Shown: positions 1 to 64,000, counted from the first letter of the stretch. The stretch: 64,000 bases of DNA from Candidatus Bathyarchaeota archaeon (GCA_963707955.1 OY970176.1:192001-256000), one strand, 5' to 3'. The notes: generated by a model not told the origin, from the sequence alone. Numbers and translations are program-made.

Positions 1-218
1 TCCCTGTATTCATAGGACTTGGCATTCTCTGCACCACAGACCTCAATATACATCCCCAACTTTGGAAGATAGAAGTCAGGAGTCCATACTCTCGGTCTTT
101 CCTTCTCATCATACACAAAGACAGGTGACTCATAGAGCCACCAAATGTCAAGCTCCCTCAAGTAATGAGCAACTAGTTTCTCTGACTCTTCCATATCAGC
201 ATAGACGGAGTCCTTCAT
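1..218 (-). CDS. PD-(D/E)xK-like nuclease-fold protein, runs off the window edge
   Basis: Not in the ORF track. Manual translation from ATG at 218 gives MKDSVYADMEESEKLVAHYLRELDIWWLYESPVFVYDEKERPRVWTPDFYLPKLGMYIEVCG, with an E...PDF.LP...IE pattern typical of restriction-endonuclease-fold proteins. Confidence 0.6.
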   Translation of the reverse strand, partial: MKDSVYADMEESEKLVAHYLRELDIWWLYESPVFVYDEKERPRVWTPDFYLPKLGMYIEVCGAENAKSYEYR

Positions 219-350
219 CTAGCTTACCTTCACAGTTTGGTTTCAAGAGTCGTCTGCTATTCAATTTAATAGTTATGAATTGAAGCTCTAGGTAGTCAGA
301 ACATTAAACGTGAAAGGTGAAACATACTATAGTGATTGTGTATGAATAGA

Positions 351-806
351 CTAATTAGCTCCTAACGCTTTCAAACACTCAATTGCCTTCTCGATTGTTT
401 CTTTTGCCTTGTCTTCGTTAATTGCGTCAGGGTGCGACAACTCATGAACTATCTCATTCCTCTCTTTGCATACTTCACCCATGAGGCTATGTGTGCGATG
501 ATCAATCAAGTCAAAGCCTTCAAGCATTGCCATAATTTTGGATAGATGCATGTTCTGGAGTTTCATAGGTTCAAGACGGATGCCTTTGGACTTGAAATAT
601 TCTTGAAGTTTACTGGTTCCGAAACGTTCGAAATACATCACAGACACAACCACTCCTTCAAGGAACCTCTTCTGAGCAATTATGTCACCCAGAAAACGAA
701 GAGGGCTGCGGACAAGGATTACATCGGCGCTTTCGCTAAAGCTCACACTGTCACTGACGACCTTTACATCTTCGGATGTTTTCGTCTTCTCGTTTTTCTC
801 AGCCAT
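351..806 (-). CDS. Hypothetical protein with HEPN-like Rx4H motif
   Basis: 151-aa helical ORF with RNEIVH near the C-terminus, followed by an amphipathic helix. Confidence 0.55.
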   Translation of the reverse strand: MAEKNEKTKTSEDVKVVSDSVSFSESADVILVRSPLRFLGDIIAQKRFLEGVVVSVMYFERFGTSKLQEYFKSKGIRLEPMKLQNMHLSKIMAMLEGFDLIDHRTHSLMGEVCKERNEIVHELSHPDAINEDKAKETIEKAIECLKALGAN

Positions 807-988
807 AGCAACAGATCATAACTTTGGCAATTTAAGGGTAATGAAAGATCGGGATCCACCTCGTGTCTCCATGAGAAACTAACTTAAAAGATCACGCTAG
901 AGAGTTGTTAAGGTAAATATTTAGGCACCATAACGTATTAAGGCAACGAGTCAAGAAAAACTATGATTCACGCGTTGAAGGGCTGAAC

Positions 989-1762
989 ATGGAGACTGTT
1001 GCTGTTAACGTCCAAGACCTTGTTGTCGCTTATGGTTCTTTCGTGGCGGTTGAAAACCTATCGTTCACCGTGAAGAACGGGGAAATCTATGGGCTGCTGG
1101 GTCCTAACGGTGCGGGCAAGACGAGCACGATCAAGGTTCTTGTGGGAGTTCTGGAGCCACGGGCGGGAAAAGTTGAGATCTACGATACGCCGATCTCGGA
1201 TGAAGTCGCTGCGAAGAGTAAAATCGGCTATGTCCCAGAAGAAGTTGTGCTTCTTGATTCGCTCACGCCTAGAGAGTTTTTCGAGTTTGTAGCTTCAATA
1301 AGACGCTTAGACAAGGAAACTGTCAACTCCAAACTTGAAAGGTTCATGTCCGCTTTTGAACTCAAGCAGTACTTTGACACTCCGATCGCGGCTTTGTCTA
1401 TGGGCAACAAGCAGAAGGTTGCTGTTGTCTCAGCCCTACTGCATGATCCGAAACTCCTGATCCTGGACGAACCTCTGATAGGCTTAGACGCTCGCTCTTC
1501 GAAGATTCTCAAAGAACTTGTAACCTTTCACGCCAAGAAAGGCGGAGCCGTCATATTCTCGACCCACATCATGGAAGTCGCGGAAAAACTGTGCACAAGA
1601 GTTGGAATAATAAACAAGGGCAAAATCGTCGGAGAAGGCACGGTTGCCGATCTCCGTAAACTTGTCAGAAGCGCAGAAGGCTCCTTAGAAGACATTTTCT
1701 TGAAAGTGACAGAGCAGGAAACCGGAATGCAGGACATACTAAAAGCCCTAGAAGAGGAGTAA
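989..1762 (+). CDS. ABC transporter ATP-binding protein (ABC-2 type)
   Basis: Walker A GPNGAGKT, signature LSMGNKQK, Walker B LLILDEP, H-loop STH. Confidence 0.95.
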   Translation: METVAVNVQDLVVAYGSFVAVENLSFTVKNGEIYGLLGPNGAGKTSTIKVLVGVLEPRAGKVEIYDTPISDEVAAKSKIGYVPEEVVLLDSLTPREFFEFVASIRRLDKETVNSKLERFMSAFELKQYFDTPIAALSMGNKQKVAVVSALLHDPKLLILDEPLIGLDARSSKILKELVTFHAKKGGAVIFSTHIMEVAEKLCTRVGIINKGKIVGEGTVADLRKLVRSAEGSLEDIFLKVTEQETGMQDILKALEEE

Positions 1763-1768
1763 AATGCA

Positions 1769-3407
1769 GTGAGATTCTCTGAGCTTTGGCGCTTATCGGG
1801 CAAAGCGTACAAAGAAGTCACGTTCCAATCCATCTTTTCCCTTCGTGCAGGCTCATCCCTGCCTCAAAGCGGCAAAAGAGACGTCAAACAACTCGTCTCT
1901 AGCGCCAGGATGAACGCTCTGATCAGTAAACTGGTCACGACGGTTTTCATCGCTATCTTCGCAGGAGTAGTGTTTCTTCCTCTAACAATCAGCGGCGTCG
2001 GTACAGCTTTGCCGAGAGACATAGCGGTTCAAGGCGGCGTCTCGGCTTTTCTTGCCATTGTACTCTTCTTGATAGTTTTTATGGGACTGCAGATGTCAAC
2101 GTCGTTTGTGTCCTCAAAAATTGTGGATATCCTCAGTCCTCTTCCGCTTTCAAAGAAGGACATCTCAAGAACCATATTTCTCTGTTTCATCAGAATCTTC
2201 GACATACCTCTAATTGCAGCAGCAATCATCTTTCTGTCCGTCTACTTCGTCATCGGCGGTCTCGATCCTAGGCGGCATAGTCTCTGTCGTAGGCATCGGG
2301 GTCACCGAGATCTTCGCCTTGGCTCTCACTACGGTTTCTGCACAATTTTTCTACCAGAGAGTCGCACGGGCAGGTGGCAAGTCGAAATGGAAGACCTTTC
2401 TGAGATTTGGGTTCATGCTCGTGTGGCTTCTGCCAACATTTGCAGCATACTTTATAGTGAACTTCGCGGGACAAATAGTTCAATCGTTTGCGTACCTTGC
2501 GCAGGGTTTCTCTTCGATTTCCAGGATCTTAGTTCTGGTTTACCCATTTTCCTACGGGTTTCTAGTTTCCTATGCAACCTCCCCCCATGGAGTTGACAAC
2601 ATAACTCTAGGTCTTTCGACTATCGCGTCAGTCGCATACGTGGTTGCTGCTTACTACTGTCTAAGGTGGGTGACGCAGACCGTAAGAAAAATCGGAGTCG
2701 GAGGATTTGCTGCAGGTCCAAGAGAAATCGTGAAGGACACGCTTATCAGACCTCAGATTCCATGGCTAGGAATCATTCGGAAGGACTTGAGAGTGGCCTC
2801 CAGAGCACCCTCATTCGCAAGTCTTTTTCTTTTGCCAGTTGTACAGACAGTTGTTGTGGCAATAACTTTCTCTTCATTCAGCGAGGTCGGGCCGAGCACT
2901 GCACTGGGGATTCTGATTGGAATATCAATGATCACGCTTCTGCTTCCACCAACTCTTCTTGCCATTGAGGGTTTAGCATCTTCCTACACAAGGCATCTTC
3001 CTATGAAGAAGAGGACAATGATAACGGCGAAAACCCTGTTGTCAACGGTCACTTACGTGATTTCTATGATAGTTCTTTCAATCGTCGCAGTCTTGTTGGG
3101 GAAAAGCTTCTTATTTGTCCTGACTTTGGGAATGATACACGCGTTCTCTGTTGCAGCGGCGATCATGCTAGAACTGACGATTTTGCTGAGGAAGTTCTGG
3201 AAAGAAGGCTTCGCCGTCGGCAACATCTACTCAAGAATTACTACTTACATCATGATCTTGATTCCCGGGTACATCGTGGCCGCAATACCGATAGTCGGCG
3301 CGTTTGCGGCCTATTTCCTTGCTCCACCCTTCTTTCTGCCAGTCTTTCTCGCTACCGCGGGGTCAGAGTTCGCGATCATGGTAGCGGTTGTCGTACGCGA
3401 AAAGTAG
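1769..3407 (+). CDS. ABC-2 type multi-pass permease, with one +1 frameshift near 2261
   Basis: Hydrophobic ORFs 1769..2596 and 2214..3407 join in frame if one base is removed in GGTCTCG. Lies directly after the ABC ATPase. Confidence 0.8.
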
Positions 3408-4398
3408 CGGAGGTTCTCATGTCCAAGTAGATCTGCGAGCAGCAAAACGAAGAGAAAGATGTTTTGCATCCTTGGCTCTCAGCGAATTCAACCGCCTCTT
3501 CAGTTGGAAACGCGATAGCGTCTACCCCCGCTTCTATGGCGAGGATCTCTGTTTCAGATCTATGCTTATCTTTAGACCGCATACAGCCAAGGACCAACGG
3601 AGTGTCAGGAAGCATCAACCTTGCAGCCGCAATCACTTTGGCTATGTCGATCGGTCCCGGAGGTTTGACGTTCTCCATCTCTGTTCCGCGTATGGGCATG
3701 AACGCGATTATGACTAGTGCTGAAGGGTTGAGCTCTGACACCATTTTCAAGGCATGCAGCTCGCCTTCTAGTTTTCCATAATGAAGCCCCACGATCACGT
3801 GCGGCACAAACTCGATTCCAGCTTCATGCAAAGCTTTCAAGGAATTTGCGTAATCTTTGACTGACGCCTCTAGATTGAAGATCTCCTTCAGGGTTTCGTT
3901 CGAACCAATAATGTCTAATAGAGCTGCATCAACTCCGACTTTCTTGAGTCCCTCAGCTGTCTTGAGGTCAATGACACCCGTGTGCACAAACACTGTTAAG
4001 CCCAGCTGATGCTTGATCTTTGCGATGGAGTCCACAAACCCTCCAAGAGGCACAGCGCCGTTGGGTAGGCATCCGCCACTTATCAAGCATCCCCTTGCTC
4101 CCTTTTCCTTCAATTGTGCACACAGTTCAAAGAGCGCGTCAGGCGAGGTGGCAGGGTACATCGTGTTCAGCACCGTTCCACCACAGTGTTTACACATCAA
4201 AGCGCACGCTTTACCGGTTATGGAGATCGTCGGAAAATCACTCGACGAAGAAGCATAATGACTTGTTTTATAGTACATGAAGCTCGGCGCGTAAAAGCGG
4301 ATTCTCTTGCGTCTAACGCCGCAAGCGTCCTTTTTCAGAACGTTCAAAAGCTCCGTTTCGTTCATGCGCCAGATGCTTTCAGCCGAGAGTCTGGTCAT
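3376..4398 (-). CDS. lipS1: Radical SAM protein, archaeal lipoyl synthase component LipS1
   Basis: CALMCKHC (Cx3Cx2C) plus the GCMR and C-terminal CC motifs described for Thermococcus LipS1. Confidence 0.8.
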   Translation of the reverse strand: MTRLSAESIWRMNETELLNVLKKDACGVRRKRIRFYAPSFMYYKTSHYASSSSDFPTISITGKACALMCKHCGGTVLNTMYPATSPDALFELCAQLKEKGARGCLISGGCLPNGAVPLGGFVDSIAKIKHQLGLTVFVHTGVIDLKTAEGLKKVGVDAALLDIIGSNETLKEIFNLEASVKDYANSLKALHEAGIEFVPHVIVGLHYGKLEGELHALKMVSELNPSALVIIAFMPIRGTEMENVKPPGPIDIAKVIAAARLMLPDTPLVLGCMRSKDKHRSETEILAIEAGVDAIAFPTEEAVEFAESQGCKTSFSSFCCSQIYLDMRTSATFRVRQPLP

Positions 4399-4444
4399 TG
4401 TTCTCGGTTAGGATTGTCCCATGACTCGCTTAATACTTTTCGTT

Positions 4445-4780
4445 TTACGGTGTTTCTTCTTTTTCCCTATAGTCCTTTGAAATCACCGGTAGGGTCTGCA
4501 TCGCTTCGTCTATTGCAGAAAGTGTGCTTGAGATCTTCTCAAGGTATCTGTTGAAATTCAGGGTCTTGAAAACCGCTACGCCTCTTTCTTTGATGGCGTA
4601 CAGCGTTTTCTTGGGCAAGGGTCGTTCCTCAACTAGCCCGTTTTCCGTCAAGAATTCCAAGCGACGATTGATAATCGTGCAGTCTATGGTGGTTTCGTAT
4701 GCTATCCTGTCGACTGTAAGAGGTTTCTTTATCAAGGCTTCTAGAATTGCCTCGTATGATTCCAGCTTTGATCTGTGCAT
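4445..4780 (-). CDS. Winged helix-turn-helix transcriptional regulator
   Basis: Archaeal wHTH pattern RSKLE..EAIL...L..L...GLVE...Y.I.ERG. Confidence 0.8.
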   Translation of the reverse strand: MHRSKLESYEAILEALIKKPLTVDRIAYETTIDCTIINRRLEFLTENGLVEERPLPKKTLYAIKERGVAVFKTLNFNRYLEKISSTLSAIDEAMQTLPVISKDYREKEETP

Positions 4781-4923
4781 GCTTGGGCACCCTTTCTGTG
4801 GGTCTTGTTTCGCTGCAGATAAATCGTTTATGAACCCTCAATCTTTAGCAGAAAGCAGCATGTTATCTTTTCAGTGTTTTCGTACATCCACTTATTGGTT
4901 CCCCAGAGACTTTTAGACGGGTT

Positions 4924-5418
4924 TCATGAAGTTGAGTCTGAGGCAGCAGTGTCAGCTGAGGCCTTGTTTTGTACAAATCTTCTGCCTGTTACCCTTCGTG
5001 GAGTTATCACGCAGATTCTTACGGCCTTCAGCTCGTTTTCCCTGTTCCTTCCTGGTTTGCTCATGTACTCGTCGAAGATCAATGGAACACGGTACTTGTC
5101 AATGAGCTTCTGAAGATAAGGTATCATTTTCTTCTTCTCATTGATGATTTCAGCAGTGCCAAGAATGATCACACTTTTAAACATCGTTACGTCGGACAAA
5201 GCTTCGTCGACCTCAAAGCAAACACTTGGGTTTCTTAGACCGTTCATTTTCAACCCTTTGTCGCACGTGTGAAAAAACACCTTCCCATTGCAATATCCAA
5301 AGCCAACTGGGACTACGTACGGTTCATCATCCACAATCATGCCAATTCTCCCAACTCGCGCGCAAGCGAGAAACTGCTCAATCTCTTCAGAAGTCATCTC
5401 CGCAGACATTTCAAGCAT
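4924..5418 (-). CDS. Pyridoxamine 5'-phosphate oxidase-like flavin-binding protein (NimA-like)
   Basis: VGRIG...PYVVPV...FH...G.K...NPSVCFEVD...SVI..G.A motifs. Confidence 0.85.
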   Translation of the reverse strand: MLEMSAEMTSEEIEQFLACARVGRIGMIVDDEPYVVPVGFGYCNGKVFFHTCDKGLKMNGLRNPSVCFEVDEALSDVTMFKSVIILGTAEIINEKKKMIPYLQKLIDKYRVPLIFDEYMSKPGRNRENELKAVRICVITPRRVTGRRFVQNKASADTAASDSTS

Positions 5419-5577
5419 GAACTCCTTCAGGGTTTTGAAGTGTACATGAAGACTTCACAGTTTATTTAAGCATGCCCTCGCGCAATTTTCGAATGAGAGG
5501 TTAGAAACTCTTTAATCTGACTCAAAACTTCTGCAAGTCTGTAAAACATCTCTTTCAAACCATTTAATGTCCATGCT

Positions 5578-6594
5578 GTGAGACATGTGAGCAAAAAAAC
5601 TCGCTTGCCAAGACAGATTCGTGTCTCCCTAGGTTCTGCAATAATCCTTGGACTGTTAAACGCGAGACTTGATGCTACCCCAACGACCATCTATCTTATG
5701 ACATACAGACGGGGCAAGTGTAGCGCAAATTGTGGCTTTTGTCCTCAAGCAAGGGAGAGCCGCGGCAGAACGGACATGCTCTCAAGGGTTTCATGGCCAG
5801 TCTACCCAACAAAACCTGTGCTGAACGGAATAGCCCGAGCCTACGAAAAAGCCGACATAAAACGTGTCTGCTTCCAAGCCCTGAACTATCCTGAAGTCTT
5901 CACACATCTAACGGCTTTGGTGAAAACGATCTTCGAACAAACTCACATGCTTATCTCAGTTTCGTGCCAGCCATCCAAGCGAGAAAACATAGCCCAGTTG
6001 GCTGATGCAGGAGCCGAAAGAATAGGCATACCCCTGGACGCGGCAGTCAAAAGTGTCTTCACGAGAATCAAAGGCTCCTCTGCCGGAGGCCCATACACTT
6101 GGGAGGGACAGTTCCAGCTGCTGGATGAAGCCTTGCGCACTTTTGGAAAAGGAAAGGTCAGCACACATCTGATCGTTGGACTTGGAGAAACCCAAAGGCA
6201 GATGATCAAAACGATGCAAGAGTGCGTGGATATGACAGTTCTTCCAGCGCTGTTTGCCTTCACCCCGATTCTTGGAACAAGGCTTGCCAGCCAGAAGAGG
6301 CCTCCGATTGAAGCATACAGGCGAATACAGGTTGCAAGGCACCTGATTTGGCATGGAACCGCCCGGTATGAAGATATGAGTTTTAATGAGCGGGGCGTGG
6401 TGGTTGATTTTGGAGTCGACGGGGAAACACTGATGAAGGTGATTGAAACAGGTGAGCCATTTCTCACGTCTGGATGTCCTGACTGCAACCGTCCATTTTA
6501 CAACGAGAAGCCCAGTGGTCCCATCTACAATTATCCAAGGAAATTGATGGAAGACGAGCTTTCATACATAGCTAAACAATTAGGTTTTTCATGA
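5578..6594 (+). CDS. lipS2: Radical SAM protein, archaeal lipoyl synthase component LipS2
   Basis: CSANCGFC plus TSGCPDCNRP, matching the TxGCPxC(N/D)RP motif of LipS2. Confidence 0.85.
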   Translation: MRHVSKKTRLPRQIRVSLGSAIILGLLNARLDATPTTIYLMTYRRGKCSANCGFCPQARESRGRTDMLSRVSWPVYPTKPVLNGIARAYEKADIKRVCFQALNYPEVFTHLTALVKTIFEQTHMLISVSCQPSKRENIAQLADAGAERIGIPLDAAVKSVFTRIKGSSAGGPYTWEGQFQLLDEALRTFGKGKVSTHLIVGLGETQRQMIKTMQECVDMTVLPALFAFTPILGTRLASQKRPPIEAYRRIQVARHLIWHGTARYEDMSFNERGVVVDFGVDGETLMKVIETGEPFLTSGCPDCNRPFYNEKPSGPIYNYPRKLMEDELSYIAKQLGFS

Positions 6595-6676
6595 GCGAAT
6601 GGTGATGTTTGCCGTGCTCCTCAAAACTATAGGGTCGAAAAATCTATGTGCAGGGTACACGTTTACGCACATCTGA

Positions 6677-7603
6677 ATGGCTGGTGAAAGTTTGGTTGAG
6701 GCCCCAGTCGAAGACAAGAGGATAACACTGAAAGAGGCGGTGAAGCTTGTTCCAGACGGCTCCCACCTTTTCTGGGGAGGCTTCGGTTTCCAGCGTCCGC
6801 CTATGGCTTTCGCTTATGAGCTTGTCAGGCAGAAAAAGAGGGATTTGACAATCTACACTTGCGGGTCAGAAATGGATATTGACATCCTGTCAGGCGCGCG
6901 GGTTGTCTCGCGCTATGAGCTGGCTTTCTACGCGATTGAAGGCATAGGTCTGGTTCCTAACATTCAGAGGAGAGTCCGTGAAGGTGCCATCGAAATAGAA
7001 GATTATTCAAACCTTGCGATGGTTCTGCGCTTCTTTGGCGGTGCGCTCGGAGTGCCTTTCATGCCGCTCAAAAGCATGCTGGCGACCGACATGCTTGCAA
7101 AAAAGAGGTTCAGGGATAAGAAGGCAGAAGTGATCAATTGTCCATTTACTGGAGAAAAAGTGGTCCTCGTCCCATCAGTTCGTCCAGACTTCAGCATAGT
7201 GCACGCTTCACGCGTTGACCGAGAAGGAAACGTGCAGATAGACGGAATCAGGGGCGAAGACGTGGAAGGGGCAAGGGCTGGAAAGAAGGTCATCGTTACG
7301 GCCGAAGAAATTGTGGACACTGAATTTATTCGATCTCAGCCTGACCAGACGGTTATCCCTAACATCTACGTTACTCATGTCGTTGAGTGCCCATGGGGCT
7401 CGCATCCGATGATGGTTTACAACTATTACGACTATGACATGGAGCATGTTCGCATGTACTATGACCAATGCAAGACAGAGGAAGGGTGGCAAAAATACTG
7501 TGAAGATTACATAACAAGCGTTGACGGTCACTATGAGTTCCTGCAGAAGATAGGCATCGAACGGCTGATGAAGCTCAGAGCGAAAAAGCCGTTCCCGTAC
7601 TAG
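6677..7603 (+). CDS. CoA-transferase subunit A (glutaconate CoA-transferase GctA-like)
   Basis: GGFG..RPP, EDYSN, GVPFMP, CPFTGE, H..RVD.EGNV and P.GSHP motifs. Confidence 0.9.
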   Translation: MAGESLVEAPVEDKRITLKEAVKLVPDGSHLFWGGFGFQRPPMAFAYELVRQKKRDLTIYTCGSEMDIDILSGARVVSRYELAFYAIEGIGLVPNIQRRVREGAIEIEDYSNLAMVLRFFGGALGVPFMPLKSMLATDMLAKKRFRDKKAEVINCPFTGEKVVLVPSVRPDFSIVHASRVDREGNVQIDGIRGEDVEGARAGKKVIVTAEEIVDTEFIRSQPDQTVIPNIYVTHVVECPWGSHPMMVYNYYDYDMEHVRMYYDQCKTEEGWQKYCEDYITSVDGHYEFLQKIGIERLMKLRAKKPFPY

Positions 7604-7620
7604 AAGGAGGAAGGAGAAAT

Positions 7621-8409
7621 ATGGCCAAAATCGCAAAACCGGGAGATTTCAACACTTTGGAACTCATGGCGGTCTGCGGCTCCAGACTGATAAAGAACGG
7701 TGAGGTCGTTTTCATAGGAACAGGCTTACCCATGATTGCAGCGTTGCTGGCAAAGAGAACGCACGCGCCCAGTGCAAGAATCGTTTTCGAGGCAGGATTC
7801 ATAGATTCAAACGCAAAGGACATAGCCTTGTCCATAGCTGACTCCAGACTAGGTTGGCGCGCGTCAGGAGCCATCGGTCTGTTCGAGACTCTCGGACTTA
7901 TGCTGCAGGGCGGACACGTTGACTTAGGGTTCGTGGGTGCGGCCCAGATCGACGAGTACGGAAACATAAACACAACCTACATTGGAAGCTTTGAAAAGCC
8001 ATCAGTCAGACTGCCCGGAAGTGGAGGAGGAAATGACATAGCGTCGTCAGCCAAGCGCACAGTGATTATAATGACGCATGAAAAAAGGAAAATGGTGAAA
8101 AAACTGGATTATCTCACGAGCCCAGGTTTCCTTGACGGACCTGGAGCCAGAGAAAAAGCTGGGTTACGCGGAGGTGGGCCATCACTTGTGGTCACAAACC
8201 TTTGTCAAATGGACTTTGACCCTAAAACAAAACGCGTAAGGTTGGCAACGGTGCATCCAGGCGTGACGGTTGAGCAGGTTCTTGACAACACGGGCTTTGA
8301 CCTGATCGTGCCGAAGGATGTGCTCACCACGGACCTGCCCACGTGCGAGGAGCTTGATCTTCTAAGAGCGATAGACCCCACTGGGATCTACATTCCAAGA
8401 ACTAAGTAG
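7621..8409 (+). CDS. CoA-transferase subunit B (GctB-like)
   Basis: FIGTGLP, catalytic FEAG, GAAQIDEYGNINTT, RLPGSGGGND. Confidence 0.9.
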   Translation: MAKIAKPGDFNTLELMAVCGSRLIKNGEVVFIGTGLPMIAALLAKRTHAPSARIVFEAGFIDSNAKDIALSIADSRLGWRASGAIGLFETLGLMLQGGHVDLGFVGAAQIDEYGNINTTYIGSFEKPSVRLPGSGGGNDIASSAKRTVIIMTHEKRKMVKKLDYLTSPGFLDGPGAREKAGLRGGGPSLVVTNLCQMDFDPKTKRVRLATVHPGVTVEQVLDNTGFDLIVPKDVLTTDLPTCEELDLLRAIDPTGIYIPRTK

Positions 8410-9727
8410 GTGCAGTTGCCAACGGTTGGACCAGCTTGGGTTTTTGCTTCGTGACCTGCTCAACTATCCGCCAAAACTCTTCTTCAGTCAGACCTTTTCT
8501 GAGTTCCTTCATCAGCTTTTTGACTTGGTAAAAAGTCATCTGCGCTTCGCCCTTGTCCAAGGACTCCTGGCTTGTTCTTATTCTTTTGACGATTTCTTGT
8601 ATCTGCATGGGCGTAGCATTGATCTCTGCCATCCTCAGTCGTTCTTCAACAACGCTCTTTCCAGTCTGTCTGCCCAAGTGGAACGTGGTTTCCCTTCCAA
8701 CTATCTCAGGCGGAAAAGGTTCGTAGATTATAGGGTTCGCAAGCATCGCCCCGAGGTTTTCGTTCATCTCGTAGGAGAAAGCGTTTTCCCCAATTATTGG
8801 CTTGTGAAATTGAATGGGCAAGGCAAAACTTTTCTCGACCAACTGTGATAGCCTGTTCAGCTTTCCCAGATCCACCTTGGTGTCAATGTCATAGAGTAGC
8901 TCTAAGGCTGTACAGACTTCTTCCAAGGGCGCACAGCCAGCTCTTTCGCCAAACCCTGCAACACAGGTGTGTACACAAGCAACGCCCTCTTCCACGGCTG
9001 CCAGGGTGTTTGCAGTTGCGAGGCCAAAATCGTTGTTGCAGTGGATGGAGAGTGGAATCTGCTTCTTGATAAGCTCTGACAGGCCGTCCCTGACGTGTGA
9101 TACTAGGTAATGCATAGACAAGGGTCTAAGGAAACCAACAGTGTCGGCGATCACTAGGCGGTCTGCACCTGCCCTTGCGGCTGCCTGAAAGATCTGCAGA
9201 ATGTCCTGCAGGGGCGTTCGCGAAGCATCCTCGAGGACAAAATCCACCTTTGCGCCGTGCTTCTTAGCGTACTCGATGCATTCAACAGTTTTCTCCAAGA
9301 CCTGCTCTTTGGTCTCCTTGAGTCTGTATTGAAGGTGTAGCCCGTTGAACGGTGTGAACAAGGAGAGTTCTCTTATCCCGCACTCAAGACACGCGTCTAT
9401 GTCGCTTTTAATGATCCGCGCCGAAGCAACAAGGGTTGCCTGCTGAAAACCTTCGTTCGCGATTCTCTTCACCGCATTCTTCTCTTCTTCAGAAAGCCCT
9501 GGAAAACCCACTGAGATAATGGACACGCCCACCTCGTCCATCATCTTGGCCAACTTTACTTTCTCAACGTAGGTCAAGAAAACCGCTAAGGCCTGAACAC
9601 CCTCTCTCAACGTCTCATCCCATATCAAGACGTCCTCAGGAAGTTTTGGCGGCAGATTCTTTCTCAGATGGTTGTAGTTTGTGATTAAGCCCTGAGCGTC
9701 AAGCTTCTTGAATATTGTCTTTCTCAT
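8402..9727 (-). CDS. DRE-TIM metallolyase (LeuA/homocitrate synthase family) with degenerate active-site motifs
   Basis: IWDETLREGVQ, ADTVG, HCNNDFGLA.AN, G.GERAG.A.LEE. No LeuA regulatory domain. Confidence 0.85.
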   Translation of the reverse strand: MRKTIFKKLDAQGLITNYNHLRKNLPPKLPEDVLIWDETLREGVQALAVFLTYVEKVKLAKMMDEVGVSIISVGFPGLSEEEKNAVKRIANEGFQQATLVASARIIKSDIDACLECGIRELSLFTPFNGLHLQYRLKETKEQVLEKTVECIEYAKKHGAKVDFVLEDASRTPLQDILQIFQAAARAGADRLVIADTVGFLRPLSMHYLVSHVRDGLSELIKKQIPLSIHCNNDFGLATANTLAAVEEGVACVHTCVAGFGERAGCAPLEEVCTALELLYDIDTKVDLGKLNRLSQLVEKSFALPIQFHKPIIGENAFSYEMNENLGAMLANPIIYEPFPPEIVGRETTFHLGRQTGKSVVEERLRMAEINATPMQIQEIVKRIRTSQESLDKGEAQMTFYQVKKLMKELRKGLTEEEFWRIVEQVTKQKPKLVQPLATAPT

Positions 9728-9942
9728 TCGCACACAATCCAAACAAGGTTAAACTTGGACTCATCTCCTATTCTGACAGTCGCTCATATAAGATTTGACG
9801 TGGGTAACTGAGGACAAAAGCAGGCCCTTCGCTATTGCGCGCGCAGGACTTGAACCCGTTTACGGTCTAATACTATGAGAGCGCGTTCTCATTCCTAGGA
9901 ACACGGCCCACTTTAATTCGAAGGACCACAAAATTCAAGCGT

Positions 9943-10378
9943 CTAGAAGCTAGGGAAGTAGTGTGCAGGTATAATTGAACCAAACAGGAAGCCTAGAATT
10001 ATGCTCAATATCCAAAACACGATTACAGAGAGCACCGCTATCCCGAGGCCACCGAGCCAGCCTGTCCCTGAAGCTTGCCTTAAAGACCCAGACCCAGGCT
10101 ATGAAAGCAAGAATCAAAGCAAACACGTACGCGATGCCCCCTATTATCGCCCCCAGAAAGAAATCCACCACGAACAGCGTTATAGCATAGACTATGGGCC
10201 CGAACAGCGTCGCAATCATAGCCTCGCCGAAAGTGGACCTCCCGCTCGTCACCACTTTTCCTGCCAAGTACGCGGGTATCGAGACAATTATCCACAGAAT
10301 GACCAAGCCGATGATTAAGACAACCAAGCTAAGCAAATTCGTCTGACTCAAAATCGAATCCAGAATCAAAACCATCAA
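9943..10378 (-). CDS. Small multi-pass membrane protein, +1 frameshift near 10067
   Basis: Hydrophobic ORF. Removing one G restores ...KASFRTGWLGGLGIAVLSVIVFWILSIILG... ending at TAG 9943. Confidence 0.7.
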
Positions 10379-10563
10379 AACTCCAACGCAACATCACTAA
10401 CGTACATTATTTTATAAACTTTCGCCGCGAACAGACACGCGCGCGCCAACACCTTTGAAAAATCGGCCAGAATCTCCTAAGTCGAGTCTCTTGATTTCTA
10501 ACACTAGGCGAAAGTTTAAAATTCGAATGGACTCTTAGCCAATACCACTCTCGGGGATGAAGT

Positions 10564-12093
10564 ATGGAACCCTTCTCATGGTGGAACGACAAGCAACGAA
10601 CCCTGATGGAGGAAGCGAAAGCCTTCGCTGATCAGAGTCTGCCAAGGGGCGAAGAGGTTTTTTGGACTAAGGAATTCCCGCATGAACTGTTGAAAGAAGT
10701 TGCTCGGAAGGGATGGTTTGGGGTTGTCATTCCACCGGTGTACGGTGGCATGGGGACGGGAGTCACAGGCGCGAGCATAGTGACTGAAGAGCTTAGCAGA
10801 GTTTGCTCAGCTCTGTCAGAAGCATATGCCGTATCCATGTTCGGCGGCGTCGAACAACTTCTAACCTTTGGAACTGACGAGCAACGAAAAAAGTGGCTTC
10901 CTAGAATAGCCAGAGGCGATGTCATAGGCGCCGTCTGCATCACCGAGCCTTTTGTCGGCTCCGATGCTGCAGGGATAGAGACAACAGCTAAGCGCGAGGG
11001 AGACGGCTACATTTTAAACGGGAAAAAACGTTTCATAACAAACGCGGGACTAGCCGATGTCTACGTTGTCTACGCGAAGACCAGCGAAAAACCCGAAGAC
11101 AAGGCAAAGTACCAACACCTCACGGCCTTTCTTGTAGAAAAGAAAACGCCAGGTTTCTCCGTTGAGAAAATCAATGAACTATCCGGATGGTTTGGCCTTC
11201 CGAACGGGTTCTTAGACTTTAACAACGTCAAGGTTCCGGCTGGAAACTGCTTAGGACCCGAAGGAGCAGGGTGGAAAGTGATGATGGCCGGCTTGAATTT
11301 TGAACGAGTCGTTTTTTCGGCTGGCATGCTTGGTCCCATGAGAGAGTCGATACGCCATGCAGTTGCTTACACGCAGAGACGGATGCAGTTCGACAAACCA
11401 ACTATAGACATTCCATCAAACCAGTCCAAGGTTGCCGAGATGCTCTCTGGACTGTACACTTCGCGGTTGCTCGTCTATCACGCCGCTTACCTTCTGGACC
11501 AGCACAAGGAGGCAATGGTGGAGGCTGCAACCGCTAAAATGTTCACTTCAGACACGTTTGAGAAGCTCATCAGCAACGCTGTTCAGGTAATGGGAGGCGA
11601 CGGCTGGACGCGCTTCTACCCTGTGGAGAGCTATCTTCGAGATGCCAAAGTGAACCAGATCGGCGCTGGAACCAACGAGATCATGAGACTCGTGATCTTC
11701 CGAGGCGGGTTGAAAGCAATGGGCAAAGACCTCAAGATGCCGCGCAGACGTATTCACGGGAAGCTTGGAGTTCCAGTATCGACGGTTGAACCCTTGCCCA
11801 GAATGGAACCAAGCGAAGACGGCGTAATGAGAGTCTTGGCTGAAGACTACATGGTGAACCCCGGACTGTACATGGCGCGAGAAGACCTGAAAGAGAGACT
11901 CACAGAGACAAGCGACGAGAAATTCGACGAAATTCTGAAAAAACTTGAAACCAAGGGACTGGCGAAACTCTACCGTGACCAACGAAAGACGATTGCACTC
12001 GCAAAAGCGACCTACGACGGGTTGCGTGCCGCTGGGCCCTTAGAAAAGTACAAGTGGTTCCCAGACTGGCTTAGCAAAGAGCTAATCTTCTAA
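10564..12093 (+). CDS. Acyl-CoA dehydrogenase (isovaleryl-CoA-type catalytic layout) with a ~110-aa C-terminal extension
   Basis: ITEPFVGSDA, LNGKKRFITN, LNFER, R.QF, MGGDG, RDAK..QIGAGTNEI. Confidence 0.92.
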   Translation: MEPFSWWNDKQRTLMEEAKAFADQSLPRGEEVFWTKEFPHELLKEVARKGWFGVVIPPVYGGMGTGVTGASIVTEELSRVCSALSEAYAVSMFGGVEQLLTFGTDEQRKKWLPRIARGDVIGAVCITEPFVGSDAAGIETTAKREGDGYILNGKKRFITNAGLADVYVVYAKTSEKPEDKAKYQHLTAFLVEKKTPGFSVEKINELSGWFGLPNGFLDFNNVKVPAGNCLGPEGAGWKVMMAGLNFERVVFSAGMLGPMRESIRHAVAYTQRRMQFDKPTIDIPSNQSKVAEMLSGLYTSRLLVYHAAYLLDQHKEAMVEAATAKMFTSDTFEKLISNAVQVMGGDGWTRFYPVESYLRDAKVNQIGAGTNEIMRLVIFRGGLKAMGKDLKMPRRRIHGKLGVPVSTVEPLPRMEPSEDGVMRVLAEDYMVNPGLYMAREDLKERLTETSDEKFDEILKKLETKGLAKLYRDQRKTIALAKATYDGLRAAGPLEKYKWFPDWLSKELIF

Positions 12094-12206
12094 ACTATGC
12101 CGCCAAAATCGAAAACGCATCACCCTTCGACGCGAAGTAGAATGTTTTCAGGTTTCCAGCCTTTTTGCTAGGGCGGACTTATCGAGAGTGCCGAAAACCA
12201 GAGAAA

Positions 12207-12881
12207 TCACTTTCCAGCTTTTCCGTAAACGCGCGCGCTTGCGGTTTTTGACCTAAGGAGTTCAAGGGCAGCAGACTTTGCCCCGAGTTCCGCTCTTATC
12301 TTGTCATCTCCGCTTCCGATTATTATAACGTCGCCCTCGTTCAAACCCAGTTTTGAGAACGAAGTCAGAATATGCGGATCGCTTTTTGACAAGTCTTCGT
12401 CCGTGCCCGGCATAGCTAATCTGTTCTTGGTGAAGATTAGAGTAGTGGCTCCCTTGGCTCCGGCTACCATGGCAGCGTCTCTCTCCTCAACACCGTATTT
12501 TACGGAGTCTTTCATTCCTCTCACTCGAACTGCAACGTTGAAAGGGCCAACCGTTAAAGGCGTTGAGGGAATCTCTATTTGTTCGCTCACAAGAGTCCTC
12601 AAACGGGAAAGGAGTTTTCTTCCATCCGCAGACAACGAGATCCCTGATTTTGAAACATCAATCAACCCTTCATTCTTGAGATGCTTAACGAGAGTTCTGG
12701 TCTCACCTTCCCCCAAGTGGAGATCTTTTGAAAGCTTCAATCTGCCGACGCTCTTTTCTAGGCTGATCTCTTCCAAAGCCTTCAAAACGTGGGCCTCAGC
12801 AAACGAAGGAAAACGTCCAGGTGCGATTTTCGAGGAAACTCTGCTGACTATTTCAAGTATTTCCAATCGTGTTCTCCTCAC
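12207..12881 (-). CDS. wHTH plus DUF4443-like protein
   Basis: GR..LS..L.LGEG..RTL..L...GLI, then GVEERDAA...GA.GATTL. Confidence 0.75.
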   Translation of the reverse strand: MRRTRLEILEIVSRVSSKIAPGRFPSFAEAHVLKALEEISLEKSVGRLKLSKDLHLGEGETRTLVKHLKNEGLIDVSKSGISLSADGRKLLSRLRTLVSEQIEIPSTPLTVGPFNVAVRVRGMKDSVKYGVEERDAAMVAGAKGATTLIFTKNRLAMPGTDEDLSKSDPHILTSFSKLGLNEGDVIIIGSGDDKIRAELGAKSAALELLRSKTASARVYGKAGK

Positions 12882-12955
12882 GTTCAGGCTGTTATATGTT
12901 GGATATAGGAATTCTTAAGTATAAGCTGGATGGATAATCTAACCAAGACGGAAAC

Positions 12956-13504
12956 ATGAACACCGTCAAGATAGCCATCATTGCGGTATTCTGCGCGATA
13001 TCAATAGGGACGGACTATGCTATGTTCAGTCTGTGGAACATCAAACTTATGGACTTTATCGTCTTCGTCGGCGGTTTCTGCTTTGGACCAGTCGTAGGCG
13101 TTTTAATTGGAGTGATTTCTTGGACAGTTTATGGTACCCTAAACCCGCAGGGATTCGTGCTGCCAGTCTTGCTCGCAACGATGTTTTCGGAAACGATATA
13201 TGGGATTGCAGGTGGCTTATTGCGGAAAGGGTTAACCGGTCTCAAAGGCGAAACGTGGAAAGCAAGCGTGTTCTTTGCTTCTGTGGGTGCACTGCTGACT
13301 CTGATCTATGACGTTATCACCAACGTTGTGTTTGGATTAACCGCTGGCTGGAACGTTGTTTTTGCAGTTGTTGTCGGTTTCATTCCCTTTGGACTCCTGC
13401 ATGAAATTAGCAACTTGGTGTTCTTCGGAGTCGGCTCAGTTCCCGTAATCTCTGCGATTAACAAGGTCGTAGGAGGTGAGAGAAACGTCGGTCCTAAAGA
13501 ATAA
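12956..13504 (+). CDS. ECF transporter S component (probable cobalamin/corrinoid)
   Basis: About 6 TM helices, N(I/V)K.MD.IVF..G...G and H.ISN motifs. Coupled to a DUF4430 gene. Confidence 0.75.
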   Translation: MNTVKIAIIAVFCAISIGTDYAMFSLWNIKLMDFIVFVGGFCFGPVVGVLIGVISWTVYGTLNPQGFVLPVLLATMFSETIYGIAGGLLRKGLTGLKGETWKASVFFASVGALLTLIYDVITNVVFGLTAGWNVVFAVVVGFIPFGLLHEISNLVFFGVGSVPVISAINKVVGGERNVGPKE

Positions 13505-13937
13505 GTGGCAAATAGCCACTGTAGCTGTTCTATGCTGGGCATTGTCAACATCACTATTAGCAGGCTATTACTGGCTTCAGTACACTGATTTTATAAACAG
13601 AGTTGGCGGTGTGCCAATCTCCCTCAACATAGGCATAAATTACGGAAACTCCACAGTCTGGAGCAACAACACGAAAGAATTGACCGGGATGACCCTCTTC
13701 AAAGTCACAGAAGACATAACCAACGTTACGTATGACACGATGGCTGGATATGGCATTTACATAAAATCAATAAACAATGTGGCTGCTGCTGGCGTTTATG
13801 GATGGGTGTGGTGGTTATGGGGGAATAGCACAGGGTGGACGATGGGCCTCATTAGTTCAGGCGCGTATGCTGTCTCGCAAGGCGAGACATTCATGTGGTA
13901 CTATGAAAGTGGTTGGCCGCCAGCATCGCCTCCATAA
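13476..13937 (+). CDS. DUF4430 / transcobalamin-like membrane-anchored protein
   Basis: N-terminal TM, GINYGN, G.YI.SINNV, W.WW.W, and Y....G..F.WYY pattern. Confidence 0.75.
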   Translation: MRETSVLKNKWQIATVAVLCWALSTSLLAGYYWLQYTDFINRVGGVPISLNIGINYGNSTVWSNNTKELTGMTLFKVTEDITNVTYDTMAGYGIYIKSINNVAAAGVYGWVWWLWGNSTGWTMGLISSGAYAVSQGETFMWYYESGWPPASPP

Positions 13938-14087
13938 ACGATTGAAGAAGGCAATTTGAAAAATATATTGGTGTCCATGCTATGCGCAAACCGCACCCCT
14001 TGCTCCGGGGACATAAACTTCGGTTGCTCACAGAAAACCCACGTTGGCAAAACAGAAAAAGGGGTGTGCGCAGGATATCGCAGGGTG

Positions 14088-14396
14088 TGTCGGTATCTGG
14101 TAGACGACTTGATCATTCAGTTCTGTCAGAGATTGCGGAAACAAGACTTCATTTTGAAGGGTGAAACCTATTCTACTTGCCGGAAGGGTAAGCGTGAATG
14201 CTTGAATGATTCTTTGACTTGTGTTCTAGTCAGAAGTCTTGATCAGCTGTCTCGGAGTAAGGTTTCTCTTCCTTGAATTAGAGCCGGTGAACAGCAAGAA
14301 ATGGAGACTCTGATCGATGAAGAGGCTTTGCTGTTTGCTCAGTAATTGAGGAACGAAAGGAACACGTGGGTTCCTAGAATAGTGCGCCTAACCTGA
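14088..14396 (+). pseudogene. cas1: C-terminal remnant of a solo/casposase-like Cas1
   Basis: Reads CRYLVDDLIIQFCQRLRKQDF...KGKRECLND...P*IRAGEQQEMETLIDEEALLFAQ*LRNERNTWVPRI, with in-frame stops at 14274 and 14343. Recognised from memory of archaeal stand-alone Cas1 C-termini. Confidence 0.7.
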
Positions 14397-14636
14397 AAGA
14401 AAATAGTGTAGATATCTCCCGAAGTCCGTCTTCACATGACCGTTTTCTTCTAATAGAAAATGGGGGCAAACTGGCTTAAGAATCATGCTTCTAAACTGTT
14501 CAACGTGAAAGCGGTGAAATCAAAGAGTCAAACTGGTTTTTAAGTGTTGACAGAAGTATCTTCTACCGATTCTTATTCTGCTCGGATACTAACCAATAAC
14601 AGAGATCGATTGCAGGGCACTCTAACACCCGACTTT

Positions 14637-15386
14637 TTATTTCCATTTTGTCAGTATCTCTTCCCTGCGGAAAGTGGCTCTGCTAATGAAGAACAAAACC
14701 ACGTCGACTAGAAATAGGACTGCCGAGATGACTAGAAGGGTGAGAGCGTCGAGCGAGATGGATCCGATTTCCCCCAAGATGTATAGGCCCATGAACGGTA
14801 GCACAATCAGCCCTCCAAACTGCTGTGCTGCCCTGACGTCGGTGACCCTGGCCGAGAAGATGACATTCAGCTCAACACTGAGCAAGCATGCAAGGGGCGT
14901 GGCAAGAAGCAGAAAGACTGCCATCGTCCAGTTAGGATAGAAAAGATAGCCCAGCTGCTGGCGCGAAATTGTATCAATGAAGACCATGAAAACTGTAGCA
15001 CCCAAGAAGGTTGATGCAATCGTAGGCAGGAACGCGGCGAGGGACTTTCCCAGTAAGATCTCGCCGTCAGTCGTTGGCGTAGCCAGAAGGGGTTCCAGAC
15101 TCTTCTCCACCTTCTCGCCGACAATGCTATATGCAGCCATGCCAGTGGCCAGTGAGACCGTGCCTATCATGAAGAAAAAGAAGAACGCATTTACCAGAGG
15201 GGTCAGCTGTGCGTAGGAAACGCTTGTTGGATGCTCTTTCACGACCCACCAAATGATAGCTGGTAGGCCGAGTGAAATGCCAAGCGGAAAAGCGACCAGC
15301 GAGTAGAGGATGCTCTTCTTCTTCCTGAAAATGCTAAGGTCTTTCTTTGCAACCGTCCATACGTTCTCTAAGTCCATCTTTTTCAA
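14637..15386 (-). CDS. ABC-2 transporter permease
   Basis: SIVGEKVEKSLEPLLATP...EILLGK motif, about 6 TM. Confidence 0.9.
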   Translation of the reverse strand: MKKMDLENVWTVAKKDLSIFRKKKSILYSLVAFPLGISLGLPAIIWWVVKEHPTSVSYAQLTPLVNAFFFFFMIGTVSLATGMAAYSIVGEKVEKSLEPLLATPTTDGEILLGKSLAAFLPTIASTFLGATVFMVFIDTISRQQLGYLFYPNWTMAVFLLLATPLACLLSVELNVIFSARVTDVRAAQQFGGLIVLPFMGLYILGEIGSISLDALTLLVISAVLFLVDVVLFFISRATFRREEILTKWK

Positions 15387-16306
15387 CTCCTGACCAATTT
15401 CAAATACACATCCTCTAAAGTTGGGCTGGCCTCAGTAACGAACTGGACACGACCACCCACACCGTAAATAGCGTCCACAATGTCGGGATTCTCCTTTTCA
15501 GGATTGCTCACATTGATGACAAGTTTGTTATCCACTATCTCCATATTTCTCAGTCCAAGTTTCTTCACAGCCGCCACAATTACATCGTTAACACGTTCAA
15601 GCTGAATCACAGTTTTCCTTCCCCACAATGATTCCCTCAGCTCTTCGGGACTGCCCACCGCCAGCAGCTTGGTTTTCAATATTCCTACTCTATCGCAGAT
15701 TTTCTCCGCTTCGTCTAGAAGATGAGTGTTGAGAAAAATAGTTCTTTTTTCTTTTTTAAGCTCAAGAATAAAATCTCTCACCATTTTTGAAGCTTCTGGG
15801 TCTAAGTTTGCCGTCGGCTCGTCCAAGAACAGGACCTTAGGGTCATGAATAAGGGCACGGGCTATTGCAAGTTTTTGCTTCATCCCTTTGGAAAAGGTCC
15901 CTGCCGAGACGTTCCTCTTGTCCCAAAGCCCAAGCATCCTGAGGAAATGCTCGATTCTTTCTCTCCTCTGCTCTTCGGTAAGCTTGTATAGTCGCCCATA
16001 AAAATCGAGATTCTTATAAGCACTCAGCTCCTCATATAGACCGACGTTTTCAGGCAGCAACCCTATAATTCTTCTGACCTTCTGTGAATCAGCACGGTTT
16101 CCGATTTCATAATCACCAATCCTAGCTTTTCCACTGGTTTTGGATATCAGGCAACAAAGCATTCTGATTGTAGTGGTTTTTCCCGCACCGTTTGGTCCAA
16201 GAAAACCGAAAACCTCACCCTCATCAACATGCAAAGTCAAGTCTTCCACCGCAATGAGACTGCCAAATCTCCTAGTCAGATTTTCAGCATCAATCACTAT
16301 GGTCAC
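15383..16306 (-). CDS. ABC transporter ATP-binding protein
   Basis: GPNGAGKTT, FSKGMKQK, LFLDEPT, THLL. Confidence 0.95.
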   Translation of the reverse strand: MTIVIDAENLTRRFGSLIAVEDLTLHVDEGEVFGFLGPNGAGKTTTIRMLCCLISKTSGKARIGDYEIGNRADSQKVRRIIGLLPENVGLYEELSAYKNLDFYGRLYKLTEEQRRERIEHFLRMLGLWDKRNVSAGTFSKGMKQKLAIARALIHDPKVLFLDEPTANLDPEASKMVRDFILELKKEKRTIFLNTHLLDEAEKICDRVGILKTKLLAVGSPEELRESLWGRKTVIQLERVNDVIVAAVKKLGLRNMEIVDNKLVINVSNPEKENPDIVDAIYGVGGRVQFVTEASPTLEDVYLKLVRS

Positions 16307-16416
16307 CAAAATGATTAGGCTGTTGCAATGTAGTCTCAACGAATCTTAAGTGGTTATTGAGCGTTATTTTGTTTTTCGCCATTGGACAAGACCTACCGAA
16401 AAAACTACGATTTCTG

Positions 16417-16441
16417 GTTCAGCTATAACTTTTCTGCAAAG
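16417..16441. repeat. Copy 1 of a ~25-bp inter-gene motif (TTC(A/G)(G/A)CTAT(A/G)ACT(T/A)T...G(C/T)AAA)
   Basis: GTTCAGCTATAACTTTTCTGCAAAG. Related copies at 17076-17100 and 18066-18091. Confidence 0.6.
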
Positions 16442-16509
16442 CCTAGGTCTGTGGGTTTGTACTTAGATTTATATGTAAACCCCCTAACAGCAATAATGAG
16501 GAGTTAAAC

Positions 16510-17055
16510 TTGAAGATACTGGGGATATGTGGTAGTCCGAGGAAGGGGAATACTGAATGGTTGATGAGAGAGTTGATGCGGGCAACCGAGAAACGTGGTG
16601 GCAAAACCGAGTTGTTTACGCTCAGAGATAGGAACATCAAGATGTGTGACGGCTGTTTAGTATGCGAAAAGACAAACACATGCCACATAAAAGATGATAT
16701 GAAGGGAATCTACGACAAGATACTGTCTGCTGACGCTGTTGTGCTTGGCTCTCCAACCTACATGGACGCTCCTACGGCGTTAGCCATGAACTTTATCCAT
16801 CGTATGTATCCTCTCTATGGCAAAATCAAAGGAAAACGATTTGCGAGTATAGTAGTGGGGCAAGTCGGTGGACAAGAAGGTATAACCTCCAGAGGAAAAG
16901 TCGAAGACTACTTTAAAGCGATTGCTGGGTTGTTCGAATTAGACCACGTAGGGTCACTAAGTGTAGCCGCTCGAGACCCTAATGACGCCTCAAAAATCAC
17001 CGACATTGCAGAACAATTCGAAAACCTTGCTACAAAAATCTTGAATCACTCATGA
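16510..17055 (+). CDS. Flavodoxin family / iron-sulfur flavoprotein
   Basis: GSPRKGNT, CDGCLVC...C.IKDDM, LGSPTY. Confidence 0.9.
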   Translation: MKILGICGSPRKGNTEWLMRELMRATEKRGGKTELFTLRDRNIKMCDGCLVCEKTNTCHIKDDMKGIYDKILSADAVVLGSPTYMDAPTALAMNFIHRMYPLYGKIKGKRFASIVVGQVGGQEGITSRGKVEDYFKAIAGLFELDHVGSLSVAARDPNDASKITDIAEQFENLATKILNHS

Positions 17056-17075
17056 CCAATTGCTAGTCTTTGGCT

Positions 17076-17100
17076 GTTCAACTATAACTATCCGTAAAAT
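17076..17100. repeat. Copy 2 of the ~25-bp inter-gene motif
   Basis: GTTCAACTATAACTATCCGTAAAAT, 20 bp after the flavodoxin stop codon. Confidence 0.55.
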
Positions 17101-17161
17101 CAAGAACTGGCTTAGAAGGACAGATAGAGGATGCTTCTATCGTTTTTTCGATATTTCTAAA

Positions 17162-17504
17162 CTAGCCAACCGTATTCCATATTGACTCCGTAAATGTTGT
17201 GTAGTCTATCAGCTTGTGGAATTCCGTGTGAATCTCCATCATCGCTTTGTATTTCATCATTTTTTGCATTAACCTTATCCAGCTCTTCTAGGCTCCTGCA
17301 TTCCCACATTTCAACATATGAACCAGCTACTCCACCGTATTCTCGCTGGAAGAGCCGCCAAGATTTCAGTCCTTCAAAAGCTTTCGGGTTCTCCTTTTTG
17401 AATTTGAGGAATCTTTTGATCAGTATCTGAAATTCTGTTCGCTCTTCGTATTTGACCACGTATGTCAAGACAAAGACGATATTCATGTTTCTATTCGCCT
17501 TCAA
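17162..17504 (-). CDS. Small hypothetical protein (dimeric alpha/beta barrel-like), homopolymer frameshift near 17262
   Basis: ORF 17157..17504. Removing one A from the A6 run gives ...NAKMMKYKAMMEIHTEFHKLIDYTTFTESIWNTVG* ending at 17162. Confidence 0.55.
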
Positions 17505-18036
17505 CGATTTTTGTCAGTATTTTTGGTTCTTTCCATTCTTCCCTGAGAATACTATAGAGATAGGCATCTCTCAGTTCTCCTCTCATGAAGAAGTTCTTAC
17601 GAAGTGTACCTTCCTTCTTGAAGCCAACTTTTTCTAAGACCCTCTGAGAGGCTATATTTCTCGGGTCAGTATGGGCTTGAATACGTGCTATGTCTTTAGA
17701 AAGAAACAAGTAATCTACCATAATCTTGACAGCTTCAGAGCAGTAGCCCTTCCCTCTCTCACTCGGCACCAAACTATAGCCTATTTCCAGTTGCTTACCT
17801 GCAATGTGTAGGACGTAAAAATGGGCTATGAAACCAGTTTTGCTTCCGTTTTTTTTCTCAATGATAAATGGCTCCAGTTCAAGAGGGTTCTCAAGCATCT
17901 TTTCTGCATCTGTTCTGGACATCTGATGCAGGGGATTATATTCACCAAAGACGTCAGGCTTGTTTACCCATTCTGCAAAAAGTGGCAAATCCTCTTTCTC
18001 CATAACCCTCAGATTCACTAGCATACCTTCAAGCAC
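17491..18036 (-). CDS. GNAT acetyltransferase, RimJ/RimL family (copy 1)
   Basis: LEIGYSL..SERGKGY..EA, N.ASQRVLEKVGFKKEG.LR. Confidence 0.9.
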   Translation of the reverse strand: MLEGMLVNLRVMEKEDLPLFAEWVNKPDVFGEYNPLHQMSRTDAEKMLENPLELEPFIIEKKNGSKTGFIAHFYVLHIAGKQLEIGYSLVPSERGKGYCSEAVKIMVDYLFLSKDIARIQAHTDPRNIASQRVLEKVGFKKEGTLRKNFFMRGELRDAYLYSILREEWKEPKILTKIVEGE

Positions 18037-18065
18037 TTTGAACACCAATCCACCTGATTGGGTTG

Positions 18066-18091
18066 TTTCGGCTATGACTTTTCCGCAAAAT
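18066..18091. repeat. Copy 3 of the ~25-bp inter-gene motif
   Basis: TTTCGGCTATGACTTTTCCGCAAAAT, upstream of GNAT copy 1. Confidence 0.55.
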
Positions 18092-18244
18092 CCCTTTTTT
18101 CTTTTTTGCAAAGATAAATTGAGCCAAACAACTGCGCCACAGACATTCCGTGAAGTCTCCTAAAAATGCGCGTGCTCTTATTTTTGAGAACGATAGATTG
18201 AAATCGCACCTTTAATCATTTAGAATTGTTGGACGTGGTGTAAG

Positions 18245-20947
18245 TTGAATTCTAAGCTTCCGGCCGAGCCAATTTTGGTCGGCAGGGACCAAGAAATCAA
18301 ACAGTTTACACAATACTTTGACTCTGCCATGAGGGGAAAAGGAGCCACCATATTCGCTTGTGGTGAGGCGGGAGTCGGAAAGACAAGACTGGTCAACGAA
18401 TTTCTGAACCAAGCAAAGAGAAAAGGAGCGAAAATTCTTCAGGGCTATTGCATGAGCGAGGTGGACATACCCTACTTTCCTTTTACGGAAGCATTTAACA
18501 CCTACATGTCAGCATTGAGCGATGAAAAGGCGAAATCCTCCGTGACAAAGCAGCTCGGAATTACAGGATGGCTGAGAGGGTCTGAAATCACACGTGAAGC
18601 GAAAGCAAGTGAACTCTTTTCAACTCCAGAAATAGAACGCGACAGAACGTTTGAGGCAGTGGCAAGAGTTCTCCTTCAGCTGTCCAATCAAGAACCATTA
18701 ATCCTGTTTCTGGATGACCTGCAGTGGGCAGACCACCTAAGCTTAGCTATACTTCACTACTTGGCAAGAAAGTGTAGAAACTCTCGGCTTCTCATCATCG
18801 GCACCTATAGACCAGAAGACCTTGTTCACACTAAAGAAGAGAAACTCCATCCACTAGAGGAAATCATGTTTTCAATGAGTCGAGAAGACCTGTTGGTTAA
18901 AATGGAGTTGAAATGCTTAAGGCGAAACGATTTCCCAGACTTTTTACGGTCAATCTTTCACTCTTCATTGGATGACGAATTCGTAGAAAAGCTGTATGAG
19001 GAAACTGAAGGCAACCCTTTTTTCGCGCTTGAAACGCTAAACCTCCTCGTAGAAGAAGGTTTCCTCTCAGAAAAAAAGGGTCGCTGGATGCTAATGGCTC
19101 CAACAGAAAAAATCGGAATACCTTCAAAGGTTCACGATGTCATCATTCGGAGAATCGCGAGACTCGAACGCGAAGAAAGAAAACTGTTGGACCTCGCCGC
19201 TGTCTGCGGTCATTCCTTCACTCCAGACACCCTAAGCAGAACCTTAGCCTTAGACATAGCCGATGTTCTGCAAGAACTGATGGAGATTGAACAGAGACAC
19301 CGACTAATACGCTCCACTGACACAACATTTGAATTCACACACCAAAAAATAAGAGAAGTCATATACTCAAACTTACCAGGCGAGTTAAGGAGAGTATACC
19401 ATCTCAAAACGGCAAATTGCCTCGAACAAGTCCTCACCGAAAAAACTTCAGACGGTTACATAGCTGAAATAGCCCTTCACTACGTCGAAGGAGGAGCTCC
19501 AGAGAAAGCGTTCGAATACCTTATCAAACTGGGCGAAAAGGCAGTGAACATCTCTGCCAACGCGCAGGCAATAGAACATCTGGAAAAGGCATTAGAAGCC
19601 ACACAGAAAAATATGAGCCTTGCCACAAACGAAAACCTTGCTAAAATCTACAAACTCAAAGGCAGAGCTTGGCTGAGTCATGGAGAAATGGCAAAAGCTA
19701 GCAACGATTTCAATTGGCTGCTACAAAATGCTACTTCCATCGGTGATGAATCAATGATTGCAGAAGCGCACTATTGGCTAGGTTGTGCTCTAACATGGCT
19801 AGGAAAAATAGATGAGGCTAAGCTACATCTTACAAGAGCATTAGAAATCGCGCGAAAGACGGGCAATAAACACGTAGAAGCCGGAAGTCTCCTTCACCTG
19901 GTCGAATCACTCTTTGTATACGCAGACACCATGGAAGAAGCTCACATGCAAATTGAAGAGTCGCTTAGAATATGTAGAGAGATAACTGACAGAGTCCTCG
20001 AAGCCGGGTGCCTCGCTTACCTCGGATTCTACTATGACTGGAAAGGCGAGTTCAATCGAGCCAAAGAAACCATCAATGAGGCGTTGGCGTTAGCTGAGAA
20101 AATGGACGACAATTACGGAAAAATGTGGGCATTATTGCTTTCGGGCATGGTTCACGCTGGTGAAGGGGAATACAATGATGCCATTTCGACCTTACAAAGA
20201 TGTCTCCAACTCTCCCGAGATTGGGGCATTGTTTTTTTCGTTCCGCGAGCCCTCAATGTCCTCGGTTGGATTTATCATGACTTAGAAAACATCGAATTTG
20301 CAACTAAATACAACAACGAAGGACTAAGAATTACCAGAACGCACCAAGAGAGTATGGGCTTATCCGGAGTGCAGCTAGCTTGTTTAGTAAATCTAGGAAT
20401 GGACTATCTACACAAGAACGATTATGGAAATGCAAAGAAGTACTTCCAAGAAGCAAACAGCGTGATTCATTTACATCCAATGGCTGAGTGGCGTTTCGAA
20501 ACTCGTATACTTCTAGGTCTCGGAGAAATATCACTCGCTGAGGGCGATTATTCACAAGCACTAAAATTCAGTGAAGACTCTTTAGCCATATCTGAAAAGG
20601 CAGGAGCCAAAAAATACATATCCAAAAGTTTGAAGTTAAAAGCTGAAACACTCGCAAAAATCGGCAACTCCGATGAAGCAATCGAACTGATGCAGAAAGC
20701 CTTAAAGGCGGCACAAGAGGTGGGCAACCCGCCCTTGCTTTGGCAAATACACTATAGCCTCGGTCTTTTACTTGAAAAAAGCGGAAGCTCACAGGCCAAT
20801 TACCACTATGCCGAAGCAATAACCCTCATAGAAGCAACAGCATCAAAAGTCAACGACCCATCCCTCAAAAACTCTCTCTTGAATGCCTCACTCACAAGTG
20901 CAATACGTGACGCTTATACCGAAACAAAACCGACTTCAGACACTTGA
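18245..20947 (+). CDS. STAND-class AAA ATPase with C-terminal TPR repeats
   Basis: LVGR, Walker A GEAGVGKTRL, Walker B LFLDDLQWAD, GNPFF, F.H..IRE..Y, then TPR helices. Confidence 0.92.
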   Translation: MNSKLPAEPILVGRDQEIKQFTQYFDSAMRGKGATIFACGEAGVGKTRLVNEFLNQAKRKGAKILQGYCMSEVDIPYFPFTEAFNTYMSALSDEKAKSSVTKQLGITGWLRGSEITREAKASELFSTPEIERDRTFEAVARVLLQLSNQEPLILFLDDLQWADHLSLAILHYLARKCRNSRLLIIGTYRPEDLVHTKEEKLHPLEEIMFSMSREDLLVKMELKCLRRNDFPDFLRSIFHSSLDDEFVEKLYEETEGNPFFALETLNLLVEEGFLSEKKGRWMLMAPTEKIGIPSKVHDVIIRRIARLEREERKLLDLAAVCGHSFTPDTLSRTLALDIADVLQELMEIEQRHRLIRSTDTTFEFTHQKIREVIYSNLPGELRRVYHLKTANCLEQVLTEKTSDGYIAEIALHYVEGGAPEKAFEYLIKLGEKAVNISANAQAIEHLEKALEATQKNMSLATNENLAKIYKLKGRAWLSHGEMAKASNDFNWLLQNATSIGDESMIAEAHYWLGCALTWLGKIDEAKLHLTRALEIARKTGNKHVEAGSLLHLVESLFVYADTMEEAHMQIEESLRICREITDRVLEAGCLAYLGFYYDWKGEFNRAKETINEALALAEKMDDNYGKMWALLLSGMVHAGEGEYNDAISTLQRCLQLSRDWGIVFFVPRALNVLGWIYHDLENIEFATKYNNEGLRITRTHQESMGLSGVQLACLVNLGMDYLHKNDYGNAKKYFQEANSVIHLHPMAEWRFETRILLGLGEISLAEGDYSQALKFSEDSLAISEKAGAKKYISKSLKLKAETLAKIGNSDEAIELMQKALKAAQEVGNPPLLWQIHYSLGLLLEKSGSSQANYHYAEAITLIEATASKVNDPSLKNSLLNASLTSAIRDAYTETKPTSDT

Positions 20948-20973
20948 GGAAAAGCGACCCCAAATCTGCAGGG

Positions 20974-21000
20974 TGGTGCGGGGGATGGGATTTGAACCCA
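20974..21000 (-). mobile_element. tRNA 3'-end remnant (tRNA-Leu-like), probable att site
   Basis: Minus strand reads TGGGTTCAAATCCCATCCCCCGCACCA: T-arm, acceptor 3' strand, discriminator A and CCA. No 5' half is adjacent. Confidence 0.75.
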
Positions 21001-21136
21001 GCACAAGTGGAGATATCTCCCGAAATGTCGCTTTTGACTCGACATTTTAGACATCTCCGATATACCATGAGCGACAAGACCAATATAAGGAATATGTCGA
21101 AAGCGTAGAACAATAAAACTGTAGCTAGTCCATGCT

Positions 21137-21682
21137 TCATGTGGTTCTTGTCAGTATCTTTGGTTCTTTCCATTCTTCTCTGAGGATGCTGTAGAGGTAG
21201 CTGTCTCTCCTCACTCCATTTACAGATTTTCTTATCGTTCCTTCCCTCGTAAAGCCAACTTTCTCTAGCACTCTTTGCGAACCTGTATTCTTTATAGAGG
21301 TTGATGCTTGTATTCTGCTTACATCCATGGAAAGGAACAGATAATCCACCATTAGTTGAGCTGCTTCAGTGCCGTAGCCCTTACCTCTTTCGCTTTGAAC
21401 CACCATGTAACCTATTTCCAACAGTTTCGCTCCACCTATATACGAATTGTAGTAGGTTACATTCCCGATTCTAGTTCCATCTTTCTTCTCAACTATGAAC
21501 CCTCTTAATCCATCAGGATTGCTGCGGTTTCTTTCAAACATCTTCTCCATATCTGTTCTTGAATCCTGTGTAGGGAAGGGCAAATACTCCCCTGTGAATT
21601 TTGGATCGTTCCACCATTCCGTAAGCAGTGGCAAGTCCTCTTTCTCCGTGACTCTGAGATTCACTTTCTTGCCTTCAAGCAA
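21137..21682 (-). CDS. GNAT acetyltransferase, RimJ/RimL family (copy 2)
   Basis: Paralog of 17491..18036. Shares LEG..VNLRV.EKEDLPL and YLYSILREEWKEPKILT. Confidence 0.9.
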   Translation of the reverse strand: MLEGKKVNLRVTEKEDLPLLTEWWNDPKFTGEYLPFPTQDSRTDMEKMFERNRSNPDGLRGFIVEKKDGTRIGNVTYYNSYIGGAKLLEIGYMVVQSERGKGYGTEAAQLMVDYLFLSMDVSRIQASTSIKNTGSQRVLEKVGFTREGTIRKSVNGVRRDSYLYSILREEWKEPKILTRTT

Positions 21683-21728
21683 CTTAACTCACCAACCCGC
21701 ACAGTTACTAGGGGTTCACCTATAACTC

Positions 21729-22150
21729 TTAATGTTTGAATAGGTATTCCATCAATATTTCATCGGTGTACGTTCCGTCTGAGAACTTGATGCCTCTTGT
21801 CAGCTTCCCAGCCTGTTTGAAACCACATTTCTCATAGACGTGAAAGGCTCTCTTGTTGCTTGCGTAGACTGAGAGCTGGAGAACTTCAACTCCATGCTGA
21901 TTGGCAATCTCGACAAACTCTTTCGTCAATAGCGTTCCAAGTCCCAGATTACGAAAGTTCTTGCTGATGAATATGCCGTAATGGGCAACGTGCGCATGGT
22001 TAGACCTCTGACCCTCAGGGTGCATTTCAACGTTGGCGCTCCCCACAACTTTGCCGTCAACTCTTGCGATCAGGAAAAAGTCCTGTTTTAGTATTCCTGT
22101 TTTAGCCGTCTGTTCAAACCACGCGAGTTGATCTTTCGAGGTATACGGCT
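21729..22150 (-). pseudogene. GNAT acetyltransferase, 5'-truncated
   Basis: FRNLGLGT.L...L.V..SNKRA..YEKCGF. The frame stays open upstream (DFFLIARVDGKVVG) to the CGCGCGCGCG run at 22151 with no obvious start. Confidence 0.6.
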
Positions 22151-22356
22151 CGCGCGCGCGGATTTTATAGGGTCTTGGGATAAATAAGGATCAATGGGGA
22201 TTTTCTAGGGGAGAAGAATAAAGGGAGAAAGAAGGGATCATTTCTTCTTGTGCTCAAACTCCCAGCCTCAGGCGCGCACACACACACGCACAAGGAGTGA
22301 GTGTGAGAATGAAGAAAGAAAAAGCCAACGCGCTAGCCAATTTTCCGCAAAACCGG

Positions 22357-25300
22357 TCATCTTTCTCCTTTGAGCCAGCCTTTGATTCCCAATTCCTTGA
22401 CCGTTATGCTAACGGGTTCGGGCTCATAAAATCTGTATTTGCCGTTTTCATCGAGATAGGATATTCTCGGTTTTAGCTGGAAAACACCTTGATTCTTCGG
22501 TTTGAGAGTGATCTTTATCTCTTCTGGTTTCAGTGCATCAAGCCGTTTTCCCTTCATGTTCAGGTAGCTGTCTTCTACACGGTAGGTTTCGGGTTTGTCT
22601 ATCAGTTCGAAGCCTTCAGGGATGATTTCTGCGAGTTTGATCAGAACTGCCGGTCTTCTTCCAGCGTTAACGAGTTCTATTTCTATTTTGAGGTCTTCGC
22701 CGATTTTCAGTTCTCTTTGGCGAACTATCAAGTTTGCTTGGATATCGGCACTTTCGAATCTTGCTGACCCAACCGCTGATTCGCCAGTTGGGGCAGGAGC
22801 GGCAAATGATGTGGTTGTCGAAACGATCGATGGTGTGTGCAACACTTCTGCAATGGACATAGCTAATTCTCTTTCTTCTCTCACCTTTTCTAGCAGTCTT
22901 AACACCTGTTCCCTTTTCTCCGGATGTTCCGCCTTCATGAATGAGCCAGCCGATGTTTGCAGAACTTTTTCAGCAATGGCGTATAGTCTGGTCTTGTTCT
23001 CAGGATCCTTCTCTTCTTTGGCGTTATTCATGTGCACGTAAGCGTCAAAGAGCAGTCCTGTAGCTTTAGCATATTCTGAGGCGCTTTGGAAGCCAGCTTT
23101 CACATAGTATTTGGCAGCACTTTCTAGGTGCTGTATGGCAACCTTGTGCAATGGTTCGTCTCCTGTGTCGGCGAATTTTGCTCCCTCCTCCAATGCCTTG
23201 CAGAAGCGACTATGTCCCAACGCCAAGAGGCCCGTTGCTTCCGTGTTACTCTCTTTGCTCACCTGTTCAAAGAGCATGGACGCCTCCAAGTACAGTTCTG
23301 GTGAAGCTTTGGCATCAGCCAACATCATTTTTTGCCAAGCCTTGGAAAGTGCTATGATTAGCTTGAATTCTCTGCGTTCTTGTTCGGAATCTAACGCTTG
23401 ACTTATCTTTTCGAAAGTCTCAGCTGCCACACCGTATTTTTCTGAGCTGGAATAATGGTCGCCTTTCTTGTCGAGGATTTTTGCTTCTTCAATCATGATT
23501 CTGGCCTCGCAGTATTCGCGCCGAATGTCCGTTGCTTTGAGCATGTTTTTTGCCATCTGTTTCTCGTCTTGGTCTTCAATTTTGTTGACCTGTGCTTGAA
23601 GCGATATTTTGCTTTCTTCGAAGAGACTAGCCGCTTGTTCGAAGGCCTTGATAGAATCATCGCCCTGTTCCTTTCGGCTCAGTTCTTCCGCGTTCTCGAC
23701 TTGAGCCCATGCAAAATAGTTGGGCTCAAGATAATTCCACTGTTTCAGTGACTTATGCAGTTCTGCGGCTTTCTCGAAGTGTTCCTTTGCCAAGCCATAT
23801 TCCTGTCTCTCATGGTGATGGCGTGCCTTCTCAATCTCAGGCCAGGCCAACATGTAAGACGCATGATCCTGGTAGAGGCTCTTGAGCTGCGGAATCTTTT
23901 CCACCGCATCCTTGAAATTGTTCGAGGCAAGCCCAAAGGTTTCAGCAGCTTCCAAATGCTCACCCAAAACGTCGAAGGTTGTAGCAGCTTTCCAATAGCA
24001 CTCCGCAACCCGACTTCTTAAATTGATTTTCTCATACGATTCGACCGCTTCACCGAAAGCTTTCACCGCTCTACTCAAACACTCCCTGTCATTCGTAATC
24101 TCGTAAAGACGACCAAGCCACACGCCTACGTCATATTGGCCTAAACCTAAGATAAAGTGCATCGCGGGCGCGTTCGTCAAGGATGCGTCCATGGTCATTA
24201 ACCTCAACGCGTTTTCGTAGTCAAGTACTGCTTCTTGGACTATTTTCTTTTCTTCTGGATTGTCCTTTGCCAACTCTGCAAGTCTATACCTGATCCCAGC
24301 CAGCGTACTTTGCATGATACCGCGACTCCAGTAGCCGAAGGGGTGGATTTGTTCCGTCATTCTGACGGTTTCTTCCCTGTGTTTCATTGCCTCCTGCAGA
24401 CTTGCCTTTTTCTCCTGTGTCCTCTTCTCAAGATCAGCCATGAACGCTAACGCCATGCTGGAATTGTGATGCTCGAGAATTATGGCTTCGATGTATCCTG
24501 AAGACTCTGCTCGTTTCAGTCCCTCTTTATTAGCTGCGATTGCCTTTTCAAGCAAGGCTTGCTTTTTCATCACATCTGTTTCCCAATACGCCAACCAAAG
24601 GAGATGCTCGGCGTCAACGTCCTCGACCCACAACGCACCCGCCCGCGGACTGACGAAGGAGATTGGGAAATAATGTCGCTTCGCATCTTCAGCGTACTGC
24701 AAGGCTTTCTCATTAAGGGCCAGTCTTTCATCAGGGGCTTCGATTGTCCATGTCTTCCAGAGAGTATGGAATGCTAACCAATCTAGCGCACAGCCAATAT
24801 TGAATTTGTCCTTTGTTTTCCTGCCATACTCCAGGGCTTCTCCAAGTTTCTTTAGAGCTTCATCGGTACCCACCCCGCCCAATAAGACATCTTGAGCCCC
24901 AAAAATAGGCCAAGTCACCTCACTCAAGGCCACATTTTCACATGTCTCCTTGGCCCTCGCCCAGTAGTCACGAACTTTCTGATATCCTGTTTCCTTCTCA
25001 TCAGCGTCCAAGAAATTGTCCTCGAACACTCCCAGATAGAAGGCTCTTCTTGCATATGCCCTCCCAAGTTCAATGGGATCTTCAGTTGGAGAAAGAAACT
25101 CTATCGTTTGCTCTCCATGTTCCACCGCTTCTCTAATCAATTTCTCTCGGGCTTGAAAATCCCAATCAAGACAGAAGGCAAAAACAACACTGCCAGAAAG
25201 CTGGTTGTACGTTCTCCCATATTCCCACCCTTCACTGGTTTCCTTGAAAGCGGCTAACGCTTCCTTTGTCAATCTCCAGCACTCGTCAATCATCTTCTTC

Positions 25301-25641
25301 TTTTCTTTTGCCTCCGGGGCAAGCCAATAGCCTATGCAAGCAATCACGGCATTACAACGCGATGTCCTCGCCGTCTTCACGGGCCCATTCAGTTTTCCAT
25401 AGAACTCGCCAGCCTTCTCATAGGCAACAGTAGATTGACGCAGCCTTTCTCTAAACTCGTCCTTACTTTCAGCCTGAAACGCAAAATGGTAGAATGCATA
25501 TCCCACCCTCTCATTAATCTCTCCCTTCTTCGAGAAATCATCTTGGGACAGCAGATTCAGCGCTTTCTCATATAATTCGGCGGCTCCAGACCAATCATAT
25601 TCCTTCTCCAACTGTTCTGCCTGATGCAGAATCTCCTCCAC
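22357..25641 (-). CDS. Large TPR/alpha-solenoid protein with C-terminal Ig-like (BatD/CARDB-like) domain
   Basis: 1094 aa with repeated A...Y/F.KA helices and a beta-rich C-terminus IELVNAG...EIIPEGF...LKPRISYLDE.G. Confidence 0.8.
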   Translation of the reverse strand: MEEILHQAEQLEKEYDWSGAAELYEKALNLLSQDDFSKKGEINERVGYAFYHFAFQAESKDEFRERLRQSTVAYEKAGEFYGKLNGPVKTARTSRCNAVIACIGYWLAPEAKEKKKMIDECWRLTKEALAAFKETSEGWEYGRTYNQLSGSVVFAFCLDWDFQAREKLIREAVEHGEQTIEFLSPTEDPIELGRAYARRAFYLGVFEDNFLDADEKETGYQKVRDYWARAKETCENVALSEVTWPIFGAQDVLLGGVGTDEALKKLGEALEYGRKTKDKFNIGCALDWLAFHTLWKTWTIEAPDERLALNEKALQYAEDAKRHYFPISFVSPRAGALWVEDVDAEHLLWLAYWETDVMKKQALLEKAIAANKEGLKRAESSGYIEAIILEHHNSSMALAFMADLEKRTQEKKASLQEAMKHREETVRMTEQIHPFGYWSRGIMQSTLAGIRYRLAELAKDNPEEKKIVQEAVLDYENALRLMTMDASLTNAPAMHFILGLGQYDVGVWLGRLYEITNDRECLSRAVKAFGEAVESYEKINLRSRVAECYWKAATTFDVLGEHLEAAETFGLASNNFKDAVEKIPQLKSLYQDHASYMLAWPEIEKARHHHERQEYGLAKEHFEKAAELHKSLKQWNYLEPNYFAWAQVENAEELSRKEQGDDSIKAFEQAASLFEESKISLQAQVNKIEDQDEKQMAKNMLKATDIRREYCEARIMIEEAKILDKKGDHYSSSEKYGVAAETFEKISQALDSEQERREFKLIIALSKAWQKMMLADAKASPELYLEASMLFEQVSKESNTEATGLLALGHSRFCKALEEGAKFADTGDEPLHKVAIQHLESAAKYYVKAGFQSASEYAKATGLLFDAYVHMNNAKEEKDPENKTRLYAIAEKVLQTSAGSFMKAEHPEKREQVLRLLEKVREERELAMSIAEVLHTPSIVSTTTSFAAPAPTGESAVGSARFESADIQANLIVRQRELKIGEDLKIEIELVNAGRRPAVLIKLAEIIPEGFELIDKPETYRVEDSYLNMKGKRLDALKPEEIKITLKPKNQGVFQLKPRISYLDENGKYRFYEPEPVSITVKELGIKGWLKGER

Positions 25642-25955
25642 ACTTAACGCCCCTGATAACAGTAAACCATTAGAAGGTTAATAACAAGCATCTGAAAAGT
25701 CTTTTCATGAACGAAGCACTCGATTAATACGGGCTGATTTTCAGTTTTGCGGATGGTTTTGCAACGCAGTTTAAGAGCGGGCGCTGGTTGAAGACTGCGC
25801 AATTTTCAATTTGGTCAATGGACAAATCCAGAGTAGCCTACTAGCAGAATATAGGCTGGAGAACTGCACAGGTTCGGGATACTTTTCGCTTATTGGGCGC
25901 GTGCTACGCTTTGCTGGAAAACCTTTTATCAAAAACCGTTGCATTTGTCTAAGAG

Positions 25956-26831
25956 GTGGAGAACTTGACTGAAATCAAGAAAATCGCAGTTCTTGGTGCG
26001 GGTTTGATGGGGCATGGGATAGCGCAAGTGGCGGCTCAAGTCGGCAAGTATGAAGTGAATCTTCGAGATGTTGAACAGCGTTTCGTCGATAGCGGTGTGG
26101 GCATGATAAGGGAGAGCCTGCAGCGGTTCGTGAAGAAGGGCCAGCTCACTGAAGCGGACATGAGTGCGACGTTGGCAAGGATTCATCCAACGCTCGACTT
26201 GAAAGGGGCTGTTGCCAACGCAGACTTGATAATTGAAGCGGTTCCCGAGAACTTGGAGTTGAAGAAGGCAACGTTTCGCGAAGTGGACAGTTACGCTCCG
26301 AGCCACGCGATAATCGCTTCGAACACCTCCTCTGTCAGCATCACAGAGATGGCCTCAGCGACCAAACGTCCAGAAATGGTCTGTGGGATGCATTTCTTCA
26401 ACCCGCCGCAGCTCATGAAGCTCATTGAGGTGATCAGAGGTGCCAAAACTTCAGACGCGACCATCGAGACGATCTTGGCTGTTGCCCACAAGATGGAGAA
26501 GGAAACGGTGCTCGTGAAGAAGGACAGCCCAGGCTTCATAGTAAACAGGATACTCATCCCTGCGCTGAACGAAGCAGTAGCCCTCTGCTGGGAAGGAGTT
26601 GCGGACAGGGACGACATCGACAAGGCCGTAAAGCTTGGACTAAACTGGCCCATGGGCCCTCTCATGCTGTTGGATTACATAGGTTCAGACACGACGCTTG
26701 CTATTGCCGAGGTGCTCACGAAAGAACTGGATCCGAAGTTCCACCCAACCACGGGACTGAAGCAGATGGCTAAAGCCCAGCTTCTGGGCAGAAAGACGGG
26801 CAAGGGCTTTTACGACTGGACCCAAAAGTAG
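25956..26831 (+). CDS. hbd: 3-hydroxyacyl-CoA dehydrogenase
   Basis: GAGLMGHGIA, IEAVPE, SNTSS, GMHFFNP, PGFIVNR, PMGP. Confidence 0.93.
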   Translation: MENLTEIKKIAVLGAGLMGHGIAQVAAQVGKYEVNLRDVEQRFVDSGVGMIRESLQRFVKKGQLTEADMSATLARIHPTLDLKGAVANADLIIEAVPENLELKKATFREVDSYAPSHAIIASNTSSVSITEMASATKRPEMVCGMHFFNPPQLMKLIEVIRGAKTSDATIETILAVAHKMEKETVLVKKDSPGFIVNRILIPALNEAVALCWEGVADRDDIDKAVKLGLNWPMGPLMLLDYIGSDTTLAIAEVLTKELDPKFHPTTGLKQMAKAQLLGRKTGKGFYDWTQK

Positions 26832-26849
26832 ACGCGGGAGTTATGACGG

Positions 26850-27632
26850 ATGGAATTCAAGTCTATAATCTATGAAAAGAGCGAGGGTGTAGCCACAATC
26901 ACTTTGAATCGGCCTGAGGCGTTGAACGTCTTCAGCAAGGAAGTGGTGGAAGAAATACTTCGGGCACTGGAAGACGTTAAGAATGATGAAAACGTGCGCG
27001 TTGTTGTCCTGACCGGAGCAGGCGAAAAAGCGTTCTCGGCCGGCGCTGACATAAAAGCCATGGCGGGAATGACTGCCTTGAAGGGCAGAGAGCTCTCACT
27101 CATGGGCGAAAACCTGTGCCTAGCCTTGGAAAACCTGGAGAAACCAGTCGTTGCAGCGATCAACGGTTACGCTTTGGGCGGAGGCTTGGAAGTTGCCATG
27201 GCGTGCGACCTCCGCATAGCCTCTGAAAACGCTCGCATGGGACAAACAGAAGTAAACTTCGGCTTAATTCCAGGCTGGGGTGGAACTCAGCGCCTCACAC
27301 GTCTGGTGGGCATGACGAAGGCTAAAGAGCTTGTTTTCACTGGAAAGATGCTTGACGCGAGAACCGCAGAGCAGTTGGGATTAATAAACATGGTAACCCC
27401 TGTAGACAAGTTCAGGGAAACCGTTCGACAGTTTGCCCTCGAGCTAGCATCCAAGCCTCCGGTTGCGCTTAGAGTGGCAAAGGCCTTGATCAACAAGGGC
27501 GCAAACATAAGCCTCGATTCGGCCCTAGCGCTAGAGCGAGAAGGCTTCGGCGTCGTTGCCTCATCGGAAGACTTGAAGGAAGGCGTCTCAGCGTTTGCAG
27601 AGAAAAGAAAGCCTGTCTTCAAGGGCAAATGA
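26850..27632 (+). CDS. crt: Enoyl-CoA hydratase (crotonase)
   Basis: AFSAGADI, KPVVAAINGYALGGGLE, E...GLIPGWGGTQRL. Confidence 0.93.
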   Translation: MEFKSIIYEKSEGVATITLNRPEALNVFSKEVVEEILRALEDVKNDENVRVVVLTGAGEKAFSAGADIKAMAGMTALKGRELSLMGENLCLALENLEKPVVAAINGYALGGGLEVAMACDLRIASENARMGQTEVNFGLIPGWGGTQRLTRLVGMTKAKELVFTGKMLDARTAEQLGLINMVTPVDKFRETVRQFALELASKPPVALRVAKALINKGANISLDSALALEREGFGVVASSEDLKEGVSAFAEKRKPVFKGK

Positions 27633-27771
27633 TTTCCCTCTTCAGTTCTTTCCTCCTCGAAAGACCTTTTTTGAAGCCAAGTTCTTGAGATTTTACTCAA
27701 AAATGATATATGAATGTGTACTGAAACCTAGCAAAATGGTTACTTGCTAGTGAACAGTTGAGTGATGACCC

Positions 27772-28426
27772 ATGAAGCTAGTCATCTTTGGTCCTCCAGG
27801 TTCGGGGAAGGGCACGTATGCCTCGCGCTTACAGACAAGGCTAGGCATTGACATCATTGCAACAGGAGACATTCTTCGAGAGATCATGAGAGAGGATACC
27901 CCGTTGGGAAGGAAAGTCAAAGGTTTCGTAGAGAAGGGTCAGCTGGTTCCCGACGACGTAGTTATTCAAGTCCTTAAACAACGCTTGGACAAGTCTTCCG
28001 GCGAGAAAGGTTTCATCTTGGATGGCTTCCCGCGGACTATTGAGCAGGCCAAGGCTTTGGAGAAGTTTGTCAAGATCGATGGTGTCATTCAGCTGACGGT
28101 GCCTGACTGGATAATCATAGAGCGCTTGTCAAGCCGCAGAATATGCAAGAGACTGTGGAGAAGTGTATAACATACGCTTCTTGAAGCCCAAAGTCGAGGG
28201 GATATGTGACAAGTGCAGAGGGCAACTTTACCAGCGTTCTGACGACATGCCGGATGTGATCAAGGGCCGTATAGGCGTCTATGAACGTCAGACTGAACCC
28301 ATATTGCAGTACTATAAAGAGAAAGGGGTTCCGTTTGCAGAGTTTAAGTGTGAGTCCCTTGAACTGCCGCCTGAAGTGGCCGTTGATAGCATCCTTAAGC
28401 AGATAAGACAGTTGAAGCTAGCCTGA
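27772..28426 (+). CDS. adk: Adenylate kinase, bacterial-type with Zn-binding LID, +1 frameshift near 28150
   Basis: GPPGSGKGT, TGDILR, GQLVPD, ILDGFPR. RRIC.[fs].CGEVYN...CDKC..QLYQRSDD. Confidence 0.9.
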
Positions 28427-28581
28427 CTAGTGTCAAGCCATCCTGAGCACAACGCAGCAGCTGTCGTGTTCTACCCTACGTTTTCGAAATCAAAAACGTG
28501 CGATGGGTTAGCAGTAATGGTGAAGCTTGGCTACACATCTTTCGTTTTCCTCTTTTGCAGAACGTTTTCTTCCTCGGCGAC

Positions 28582-28956
28582 TCAAATATCAGTTGCGCCG
28601 ATTTTCTTCTTGAATTCCTCAATCAGGCGTTCAGCCGTTTGCTTTCTTTCTTCCTCGTGTTTTTTCAAAAGAGTGACATGATCTTTATCATCTATGAAAG
28701 GCGGAATCTCGCTGGCAAAGGGCCATTTGACGGAGGCCTCAGTACCTTTTTCCGTCTCCGTGAATACAAACTCAATCTCCAACGCTTTCCCCACCCATCC
28801 GGGGCTGTATTCGATCAGCAAGTAGCGCGGGGGTACTTCTTTTTTCACGACCACGTTTTTTAGTCCTACTTCACTCAAGGCATTCTTAACCAGAGAAGAG
28901 CACTCTTCAATGGGTGTGCTAAGCAGATACTTGCCCTCAAGAAACTTTAGCCGCAT
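28582..28956 (-). CDS. Hypothetical protein
   Basis: 124-aa ORF with protein-like composition and an upstream GGAGA. Confidence 0.6.
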   Translation of the reverse strand: MRLKFLEGKYLLSTPIEECSSLVKNALSEVGLKNVVVKKEVPPRYLLIEYSPGWVGKALEIEFVFTETEKGTEASVKWPFASEIPPFIDDKDHVTLLKKHEEERKQTAERLIEEFKKKIGATDI

Positions 28957-29148
28957 TTCTCAAATTCTCCTTGGGCCTATTTGCCGTATTTTTCTGATAA
29001 ACCTTGTTCTGCAGATTCCACTTTATTCTCTAAGAACATTGGTGTTTTTCACAAAGTCACTCTTCACAACGTCGGAACAGGCAAGTGCGTTACCATTACA
29101 ATGCATGGCCTCGTGAATGCTAGGCTAAAATTCAAGAGGGTGACTATG

Positions 29149-29943
29149 CTAAAGCTCAGCGACTTCTTTCTTTCTTATGCCAAGTTTTTCAGCGGCATCT
29201 GCAAATTCCTTTGTTGATTTTGGGCGGAAGATTATTTTGTTTGAGTGGAGCCTCGTTGCAAGTGACGTTATCCAGATTCGTGTTGACAATGGGTCCAGTA
29301 AGGAGATCGTGATCTGATCTTCCTTTTTCGGACGTACTGAAGGTATTGTCCAGAAACCTAGCAGGCGACGTTTGTTTTCCTGATTGATGCTGTACCCAAA
29401 AATCTGGTTCTGTTTATAGTGCTTATGAAAGTTTAGGAATGGGACTTCGACATAGAAGCCTTCGTTTGACAAGCATATTTTGACGTAGGCTAGGGCGAAT
29501 GAGAAGAAGACAGCGGCGACTGTTATTCCTATTACAACTGAGTAGAGCCATGGAAAGCTCTGAAAGTAAAAGGGTGCCTGAGAAATGGTGGCCAGTATGG
29601 GGGCCCAGAAGAGGAAGACCCATCTTCCCCCGACGTTCTGTTCAAATTGAATGGCTTCTAGGTAGGAAAGCTGTTTCCTTCTGTAGTTCGAGTGCAGGAT
29701 TAGCATAGTGCCGAGTAGAATCGGTATCGGTGCGTACATGAGCGCTGGGTGCGCGTATAATGGAGCGGTAACCAGCACATCTCCATACACGAAGTAGTTT
29801 GAGGGTTGTGTGATGTTGACCTTCCAGAGCCCACCTTCTGCGACTGGATAATCCGCGCTCACTGTCTCGTTTTGCATTTGCATGACACATGTTCCGTTCG
29901 GTGCGACAATCGTGACAGTGACTGGTTCAATCGGGCCCGCCAT
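29149..29943 (-). CDS. Hypothetical membrane protein, 5' end uncertain
   Basis: Three hydrophobic segments. The 5' end abuts repeat B1. Confidence 0.6.
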   Translation of the reverse strand: MAGPIEPVTVTIVAPNGTCVMQMQNETVSADYPVAEGGLWKVNITQPSNYFVYGDVLVTAPLYAHPALMYAPIPILLGTMLILHSNYRRKQLSYLEAIQFEQNVGGRWVFLFWAPILATISQAPFYFQSFPWLYSVVIGITVAAVFFSFALAYVKICLSNEGFYVEVPFLNFHKHYKQNQIFGYSINQENKRRLLGFWTIPSVRPKKEDQITISLLDPLSTRIWITSLATRLHSNKIIFRPKSTKEFADAAEKLGIRKKEVAEL

Positions 29944-29960
29944 CCACGGATCGCATTAGC

Positions 29961-30147
29961 GCGCTGTCTTGTCTCAAAATTCGCTGAAAACGCTTTTTCA
30001 AAGCATATACAAAAAGCATATACATTTTCATGTATCGTGTATATACAGTCAACGAGCAATGTTGAAAACGGTGGCACGGTTCATGTTGGATTCGGAGCCG
30101 TGTGGACTGTCCAGGTGGGCGCGTACAATAAAGGGGCAAGACAGCGC
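29961..30147. repeat. Dispersed structured repeat family B, copy 1 (MITE-like or ncRNA)
   Basis: Terminal inverted repeats GCGCTGTCTTGTCTC / GGGGCAAGACAGCGC and internal GCATATAC units. Homologous to 63428-63600 in inverted orientation. Confidence 0.75.
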
Positions 30148-30438
30148 CCTACGTAATGCCCCTTTCTTTCTCCATTTTATAGCTTCCTAAGCGTCTTTGA
30201 GCAAACCTTCAATTGGACTTTTCAGAATCAAACGTGCCAAGTCCAACTAGCGCCTCATCTTACTCACAGGTTGGTTCATTGCTGTTGTTTTTATGATTGC
30301 TCTATCCCGAAACCTAAAGCATCTTGTAAGACCCTTCTGCGCGCGCGAGCCAAGTGGTGCGACGCGACATACGTTTTACGTTTGGACACAAAATATTATA
30401 TATTAAGTCAAATGTAAAACAGCCTTGGGGGGGATGCT

Positions 30439-33400
30439 GTGGCTTCCTTCATGCATCAGCGCGGTAAAGTTTTTGGGATCGTGCTGTGCGTCTTGTTGGT
30501 CTTGTCCGTTTATCCTGGAATCGTGGGCGTGGTGAGTGAACTGTTCGGGAGCGGCTTTATCGAATCGATGAAACTGTCCGGTCGGTCTGGCCCGAGCAGT
30601 GAGAATCGGTTTGCGATGGGCGACACGATCAACGTTTCAGCCACGGTCACGCTTGGCAACTTCTACCAGTTGAACGTGTACGACAACAGCGACCGCTTGG
30701 TCTTTGAGGAGGACGGGGTGATGAAAGACTCCCACGTTAACGCCGCCGTGCCTATCCTTCCACCGTCCTTCAACGCGAGCCAAGCCTACAGCCTGGTCCT
30801 CGACGAGGGCGTCGTCAACACCCCTCTTCTCGGCGTGGGCGCCTATGACTCTTCCTCCACGGCCTTCACGGTCGTCCAGAGCCTGACGAACCTGAACCTA
30901 ACGTCAAGCTACAACGCGGTCACCCACGAGCTTCGAGCGGTGGTCCTCCTCACCACCAACGACTCTGTGCCCGTAGTAAACGAAACGGTCAGCCTCTACG
31001 TGCAGCCCGACTTGGACGTAGCCCTAAACAACAGGGGATGGATCTGCCTCGGCCAGTCCATGACGGACGCGAACGGAACAGCCCTGTTTGACGTTGCCGT
31101 CAACGCGAAAGGCGGCGCCTACGGGCTGCAGGCAAGGTTTGCAGGAGACAACAACTTCGAAGCATCCACGTCCCAGAACGCCACTCGGTTCGTTGAAGTC
31201 TCGCCAGCGCCGCTCCTACACATAGTAAACGTCCAGAGGGTTAAAAACGCCGTGACCACGCTTCTACAAGTCACCGACACGTACGGTTTTCCCCTCGGAG
31301 GAAGACTCATCAAGTACGAAGACTTAACCTCGGGTGAAGAACCCGTGTACGCGATCAGCAACGGCACTGGCTACGCCACCATAACCTTCAACGTCAACGC
31401 TTCCCTAAGCCTCGTCAACTCGAGACTCACAGTGCTGACAGACCCCTACACTTCAGAGCTTCAGGCCCTTGCAACGCTGAACCTGACGGGGCTAAACCCG
31501 TCCTTTGAAGCCCCGTCCGGCACGACCGGGGCTGAAGGACTGATATTAGGCGCCGCAGCCAAAGCGCCAGCTGACAACGCTTCTATCATGGACAGTCCGA
31601 CCTCTCCGGCGAGTGCGGGCTTGAACCAGACGGCCGTGAAATCCGCCGTCGTCCACGCAGCAAGCGACCTCCCCAGCATTAGTGTGAGCTTGAACAAGAA
31701 CCCAGCAGAGGCTGATCTGCCCGAAACATTCACAGTTCAGTTCGAATCGTCCACGTATCTCGGCGCGGTTCAGTTTAACTTTTACGAGAATGACTCCAAA
31801 CCACTCGGGTCGGCTGGAGCCACCGAAAAGACCTATCGTTTTCCCAACGACAACGGCGGTTTTACTTTCATATACAACTACTCGGGAAGTCTTGTGTGGG
31901 AACCGGACTATTATGGTGGATGCTGGCTCTTCGTGAACGCCACGAACTCCGGCGGGCTGGTAGCTCAGGGTTCCAGCGCCTCGTTCGTCATAAATCCTGC
32001 GCCAGTCAACCTGGTCGTTTATTATCCTGGAACGTTTTGCGGCGACACTTTGGACCTGTTCGTTGGCCTTTCTAGGTCGACCGTTTACGACCCAGAATCA
32101 TCTGGCTTCTACGAGTGCACGACGCTGGCGCCGAATATCCAGTGGGCGGGCAACACTTACATGCTTGACTGTGGAGACAACTCAACGCTGATTTACGTCT
32201 ACGTAAACGGCTCCGAAACCATCGTCTCCCCTAACCCCCAGTGCTTCTCCACGGTTCAGACTGATCTGAGTCCGTTGGGAAGTGGCGGGTGTCTGAACGT
32301 GACCGCATTCGTCAACGGCACAAACCGCTTCGAAGCGAAAACCGTGACCGACATCTTCAACTTGACAGAGACCAACGTTTCCGACGTGCCCTCCGCGGGC
32401 AGCGGCAACTTCGATTTGAACTATTCCCTCAGCGTCTCCGACGGTAACGAGACAACCTACTATGACACGCAAAACTCCGTTAACGTCACCGCCTCCCTGT
32501 TTGACTCTCCAGTCTACAACGCTTCAGCGACAGTCACCACCGCCAAACTCCTAAGCCGCTCAGCCACCAACAGCACCGGATGGGCATCTATACCCTCAGG
32601 CTGCAATTACCTCCGCGTACAATCCGCCTGCCTCCTTCAACCCAACATGGCTTCGCCCCTAGCAGACGTTGACCATAGCGGATTTGTTAACCAGCATGAT
32701 GAAATACTTGTAATGGAGCATGAGAACTCGACTATTGGCGATTCACTGTATGATTGGCGCTATGATCTCAACGGCGACGGCGCGATAAACCTGACTGACC
32801 AGGATATAGTTACTGCAAGCTCAAACTGGGGCCACAGCATTACGTATTTGGTTGCTGGGAATTGCACTGGTAGCTACAATGCTAATTATGATTTCAGTGG
32901 TGTGGAAGTTGATTTTAACACGGGCCAGAGGGCGTACTTGGACAGCCTCGGCTTCACAAGCGTTCCCGCCGGCGCGCAGTGGCTTAACATGTCGATTGGA
33001 GGCGTTGTAGAATTCTTTAATGCTCAACCGGCGCAGAACGCTTCCACCGACAACGTCGGCGTTGCCAGCATAGGCTGGCGTCCAGAGATTGTGGGATTGG
33101 ATGTTGTTCAGGCCAAGCTGCCCTCAACGTTCAACGTGACCGTGTCGAAGTCAGCCTCTCAGCCTAATTACGCGGAGGTGAACGCTTCTTTGAACGTTGC
33201 CAACTACTTCTACGTGCTGAAGAGACCTGTGGACATCACTGTTAACCTGAAACCGCTTAACGCCTCCTATCCTATGGGCGAATCGGGGAACATCACTATG
33301 AGCGAATTGGACCAAGTTACTGGACAACCAGTCCCATATTTGCCCTTCAACCTTAGCGTGTCGAGTCCGAATGGCAATGTGAATGACACTTGGAGTGAAG

Positions 33401-35223
33401 AGGGAACTTTTGACGGGTCTGGAACGAATGAGACGGTCTGCCCCATGCAGGGAAACTTTATTTACAACGTTAATGTTTCATGGGCAGACTTTGGGGACAA
33501 CGCTGCAGGCGCTTGCAGCAGCCTTTTCGATTTCAGGTGGCCCACGAACATCACATCGGAAGCTGGCAACGTGACAAACGCCTCAGAAGGCGAAAACGAG
33601 ACTCTCTATTTTCTTCTAACCAACGGCATCAACGGTGCGCGGGTGGGAGGGGAGCCTATCTGCTTCGACGTCAACGGCAGCTATTGCTATTGCAATGGCA
33701 CATCCTGGCCCTTTAGTGGCGTCTACTACGGCACAACCGTAGTGATCGGCGCTGTCGAGTTCAACTGGACGGTGCCGCCCTACGGCAGCGGGACGTACGA
33801 TGTGACTGCCATGTTTAACGGTGACACCAACTATTGCCCCTGCCAAACCAGCATGATCGTCAACGCCAGCGCTGTGCCCCTCGGAGTCTTGTTCAGCGTC
33901 ACACCAGACGAGTTTGAAAACGGAACCAACGTGCTGCTGAACGCCACCATCATAGACCCCTCCACAGGCGCGCCCTTCACAAGCCAGAACGTGAACGTCA
34001 ACTTCTACAACGTGGACTCGAACGGCGTCCAGCAGAAACTAGGCACGAACTCCACCGGCAACACTGGCATGGCCTTTTGGAGCCTGAACTACGCGAGCAA
34101 CGGGAACGCTTACGCCTACAAGGCCGATATAAACGCGGACTCCGTGAGCGGTGTTCTCCGTCAAGGCATCGCCAGCAGCCCAATCCAGCTCACCGTGGGC
34201 AACGCAACCGTGCTCCTGCTGAACGTTTCCCGAGGCATCTCTTCCACAAACCACACGATTGAGAGCCAACTGCTGAGCGATGGCACGGGCGTCCCGAACG
34301 AGACCGTGACCATCACCGTTAACGGCCAATCTTTTCAGAACAAGACAGACCCGAACGGCTACTTCAACGTGTCCATCGACCTCGAACCTGAATGCCCCAA
34401 CGGCACTACCGCGTACCAGAACGTTACCTACACGATAACAGCCAGCTTCGCAGGCGATAATCCCTCCAACGCCACCGCCTACGACAACACGCTAGACGGC
34501 TCCAGCTACGCCGAGTGCACTACCACACAGTACTGCTACGAACCCAGCACCAACACCACAGCACTAACTGTAAACCCACAGTCCACGCAGGCGACGACTG
34601 CGACAGAGACGCCTAAGCAGATGCAGCAGGATGCAAAAAGTAACGGATGCCTCAGCGTCTACAGCGAGTGGAGCTGGTGGTACCCCTGGTACCGATTGCA
34701 TTTCAAAATAACCATAAGCGACCCAACCACAATTGATGTTGGCGTTTCGTTTCTTCCAGGCGGGAGTACGCAGTCTAGTAAAGGACTGGGAATCTTCAAC
34801 CAGCTCGACGAAGAATTCGTTAAGTCGTTTGTAATAGATACGGGAACTTTGATGGGGGAATACGCATTGGCAAAAATCGGTTTTTGGTTCGGACAACCAT
34901 GGGTTGTAGCTGGAGCCTTTGTTGCTGAGGTTGCTGAAGATGGTTTTATATTAGGGTATTTTTGGAACAACGGGGGCGAGTTGCTTGCATTCGGAATAGT
35001 TAATATTATCATGGGCTTACTTGCAACTCAAGGAAATTTCGCGGCGAGCTTCTTGAACCTGTTGACCATGGTGACTACGGCGACGATGGCAGCCTTGCTG
35101 CTCATAACTACCGGTGCAATAGCGTCAGGAGGGTCATATATGTGGAACCCTGTTAACCCGTTTCAGGTTGGGTTGTCTTTTGCTTGTGCTGCTTTGGCTC
35201 TCGGTAGGTGGGCAGGACTGTGA
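30439..35223 (+). CDS. Giant secreted/surface protein with Ig-like repeats, a dockerin domain and a hydrophobic C-terminal tip
   Basis: N-terminal signal/TM, many N-x-S/T sequons, repeated A.F.GD and TD.NG motifs, dockerin-like pair ADVDHSGFVNQHD / YDLNGDGAINLTD, and a last ~140 aa that are hydrophobic. Confidence 0.85.
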   Translation: MASFMHQRGKVFGIVLCVLLVLSVYPGIVGVVSELFGSGFIESMKLSGRSGPSSENRFAMGDTINVSATVTLGNFYQLNVYDNSDRLVFEEDGVMKDSHVNAAVPILPPSFNASQAYSLVLDEGVVNTPLLGVGAYDSSSTAFTVVQSLTNLNLTSSYNAVTHELRAVVLLTTNDSVPVVNETVSLYVQPDLDVALNNRGWICLGQSMTDANGTALFDVAVNAKGGAYGLQARFAGDNNFEASTSQNATRFVEVSPAPLLHIVNVQRVKNAVTTLLQVTDTYGFPLGGRLIKYEDLTSGEEPVYAISNGTGYATITFNVNASLSLVNSRLTVLTDPYTSELQALATLNLTGLNPSFEAPSGTTGAEGLILGAAAKAPADNASIMDSPTSPASAGLNQTAVKSAVVHAASDLPSISVSLNKNPAEADLPETFTVQFESSTYLGAVQFNFYENDSKPLGSAGATEKTYRFPNDNGGFTFIYNYSGSLVWEPDYYGGCWLFVNATNSGGLVAQGSSASFVINPAPVNLVVYYPGTFCGDTLDLFVGLSRSTVYDPESSGFYECTTLAPNIQWAGNTYMLDCGDNSTLIYVYVNGSETIVSPNPQCFSTVQTDLSPLGSGGCLNVTAFVNGTNRFEAKTVTDIFNLTETNVSDVPSAGSGNFDLNYSLSVSDGNETTYYDTQNSVNVTASLFDSPVYNASATVTTAKLLSRSATNSTGWASIPSGCNYLRVQSACLLQPNMASPLADVDHSGFVNQHDEILVMEHENSTIGDSLYDWRYDLNGDGAINLTDQDIVTASSNWGHSITYLVAGNCTGSYNANYDFSGVEVDFNTGQRAYLDSLGFTSVPAGAQWLNMSIGGVVEFFNAQPAQNASTDNVGVASIGWRPEIVGLDVVQAKLPSTFNVTVSKSASQPNYAEVNASLNVANYFYVLKRPVDITVNLKPLNASYPMGESGNITMSELDQVTGQPVPYLPFNLSVSSPNGNVNDTWSEEGTFDGSGTNETVCPMQGNFIYNVNVSWADFGDNAAGACSSLFDFRWPTNITSEAGNVTNASEGENETLYFLLTNGINGARVGGEPICFDVNGSYCYCNGTSWPFSGVYYGTTVVIGAVEFNWTVPPYGSGTYDVTAMFNGDTNYCPCQTSMIVNASAVPLGVLFSVTPDEFENGTNVLLNATIIDPSTGAPFTSQNVNVNFYNVDSNGVQQKLGTNSTGNTGMAFWSLNYASNGNAYAYKADINADSVSGVLRQGIASSPIQLTVGNATVLLLNVSRGISSTNHTIESQLLSDGTGVPNETVTITVNGQSFQNKTDPNGYFNVSIDLEPECPNGTTAYQNVTYTITASFAGDNPSNATAYDNTLDGSSYAECTTTQYCYEPSTNTTALTVNPQSTQATTATETPKQMQQDAKSNGCLSVYSEWSWWYPWYRLHFKITISDPTTIDVGVSFLPGGSTQSSKGLGIFNQLDEEFVKSFVIDTGTLMGEYALAKIGFWFGQPWVVAGAFVAEVAEDGFILGYFWNNGGELLAFGIVNIIMGLLATQGNFAASFLNLLTMVTTATMAALLLITTGAIASGGSYMWNPVNPFQVGLSFACAALALGRWAGL

Positions 35224-35227
35224 TAGG

Positions 35228-35680
35228 GTGAGCGAGGCTGAATTGACGCTTGAAGAAAGAAACCATCTGTACACGCTGTGCGGTATGATGCTTCTCGTGG
35301 TGTCTTTTTCATTCTTAGCGTGGTTACTCTTTTTTGAGCAATCCAATTTTACGCGAGGCGGATGGAGCATGTTTATCTGGTTTGGGCTGCCTTACAGCAT
35401 CATCGGACCGACATCCTTTTTCCTAGCTTACGAGGCCTTTTACCCTAGAAGACTCAGAAGATCACACATGTTTCACCTGAAAAGATTTTTCCGCCGTACG
35501 CTCAGTTTGGCAGCCGTAATGGTGTCCTTCCCTGCAACTGTGTCTTTTTCTGAGGTCGCATTTTCCAAAACGTTGGGGAGCGAAGCTTTGTATCCAGGCA
35601 TGGTTTTGTGGGTTTTTGTGTTTTTTGCCGCTGTCCTTCTGTGGCTGAGGCGACAAAATTCGAGAAGTCCTAAATGGTGA
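35228..35680 (+). CDS. Small ~4-TM membrane protein (candidate immunity/partner protein)
   Basis: GTG start 4 nt after the stop of the giant gene. Four hydrophobic segments. Confidence 0.7.
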   Translation: MSEAELTLEERNHLYTLCGMMLLVVSFSFLAWLLFFEQSNFTRGGWSMFIWFGLPYSIIGPTSFFLAYEAFYPRRLRRSHMFHLKRFFRRTLSLAAVMVSFPATVSFSEVAFSKTLGSEALYPGMVLWVFVFFAAVLLWLRRQNSRSPKW

Positions 35681-35759
35681 AAACGATAGAATCAAACTTT
35701 AGCGTGTGCTAATCTTGTTTCCTTGCCTTTTGGTGCGTGTGATATCTCTCTCTGTCTCT

Positions 35760-36172
35760 CTATCTATGTCTAAGTAGTTGTCTGAGGCCATGCTTCTTTA
35801 ACAGTTGATTGTATCCTTCAAGCTTTGCGAGGACGATCTCTTTAGCAACCTGCAAGCCTTTCCCATTCTTCAGAGCTTTATACTGAGAGATCCGCGTTTT
35901 GACATTGCTGCCATCATCGAAACTTCTTAAGACTGCAACCGGATTACGGTTCTGCGTGAATATGTGAACCGATATGTTCCAGAATCCACCACAAGCAAGC
36001 GCTCCGGAGCTAATCAAGTTTTCATTTTTAACCTGTATCTCTGAAATCGCCTGTTCAAACATGGGATACTTTTCTGTCTTGCCGATTCTATCTTTCACGA
36101 CTGGACATCCTTTTGCATCCAGAGATATGAGCCGTAGCCGTTTAATGCGAGCTTTACGGTTTTGGTCTTCAT
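35760..36172 (-). pseudogene. cas1: N-terminal remnant of a solo/casposase-like Cas1
   Basis: MKTKTVKLALNGYGSYL.M.K[fs]..VKDRIGKTEKYPMFE...NLISSGALA.GFWNI....TQ..NPVAVL..FDDGSNVKTRISQY.ALKNGKG..VAK.IVLAKLEG.N.LLKK.GLR, then truncated. Confidence 0.75.
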
Positions 36173-36303
36173 CTTTAGCCTCTCTAATTATAATAAGGCT
36201 GAAATGTGGTTAATACACCTAGATAGAATAATCTTCCAGAAGCCATATCATGCAGAAATCTTAAATCAGCACAGCAACAGAGAACAAACTATGAGTGTGG
36301 ACA

Positions 36304-36690
36304 ATGATTCTAGCAAGCCAACAAAGGAGCGCGCGCGCTAGACTGGGATTAAGAAGAGCGCGTTGTCCTCTCTGTGGAGAAGAATTGCCTACTTACTCCG
36401 ACTATCAACAGCATGTGAAGACGAGGCATTATAATTTTTTATCTTGAATCGAGAAAAGGAACGAAAACCATGATATTGGCTGTTGCGTTAATGGCGGTTC
36501 TTACAACATCGTATGTAACGTATTTTATGAAACAACCATTGAGCCTTCTCAGTTCCTTGTTATTGTTCTCATGATAATTAGCATTGGAGCTGCTTTCTAC
36601 GTTATATGCCGACAACTACTTCTCTTTCAGAAATACAAAGAGACTCTAGACTTACCCAATAATTCTTTAGCTGTGATAAAGGATTCCTAG
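36304..36690 (+). pseudogene. Decayed C2H2 zinc finger plus transmembrane protein
   Basis: CPLCGEELPTYSDYQQHVKTRH at 36364-36429, a stop at 36445, then hydrophobic segments in shifted frames. Confidence 0.5.
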
Positions 36691-36810
36691 AGAACCACTC
36701 GCTCGGGGCCTGAATTTCATTGACATAACTGGAGTTGCCTTTGATTTCGTGCATTTCTGGCCATCGTTCGTTCCTTCACGGAGGGAAATCGTCCTAAGAA
36801 ACCCTCAAAC

Positions 36811-37420
36811 TCAAGGCGTCGCCAGCAGCCCAGTCCAGCTTACCGTAGCCAAGCCCACCGTGCTCCTGCTCAACGTTTCCCGAGCCAACTCTTCCATAAA
36901 CCACACGATTGAGAGCCAACTGCTGAGCGACGGCACAGGCGTCTCAAACGAGAACGTGGCCATCACCGTTAACGGCGAATCCTTCCAGAACACGACAGAC
37001 CAGAACGGCTACTTCAACCTGTCCCTTGACCTCCAACCAAAATGCCCCAATGGTCAAACCTCGTACCAGAACGTCACCTACACGATAACATCCAGCTTCG
37101 CAGGTGACCACCCCACCAACGCCACCGCCTACGACAACACGCTAGACGGAGAACAGTACGCAGCGTGCACAACCATTCAGTACGGCTACGAACCCAGCAG
37201 CAACACTACGGTACTGACCGTAACCCCACAATCAACATTAACAACGATGCTAACCGAAACGCCTGAAGAGATGCAGAAGCAAGAAGAGCAGAATGGAACT
37301 CTGAAGATTTACAACGAGTAGAGCTAGTGGTATCCATGGTACAGACTGCACTTTGTTGGGAATGGAATGGACAAACTCTGATTATAGTCGGTATTGCGGC
37401 TTTGCGATTTGCCGATATAG
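36811..37420 (+). pseudogene. Orphan partial copy of the giant surface protein (pre-tip region)
   Basis: 36811-37354 aligns without gaps to 34161-34704 (constant offset 2650 bp). Two TGG codons are TAG here (37319, 37325), and the sequence diverges after YRLHF. Confidence 0.9.
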
Positions 37421-37495
37421 GTTATCTTCTAGACTCGCCTTTGAAGGAAGAATGAAAGAGTGGCTCGGAAGCGCTCTCTTCTCTTATTCCACAAA

Positions 37496-38938
37496 TCAAG
37501 ATGTGCCTATTTCTTTCTTGAATACTTCCCCTAAGTCTTTTCCCCAGTTATCTAGGGCTTTGAGCTTTCCAAGGAAAAACCTGAGCACTGGCGGTTCGGA
37601 CACGAACTTCAAACCTTTCACTAGGTCTCTGTGCGTGTAAAGCCATTTTATCCTGTCAACTGCGTAGTCGATGTGCGACACCGTGTAGACTCTTCTGGGC
37701 AATGCGATTCTTGTTAGTTCTATGTCGGCAAAGACTTCTTTTCCTTCCTTGTTCCTGTCCATTGAAATTGTGCCTCTTTCCATGCTTCTTATTCCTGAGG
37801 CAATGTAAAGTCCGGCTGCGAGTGCTCCTGCTGGATATTGCGACTGAGGTATGTTTGGCAGAAACTTCATCGCGTCGAGATGGCATGCCAATCCGCCTGG
37901 CGGCGTGACTACTGGGATTCCAGCCTTGACAAGCTTGTTGACGAAGTATTTGATCTGTTCGACTGCGCAGCCTGCGACGTCTGGGTCTACCATTTCCCTC
38001 ATTCCGACGGCCATTGCGCCGACTTCTCTCATCGACATGCCGCCGTACGTGAAGAACCCTTCGTACACTGGGAGCCACGGTTGTATCTGCTCGAACAGTT
38101 TCTGATTGTTGGTTGCTATGCAGCCGCCTCTGACGCAGGTGTTTTTTCTTCCGCTCATATAATAAATGTCTGCGATGCTGCACATCTCTTTGACTATTTC
38201 CGCGACTGTCTTGTTCTCGTATGCTTTCTCTCGCTGTCTTATGAGGTAGGCGTTTTCACAGATCAGACTTCCGTCTATGACGAGAAGCAAGTCGTTCTCG
38301 GTGCAGATCTGTTTGATCTCCTTCAGGTTCTTCATCGAGAACGGTTGTCCACCGATCAGGTTGGTCGTTGCTTCCATTCGCACAAAGCCAATCTTGTCCT
38401 TGCCGTATTTCTTGATGACGTTCCTGAGCTTCTGCGGGTCCATACATCCTTTGAAGAGGTTTGTGCTCTCGGTTTTCAACGCATCATCATAATAGATCTC
38501 TAGAACCTGCATGCCTTGGAGCTCAATGTGAGCTTTCGTGGTCGTGAAGTGGTAGTTCGTGGGGATAACGCCGTCCGGTTTGGCGAAAACCTTTGCCAGG
38601 AGATGTTCCGCCGCTCTGCCTTGATGCACGTTCATCACGTACTTGTATCCAAGGACGTCTTCAACTGCTTTGGCAAACTCATAGAAAGTCATGCTGCCAG
38701 CGTAAGCATCATCAACTCTCATCATGCCAGCGAACTGGTTGTCGCTCATAGCGTTTACGCCGCTGTCCGTGAGCATGTCCAGAAATATGTCCTTAGTTTT
38801 AAGCAGGAACGTGTTGTAACCGGCCTCTTCGATGGCTCTGAGCCGTTGGTCAACAGGAACTAACTGGACTTTTTGCACCATTCTGGCCTTGTGCATCTCA
38901 ATCGGAATTTCCTCGCCTGAAGAAAGTCTGATAGACAT
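37496..38938 (-). CDS. PLP-dependent beta-eliminating lyase, tyrosine phenol-lyase-like (tryptophanase family)
   Basis: DMLTDSG, HQGRAAE, FTTT, MSGRK (PLP lysine), YEGF.TYGG, SMERG, PRRVYT, LRFF. Confidence 0.9.
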   Translation of the reverse strand: MSIRLSSGEEIPIEMHKARMVQKVQLVPVDQRLRAIEEAGYNTFLLKTKDIFLDMLTDSGVNAMSDNQFAGMMRVDDAYAGSMTFYEFAKAVEDVLGYKYVMNVHQGRAAEHLLAKVFAKPDGVIPTNYHFTTTKAHIELQGMQVLEIYYDDALKTESTNLFKGCMDPQKLRNVIKKYGKDKIGFVRMEATTNLIGGQPFSMKNLKEIKQICTENDLLLVIDGSLICENAYLIRQREKAYENKTVAEIVKEMCSIADIYYMSGRKNTCVRGGCIATNNQKLFEQIQPWLPVYEGFFTYGGMSMREVGAMAVGMREMVDPDVAGCAVEQIKYFVNKLVKAGIPVVTPPGGLACHLDAMKFLPNIPQSQYPAGALAAGLYIASGIRSMERGTISMDRNKEGKEVFADIELTRIALPRRVYTVSHIDYAVDRIKWLYTHRDLVKGLKFVSEPPVLRFFLGKLKALDNWGKDLGEVFKKEIGTS

Positions 38939-39090
38939 AATGGAAACCTCAAGAGTTTGCTCTTATCACGTTTACGTTTTTATAATCCTTTCGGTCTAAC
39001 ATTCTTGTTCGATCATCGTCAATTTTCTCACCAAAAGCTATATGTGAAAGGTTAAGACTGTGAGGATTTTCAACAAGTCTGAGGAGAAGT

Positions 39091-40971
39091 TTGTTGCCTG
39101 ATTCGAAAGTCTTGCTGCAGGACAAGCCGGGAAAACGGGTGCTCCTGCTAGGCAATGAGGCCATTGCCCGAGGGATTCTCGAGGCAGGGATAGGTGTTGT
39201 GACCACATACCCCGGTACACCCGCGTCTGAGATAGGCGACTCCGTGTCGGAAATCGCTTCTGAAGCCGGTGTGTACATGGAGTACTCCGTCAACGAAATG
39301 GTTGCGGTCGAGGTCGGTGCCGGAGCTGCAAGCTGTGGAGTGAGAGCTCTCGCAGCAATGAAGCATGTTGGGCTCAACGTGGCCGCCGACATGGTCATGA
39401 CGTTGGCTTATACCGGTGTAAGAGCAGGCTACGTCATCGTCACGGCAGACGACCCTGAGTGTTACAGCTCCCAGAATGAGCAGGACAACCGCTTCTACGC
39501 GCTGCTTTCAAACCTGCCGTGCTTGGAGCCTTCCGACCCTCAAGAAGCGAAGGACATGACTGTCTCAGCCATCGAGATATCCGAAAAACTCGAGTTGCCA
39601 GTGCTCCTGAGAACCACAACGCGCGTGAGCCACACTCGCGGACCAGTCGAGTACAAAAGCATCGTGAAACCAAACCTACAGGGCAATTTCATCAGAGACG
39701 TGCAGCGTTTGGTGATGGTGCCAGCGTTTTCGAGGCCGAAGCACGAAGTGCTCTTGAGACAGGCCGCAAAGGCAAAGGAAATCAGTGATGCATCTCCCTA
39801 CAACAGAGTTGTCAAGAAAGGCAAAGAATTCGGCATTATATCCTCAGGCGCGGCTTACAACTACGCGGTTGAAGCAGCAAACCTGCTGAGCCTGGACGCG
39901 GGCATTCTGAAACTCGGGATGACGCATCCGCTTCCAGAAAAAATGATCGGACGATTCTTGAAAGCCTTCGACAAAATCGTCATCGTCGAAGAGCTTGAAC
40001 CATACTTGGAAATGCAGGTCAAAGCAATAGCTAAGGATCACGCGCCAATCGTCGAAATATTCGGAAAAATGGTCAAGCAATTCTTTCCGAATGAAGGAGA
40101 GCTTTCAACTCGCATAGTCGCAGCAGGTTTGGCTAAGATAACGGGCAGAAAGCTGCCGATAGATTTCCAAAGGATCAGTGAAAAATATGCTGAAGCCACC
40201 AGAGACTTGCCTTCCAGACCGCCAATACTCTGCGCTGGCTGTCCGCACAGAGCATCCTTCTACGTGTTGAGAAGAGTTGGAGGAGACAAGGCACTCTACT
40301 CAACCGACATAGGTTGCTACGCTTTGGGAACCGCGCCGCCGTTGAACGTTGGAGACATCATGACGTGCATGGGTGCAAGCATAGGCACTGCTCAAGGAAT
40401 GAGCAAAGCGACAGGCAGAGAAACCATTGCGATCATCGGAGACTCGACGTTTTTCCACGCGGGAATTCCTGGCCTGGTGAACGCTGTTTATAACAAGAGC
40501 AAGGTCCTCACAGTGGTTCTGGACAATCTTGCAACAGCGATGACCGGGCATCAGCCGCATCCTGGGACAGGCATGACTGGAATGCACGCTTCAACGGAGA
40601 GAATTCTCATTGAAAACGTCGCTGAAGGATGTGGCGTCAAATACGTCAAGGTGGTGGACCCGTTCAAAACAAAAGAAGCTGCTGCAGTGTTGAGAGAGGC
40701 CCTGCAACAACCTGGGCCTTCAGTTGTCGTTTTCCGGGCTCCCTGCACTTTGATGGCCGTCAAGGAGAAGAGGCAGAGAGGAATCAAAGTCGAGCCGACC
40801 AGAATCACTGATAAATGCACGAACTGCATGGCCTGCATCAAACTTCTAGGCTGTCCAGCCATTGTCGTTGAAGAGGGAAAGGTGAAAATCGACGAAGACT
40901 CTTGCACTGCCTGTGGACTTTGCATTTCGGTTTGTCCCTACGGCGCCATAGAAGGAAGCTGTGCAGAATGA
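39091..40971 (+). CDS. iorA: Indolepyruvate:ferredoxin oxidoreductase alpha subunit
   Basis: LGNEAIARG, YPGTP, MKHVGLNVA, SSQNEQD, RPP.LC.GCPHR, GDSTFFH, C-terminal ferredoxin domain. Confidence 0.95.
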   Translation: MLPDSKVLLQDKPGKRVLLLGNEAIARGILEAGIGVVTTYPGTPASEIGDSVSEIASEAGVYMEYSVNEMVAVEVGAGAASCGVRALAAMKHVGLNVAADMVMTLAYTGVRAGYVIVTADDPECYSSQNEQDNRFYALLSNLPCLEPSDPQEAKDMTVSAIEISEKLELPVLLRTTTRVSHTRGPVEYKSIVKPNLQGNFIRDVQRLVMVPAFSRPKHEVLLRQAAKAKEISDASPYNRVVKKGKEFGIISSGAAYNYAVEAANLLSLDAGILKLGMTHPLPEKMIGRFLKAFDKIVIVEELEPYLEMQVKAIAKDHAPIVEIFGKMVKQFFPNEGELSTRIVAAGLAKITGRKLPIDFQRISEKYAEATRDLPSRPPILCAGCPHRASFYVLRRVGGDKALYSTDIGCYALGTAPPLNVGDIMTCMGASIGTAQGMSKATGRETIAIIGDSTFFHAGIPGLVNAVYNKSKVLTVVLDNLATAMTGHQPHPGTGMTGMHASTERILIENVAEGCGVKYVKVVDPFKTKEAAAVLREALQQPGPSVVVFRAPCTLMAVKEKRQRGIKVEPTRITDKCTNCMACIKLLGCPAIVVEEGKVKIDEDSCTACGLCISVCPYGAIEGSCAE

Positions 40972-41576
40972 AGGAGTTCAACGTCGTTCTGGCCGGCGTT
41001 GGCGGGCAAGGCACGCTCTTGGCGGCTGAGGCCATAGGCGTGGCCGCCGTTAAGGATGAACTGAACGTCAGGGTGAGCGAGATCCATGGTATGGCCCAAC
41101 GGGGCGGAGCAGTCGTTTCAACAGTGAGAATAGGCGAAGACGCTCTGTCTTCAACAGTGTTGGATGGACAAGCAGACGTGCTTTTGGGATTTGAGCCCTT
41201 TGAAACGCTTCGGAACCTGAAGTACGCTTCGGAAAAGACGTTGGTCATGATGAGCACGGAAAGGATTCCGCCAACGGAATTAGCCGCGAAGAACGTGAAA
41301 TATCCAAGCATAGAAAAACTCGTTGAGAAGGTTCAAATCTTCACTTGCCACGTACTTCTCGTTGATGCGCCACGGTTAGCTAAGAAAGCTGGAAGCAGTC
41401 TTGCACAGAATGTTGTGCTGCTCGGGGCTTTGGCCGGCACTGGGGTGTTGCCTGTGAAGACTGAAAGCCTGAAGGAAGCCGTCCGGGAGCTTGTTCCAGC
41501 AAAACACTTGGAGATGAACCTCAGAGCCTTCGAGCTGGGCCTGGAAAGCGTGACGGTGGAAAAGAAGAAGACTTAG
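40968..41576 (+). CDS. iorB: Indolepyruvate:ferredoxin oxidoreductase beta subunit
   Basis: GVGGQG, SEIHGMAQRGG. ATGA overlap with iorA. Confidence 0.95.
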   Translation: MKEFNVVLAGVGGQGTLLAAEAIGVAAVKDELNVRVSEIHGMAQRGGAVVSTVRIGEDALSSTVLDGQADVLLGFEPFETLRNLKYASEKTLVMMSTERIPPTELAAKNVKYPSIEKLVEKVQIFTCHVLLVDAPRLAKKAGSSLAQNVVLLGALAGTGVLPVKTESLKEAVRELVPAKHLEMNLRAFELGLESVTVEKKKT

Positions 41577-41938
41577 GTGTCTTCAGGTTTCGAAGATGCT
41601 GTGCTTGTCTTCTCGTTTTCCAGTATGGCTTTTAGCATGCTCTGATATAGCTTCATGTCGGAAACGTCGACCACCGGGATCTGGAAGCTCTTGTCTATCT
41701 CGTAGAGTTTTTCATACTTCGGAAACTTCACGTAGCAGACCTGGCTTACAGGAAACTCTTTCTTCTTCAACTCCTGCTCGAAGGATTTCTCGTAGACTTC
41801 TAAGCATAGAAGATAGCCGTCTATCCAGTACAGCCTGTTCGCACCGTAGGTTGCTGCGCACCACGCGATGTTCTCTCTCGACCGGTTATCCAAGCCTAGA
41901 AGGCAAATCTTCTTCGTCGGACTGATTTCAACATCCAT
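41573..41938 (-). CDS. Hypothetical protein
   Basis: 121-aa ORF directly downstream of xpf on the same strand. Confidence 0.7.
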   Translation of the reverse strand: MDVEISPTKKICLLGLDNRSRENIAWCAATYGANRLYWIDGYLLCLEVYEKSFEQELKKKEFPVSQVCYVKFPKYEKLYEIDKSFQIPVVDVSDMKLYQSMLKAILENEKTSTASSKPEDT

Positions 41939-41944
41939 GTCTGT

Positions 41945-42655
41945 TCACTCCCTGAACTGCGTATTCAACACTTCTTTAACCTTGCTGCTTATCTTCGGGC
42001 CAAGTCCGTGCACAGTTTCGGACCAGTCGTCAACGTTTATCACAGCGTTCAAAGGAGTCTGATAGCACTTGAGTATTGCCAGGGCTTTCTCTCTGCCAAC
42101 GTTGGGCAGGCTGGCCAAAAAGTAGACCTGAGCGTCTGCCGTTGTGTCAACTCTTTTGAAGGGGTGAACCGTCGGTGCCCGTTTCTCAATTATCTGCTCT
42201 TGCCGTGCGGCCACATAGAGGAAGTCAACAGTCTCCTTGTAAGACGTCGTGTTTATTATGGCCACACCGTTTCTGGCCAAGTTGAACATCGCACCCCAAA
42301 CTGACGCGGGCTGGATCCTGCTGTACTTATAGATTATAGGCAGGTAGCCCTCTAGCAATATGATGCTTTTCGGATAGACCTCCTTAAGCCTGAACAGCTG
42401 CTCGAAAAGAAAACGCCGCGTGAGAGTGTAAACAAAATCTTGAACAGTCTTCCTCTCAACGGCACACACGTCAGACAAAACATAGTCACCCTTCTCCAAA
42501 ACCTCAGTCTTCACCGTCACACCGCGCTCTCTAAGCCCCTTAACAATCTTCGACGCAGTGCTTGCCTCGCGACTATCCACAATAATCGTCGGCTGCTCCT
42601 GCTCTGCCCGTTTCTTCTCTCGCAAATAAGGAAGCAAGCTTTCAGTTCCGGACAT
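41945..42655 (-). CDS. xpf: Short XPF/ERCC4 structure-specific endonuclease
   Basis: VDSRE, GDY, VERKT..DF, and two HhH motifs (LPNVG, V.GLGPK). Confidence 0.92.
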   Translation of the reverse strand: MSGTESLLPYLREKKRAEQEQPTIIVDSREASTASKIVKGLRERGVTVKTEVLEKGDYVLSDVCAVERKTVQDFVYTLTRRFLFEQLFRLKEVYPKSIILLEGYLPIIYKYSRIQPASVWGAMFNLARNGVAIINTTSYKETVDFLYVAARQEQIIEKRAPTVHPFKRVDTTADAQVYFLASLPNVGREKALAILKCYQTPLNAVINVDDWSETVHGLGPKISSKVKEVLNTQFRE

Positions 42656-42790
42656 GCGTTCAACCAACAGAAAATACCTCAACTCACACCGTCTTATTTG
42701 GGTTTGCTGTCCTTAGAAGAAAGAGACAGGCACGTTAGCAACGTCCGAGCGGAACAGATGAAATCAGAAGACGGCGTGAAGCAAAAGTAA

Positions 42791-42975
42791 ATTGCGTTGA
42801 AAAAAGACAACCCTTGCCTGGGCTCCACCCAAAGCGCTACGCACAAAGTCGTCTTCATGCCCGCGAGAAGTCAGTAGGGCCTTGCCCAACGCCTGCGTGC
42901 AGTACTAGTACCCTAGGGGGGGAGGGTGGAATAGACGGGGCCAAAACGCGAATACAGGGATGTAGCGTATTCCAC
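42791..42975. repeat. Dispersed structured repeat family A, copy 1
   Basis: Core 42888-42975 is nearly identical to the reverse complement of 53576-53668. Contains palindromes GTACTAGTAC and CCCTAGGG and a G-run. Confidence 0.85.
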
Positions 42976-43011
42976 AAGCGCTGAGCGCAGAGAAAAAATG
43001 GGACTTCGCGT

Positions 43012-44103
43012 TTAGAAAGTTGTGAAGCCACTGACCGTTTTCTTGTCGAACCTTTTGACCAGTTCCAGCGTCAGCTTTGTGGCGTTTTCCACGTCTTCAA
43101 AGCTCAGGATGCCGACGTGAGAGTGGATGTGGCGGGTTGGCACGCCTATAACTATGCTCGGGCATCCCGCTCTGCTCATGTGAATCCTGCCTGCGTCCGA
43201 TCCTCCTCCTGCGACCAACGAGAGCTGGTAAGGAATCTTCAGCTTCTTCGCAGTGTCTATAACGAACTGCTTCAACGCCTGGTTCGGAATCATAGAACTG
43301 TCAAACGTTAGTACCGAAGGGCCCTTGCCCATTCTAGCCGGTGCCTCCTGAGGCTGAACTCCTGGAACGTCACCTGCGATGTCAACTTCCAGCACGACAG
43401 CTACGTCTGGGTCAACGATGTGAGAAACCGTCGCTGCACCCCTCGCTCCGACTTCTTCCTGCGCCGTGGCCGCGCCGTAAACCGTGTTCGGATGCTTGAC
43501 CTTCTCCTCTGAAAGATTGCGCACAACTTCCATGGCGATGAACGCGCCTATCCTGTCGTCAAAAGCCTTTCCCATCCCAAGCTTGCCGCCGCGTATAGTC
43601 GAGAAACCCGAATAAGGCACAACTGGGTCGCCTATCTTGACGCCCACAGCCTCAGCTTCCTTCTTGCTCGTCGCACCGACGTCAATGTACATCATCTTCT
43701 TCTCAACCACCTTCTTCTGCTCCTCAGGCGGCAGCAGATGCGGCGGTTTCGCTGCGATCACGCCGTGCAGGTCTCCCTTCTCGGTTCTCACTACCACGCG
43801 CTGAGACAGTAGAACTTGGTCCCACCATCCGCCCAACGGGTTGAACGTCAGGAAGCCAGTTTTATCATCTATGCCCGAAACGACGAACCCAACCTCATCA
43901 ATGTGCCCGCAAAGCAGAACACGAGGCTGCTCCGCTGTTCCTCTTTGAGTGAAGATAACCGAACCAAGCTTATCCGTGGTCACCTCGTCAGCATACGCTT
44001 TGACAGCCTTCTTCACGATCGCCGCCGTCTCAACCTCAAACCCAGCCGGTCCGAAGGACTCAAGCATTTCTTTCAAAAGATCCAGAGACCTCTTGTCTAT
44101 CAT
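43012..44103 (-). CDS. M42 family aminopeptidase (TET-like)
   Basis: GHIDEVG, KAFDDRIG, QEEVG.RGA, GGSDAG, RHIHS. Confidence 0.95.
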   Translation of the reverse strand: MIDKRSLDLLKEMLESFGPAGFEVETAAIVKKAVKAYADEVTTDKLGSVIFTQRGTAEQPRVLLCGHIDEVGFVVSGIDDKTGFLTFNPLGGWWDQVLLSQRVVVRTEKGDLHGVIAAKPPHLLPPEEQKKVVEKKMMYIDVGATSKKEAEAVGVKIGDPVVPYSGFSTIRGGKLGMGKAFDDRIGAFIAMEVVRNLSEEKVKHPNTVYGAATAQEEVGARGAATVSHIVDPDVAVVLEVDIAGDVPGVQPQEAPARMGKGPSVLTFDSSMIPNQALKQFVIDTAKKLKIPYQLSLVAGGGSDAGRIHMSRAGCPSIVIGVPTRHIHSHVGILSFEDVENATKLTLELVKRFDKKTVSGFTTF

Positions 44104-44325
44104 GTTTCATTTCGCACCTTAACATTGAATTGTGGTCTCTCTATATAGCTCTATATTTATGTGCGTTGTGTCCACACATCCTGAGCTTGCATCAGTCAAA
44201 GATTGCGCCGCCTCGCCTGTGCTGAAAAAAGGGGTTACTCTCACAGACTTTTTCACTAATTCCCTGCAAAACTCAGTTATATATAGAACGTCCAGAGTTC
44301 TGCAAACAATCAGGGGCTGGCGTCT

Positions 44326-44889
44326 TTGAACCACCGCAGGTTCTATGGTGATGAAACGGAAAGGCGAAAGTGGCAGAATCCTGAAGCCATCCTGACTGCC
44401 ATCGGTTTGAAACCCGGTTTCACTTTCATCGATGTTGGGTGTGGAGAGGGCTTTTTCGCTATTCCAGCCGCGAAAATCGTCGGCAAGAAAGGCAGAGTGT
44501 ACGCTTTAGACCTCGACGAGGATGCGATCACAGAGTTGAAGAAAAAAGCCGCAAGAGAAGGCTTGAAAAACCTCAATGCAGTGGTCGGCGGGGCTGAAGA
44601 CACGGTCTTCTGTGAAGCCTGCGCAGACATTGTTTTCTTCGGCATCGTCCTCCACGACTTCAGCATGCCAGCTAAGGTCTTGGCAAATGCTAAGACTATG
44701 CTCAAACCTGCAGGACGACTTGTTGATCTAGACTGGAAAAAAGAACTCACGGACTTCGGTCCACCGTTACAAAAACGTTTCAGTGAGGAACAGGCCTCCA
44801 ACCTGATCAGAGAGGCAGGCTTCAAAGTGGAACAGGCAAAGCAAGCTGGACCCTCCCACTATATCATCATCGCAACCCATCGAGCTTAA
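44326..44889 (+). CDS. Class I SAM-dependent methyltransferase
   Basis: WQNPE, DVGCGEG, YALD, LKPAG.L..LDW, GPP. Confidence 0.9.
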   Translation: MNHRRFYGDETERRKWQNPEAILTAIGLKPGFTFIDVGCGEGFFAIPAAKIVGKKGRVYALDLDEDAITELKKKAAREGLKNLNAVVGGAEDTVFCEACADIVFFGIVLHDFSMPAKVLANAKTMLKPAGRLVDLDWKKELTDFGPPLQKRFSEEQASNLIREAGFKVEQAKQAGPSHYIIIATHRA

Positions 44890-45058
44890 GACGGTCCAGA
44901 AAAAAGCGTCCACGCCAAAGCCTCAACTGACCTGTGAACCTTGATTTGAACGGTGTTTCGCTCAGTTTTCTCTTCAGCCTCAAATAAGTTGACGAATAGG
45001 ATGCGAAAAGATGACTCAAACGCGGTTTGGACTATGCTACAAAAAAGATGGGAGAAAA

Positions 45059-46363
45059 TTATGGCCCTTTCTTCGTGATCTCCTTGACGATGCCTGCGGC
45101 CACTGTGGTGCCCATGTCTCTGACTGCGAAGCGTCCCAGCTCTTCGAAATCGGCGAAGGTTTCTATGGAAATGGGGTGAAGCGGCTCCATCTTGACTATT
45201 GCAGCGTCTCCGGTTTTTAGGAAGGCAGGTTTTTCCTCGACAACTTGTCCGGTTCGTGGGTCGATCTTTCTTATGAGCTCTGTGAGCTTGCACGCAACCT
45301 GCCCTGTGTGATAGTGCAGCACTGGTGTGTAGCCTGCTGCGACGGCTGTCGGGTGATAGATCACAATTATTTGTCCGATGAACTCTTTGGCCACCGTCGG
45401 CGGGTTTGCGACGTGTCCACACACATCTCCGCGGTGGATGTCCGTTTTAGCTACGCCTCTGATGTTGAAGCCTATGTTGTCGCCTGGTTCAGCTTTCGGA
45501 ATCCTTTCGTGGTGCATTTCCAGAGATTTAACGTCGCCCTGTTTGTTGCTTGGCATGAAGATGACAACATCGTTTTCTTTGATCACGCCTGTTTCGACTC
45601 TGCCGACGGGAACAGTGCCCACACCTGTTATGCTGTACACGTCTTGAATTGGAACTCTCAACGGCTTGTTCGTGGGTTTAGAAGGCACTTCAAACATGTC
45701 CAACGCTTCAATGAGTGTTGGTCCTGTGTACCATGGCATGTGTTCGCTTTTCTTCACCAGGTTCTCTCCTGTCCAGCCTGATGTCGGGACGAACGGAATC
45801 TTGTCAACCTTGAAACCCACCATTTTGAGCATTCTGCCTACTTCGTTCTTGATCTCGTTGTATCGGTCTTGGCTGTAGTTAACTGAAACGTCGTCCATCT
45901 TGTTGACGGCAACGATCAGTTGGCGAACACCCAGAGTGAAGGCCAAGAACGCGTGTTCCCTGGTCTGGCCGCCTGGTCCTATACCAGCCTCGAATTCTCC
46001 TCTTCTGGAAGAGCAGAACAGTATAGCTCCGTCAGCTTGGCTTGCGCCAGTAATCATGTTTTTGACGAAGTCTCTGTGACCCGGCGCATCTATGACGGTG
46101 AAGTAATACCTCTTCGTCTCAAACTTCAGAAACCTAAGGTCTATCGTCAAGCCTCTTTCTCGTTCCTCTTTAAGGTTGTCCAGCACCCATGCAAACTTGA
46201 AGCTCTCTTTTCCTGCTAACTTGGCTTCCTCTTCGAACTGCTTTATTGTTCGCTCATCAACTGCTCCTGCGAGATAGAGCAGGTGTCCTGTTGTGGTTGA
46301 TTTTCCGTGGTCCACGTGTCCCATGATCACGAGGTTCATGTGCGGCTTCCCAACTTTGCTCAT
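45059..46363 (-). CDS. tuf: Translation elongation factor EF-1alpha
   Basis: [39 protein letters not shown]. Confidence 0.98.
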
Positions 46364-46476
46364 TTCTTCTCCTCCTGTTTTCTGAAATCTCCATCAAATT
46401 TTGGTGAATTCGTTTACACAACTGTTCATTCAGTTATTTTAAGTTTATCATATTCGGCTGAATGTTCGTTTGGCGT

Positions 46477-46692
46477 TTAGGAACCATATACGGAAAATCT
46501 TTTCGGTCTTCGGTAATAGCTGACATACGTTTCTCCTATTTTGCGCTCGTCGTATTTCTGAAAGCCAGCTACCCCCAACTTCCTGATTTCTTCTTCGGTT
46601 GTGGCCGTGGCAACTTCAAACTTGTCGTCCTTGATATTGATCATGCTGACGTATTTCATTGTTTTTTCAATTCACTTGTGTCCGAGTAGCCT
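46477..46692 (-). pseudogene. C-terminal remnant of a tyrosine recombinase/integrase
   Basis: RLLGHK*IEKTMKYVSMI..KDDKFEVATATT.EE...L...GFQKYDE. LGH...T..Y catalytic box II with a stop at 46672. Confidence 0.75.
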
Positions 46693-46755
46693 TGCACTAT
46701 GCAAAGATTCCGAAAATGCCTAGACCATTTTGCGAAAAATGTTGGTGCCAAGGAC

Positions 46756-47310
46756 TTAGCCTCGTAATTTTGGAGGCTTTTTGTATATCTCCTCTCGCCA
46801 TTTTCGTTCCCAGCTAGCCCATCCTGTCTTCACAAGGCTTTCTCTTAGATTGGGTCTTTCAGCAACCCACTCCAGTAACGTCCAGAAGCGTGTCTTATCT
46901 CTAAGTATTTCTTCTGGGACTCCTTCTTCAACACACCATCTTACGTAGCCTCTATCAACCATATCCTTCAGCTCGCCTGTGTTTTCTACCGTTTGAACGT
47001 TGAACCCTCTGTTTTGCAGGTGTTTCCGAACGCTGGACAGAACATATTCTGAACACACTTTGAAACAAGTTCCGACTTCAGGCTGCATGACCTGGATTAT
47101 CTCGTCGGCAATTTTCACAGCGTCATCCAAGTATTTCTTGTTCTGGAATTCTGGCGGCTGAAAGGACGAGACTGGGATTCTGCGTTCCATGAGCATTGGG
47201 TTTGGAGGGCAAAGCGCCCCCACTACCACACCCAATAACAGGTCGCCCCATCCTACGGCGTCCACTAGAATCTCCTTCCCAGAAAAATAACAGTCCAACG
47301 CCAAAGACAA
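46756..47310 (-). CDS. Hypothetical protein (possible RNase H-like N-terminus)
   Basis: ILVDAVGWGDLLLGVVVG resembles the first strands of RNase HII-like folds. Weak call. Confidence 0.55.
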   Translation of the reverse strand: MSLALDCYFSGKEILVDAVGWGDLLLGVVVGALCPPNPMLMERRIPVSSFQPPEFQNKKYLDDAVKIADEIIQVMQPEVGTCFKVCSEYVLSSVRKHLQNRGFNVQTVENTGELKDMVDRGYVRWCVEEGVPEEILRDKTRFWTLLEWVAERPNLRESLVKTGWASWERKWREEIYKKPPKLRG

Positions 47311-47399
47311 TCACCGAGGATTCAAACACGCTATATTTGGTGTATTTGTTTTTCTATTTTTTGTCTCAAATCGACCGATTCTGCACATCGCAGACTGAA

Positions 47400-48131
47400 T
47401 TACCATTCGTCCCGCTTGCTAATCACATCTTTCTTCATTGTGTCTTCAATTTCTCGGTAGATGTCTTTTTCACTGTCTGAGACAACAGCTATGCCCTCAC
47501 CTTCAATCCTCTTGACTATTGGGACTTTTTTCAGTCTGGATTCTCGTTTCTGTGGGAGATATTCGATCGTTGCCTCTTTCAAGGTGTAAGCACATATCTG
47601 TCCAGAAGACGACAGTTCGTACATTTCAACTTTGACCGCGTGAGGTCCTGGTTCCATTCCATTCAGGTCGAGTGTTGCCTTCAACGTAAACTCGTCGGTT
47701 GTGCCAAAACTATGCAGGATGTCAAATAGAACGGATTTAGTTCTTTTTTCGTCAAACCATAAGTCCGACTTTATCTTTGAAAAAGCATTCTTATCAGGAG
47801 CCGGCTTGAACTCAACGTCCAGAGTCAACTCATCCTCTTCCATCACTGAGCCAATCTTCGTAATGATGATTTGCTTGTTCTGTTTATCTGGCGTTTCAGC
47901 AAAAGAGGAAGGCAACAACTCTTCTTCTTCAGGCAGTTTTTTCTGAGGCTCCGCGGGCAGATTGTCCAATGTCAGTTGTTTACCTGTCTTGTAGCTTGCA
48001 CGCATTTTTTCTCTTTCATGTTTTGTTTTCTTTCTTCTACCCATAACAACGGGGTTCATATGATACAATAAGGATTCTCGATAAATATATCTGACCAGAA
48101 AAAGAGGGGATTGGGCGGGTAACGTCTCCAT
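47400..48131 (-). CDS. Hypothetical protein, true start probably downstream
   Basis: Long ORF with protein-like composition. Confidence 0.6.
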   Translation of the reverse strand: METLPAQSPLFLVRYIYRESLLYHMNPVVMGRRKKTKHEREKMRASYKTGKQLTLDNLPAEPQKKLPEEEELLPSSFAETPDKQNKQIIITKIGSVMEEDELTLDVEFKPAPDKNAFSKIKSDLWFDEKRTKSVLFDILHSFGTTDEFTLKATLDLNGMEPGPHAVKVEMYELSSSGQICAYTLKEATIEYLPQKRESRLKKVPIVKRIEGEGIAVVSDSEKDIYREIEDTMKKDVISKRDEW

Positions 48132-48236
48132 GTTCTGAACCTTATAAGTCTATGATAAACAAAAATACTGAAATGCCCCGCATCGGAACGAATATAAAAC
48201 TTGGTTTTTGAGTTATAACCTGGACGAGTTTAGGTT

Positions 48237-49413
48237 ATGCCAGCAAACTTGCCTCCTGACGCTAGAAAGAAATGGGCAGAGGTTGAAGCGACAAAGAAGC
48301 CGAAAGAAAGACTCCAGCGCATGGAAGAGTTTCTGAGTTTGGTGCCGAAGCACAAGGGCACCGCGAAGACCTGCGCACAGGTCAAGAAGCAGATGGCCGC
48401 CCTGCGGAGAGAGTTGGAAGACAAGAAGAGGAAGAAGACCGGAAAAAGCGGACCCAAACTTTTCATAGAAAAAGAAGGTGCCGCCCAAATAGCTTTGATA
48501 AGCCTAACAAAAGCCGGGAAGAGCAAGCTTGCTCTCGGCTGTTACCCACGCCAAGGTTGAAGTCTCAACCAATCCCTACACCACAAGGGAACCAGTGCCG
48601 GGAATAATGGATTATCAAGACATGCAGCTTCAAATCATTGAAGCTCCTGCACTTATTGAAGGAGCAGCGGACGGTCGGGCTTGGGGACCTAAGACTCTGG
48701 GCATCGCCCGGAACGCTGATGGGTTAATGCTTCTGGTCGACTTGTCGCAAGACCCCGTCAAGCAGATGTCTGTTATTTTGGATGAAATGGGCAAGGCCCG
48801 CATATCAACAAGCAAACCGAAGTCGAGGGTTGAGGTTGAAAGAAGGTTCATGGGAGCCGGCTTGCGAATCATACTTATGGGAAAGCTTCTGGACTGCACC
48901 TTCAAAGATGTTGAGGAGTTGCTCAAGAGCTACAACGTTAGAGACGGAGTCGTGAAGATACACGGTGAAGCCATGCTGGGCGAAGTTGAAGACGCGATTT
49001 TTGAAAGCACCGTGTACAAGGCGGCCGTAGTGGTTGCAAACAAAATCGACATCGACGGAGCTGAAGGAAATCTGAAGCTTCTCAAGGCCTACTTGGGGAA
49101 CAGGCTTCCGGTAGTCGCCGTTTCAAGCAAAAAAGGAACAGGTTTAAAGAACCTTGCCGAAACATTGGTTAAGGCATTGGAAATAATGCGAATCTACACA
49201 AAGGAACCTAATGAGAAGGAATACTCCAAGAAACCCTTTGTGCTTAGGAAGAACTCAACGATATATGATTTGGCGAAGAGCATTCACAGCGATTTCAAGG
49301 ATAATTTCAACTTTGCCAAGGTTTGGTCCAGCCGTCTTGTCTTCAGCCCTCAGAGGGTTGGGGCAAACTTCACTCTTGAGGATGGAGACGTCGTCGAGAT
49401 TCATTTAAAATAG
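48237..49413 (+). CDS. DRG/OBG-family GTPase with TGS domain, +1 frameshift near 48526
   Basis: MPANLPP, PKHKGT, AGKS[fs]LL, YTT, RNAD, NKID, IHSDF, GDVVEIH. Confidence 0.9.
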
Positions 49414-49429
49414 AACCGCGAAACCTGCG

Positions 49430-50023
49430 CTATCTTGACGCCTGAGCTATTCTTTCGATTTCGTTGCGCTTTGCAACAGCAAAGCTTTTCATGTCGTTGT
49501 TTCCCGCCATTATCAACTCTTCTGCCAAACACTCCTCTGCTGAACGAGGGTTGTTTATTGAAGCCTGTCTGGCTCCCTCGGTTATGTTTCTCAGTGCGAG
49601 GTCGATTCTTCTCTGCGGAGCAACGTCCACGGAAAGATGGTACACGATGCCACCGTAACTGATCCTTGTCGTGTCCTCACATGGAGCAGAATTCTCCACA
49701 GCTTTTACCAAAACTTCAACAGGGTTTTTGCCAGTGCGAAGGTTAATTATCTCAAAAGCGTTTCTCGCCATGCTTATGACTCTGGCCTTTTTCCCAGAGT
49801 TCTTTCCAGGTCGCATCATATCGTTTATCAGCCTTTCCACGATGCTGACGCTTGCTTTCCGAAAACGCTTGTGCTCATGTCTCCCCATGCTGTGAGGAAT
49901 GACAATTGGTCTGAGTGAAATATATCTCTGCAGCCCGGCGTCTCTGACTTCCACACCCTTGAAGCTCCATTTCGCGAAAAGCTTGATCTCTTTTTCCGGT
50001 TTCTCCGCTTGCTTCTGACTCAA
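49430..50023 (-). CDS. rps7: 30S ribosomal protein uS7
   Basis: LF.KW, PHS.GRH, IVERL, NP..VLV.AVEN.AP.ED, VD.AP.RR.D.ALR. Confidence 0.97.
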   Translation of the reverse strand: MSQKQAEKPEKEIKLFAKWSFKGVEVRDAGLQRYISLRPIVIPHSMGRHEHKRFRKASVSIVERLINDMMRPGKNSGKKARVISMARNAFEIINLRTGKNPVEVLVKAVENSAPCEDTTRISYGGIVYHLSVDVAPQRRIDLALRNITEGARQASINNPRSAEECLAEELIMAGNNDMKSFAVAKRNEIERIAQASR

Positions 50024-50028
50024 AATTT

Positions 50029-50469
50029 TCACCGAGCTGGCTTCTGCTTCCGCCCATAGACAAGTTCGTTGAGAGAAACGCCGTTGACCGTTATGACCTT
50101 CCACCGCACGCCTGGGATGTCGCCCATGCTTCTGCCTCGTGAACCTCCTATGCCTTCGACCAGGACCTCATCGTGCTCGTCAACAACGTTTAGAGCTCCG
50201 TCTCCAGGCAAAAAGGCAGTGATCGCTCGGCCATTCTTGATCAGCTGAGTTCTCACGCATTTCCTTATAGCGCTGTTGGGCTGCTTGCTTTCAACGCCCA
50301 CTTTTTCAAGAACGATGCCACGCCCCATGGGTGCTCCTTCAAGAGGATCAGCTTTAACGTCCAACCTCAGCATTCGACGTTTGTAGTACATGCTGCTCCA
50401 GCGATATTTCTTCCTTTTCTCCACAAGCGCTCTTGCGGCGAATTCGCCTCTTGGGGACTTGGAACCCAT
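50029..50469 (-). CDS. rps12: 30S ribosomal protein uS12
   Basis: [37 protein letters not shown]. Confidence 0.98.
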
Positions 50470-50612
50470 GCGTGGTTTCCTCTGGCTACGTCTAATCATC
50501 AGACTGATATTTAAACTGAGCTACACCATTCAGACCGCGCGTGTCATCTGACAGCGTTTGAAATCAAAGGCTTTAAGGAACCTGATTCCACCAATTGAGC
50601 ACAGAAGGGTGA

Positions 50613-51851
50613 GTGGCTTTGAGATACGTGGACTTTGTTGACTTGAAATACGCTCCTAAAGACACGGATGTCGTCTGCACGTTCATTGTTGAGCCAAACG
50701 GAGTGAGCATGAAAGAAGCGGCTGGAGCCGTTGCTGCTGAGAGTTCTATAGGAACGTGGACAGAACTCACAACCGTTAAGCCTTACGTTGACAAGCTTGC
50801 CGCTCATGTTTTCAGCGTACGGAACAGCGTAGTGAAAATTGCTTATCCAGCGGGGCTTTTCGAACTGGGAAACATGCCTAACATCCTGAGCAGCGTTTCG
50901 GGAAACGTTTTCGGGTTGAGAACCCTGGCGAATTTGAGGCTTGATGACATCAGCTTTCCCGAGAGTCTTGTCGGAAGCTTCAAAGGTCCAAGGTATGGTG
51001 TTGAGGGAATTCGAGAGCTTCTGAAAGTTTACGGTCGTCCGTTGTTGGGTACGATAATCAAGCCTAAGCTGGGTCTGAAAACCAGTGACCACGCCAAAGT
51101 GGCCTACGAAGCTTGGGTCGGTGGGTGCGACATGGTTAAGGATGATGAGAACCTGAGCGGCCAGAGTTTCAACCCTTTTGAAGCCCGTCTCGTGAAAACC
51201 TTAGAGAGCAGAGACAGGGCTGAGGAGGAGACGGGTGAGAGAAAGGTTTACATGGTGAATGTCACGGCTGAAACGGAGGAGATGCTTAGAAGAGCAGAAC
51301 TTGTTCTCAGGCAGGGCGGAGAGTACGTGATGATTGACATTTTGACGTGTGGTTTTGCGGCTTTGCAGACTTTTCGAGAGCAGGGCTTTAACCTTGTGAT
51401 TCACGCGCATAGAGCTGGGCATGCGGCCATTACGAGGAACTCGAAGCATGGTGTTTCGATGCGAGTGTTGGCCAAAGTCGCGAGAATGATAGGGGTGGAT
51501 CAGCTTCACGTTGGCACTGTTGTCGGAAAAATGTCTGAGACGAGGGAAGATGTGGCCGAAAACTGTGAGGCGCTGAAGACGGAGATGAGCGGTTTAAAAC
51601 CTGTGATGCCGGTGGCTTCTGGCGGTCTGCATCCTGGGCTAGTTCCAGCGTTGATGCGGTTCTTTGGAGAAGATTTCGTTATTCAAGCCGGAGGAGGCAT
51701 CCATGGCCACAGGGATGGCACGATATCAGGAGCCAGGGCGATGAGGCAGGCGGTTGAGGCCACGTTGGAAGGCACGTCTCTGAAGGATTTTGCTGAGAAC
51801 CATGCGGAACTGAGAGCGGCCCTTGAAACCTGGGGATGCAGCAGGCAGTAG
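50613..51851 (+). CDS. rbcL: RuBisCO large subunit, form III
   Basis: AESSIGTW, GNVFG, GTIIKPKLGL, KDDEN, HAHRA, VGKM, SGG, GGG..GH. Catalytic residues appear intact. Confidence 0.95.
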   Translation: MALRYVDFVDLKYAPKDTDVVCTFIVEPNGVSMKEAAGAVAAESSIGTWTELTTVKPYVDKLAAHVFSVRNSVVKIAYPAGLFELGNMPNILSSVSGNVFGLRTLANLRLDDISFPESLVGSFKGPRYGVEGIRELLKVYGRPLLGTIIKPKLGLKTSDHAKVAYEAWVGGCDMVKDDENLSGQSFNPFEARLVKTLESRDRAEEETGERKVYMVNVTAETEEMLRRAELVLRQGGEYVMIDILTCGFAALQTFREQGFNLVIHAHRAGHAAITRNSKHGVSMRVLAKVARMIGVDQLHVGTVVGKMSETREDVAENCEALKTEMSGLKPVMPVASGGLHPGLVPALMRFFGEDFVIQAGGGIHGHRDGTISGARAMRQAVEATLEGTSLKDFAENHAELRAALETWGCSRQ

Positions 51852-51856
51852 GTTGG

Positions 51857-52798
51857 TTATTCGAAGACCCAGGGGTATTTCCTGTGCATCACTTCTGTTA
51901 TCGAGTGTGGAGAGATCATTCCTTCTTCGCATATTATTCCGTGGATGAAGTCTCTTCTGGTCACGTCGAAGGCGGGGTTTCTGACGACGAGGTTCTTAGG
52001 TGCGTCTTTCCAGATCTCGCTGGGACTTCTTTCCTCTATTTTTTCATAGTCTCCGTACATGGTGGCTGGGTCGAATTTGAGGAGTTCGGACACGACGTAG
52101 AAGGGCGTTCGGGCTTCATGGGCGGCGAGGGCAACGATGCTGGTTCCGATCTTGTTTATCACGTTTCCCTCGGATGTTATTGCATCGGCGCCGACGACCA
52201 CGAGGTCGACTTGGTTCATGAAGAACCGTGTTGCTGAGTCTATGATGAAAGTTGTTTTTATGCCCAGTTCGAGGAGCTCTTTCGCTGTGGTTTGTCCCTG
52301 AAATGTGGGTCTTGTCTCTGTGCAGATGACTTCGAAGAGTTTTCCTTCGTGTTTGGCTTTTCTTAGCAGGTTTGTGACTGTTGAAGAGTGGCAGTGCGTG
52401 AAAATTGCGGAGTTGTTCTTGATTCTTCTGGCTCCTATCTCGGCGATTTTCCTGTTTGATTCTTCTAGGTCTGTGAGGAACTGTTCTGACGTTAGTGAAA
52501 CCGTTTCTGCGAGCCTTTTCACGTTTCTCTCTTCGCTCTTTTCAACCTTGTTTATTATCATTCTCAGCGCGTTTCTCATGAGCGGCTCGGTTGCTCTTGA
52601 AGCGAAGAGGGTTTCCTTGGCCTTCAAGAGTTCTCTTAGAAAATCTTTCTTGCTGGGGGCTTCTGTCTGCCCGGCCAGCGTCTGCACTGCTTTTATGGCG
52701 GCGATGGCCACGTTCCTTGCGCCTTGAACTTCGAGCCTTCTTATTCTTTTTGCTGCGGTCTGAATTGGGTCTGACAAGTGCCTCACCTGCAGATACAA
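51857..52798 (-). CDS. Ribose-1,5-bisphosphate isomerase (eIF2B family)
   Basis: QGA..VA, R.TEP, THCHS, ETRP, GADAI, NKIGT, NPAFDVT. Adjacent to form III RuBisCO. Confidence 0.88.
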   Translation of the reverse strand: MYLQVRHLSDPIQTAAKRIRRLEVQGARNVAIAAIKAVQTLAGQTEAPSKKDFLRELLKAKETLFASRATEPLMRNALRMIINKVEKSEERNVKRLAETVSLTSEQFLTDLEESNRKIAEIGARRIKNNSAIFTHCHSSTVTNLLRKAKHEGKLFEVICTETRPTFQGQTTAKELLELGIKTTFIIDSATRFFMNQVDLVVVGADAITSEGNVINKIGTSIVALAAHEARTPFYVVSELLKFDPATMYGDYEKIEERSPSEIWKDAPKNLVVRNPAFDVTRRDFIHGIICEEGMISPHSITEVMHRKYPWVFE

Positions 52799-52863
52799 TT
52801 AGCTTTCTAGTTCTTGAGGGTAGAATAAGCTTTGTGAATTTGTCGTCGTGAGAATCTGCTGTT

Positions 52864-53466
52864 CTATCTTGCGAATCGGTCGTTCTTCCAGACGTCAGCG
52901 GTGTCGCTGTAGCCTAGTTTTTCCCAGTATCCGAGTTCTTTCTTCGCTGTGAACCTTATCTTTGTTACCCATAAAGCGCTCTTGTAACCGTACTTGTCTG
53001 GGACGACGAGTCTGAGCGGGAAACCTGTGCCTTCCTCGAGGGGCCTATCGTCTAGTCCGTAGGCTAGGAGAACGTCTTCGCCGGAAAGCTCTGTCATCGA
53101 AAGCGAGGTTGTGTAGCCGTCGGCGCATTCGAACGTCACGAATCTAGCGGTTTCTTTTGGCCTGATCAGTTCGATTACGTTGCTGAAACGGACGCCTTCC
53201 CATTTGCAGTTGAGGACGCTCCATCCTTCGACGCAGTGGAAATCGCTCGCTGACTGGACTTTTGGAAGTTTGAGGACTTCATCCCATCTCAGCTTGACGG
53301 GTTTTTCGACTTCGCCGCTGACTTCCAGCGTATAGGTTTTTAAGTCGATTTTGGGGTTCGAAGGCGCGATGCCTGGGTGGTCTGTTCCCCATCTTAAGAG
53401 ACGTTTTATCGGTTTTTGGCCGGGAGGCAGCTTTTCAGGCTTGGTTTTGGGTTTCTCTGAAGTCAT
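52864..53466 (-). CDS. Molybdopterin-dependent oxidoreductase (sulfite oxidase-like)
   Basis: LPPGQ, DFHCV.GWS, W.GV, GFPLRLVVP..YGYKSA.W, GYWE..GY. Confidence 0.9.
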   Translation of the reverse strand: MTSEKPKTKPEKLPPGQKPIKRLLRWGTDHPGIAPSNPKIDLKTYTLEVSGEVEKPVKLRWDEVLKLPKVQSASDFHCVEGWSVLNCKWEGVRFSNVIELIRPKETARFVTFECADGYTTSLSMTELSGEDVLLAYGLDDRPLEEGTGFPLRLVVPDKYGYKSALWVTKIRFTAKKELGYWEKLGYSDTADVWKNDRFAR

Positions 53467-53575
53467 CCTTGTTCATGAGGCACTAGAATCGTGTTGGAGA
53501 TAAGGCTTACTAAGATATGATTGACTCGCCCTTTTTCGCGTCCGCTGCTCTGCCGCCTTTTGGTTCTTCTTTTTC

Positions 53576-53760
53576 GTGGAATAGGCTACATCCCTGTGTT
53601 CGCGTTTTGGCCTCGTCTATTTCACCCTCCCCCTCCCCCCTAGGGTACTAGTACTGCACGCAGGCGTTCGTGGAGGCCCTAGTGGATTGGCGCGGGCCTG
53701 AGGTCAGGCGTGTGTTGAAGGCTTCGCAGGGAGTCTGGGCAAGGGTAGTGACCGCGCAAT
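53576..53760. repeat. Dispersed structured repeat family A, copy 2 (inverted relative to copy 1)
   Basis: Reverse complement matches 42791-42975. Confidence 0.85.
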
Positions 53761-53862
53761 GCTCTTCGCCGTTGCACGTCATTTTGTACGCACGCTAATT
53801 GACGAGGGGTTAGCGCGCGTGACTTGAGCTCGTTCCAATCAGCGCAATGGGTAAGTGTATTT

Positions 53863-54480
53863 CTACTTACCGATGGAGCTTGGATAGTTGTACTTATACG
53901 TGATTATTTGCCGAGGTTTGCGCGTCGCTGCTAGCGCGTAACCGATCAGTAATCCAGCGGCCAAGCCGCCAAGGTGTGCAAAAATGTTCACGTCTGGGCT
54001 TAGACTATTTATTATTAACAGGAAGAAAGAAAACAGCAACGCGGTAACTATAGATTGGCCGATGGCGCGGCTGGAGTAGATCGTGGACGCCCCAATAATG
54101 CCGAAGATGGCGCCTGAAGTTCCGATCGACCAGACGTCAGGGCCCATCAGGAGCGTTAGAAGTCCGCCAGCTAAGCCGCTTAGGAAATAGACTGCCAAGT
54201 ATTCTTTGAGGTCAAACAGTTTTTCAGCTCTGAGTCCGAATATCAGTAGGAAGAGCATGTTGCCGACGATGTGTAGGAGGTTAGCATGAATGAAAATGGC
54301 TGTCAAGAGTCGCCAGGCTTCGCCGTTGAGGACTAAAGCGTTGTTCTGTCCGTAGCTCGAGATAACCCAGTCGCTCGTGCCGTTGATGTTCCCGCTTAGA
54401 ATAGACGTGTAACCGTAGACGGCCACGTTTATCGCGATGAGTGTGTAGGTCGGCATGTACGTTTCTGAGTTCTTGAACAT
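53863..54480 (-). CDS. Rhomboid family intramembrane serine protease
   Basis: WRL.T..F.H...H...NM, GTSG, AHLGG. Confidence 0.92.
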   Translation of the reverse strand: MFKNSETYMPTYTLIAINVAVYGYTSILSGNINGTSDWVISSYGQNNALVLNGEAWRLLTAIFIHANLLHIVGNMLFLLIFGLRAEKLFDLKEYLAVYFLSGLAGGLLTLLMGPDVWSIGTSGAIFGIIGASTIYSSRAIGQSIVTALLFSFFLLIINSLSPDVNIFAHLGGLAAGLLIGYALAATRKPRQIITYKYNYPSSIGK

Positions 54481-54486
54481 CCGCTT

Positions 54487-54963
54487 TCAACCTTTGACCT
54501 GCTCGACGATTCTCTGCTTGATCTTTGACGAACTGTCCAGCTTGTCTGAGCTGAACTTGCTGATCTTCACGATTTTTATGTCTAACCCTTTCTTCTTGAT
54601 CGCATCTCTTACTTCCCGCTCCAAGCCGCTGACGTCGCTGTCATGACCAACCGCAACAACATCTGGCCTGATCTTTTCGAGAACCTTCTGCATGCTGAAA
54701 TTTTCATATCCCAGCATAGCCTCGTCAACGACCTTCAGTGAGGCGACGAGCGCGCAACGTTGATACTCGGGCATGACCGGCTTCTTTCCCTTCCTCTTCT
54801 CCACCGTGCTGTCCCGTGCCACAATCACTATGAGCTTGGCGTTCGGACCGCCTGCTTTTTTTGCTTCTTCAAGAAACCGCACGTGTCCCAAGTGCAGCAG
54901 GTCGAACACGCCTGAGGCAAGGACTACTTTGCGCTTCTCGTTTTCTGTGCTTTTTTTGGCCAT
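54487..54963 (-). CDS. ribL: Archaeal FAD synthase (cytidyltransferase family)
   Basis: GVFDLLHLGH, VARD, PD...GHD, SSS.IK. Confidence 0.85.
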   Translation of the reverse strand: MAKKSTENEKRKVVLASGVFDLLHLGHVRFLEEAKKAGGPNAKLIVIVARDSTVEKRKGKKPVMPEYQRCALVASLKVVDEAMLGYENFSMQKVLEKIRPDVVAVGHDSDVSGLEREVRDAIKKKGLDIKIVKISKFSSDKLDSSSKIKQRIVEQVKG

Positions 54964-55214
54964 TCGAAAGTGACCGCTCCTAACATTCTGAGTGCGTCGA
55001 GCAAGCCTTCACAGTAGGCGACAGAAGTTAAGCTGACCTCGGATTTCTTTTTTTCCATGTAATACTTCGCATCTTCAAGGTAGTCTTTAGCGCAGTCCAC
55101 GACCTTTCTCACGTTTTCAACGTTCACACTGAGAGGGTCCCTTGAAACTACTACTTTCGTGAAGACCTGTTCAGCAGAGGTGATGTATTTTGAAGCAAGC
55201 TCATCCAGGCTCAT
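54924..55214 (-). CDS. DUF357 family protein
   Basis: A..Y..DA.YY...Y.EGLLDA.R, in its usual position between dph5 and ribL. Confidence 0.8.
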   Translation of the reverse strand: MSLDELASKYITSAEQVFTKVVVSRDPLSVNVENVRKVVDCAKDYLEDAKYYMEKKKSEVSLTSVAYCEGLLDALRMLGAVTFEWPKKAQKTRSAK

Positions 55215-56030
55215 TCTGCAAGCCTTCTCAAGGTTTCAGGTGCATCCGCTAACACTATTAATGCCTCAGCCTCCATGAAGTGAAGCCTCCCGGGAAAGAT
55301 TAAGCTGTGAGGGGGCTGACCAAAATCATAATCTAGAATGTCCATCACAGACCCTGCCTTGACTCTAGGGTTGCTGCTTCCAGCTCTCCGCAACGCCCAC
55401 AGCAAGCGTATCCATGGTGACTACGTTGTCTTTTCTTTTAGCCTCCGTTTTCGACAACTCTTTCAGGCCGTCGCCTATGCTTAGGTAGCGATTTCCGCTC
55501 ATTTCTATGTCTAGCAAGCAGAGGGTGTGTAGCCCCAGTTCCTTGTTTTGAGCGATGACTTCGTATGGAGTTTCAGATGAACTCTCATCTGGGAAAGGTA
55601 TGGTCACGCTTTTTCCAAACTTGTAGTTGTGCAATCCCGACAGGCCGATTGCTGCCGAAAGTATTGATGCTCCATGGATTATTCGGGTTCTTATCCCACG
55701 TTTTTCAGCTTCGATCCGCAAGGCAACATGAGTCGTTGCGATCATGGGATCCCCTGGAACAAGCAAAACTGCCTTCCCAGCATCCGCCGTGTCCAGAATG
55801 ATTTTTCCGTTCCGTTCTTCAAGGTCTTTCCTCACAACCAATTGAGGTTTCTTACGCGAGAGTTTTTCGAAGAGTTTCATCGAAAAGTCTGGGAGCAGAC
55901 TCGTATACAGCTCGATGAAGACATCGTCCGCCGTCTTCGTTTCCTCCAGTCCTCGAAGACTTATCCCCAAATGATCATGCAAACCAAGTCCAACGAAAAC
56001 CAGCTCACCCAAACCTTTCAACCTCTTCAC
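55211..56030 (-). CDS. dph5: Diphthine synthase, +1 frameshift near 55388
   Basis: FVGLGL, E.YTS, PGDP..ATTH, GL..YKFG, LHTLCLLD, [fs] RAGS, DFG.PPHSLI.PG.LH..E. Confidence 0.93.
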
Positions 56031-56306
56031 AACGGGAATTAAAAGTGGAGACTTAAAGCTTTAGTCTCATATCGACTTCATGCGCTGCAGTTTGATCTAT
56101 GAAAACCAAAGACATAGCTATGTTGTACGAAGGACTAGACACAGAACATCAGCGGAGGCACTCGTTCCCCGATTGAGAATTTGATTCGGAGGCAATTGAG
56201 AAAAGCAAAGAGGAATAAACATAATTGAACATGTGAGGTTTATGCGCGAAAGGATACCGAAAGCTCTAAATTCCCTCCGCTAGTTCTTTTCTGAACGAAA
56301 CCACGT

Positions 56307-56384
56307 GGGCCCGTAGCTCAGTAAGGTTAGAGCGGCGGACTCTTAATCCGTAGGCCGCGGGTTCAATTCCCGTCGGGCCCGCCA
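56307..56384 (+). tRNA. tRNA-Lys(CTT), CCA encoded
   Basis: GGGCCCG acceptor stem, anticodon arm GCGGA-CTCTTAA-TCCGT, T-loop GTTCAAT, ends GCCA. Confidence 0.97.
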
Positions 56385-56494
56385 CTATTTTGGTATGGAA
56401 CCGGGGAGCCCCACTCCCAATTGGGTTCAAGTGCGCTCGTGGTGCGAAGAAATTTTATAAGAATCGGCTGGAGAGATTGGTTTGGGTGCATGGC

Positions 56495-57353
56495 GTGGAT
56501 AAGAGAAAACTGGGAAGGACAGGTCACGAGAGCACGTTGATAACGTTGGGCGGCGCAATCTTCATTTATCCAGTTGACGTGCAAGAGGAGAACGCGTTCA
56601 TCAGATTTGCTTTGGATCATGGAGTAAATCACGTGGATGTAGCGCCTACTTATGGTGATGCAGAAGTCAGATTGGGCAGATGGGTTAAGGAATATCGCAG
56701 AAACCTGTTTCTTGCGTGCAAGACGGATAAGAGAACCAAAAAAGAAGCCGCTGAAAAGTTGCGTCAGAGTCTTCTGAACCTTCAAACTGACTATTTCGAT
56801 CTCTACCAACTTCACGCACTTGACGATCCAAAGGAGCTGGAGATTGCTTTGGGAGAGAACGGTGCGATGGAGAGCTGTACTGGAGGCTAAAGAGCAAGGT
56901 CTGGTCAAATATATCGGTATAACGAGTCACAACCCGCAGACGATCTTGAAGGCGCTGGAATCCTTCGACTTTGACACAGTTCTGCTTCCTGTGAACTGTG
57001 TCCTTCATGCCCATCCTGAACCTTGCAACGATTATGAGCCCGTGCTTGCCCTAGCAGAAAGGAAAGACCTTGGAGTCATAGCTATGAAATCTGTGGCAAA
57101 AGGACCCTGGCCCGGCAAAGAGAAGACATCTAATACGTGGTACCGACCCTTTGATACTCAGGGAGACGTTGACGAGGCTTTGTGGTTCGCACTGTCACAG
57201 AACGTGACTACGGCAACCAGCTCTTCAGACATTCGAATAGCCAGAATGATGATCGATGCGGCTGAGCGCTATGTACCAATGAAAGAAAAGGAGCAACAGA
57301 AACTCCTGAGGAAAGCTTCTGCTCATCAACCTCTGTTCCCTAGCAAATCGTAA
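56495..57353 (+). CDS. Aldo/keto reductase, +1 frameshift near 56870
   Basis: LGRTG, DVAPTYG.AE, LACK, SL..L.TDYFDLYQLH, [fs] G.VKYIGITSH, AMKS. Confidence 0.9.
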
Positions 57354-57942
57354 GCGCGAGCTATCGGACAATCGCGTGCTCTCTCTTTGCTTACTGCTAC
57401 GCGCGCTGAACGTGAATATGAATTTCTCCTGGGCTACCAACGCTCAAGCGTGAATTTATACTAATTTCCCTCCTTTTTTGGAAGTACAGTCTTGAAGTGG
57501 GCTGGCCGCATTCAATTCAAAAGCGGCTAAGCGCGCCCAAAAGTAGAATTTTCTAAGCCAAAAAAGATTGGTCTAAACCAAACTTGTTTCTATACTCCTT
57601 ATGAATGGGACAAGGATGAGTGTGATGTTGCGTGTTTCCCAGTGCTTGGTTGATGGGGCTGTTGAGGGCATCTCCGTGGATTGGATTGAGAAAACCCTTA
57701 CAATCCTCTGAGTGTGTCGTTGAGTTGGGAAACAGTGGAAGCATGGGAATTTCAGAAACAAAGCTTTGAACGGAGAGATTATGGGAAACAGGGCGTTTGC
57801 TTCGGAGACAGTGTGGGAAACCGCTGGAAACGCGCGCGCACAGGCTCAGTGGGTAAAGATAACGTTTAAAATGTGCCTCCTCGACTGAAATGATTAGCGC
57901 GCGCTAGATGAGGCTACAGGACTGGTAGTTGTGCCCTCAATA

Positions 57943-58595
57943 ATGGGAAAGAGATATTCCAAGGATTATTCAGATGAGGAGCTTCGGAAACAAGCTGGTG
58001 ACCTTGAGAATGCCGTCACGATTCCCGTGAACGTGGAAATAAAGCAGATCACAGGGTGCTCAACCTCGGCGAAGTGGAAAGTTACCTGAAAAAGGCGAAG
58101 AAGATCGGTCTTCAAGACTGCGGCTGCCGTGTTGAAAAAGGGAATTGTGATGCTCCTCGGAATGTTTGTATAAGCATAGATCCGTCTGACGATTACTTCA
58201 GTAAGAATGCAGGCTACCGGGCACGTGAGTCTACGCTGAGGGAGGCGCTTGACGCATTGAGGAAGAGTGACGAAGCTGGTCTGGTGCATATGGCGTATAC
58301 GATGAAGGGCGACGACCATGCTACTGTGATATGCAGTTGCTGCCCCTGCTGCTGCCACACCCTAGGTTGGCTTCTGCGTTTTGGAATGGCCACGAAGGTT
58401 CTCACGTCCAAATTTGTCGCAGAAGAGAACTATGAAAAATGTCTGAGGTGCCGTCGATGCGTTGACCGATGCGTCTTCGGGGCTAGAAGCCTTGAGGTAG
58501 GCGAACTAATTTTCGACAGTGCTCGATGTTTCGGTTGCGGTCTCTGCGTCTCAGCTTGTCCTGTGGACGCCATAACCCTGAAACACCGAACCTAG
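57943..58595 (+). CDS. 4Fe-4S dicluster-domain protein, -1 frameshift near 58043
   Basis: TIPVN.EI[fs], C.CR...C, GLVH, ICSCC.CCC, and two CxxCxxCxxxC motifs. Confidence 0.85.
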
Positions 58596-58627
58596 TTTAT
58601 TGAACACGCCAGATAGAAGACCCTCGT

Positions 58628-58957
58628 TCAAGAGCTGAGTATTCGCATGATGTTGAACGAATTGACGAGGACCACTCCGAGGTAGAGCAGAACCAACGCT
58701 AAGGCTGCGCCGTAGACGACTTTCGGTTTCTTGGGATATGAAAAATACAGAACAAAAGGGATGAAGAATGACCAGAGTATTTTAACCCAAAAAGCAAATG
58801 TGGGAAATAACACGTAAAGGGGGTTTGTCTCGTGCTCGAAGAAAAGCCACGTCTGCACTATGTCGACCGCGTTCAGAATTGGAAAGAGAACCAGCCAGAG
58901 TTTGAAGAAATGTAATCTTTCGAACTGCGCACCGGTTTTTTCGGCCATCACCCTCAC
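58628..58957 (-). CDS. Small membrane protein (DUF5658-like)
   Basis: LN..D...T...E.NPL...K pattern, 3 TM. Confidence 0.65.
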   Translation of the reverse strand: MRVMAEKTGAQFERLHFFKLWLVLFPILNAVDIVQTWLFFEHETNPLYVLFPTFAFWVKILWSFFIPFVLYFSYPKKPKVVYGAALALVLLYLGVVLVNSFNIMRILSS

Positions 58958-59615
58958 TGTGTGAAGTGGGAAAAGCCTTCGACTTAACTGTTCTGTACTC
59001 TGGCTAAGTAAGATTTCTAAATAATTCAGATGATGTTTCAGCTTCCACCTCCATCGTCAAGTTCTGCTATGTACCTTCTATGAGACAATGAAGACAGTTC
59101 CGCTTTCCTCGATCCCTGCATAGAATTCCCAAGCGCCAGCATAATTCCAGAAGCTGAAGAGTGAAACCTCCTGCAGGCACTTCAGTTCGTATTGAAAAAA
59201 GACGCCCACGCATAGAAATCAGAGTAGGCAACACAAACACAGTCAGTAACACAACTAAAACCGTAACGATAACATACAACTACTAAACCCGCTCTATTTT
59301 TCTAGTCTAATTGACGGAGTCGAAAAAGCTCTAGTCAAGCTTAAGCTAGATTAGACCTCGCCTTTTTCAAGATTGGAATCCAGAAAGAATTATCAGGATA
59401 TTTCCGTTGGAAATATTCGGCAACAGACTTTTTGATTTCAAAACTGTTCGTTCCATGCCTATCCGGTAAAGTAATCTGTGACCTGTAAAAGTGCGCGCGC
59501 GAAAACTTGTCACACAGCTTTATTTTCGAGTCATAAAAAGGTAGCGCGCGTCTTGGAATGTGTGGGTTGGAGGAAAGAATTAAGACGGTCTTTGATTATT
59601 TATGCATAGGTATAT

Positions 59616-59861
59616 GTGTTGAAGGAAACTGATGGGGCTGAACCGGAGGAGAGGGTTAGGAAGCGAGGGGTCAAGTTCTGTCCCAAATGCGGGTCGACTG
59701 AAGTCTATTGGGCTCGCGGCTTGCCGCAGCTTTGGTCTATGTGGGAATGCAGAAACTGTGGATATTACGGGGCATTCATCGTTGAAGACGGATTGTTGTC
59801 GAAGAAGATTCAGGAAGAATATGCCAAGAAACATCCACCGTCCGACGCAAAGCACGAATGA
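59616..59861 (+). CDS. Zinc-ribbon protein
   Basis: FCPKCGS...W.CRNCGY.G. Confidence 0.75.
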   Translation: MLKETDGAEPEERVRKRGVKFCPKCGSTEVYWARGLPQLWSMWECRNCGYYGAFIVEDGLLSKKIQEEYAKKHPPSDAKHE

Positions 59862-59987
59862 AACCTCTGCTTAGAATCCATCAGCGCACGCTTTGGCCAT
59901 TTTTAACCATTTTCGGAACAACGATGCGCGCTACAACAAACCTTTAACGTCGATATGTTCCTCTTAACTAACTGGTGGTGAGTGTGC

Positions 59988-60098
59988 GTGAGTGTGCGTA
60001 AGTGTGCAAAGTGTGGTAACAATATAGAGCAGGGTAAAGAGGTTGTAAAAGGAACCATATGGAAAAAATACTATCATGCTGAGTGTGCACCTAAATAG
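59988..60098 (+). CDS. 36-aa LIM-like zinc-finger microprotein
   Basis: Below the ORF-track cutoff. (M)SVRKCAKCGNNIEQGKEVVKGTIWKKYYHAECAPK*, C-x2-C-x20-H-x2-C, with upstream GGTGGTG. Confidence 0.65.
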   Translation: MSVRKCAKCGNNIEQGKEVVKGTIWKKYYHAECAPK

Positions 60099-60180
60099 AT
60101 CAATTGTAACGCGCGCGTTATTTGCCAATACAACTGTGATTTCAACAGCGCGCGTTACAGAGATGGACTTGACCCCGTTT

Positions 60181-60206
60181 GGGTTCTAATCCCTCCGGGC
60201 CCGCCA
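60181..60206 (+). mobile_element. tRNA 3'-end remnant (GGGCCCG-acceptor type), possible att site
   Basis: GGGTTCTAATCCCTCCGGGCCCGCCA, 22/26 identical to the 3' end of tRNA-Lys at 56359-56384, same strand. Confidence 0.65.
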
Positions 60207-60501
60207 ATAACAAGGATCTCTCTGATTGGGCGGAAGAAGGTGATGTTTCCTAGCTAAGTTTAGCTGGAAATTTGTCCCAAGCGAGAGTTCAATAGGATGG
60301 ATTTTTGAAGAAGAAAACTCTTCAGTCCGGTATTTCACGTTGCTTGATTTTCTAGACAGAAGTGAGCCCTGCCGAAGTTGCAACAGCCGAAAAAGCAATT
60401 GTCATTTCCCCCGTGGTCAGGAGATTCCTGCAGAATCAAAAGCGAGAAGGCTCTTTTTCTCTTTTGTTACCGAACTCGCCACAAAGACGGCGCGCGCTTT
60501 T

Positions 60502-61368
60502 TTAGGTTACGCGCGCTTTTCGTTCACTGTCAGGGGTCTGTTCAGGTTCAGGCTCTGTGCGATGTGCAAGCTCGTGGCGAGAGAATGTGACAAATAATTT
60601 CATGAGTTCAAATTGCTTCCCGAGATAGTCCAGTGATACTGACGGCAGTAAGCCGAGGAGTTTGTTTCTGATGTTGTTGAACGCGGTCCGAACCATTAGC
60701 GCAATAATAACAAACAAAAGTGCGGCAAGGTAAGGCATGACAAATCCTACAGAGTTGCGTGTGAACACTACCGCTGCACTAAACACTTGAGCAAAAACGA
60801 ATACAGCTGGAGGCATGATGAAAGACAGTACTGCAGTCGAGACGAAGAATGCTATTGACAACAAGAGATAGTATGCGCTTAGCCTCGGAAGCACAGTCTT
60901 CAAGATAGCCAACACATCAAAATCGCCCTTCCCAAAGCCGACGTTGTCCTTAACGGCTTTCGCAAAAACGTCTGCGTTGTGGAAAATCTCGTAGGCTTCT
61001 TCGAACATCATCAAGACGGCACAGATGCTTAGGACAAGAAGAGGAAACACCAACCCCAACTCAAAGATTGCGGCCACCAACCAGAAAAGCCCGCAAAAAG
61101 CCAGATACGGAACGAGAACCAACAAGGTAACGGGACTACTGTATGCTCCTCTTGATTCTAGAAAGGGGTCAAACGCGTTGAATCTCCTGTCAAAGATGCC
61201 AACAGACAAATTCTTTGGGAGGTTTTTTAAAACTCTTGACTTCCGATAAGAATACAGCGCAAATATGAAAGACAAGCAGCCCATCGAAAACAAAACCATT
61301 GACGCTCTAAAAGATGGAACACTAAAAATGGAGTAATCCATAATACCCCCCTCCAACAAATGCCACAT
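60502..61368 (-). CDS. Hypothetical multi-pass membrane protein
   Basis: 288-aa ORF with 5-6 hydrophobic segments. Confidence 0.7.
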   Translation of the reverse strand: MWHLLEGGIMDYSIFSVPSFRASMVLFSMGCLSFIFALYSYRKSRVLKNLPKNLSVGIFDRRFNAFDPFLESRGAYSSPVTLLVLVPYLAFCGLFWLVAAIFELGLVFPLLVLSICAVLMMFEEAYEIFHNADVFAKAVKDNVGFGKGDFDVLAILKTVLPRLSAYYLLLSIAFFVSTAVLSFIMPPAVFVFAQVFSAAVVFTRNSVGFVMPYLAALLFVIIALMVRTAFNNIRNKLLGLLPSVSLDYLGKQFELMKLFVTFSRHELAHRTEPEPEQTPDSERKARVT

Positions 61369-61728
61369 TAAATACGTTAGTGAACGAAACTAAAAAGCTT
61401 AGCGCACGCGCCAAAAAAGGTTCCGATCCTGACTGGGTTCCGAAACGGGCCGAAAGAGGAGAGATTAACAAAACACTTCGCTCGTGACAGCTATTTAGCT
61501 CTGAGCACCGCCCTATATACAATATTGAACGGTCTATACACTATTTGGAGAATCATAATAAGATGTCTGCAGAATGTATTGGAGGAGAAGGAGAATGAGA
61601 AAAGGACGAGGACAAAGCCACTTCTTAAAATTTTCAACCCCTCTCTTCGTCTATCTCTTCTTAGGCTTTGTCCTCGCCAAACGCTTCATGCTCGAAGGGG
61701 CTATACCTTATTGGGTTTGGTATGAGGG

Positions 61729-62280
61729 TTAAAGTTCCATCCCTCGAACCCAAACGTTTGATTTAAGCCAGGTTTCTGCTTCTTCGAATTCTGGCTGGTA
61801 CTTCACTAGACCACTTACAGAATTTAAAGCGCCTTCTTTTAGTTCCAGAACCATGAAGTTTTCGTCAGCATTGTACTCGTTGCTGAGTCCGTAAAGTCTT
61901 GCAGGTTTGAAACCAAAACGCGCGTAATAACGTACGTCACCTAATACGACTACGATCTCAAATCTCTTTTTTCGACATTCTTCAAGACCTTTAGTAACAA
62001 GAGTGGAACCTATACCTCGTCTTTGATATTCGGGTAAAACCGCTAAAGGCGCTAGGCCTAAGCCCCGCATGTTTTTGGGATTTGACTCAATTGTTATCGG
62101 TGAGAATAATATGTGACCGACAACTCTGTTATCAAATTTGGCAACCAAGGATATGGTTGCTTTATTTGCTTCACGCAACAAATCGACAAGGCGTGCTTCC
62201 ATAGGACCTTTGAATGCTCTTTCATTCACTTTTCTGACAGCTGAAATATCACTTTGCCTCTCTCTACTAATGAACAACAT
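61729..62280 (-). CDS. GNAT N-acetyltransferase (YhbS-like)
   Basis: VVGHILFS, LAPLAVLPEYQRRGIGS.L, VLG...YY.RFGF. Confidence 0.92.
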   Translation of the reverse strand: MLFISRERQSDISAVRKVNERAFKGPMEARLVDLLREANKATISLVAKFDNRVVGHILFSPITIESNPKNMRGLGLAPLAVLPEYQRRGIGSTLVTKGLEECRKKRFEIVVVLGDVRYYARFGFKPARLYGLSNEYNADENFMVLELKEGALNSVSGLVKYQPEFEEAETWLKSNVWVRGMEL

Positions 62281-62325
62281 TGAATATCACCTATTCTCTA
62301 TTTGGCGCGCAACCAAAAGCTAGGG

Positions 62326-63357
62326 TCACTTTGATTCTGCATTCTTGACCGCGATCACAGTTCTTCTCAACAGCAACTGGGCTGCTTCCTGCGTTGGCCA
62401 ACCGCCCAACCCGCAATCTGGGCCTGTGAAGCTCATGCGGTCCCCGTATTTCTCTCTCGCGGCCCTGAACCTCTTGCGTATGGTTGCTTCCTCTTCAGCT
62501 ATTTCTTCAACGCGTGGCTTCGTAATGCCTCTTTCATAAAGCTCCGCCATGATCGAGTCTATGTCTGTTCTGGACACGCCGACTCGCACCTGCTTGTCTG
62601 CCTGCTCAAGCATTCCTTTTGATAACCCTTCAATGTTCTTCGGGGACGCTGCATACTCGAACGACAGCACATCGACGTTCTTAACCTCGAGCACGTCAGT
62701 TATCCGTGAAGGAGAGTGAAGGTGTATCTGTCTCACAGCGCCGCTGAAGTCGAAGGCCTTCTCAAGAACCTCAATGATTGTTTCTCTTTCAGCGGAGATT
62801 TCCCTGAAACCGAAACTCGGCTCGTCTAAGGAAACCACGGCAGTTTTGATGTACTGTGAATTCAAAATCGAGTTTTTCGCGAAGCGCCTAACGTTTTCCG
62901 CGAACATCATAAGAACGTCCCTGTAGGCCACAGTTCCGACTTCCCTGAGATAGAGGTCCATCGGCCCCAGAATGCAGACACGGAGCTGCACCTTCCTTCC
63001 AAATTCCTCACACAACCTCTTAGCCTCCTCTTTGATCACGCACACTTCAGGCAGAAATGCTTGGTTTTCATCAATTAGATACGTCCCCTTGTCCATCACT
63101 TCCTTCAGCACATCTGCAAGCTGCTTGTGCATATCGTAATGCTGCGGATAGTTAACGATGTCAAGGCCGGTTTCGACCTTCTTCTTGAAGGAATCAACAA
63201 TCACTTGCCAGAAATTTTTCAACAAGAATTCGTCGCTCGTCAGCCCTTTTCCGCTTGAGATCGCCTTTCTAGCAAGAGCGTACGCCCTATCAAACGATTC
63301 CCGGTCTGTCTGAGACGGCAGTGGAAAACTTCCGACGTCATCAACCAACGTGCTCAT
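62326..63357 (-). CDS. Single-barrel cobalamin-independent methionine synthase family protein (MetE core-like)
   Basis: VGSFP, G.D...YPQ, GP..L, DEP, IHLH, PDCGL. Confidence 0.75.
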   Translation of the reverse strand: MSTLVDDVGSFPLPSQTDRESFDRAYALARKAISSGKGLTSDEFLLKNFWQVIVDSFKKKVETGLDIVNYPQHYDMHKQLADVLKEVMDKGTYLIDENQAFLPEVCVIKEEAKRLCEEFGRKVQLRVCILGPMDLYLREVGTVAYRDVLMMFAENVRRFAKNSILNSQYIKTAVVSLDEPSFGFREISAERETIIEVLEKAFDFSGAVRQIHLHSPSRITDVLEVKNVDVLSFEYAASPKNIEGLSKGMLEQADKQVRVGVSRTDIDSIMAELYERGITKPRVEEIAEEEATIRKRFRAAREKYGDRMSFTGPDCGLGGWPTQEAAQLLLRRTVIAVKNAESK

Positions 63358-63427
63358 AAAAACAAGCATGGTCAAAACAGAATTTAAAGCTGCCCTCAGT
63401 CTGTACATGCTTGAAGACTAACCCGCA

Positions 63428-63600
63428 ACGCCCTGTCCCTTTATTATGCGTGCACACTTGAACAGCACGTAGCTCCGCATCCAACATGAGCGGCCTCAGC
63501 GTCTTCAACGATGCTCGTCGACTGTATATGCAAATTGTATATGCAAATTGTATATGCTTTTGAAAACGCGCTGTCAGCGAATTTAGGGACAGGCCAGCGC
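63428..63600. repeat. Dispersed structured repeat family B, copy 2 (inverted relative to copy 1)
   Basis: Reverse complement aligns to 29961-30147. Terminal stem CCTGTCCCT/AGGGACAGG and a 13-bp tandem GTATATGCAAATT x2.6 at 63524-63557. Confidence 0.75.
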
Positions 63601-63711
63601 ACCGAAAGAACTACACTAGAACTGCCTTTTGGCCAAAGTTGCAACGGTTAACGAGCGGAACCGTTAAAGATTAAGAGCCAAGAATATCTAAGCTCGTTAG
63701 GTGTGATGCCC

Positions 63712-64000
63712 ATGCAGACTGAAAACCTGTACAAGGAAATTGAAAAACTGCAAAGTCAGATGGTACAGGCCTTAATGGAGCTCATTCGTGTTCCAGCTAT
63801 AGCTCCGGAAAACGGCGGAGAAGGAGAATCAAAGAAAGCAGAAAAACTCGTTGAAATCTTGAAGGCTGCAGGCCTCGACAAAATCGAACGTTGCGACGCG
63901 GAAGACGAAAGAGTTCCGTCCAAGAAGAGGCCCAACATCATCGCACGATGCGCGGGGGAAACAAAGAAGGAAACGCTTTGGATAATCACGCACCTCGACA
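63712..64000 (+). CDS. M20 family metallohydrolase (ArgE/DapE-like), runs off the window edge
   Basis: Manual translation MQTENLYKEIE...LIRVPAIAPENGGEGE.KKA...RPNIIA...LWIITHLD. Confidence 0.85.
   Translation, partial: MQTENLYKEIEKLQSQMVQALMELIRVPAIAPENGGEGESKKAEKLVEILKAAGLDKIERCDAEDERVPSKKRPNIIARCAGETKKETLWIITHLD

Follow-up and report, generated by a model that had tools for sequence, protein, structure and literature searches.

A polymorphic stalk-tip-partner locus in a Bathyarchaeia genome and its candidate membrane-targeting toxin/immunity-type function

The window analyzed is a stretch of 64,000 nucleotides from Candidatus Bathyarchaeota archaeon (GCA_963707955.1 OY970176.1:192001-256000), here genome G000, and positions are counted from its first letter. 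The following features were found at the locus:

30439..35223, plus strand: main gene (A1), a 1594-aa ORF for a secreted, Ig-like, sequon-rich protein with the variable tip as its end
32662..32814, plus strand: dockerin-like module within the stalk, aa 742-792 (Pfam Dockerin_1)
34161..34704, plus strand: pre-tip region, copy 1 of a 544-bp direct repeat, common to paralogues and orphans
34669..34704, plus strand: boundary motif WSWWYPWYRLHF, conserved in DNA too (TGGAGCTGGTGGTAYCCNTGGTAYMG)
34705..35220, plus strand: variable C-terminal tip of 172 aa, Gly/Ala-rich, net acidic and sequon-free
35228..35680, plus strand: partner gene; its product, a membrane protein of 150 aa and candidate immunity protein, has four hydrophobic segments and a loop rich in K/R
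35760..36209, minus strand: Cas1 N-terminal fragment (Pfam Cas_Cas1), a pseudogene between the cassette and the displaced copy
36292..36690, plus strand: decayed small gene(s), a frame-broken C2H2 Zn-finger ORF and short TM ORFs
36811..37354, plus strand: orphaned pre-tip fragment, copy 2 of the repeat, a pseudogene with TAG stops at 37319-37321 and 37325-37327
37355..37495, plus strand: remainder past the motif of the second copy, 141 nt, with no recognisable tip and no partner gene
37496-38938, minus strand: beta-eliminating lyase gene, convergent, the next gene after the second copy

An earlier note on this DNA had described the main gene as a 1594-aa ORF for a secreted Ig-like/dockerin protein, and the ORF is present at 30439-35223. 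Its N-terminus carries a hydrophobic peak at aa 14-32 (KD 2.72) that resembles a Sec-type signal. The Ig-like family Big_3_5 was matched with an E of 3.4e-7 (31.2 bits against a Pfam cut-off of 35.5). Dockerin_1 (PF00404) scored 18.1 bits in the protein hmmscan, where the gathering score is 22.9, and 25.3 bits, above the cut-off, for the same stretch in a six-frame search of the genome (G000:C1:224662-224814); it was also above the cut-off in the homologues P0006 (40.8 bits) and P0031 (24.8 bits). Long homologues matched Dockerin_1, Big_1, Big_3_5 and MG4 in Pfam, several of them above the cut-off, and some homologues contain CBM96. In the source genome cohesin was matched 2 times (G000:C1:2213510-2213818 and 475691-476032) and dockerin 18 times. 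The stalk of A1 holds 60 N-x-S/T sequons compared to 0 in the 172-aa tip. No PGF-CTERM or similar family was matched in the 1594-aa protein with Pfam or NCBIfam.

The stalk and the tip differ in composition, as had been reported for the sequence past WSWWYPWYRLHF. Across the motif GC was found to drop from 0.553 to 0.472 and GC3 from 0.692 to 0.465, with neighbour genes at a GC3 of 0.58-0.60, and Gly and Ala make up 25% of the tip. Identity between paralogues falls at the same place. The source genome contains a second locus with a full paralogue (A2) and a 478-aa orphan (O1), and identity drops at the motif from 70-80% to 16-36% between A1 and A2, and from 82-95% to 18-25% between A1 and O1; over aa 1161-1360 A1 and O1 share 82-95% of their amino acids. 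These identity cliffs sit at aa ~1400-1425 and coincide with the cliff in GC3. The opposite discordance was seen between A1 and P0008, where the stalks are 31% and the tips 66% identical. Judged from these alignments, the histories of stalk and tip are discordant, or mosaic, among the relatives. The proposal that the motif lies at an exchange boundary agrees with one stalk type being joined to differing tips past the W-rich motif. When the motif DNA of 8 copies from 5 loci was aligned, the per-column consensus was mostly >=0.9 and dropped past the motif.

The tip has few K/R residues, charged residues make up 9-16% of tips, and no positive-inside pattern was found. Two to five hydrophobic helices are counted per tip depending on the threshold, and only two helices of the A1 tip pass the TM threshold. 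In hydrophobicity and charge the acidic, sequon-free tip is unlike a standard polytopic anchor. An AF2 model from a 44-sequence alignment (pLDDT 84.4, pTM 0.71) predicts a 4-stranded beta-sheet, whose first strands are formed by the motif, followed by a bundle of 6-7 helices; an earlier prediction from 6 sequences was unusable (pLDDT 45.5). No known fold was matched by Foldseek at E<=1e-3 in PDB or BFVD, and a wide VIA-align search returned generic helical bundles only, designed bundles being the best (Z <= 9.2). The tip matched 0 Pfam families at E<=0.01, the 44-sequence profile matched 0 PDB chains at E<=1, and PADLOC gave no match for tips or partners. All leads for the tip in the ESM Atlas were sub-threshold; among them was one Bacillota cluster with PT-TG (rank 28, score 0.83), which was not used.

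Among 1.84e9 representatives the tip profile matched 142 protein clusters at E<=1e-3 and 90 at E<=1e-10; at least three of the 142 (P0085, P0128 and P0138) seem to be repeat proteins with no relation to the tip. The match ended <=20 residues from the C-terminus in 33 of the 34 profile matches with E<=1e-30. We clustered 75 tips, from 68 proteins and 7 locus ORFs; 69 of the 145 proteins were left out for lack of the motif pattern and 8 for having <120 aa after it. The tips fell into 7 classes at E<=1e-10 and into a single BLAST cluster, or superfamily, at E<=1e-3, so that the ~175-aa C-terminal domain past the motif exists in at least seven sequence classes. All nine long carriers (>=1500 aa) seen in this analysis have the same kind of stalk. 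Unrelated toxin domains spread over several delivery architectures were not found among the 75 tips, which share a single superfamily and a single kind of carrier.

A gene with about four TM segments had been placed 4 nt past the stop of A1, and this is where the partner gene lies, with a GTG start at 35228, 4 nt past the TGA that ends at 35223, and four hydrophobic peaks (KD 2.36, 1.35, 1.57 and 2.29). The start site is backed by 13 homologues that open with MSEAEL or MTEAEL. The partner has 14 homologues of 56-100% identity, none with a Pfam domain, and the alignment shows short extracellular loops and three invariant residues, E69, R86 and R90. Homologues of the partner stand directly behind class-I tips in G029 (twice), G003 and G013. 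Behind ten of the 11 tip ORFs, at -55 to +12 nt and on the same strand, lies an ORF of 146-256 aa with several TM segments (3-6 hydrophobic segments at KD >= 1.6, and 2 in the extended ORF of the window); the eleventh (L029), whose tip ends at profile position 140 and which has no ORF of >=80 aa starting nearby, was left out.

Comparison of the tip with the next gene had been proposed as a check, and partner classes were found to follow tip classes (Spearman 0.45, Mantel p 0.0037, n = 10 non-independent pairs). Linkage by itself would be expected to make neighbouring genes co-vary, which weighs against taking the class matching as a sign of toxin and immunity. A prediction of the complex of tip and partner from separate alignments scored 0.00 with a poorly folded partner and counts neither way.

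The second copy in the window was described as an orphan tip cassette, with a gapless 544-bp copy of the pre-tip region that ends at the same motif. The repeat and its spacing of 2650 bp are present, in register over 34161-34460 and 36811-37110 (87%) and over 34507-34703 and 37157-37353 (71%), but its motif is broken by two stops. It reads NE*S*WYPWYRLHF because TGG has become TAG at both 37319 and 37325, and the continuation WNGQTLIIVGIAAL requires a +1 frame change. Recoding of these stops by pyrrolysine was considered and rejected, as TAG is an ordinary stop in this genome, where 219 out of the 655 ORFs with >=350 codons end in it. The dN/dS of the second copy relative to the first is 1.48 over 173 codons. 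The tip profile matches the second copy at profile positions 1-17 only, which is the motif, and 141 nt are left before the lyase gene. Because of the two stops, the restricted match and the short remainder, the second copy is no tip cassette but a stalk fragment, dead and orphaned, with neither a recognisable tip nor a partner.

Cassettes with a tip and a partner were found elsewhere. At the second locus A2 is 76% identical to A1 over aa 1-1450 and carries a tip of another class. Behind it lies O1, with the motif, a further tip and a 256-aa TM gene 4 nt past its stop, and a decayed orphan comes last. The A2 tip is frameshifted and its partner ORF is intact; the A2-type tip gave 1 weak match (E 3.1e-4) among 250 genomes of the order and has three intact metagenomic homologues. 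Truncated stalk-tip-partner cassettes, behind full genes or alone, were found in G000, G029, G003, G059 and G236, in keeping with the suggestion that downstream orphan cassettes are a feature of the system. In G029, which is estimated to be 100% complete, only truncated cassettes were found and a search with P0001 as query gave no full-length carrier; its two orphan tips have a dN/dS of about 0.11, at saturated dS. Partner genes also occur on their own. An A2-class partner adjoins EF-1alpha in G029, in whose genus no A2-type tip was found, and a class-I partner stands alone on another contig of that genome. One partner of G003 has no tip ahead of it, and G000 holds a stand-alone homologue of the O1-class partner.

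The distribution is sporadic (5 of 60 relatives; in a class sample, 5 of 400 genomes), and the tip family was found only in Bathyarchaeia in the searches made here. The window is thus one of two loci, in one Bathyarchaeia genome, of a lineage-specific polymorphic stalk-tip-partner system. The tip passes together with its partner, as one cassette, from stalk to divergent stalk, and the truncated orphans are earlier 3' ends left behind, of which the copy at 36811-37354 is a dead example. Recombination in the conserved pre-tip and motif DNA may bring about the exchange, with the W-rich motif as the candidate recombination site. The earlier note had held that one conserved C-terminus or an isolated duplication would speak against such a system; differing tips, class-matched partners, orphan arrays and discordant histories were found instead. 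Our literature search found no paper on this family, which may be listed earlier in supplementary tables of surveys.

CdiA-CT/CdiI, Rhs and MafB are polymorphic toxin systems in which C-terminal displacement and orphan cassettes occur (Zhang et al., 2012; PMC3482391). In the parts of that survey drawn on here, classical systems are said to be of bacterial origin and to occur in a small number of archaea, namely some methanogens and haloarchaea. Compared with what is described there, the present system shares a large secreted filament-like protein with a conserved N-terminal part, a sharp boundary motif and a variable C-terminal domain, as well as an adjacent co-varying small gene, 5'-truncated downstream orphans, mosaic histories and a sporadic distribution. 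It differs in its archaeal host, its Sec-type signal and, going by the same parts of the survey, in having one tip superfamily on one carrier where those systems have many unrelated enzymatic toxins across secretion systems. The analogy that had been drawn with polymorphic toxins thus stands for stalk, boundary, variable tip, co-varying TM gene and orphans, but not for the sharing of unrelated toxins among systems. No TPS, FHA, RHS, LXG or PT-domain was matched in the 1594-aa protein with Pfam or NCBIfam. CDI has a TPS domain, FHA repeats, a VENN pretoxin motif and the CdiB transporter, none of which Pfam or NCBIfam matched in this protein; the motif of the locus is WSWWYPWYRLH and its neighbour genes are unrelated. 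Unlike the Rhs/YD toxins, which have a YD/RHS repeat shell and a DPxGL boundary, it has no RHS or YD matches.

Some competition toxins depolarise membranes or form pores and have polytopic immunity proteins; pore-forming colicins, for one, are paired with immunity proteins of 3-4 TM segments. The tip and partner resemble them and, in the portions of their descriptions used here, TspA/TsaI and EsxX of S. aureus, in that the C-terminal domain is helical, hydrophobic and rich in Gly/Ala, a gene for a small membrane protein comes next, and both genes are polymorphic and recombine between tandem paralogues. They differ in that no sequence or fold match exists and the tip here opens with a beta-sheet. 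The colicin fold is a ten-helix globin-like bundle with a buried hydrophobic hairpin, whereas the tip model has a beta-sheet and 6-7 helices. A comparison with colicin-type pore formers had been suggested, and neither such a fold or family nor that of any other known pore former or toxin was found among the Pfam, PDB, Foldseek, VIA-align and BFVD matches; the absence of a colicin from the Foldseek and VIA rows listed for the tip model is compatible with a related fold.

An archaeal parallel is the VARTIG module of Thermococcales (Makarova et al., 2021; PMC8416519). The paper, in the parts used here, found no counterpart outside Thermococcales by its three search strategies and likens the organisation to polymorphic toxin systems, as is done here. 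Both have a large secreted multi-Ig protein with a C-terminus made hypervariable by recombination, and variable downstream genes. As far as those parts describe it, the variable part of VARTIG is an Ig domain of the arCOG07710 protein and some downstream genes encode Ig proteins, whereas here a beta-sheet with a bundle of hydrophobic helices varies and the genes downstream encode multi-TM proteins without Pfam matches; the separation is drawn by the make-up of the variable part and of the downstream genes.

We suggest, with a probability of about 0.45, that the locus belongs to a Bathyarchaeia-specific polymorphic membrane-targeting toxin/immunity-type system, where toxicity, delivery and immunity are what we infer from the sequence. 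The tip would be a membrane-inserting toxin, a helical bundle of two amphipathic acidic and four hydrophobic helices, placed at the end of a surface fibre. Upon contact it would enter the membrane of a neighbour cell and dissipate its ion gradient. The downstream membrane protein would be the cognate immunity factor, neutralising the tip in the membrane of the producer and its kin, and orphan cassettes and stand-alone partners would serve as a tip reserve and as acquired immunity. Tips would be swapped by recombination at the tryptophan-codon-rich motif, whose DNA would stay conserved because TGG has no synonyms. In its fullest form, which we put forward tentatively, this would be a home-grown contact-dependent competition system of Bathyarchaeia unrelated to bacterial ones, with a Sec-exported, glycosylated Ig/dockerin fibre, new membrane-inserting toxin tips, cognate polytopic immunity and motif-based swapping.

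Archaeal surface and S-layer-type proteins have an N-terminal signal, a sequon-rich ectodomain and a hydrophobic C-terminal membrane anchor. A1 shares this layout, and a serious rival explanation, which we hold to be rather unlikely, is that the tip is the membrane base of its own stalk. The W-rich motif and beta-sheet would then lie at the membrane surface, and the 4-TM protein would act within the same cell as its dedicated receptor, insertase or stabiliser. The division into classes would keep paralogous stalks with their own partners, and orphans would be neutral scars of recombination between paralogues. Since the protein is Sec-exported and has hydrophobic C-terminal helices, its default place would be the membrane of the producer itself, as for anchors. 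One tip superfamily on one carrier type fits a diversifying structural module as well as a toxin; all full-length members end in that superfamily, and other carriers lack the tip. The predicted placing of the motif within the folded tip domain rather than in a linker, the two to five hydrophobic helices, the standard polytopic partner with its K/R-rich loop and the plainly dead orphan of the window also agree with an anchor. A hint at the same comes from weak Foldseek rows (prob <= 0.08), among them 4-helix membrane proteins of the claudin/TARP type, which have an extracellular sheet.

Archaeal C-terminally anchored surface proteins differ from A1, whose C-terminus is a ~175-aa, multi-helical, acidic and polymorphic module with a cognate gene and orphans. 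Several observations argue against an anchor. The tip's charge pattern is not that of a positive-inside anchor. Partner genes are kept without a cognate tip, and G029 keeps intact tip-plus-partner cassettes while no full-length stalk was found there. The dockerin module and the genomic cohesins offer another possible surface attachment, and neither the identity cliff nor the mosaic histories would be needed for a plain anchor.

A further serious rival, which we consider improbable, is recognition of kin or self, or adhesion or fusion, without toxicity. The tip would meet the partner protein of a neighbour, matched pairs would permit aggregation, exchange or fusion, mismatched pairs would not, and the polymorphism would denote identity, as it does in some bacterial identity systems. 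Polymorphic tip-partner pairs and a sporadic distribution fit this equally well as toxin and immunity, and the stalk is an adhesin-like Ig/dockerin fibre, with CBM96 in some homologues. Discrimination of self from non-self is among the hypotheses for VARTIG in the parts of PMC8416519 used here. However, the extracellular loops of the partner are short, stand-alone partner genes are more easily read as protection, and the variable part, being hydrophobic and free of sequons, is no surface exposed for recognition.

Very little is known of competition and recognition among uncultured sediment archaea, and none of the archaeal polymorphic toxin systems predicted so far has been experimentally characterised according to the parts of PMC8416519 drawn on here. 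The locus defines a compact two-gene cassette of tip and partner with at least seven classes and 142 sequence clusters, and the W-rich motif as candidate recombination site would explain tip exchange between stalks. Should the tip be a toxin, both its membrane-active fold and the immunity family would be new; should it be an anchor, tip and partner would be an unusual pair that co-evolves to anchor surface fibres of archaea.

The arrangement of the window over 34545-36927 was confirmed by metagenome contigs (record 6 of X1), and X1 may be the source sample. The sequence was contained in 4 DNA metagenome runs, all from one study, and no RNA run was listed. A loose end at 34697 in X1, considered as an alternative tip, was found to be the O2 paralogue of the same genome and was dropped. 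Rfam gave no match over 29000-39000. The decayed Zn-finger/TM gene reported between the copies was recognised as remnants of a C2H2 ORF and of several small TM ORFs, with zf-C2H2_4 matched in the ORF at 36295-36447 (E 1.4e-4, under the Pfam cut-off). The Cas1 fragment, missing from the earlier note, matches profile positions 32-120 of 283 of Cas_Cas1 (E 1.3e-10), with NCBIfam and PADLOC in agreement, and has a 45%-identical homologue at G000:C1:2258403-2258726.

The window's main gene, A1, belongs to a polymorphic, recombining system of tip-partner cassettes in which the surface stalk is conserved and orphans, 5'-truncated copies without the full carrier, have been displaced. The features of the window discussed here are:

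30439-35223, +, ORF of the main gene A1 (1594 aa)
34669-34704, +, boundary motif WSWWYPWYRLHF, after which the composition shifts
35760-36209, -, N-terminal piece of Cas1 spanning ~20-120 of the ~290-330 profile positions, catalytic C-terminal part absent

The A1 N-terminus is a hydrophobic, signal-like segment by hydropathy, and residues 1-1410 contain 60 N-x-S/T sequons. Pfam matches to Ig-like (Big_3_5) and dockerin domains were weak in the A1 protein, while the dockerin stretch exceeded the family cut-off in a six-frame search. Dockerin_1, Big_1 and MG4 were present among long A1 homologues, and CBM96 in three of the five tested. Across the whole genome (G000), 18 dockerin matches, 15 of them above the cut-off, and two cohesin matches suggest a cohesin-dockerin surface network.

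Across the boundary motif GC3 changes from 0.69 to 0.465; neighbouring genes have 0.58-0.60. The tip, the last 172 residues, is 25% Gly+Ala, net acidic and devoid of sequons. Its AF2 model from a 44-sequence alignment (pLDDT 84.4, pTM 0.71) has a four-stranded sheet (residues 2-42, motif included) followed by six to seven helices. The acidic residues lie mostly in the first two long helices, and the next four helices are hydrophobic. Fold, PDB-profile and BFVD searches with model and sequence pointed to no known fold or family.

The ~4-TM gene placed 4 nt after the A1 stop by an earlier note was confirmed. Homologues back its GTG start, and its 150-aa product has four peaks of hydrophobicity and a central loop rich in K/R. 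Behind ten of 11 tip ORFs, at -55 to +12 nt, the same strand carries an ORF of 146-256 aa with 3-6 hydrophobic segments at KD >= 1.6 (2 in the window's extended ORF). The partners had no Pfam or PADLOC matches. The same note had proposed checking whether the next gene co-varies with the sequence after the motif, and it does: partner classes track tip classes, and the two similarity matrices are correlated (Spearman 0.45, Mantel p 0.0037; 10 pairs, not independent), although linkage alone would produce some such correlation.

A second locus (L010) elsewhere on the same 2.35-Mb contig contains four elements:

L010, A2, full paralogue of A1, 76% identical over aa 1-1450
L010, multi-TM gene, 184 aa
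L010, O1, 478-aa 5'-truncated copy (from aa 1061) with WSWWYPWYRVHY and a further distinct tip
L010, O2, another fragment, containing a single TAG, its tip cut short

The A2 tip is unlike that of A1, with motif W.GPG.W.TWFK and a glycine-rich tail, and does not match the tip profile. Compared with its three intact metagenomic homologues, P0161-P0163, the A2 tip (L010 7300-7942, G000:C1:~2123300-2123941) contains a frameshift, and the partner ORF behind it is open. O1 is followed 4 nt on by a 256-aa six-TM gene (L010 10342-11112) in which a ~125-aa unit is duplicated; each half matches the 150-aa partner of the related genome G059. Over aa 1161-1360 (window 33919-34518) the O1 pre-tip region has 82-95% amino acid identity to A1, above both flanks, which suggests recent gene conversion between the two loci.

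The stalk design is common to nine carriers of 1505-1892 aa. A1 and A2 have stalks 76% identical and unrelated tips, whereas A1 and the homologue P0008 share 31% identity in the stalk and 66% in the tip. By these identities, stalk and tip histories are discordant in both directions. The boundary motif DNA is conserved across eight copies, as expected from its run of single-codon tryptophans, and the motif is a plausible crossover site.

A profile built from six tips and searched against 1.84 billion representatives matched 142 clusters at E<=1e-3, at least three of which look spurious, and 90 at E<=1e-10. Clustered by BLAST, 75 tips fell into a single group at E<=1e-3 and into seven at E<=1e-10. 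The tip domain ends <=20 residues from the C-terminus in 33 of the 34 best profile matches. The exception, P0024 (metagenomic, 673 aa), is a single ORF in which a stalk fragment, an O1-class tip and a partner-like multi-TM region follow one another; either these parts are naturally fused or the record contains a frameshift.

Within the window, 34161-34704 is repeated at 36811-37354 with register kept, in blocks 87% and 71% identical. In the second copy, two TGG codons of the motif have become TAG, and dN/dS against the first copy is 1.48; a convergent gene starts 141 nt after it. Recoding of TAG was rejected, since this genome uses it as an ordinary stop codon. Of the orphan tip cassette previously proposed here, the repeat and motif stand, but the tip beyond the motif does not, as the tip profile matches the motif only. 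A frame-broken Zn-finger/TM gene lies between the copies, in agreement with the decayed gene reported earlier. The Cas1 fragment sits between cassette and displaced copy and has a 45%-identical homologue at G000:C1:2258403-2258726. It may have arrived with the current tip, as cargo of the same DNA, or be what is left of a casposon or CRISPR system. A ~38-nt A-rich piece (36254-36291) is the only part shared by several contigs in all four metagenome runs, with unlike sequence on both flanks; it could be low-complexity sequence or a small dispersed element.

We infer a single crossover inside the pre-tip homology, which would produce this layout. The circular DNA coming in would bring a pre-tip fragment with tip, partner and cargo, and the old 3' end of the main gene would be displaced and then decay.

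Related loci belong to Bathyarchaeia MAGs. Five of 60 relatives matched the last 354 aa of A1, and among 400 genomes drawn from across the class the tip profile matched five, all in two families of one order. In G003, G059 and G236, fragments and additional partners come after a long gene. G029 carries a tandem pair of truncated cassettes, both with a partner, adjoined by a third partner-type gene and EF-1alpha; another class-I partner stands alone on a separate contig. A search with the query P0001 found no full-length carrier in G029. Its orphan tips have a dN/dS of about 0.11, with dS saturated.

The most likely function, at a probability of about 0.45, is that of a toxin directed at membranes, paired with an immunity protein in the membrane. 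This is supported by partner genes that persist without tips, by cassettes that purifying selection maintains in a genome where no full-length carrier was found, by one broken tip whose partner is intact, and by a tip unlike a standard polytopic anchor. Pore-forming colicins with polytopic immunity proteins offer a parallel. By sequence the system does not belong to the CDI, Rhs or colicin families. It resembles pore-forming toxins with polytopic immunity as outlined for TspA/TsaI and EsxX, and its organisation is that outlined for polymorphic toxin systems (PMC3482391). The archaeal VARTIG module, as summarised in PMC8416519, is an analogue, though one with an Ig domain as the variable part. 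A literature search, with the 2019 mBio survey and all supplementary tables outside its scope, found no publication on the tip-partner family.

That the tip is instead a membrane anchor paired with a cognate partner protein is less likely but a serious alternative; in its favour, all tips form one superfamily on one kind of carrier, and hydrophobic helices at the C-terminus of a Sec-exported protein would by default end up in the producer's membrane. The persistence of partners without tips and of cassettes without a carrier favours the toxin-immunity pair. Non-toxic recognition by the tip-partner pairs is the least likely of the three, and the data fit it as well as they fit the toxin reading.

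Upstream of A1, at 27772-28426 (+), an adenylate-kinase-like gene seems to be broken within its Cys-rich lid region into ORFs of 132 aa and 87 aa that overlap, owing to a frameshift or to a mistake in the assembly.
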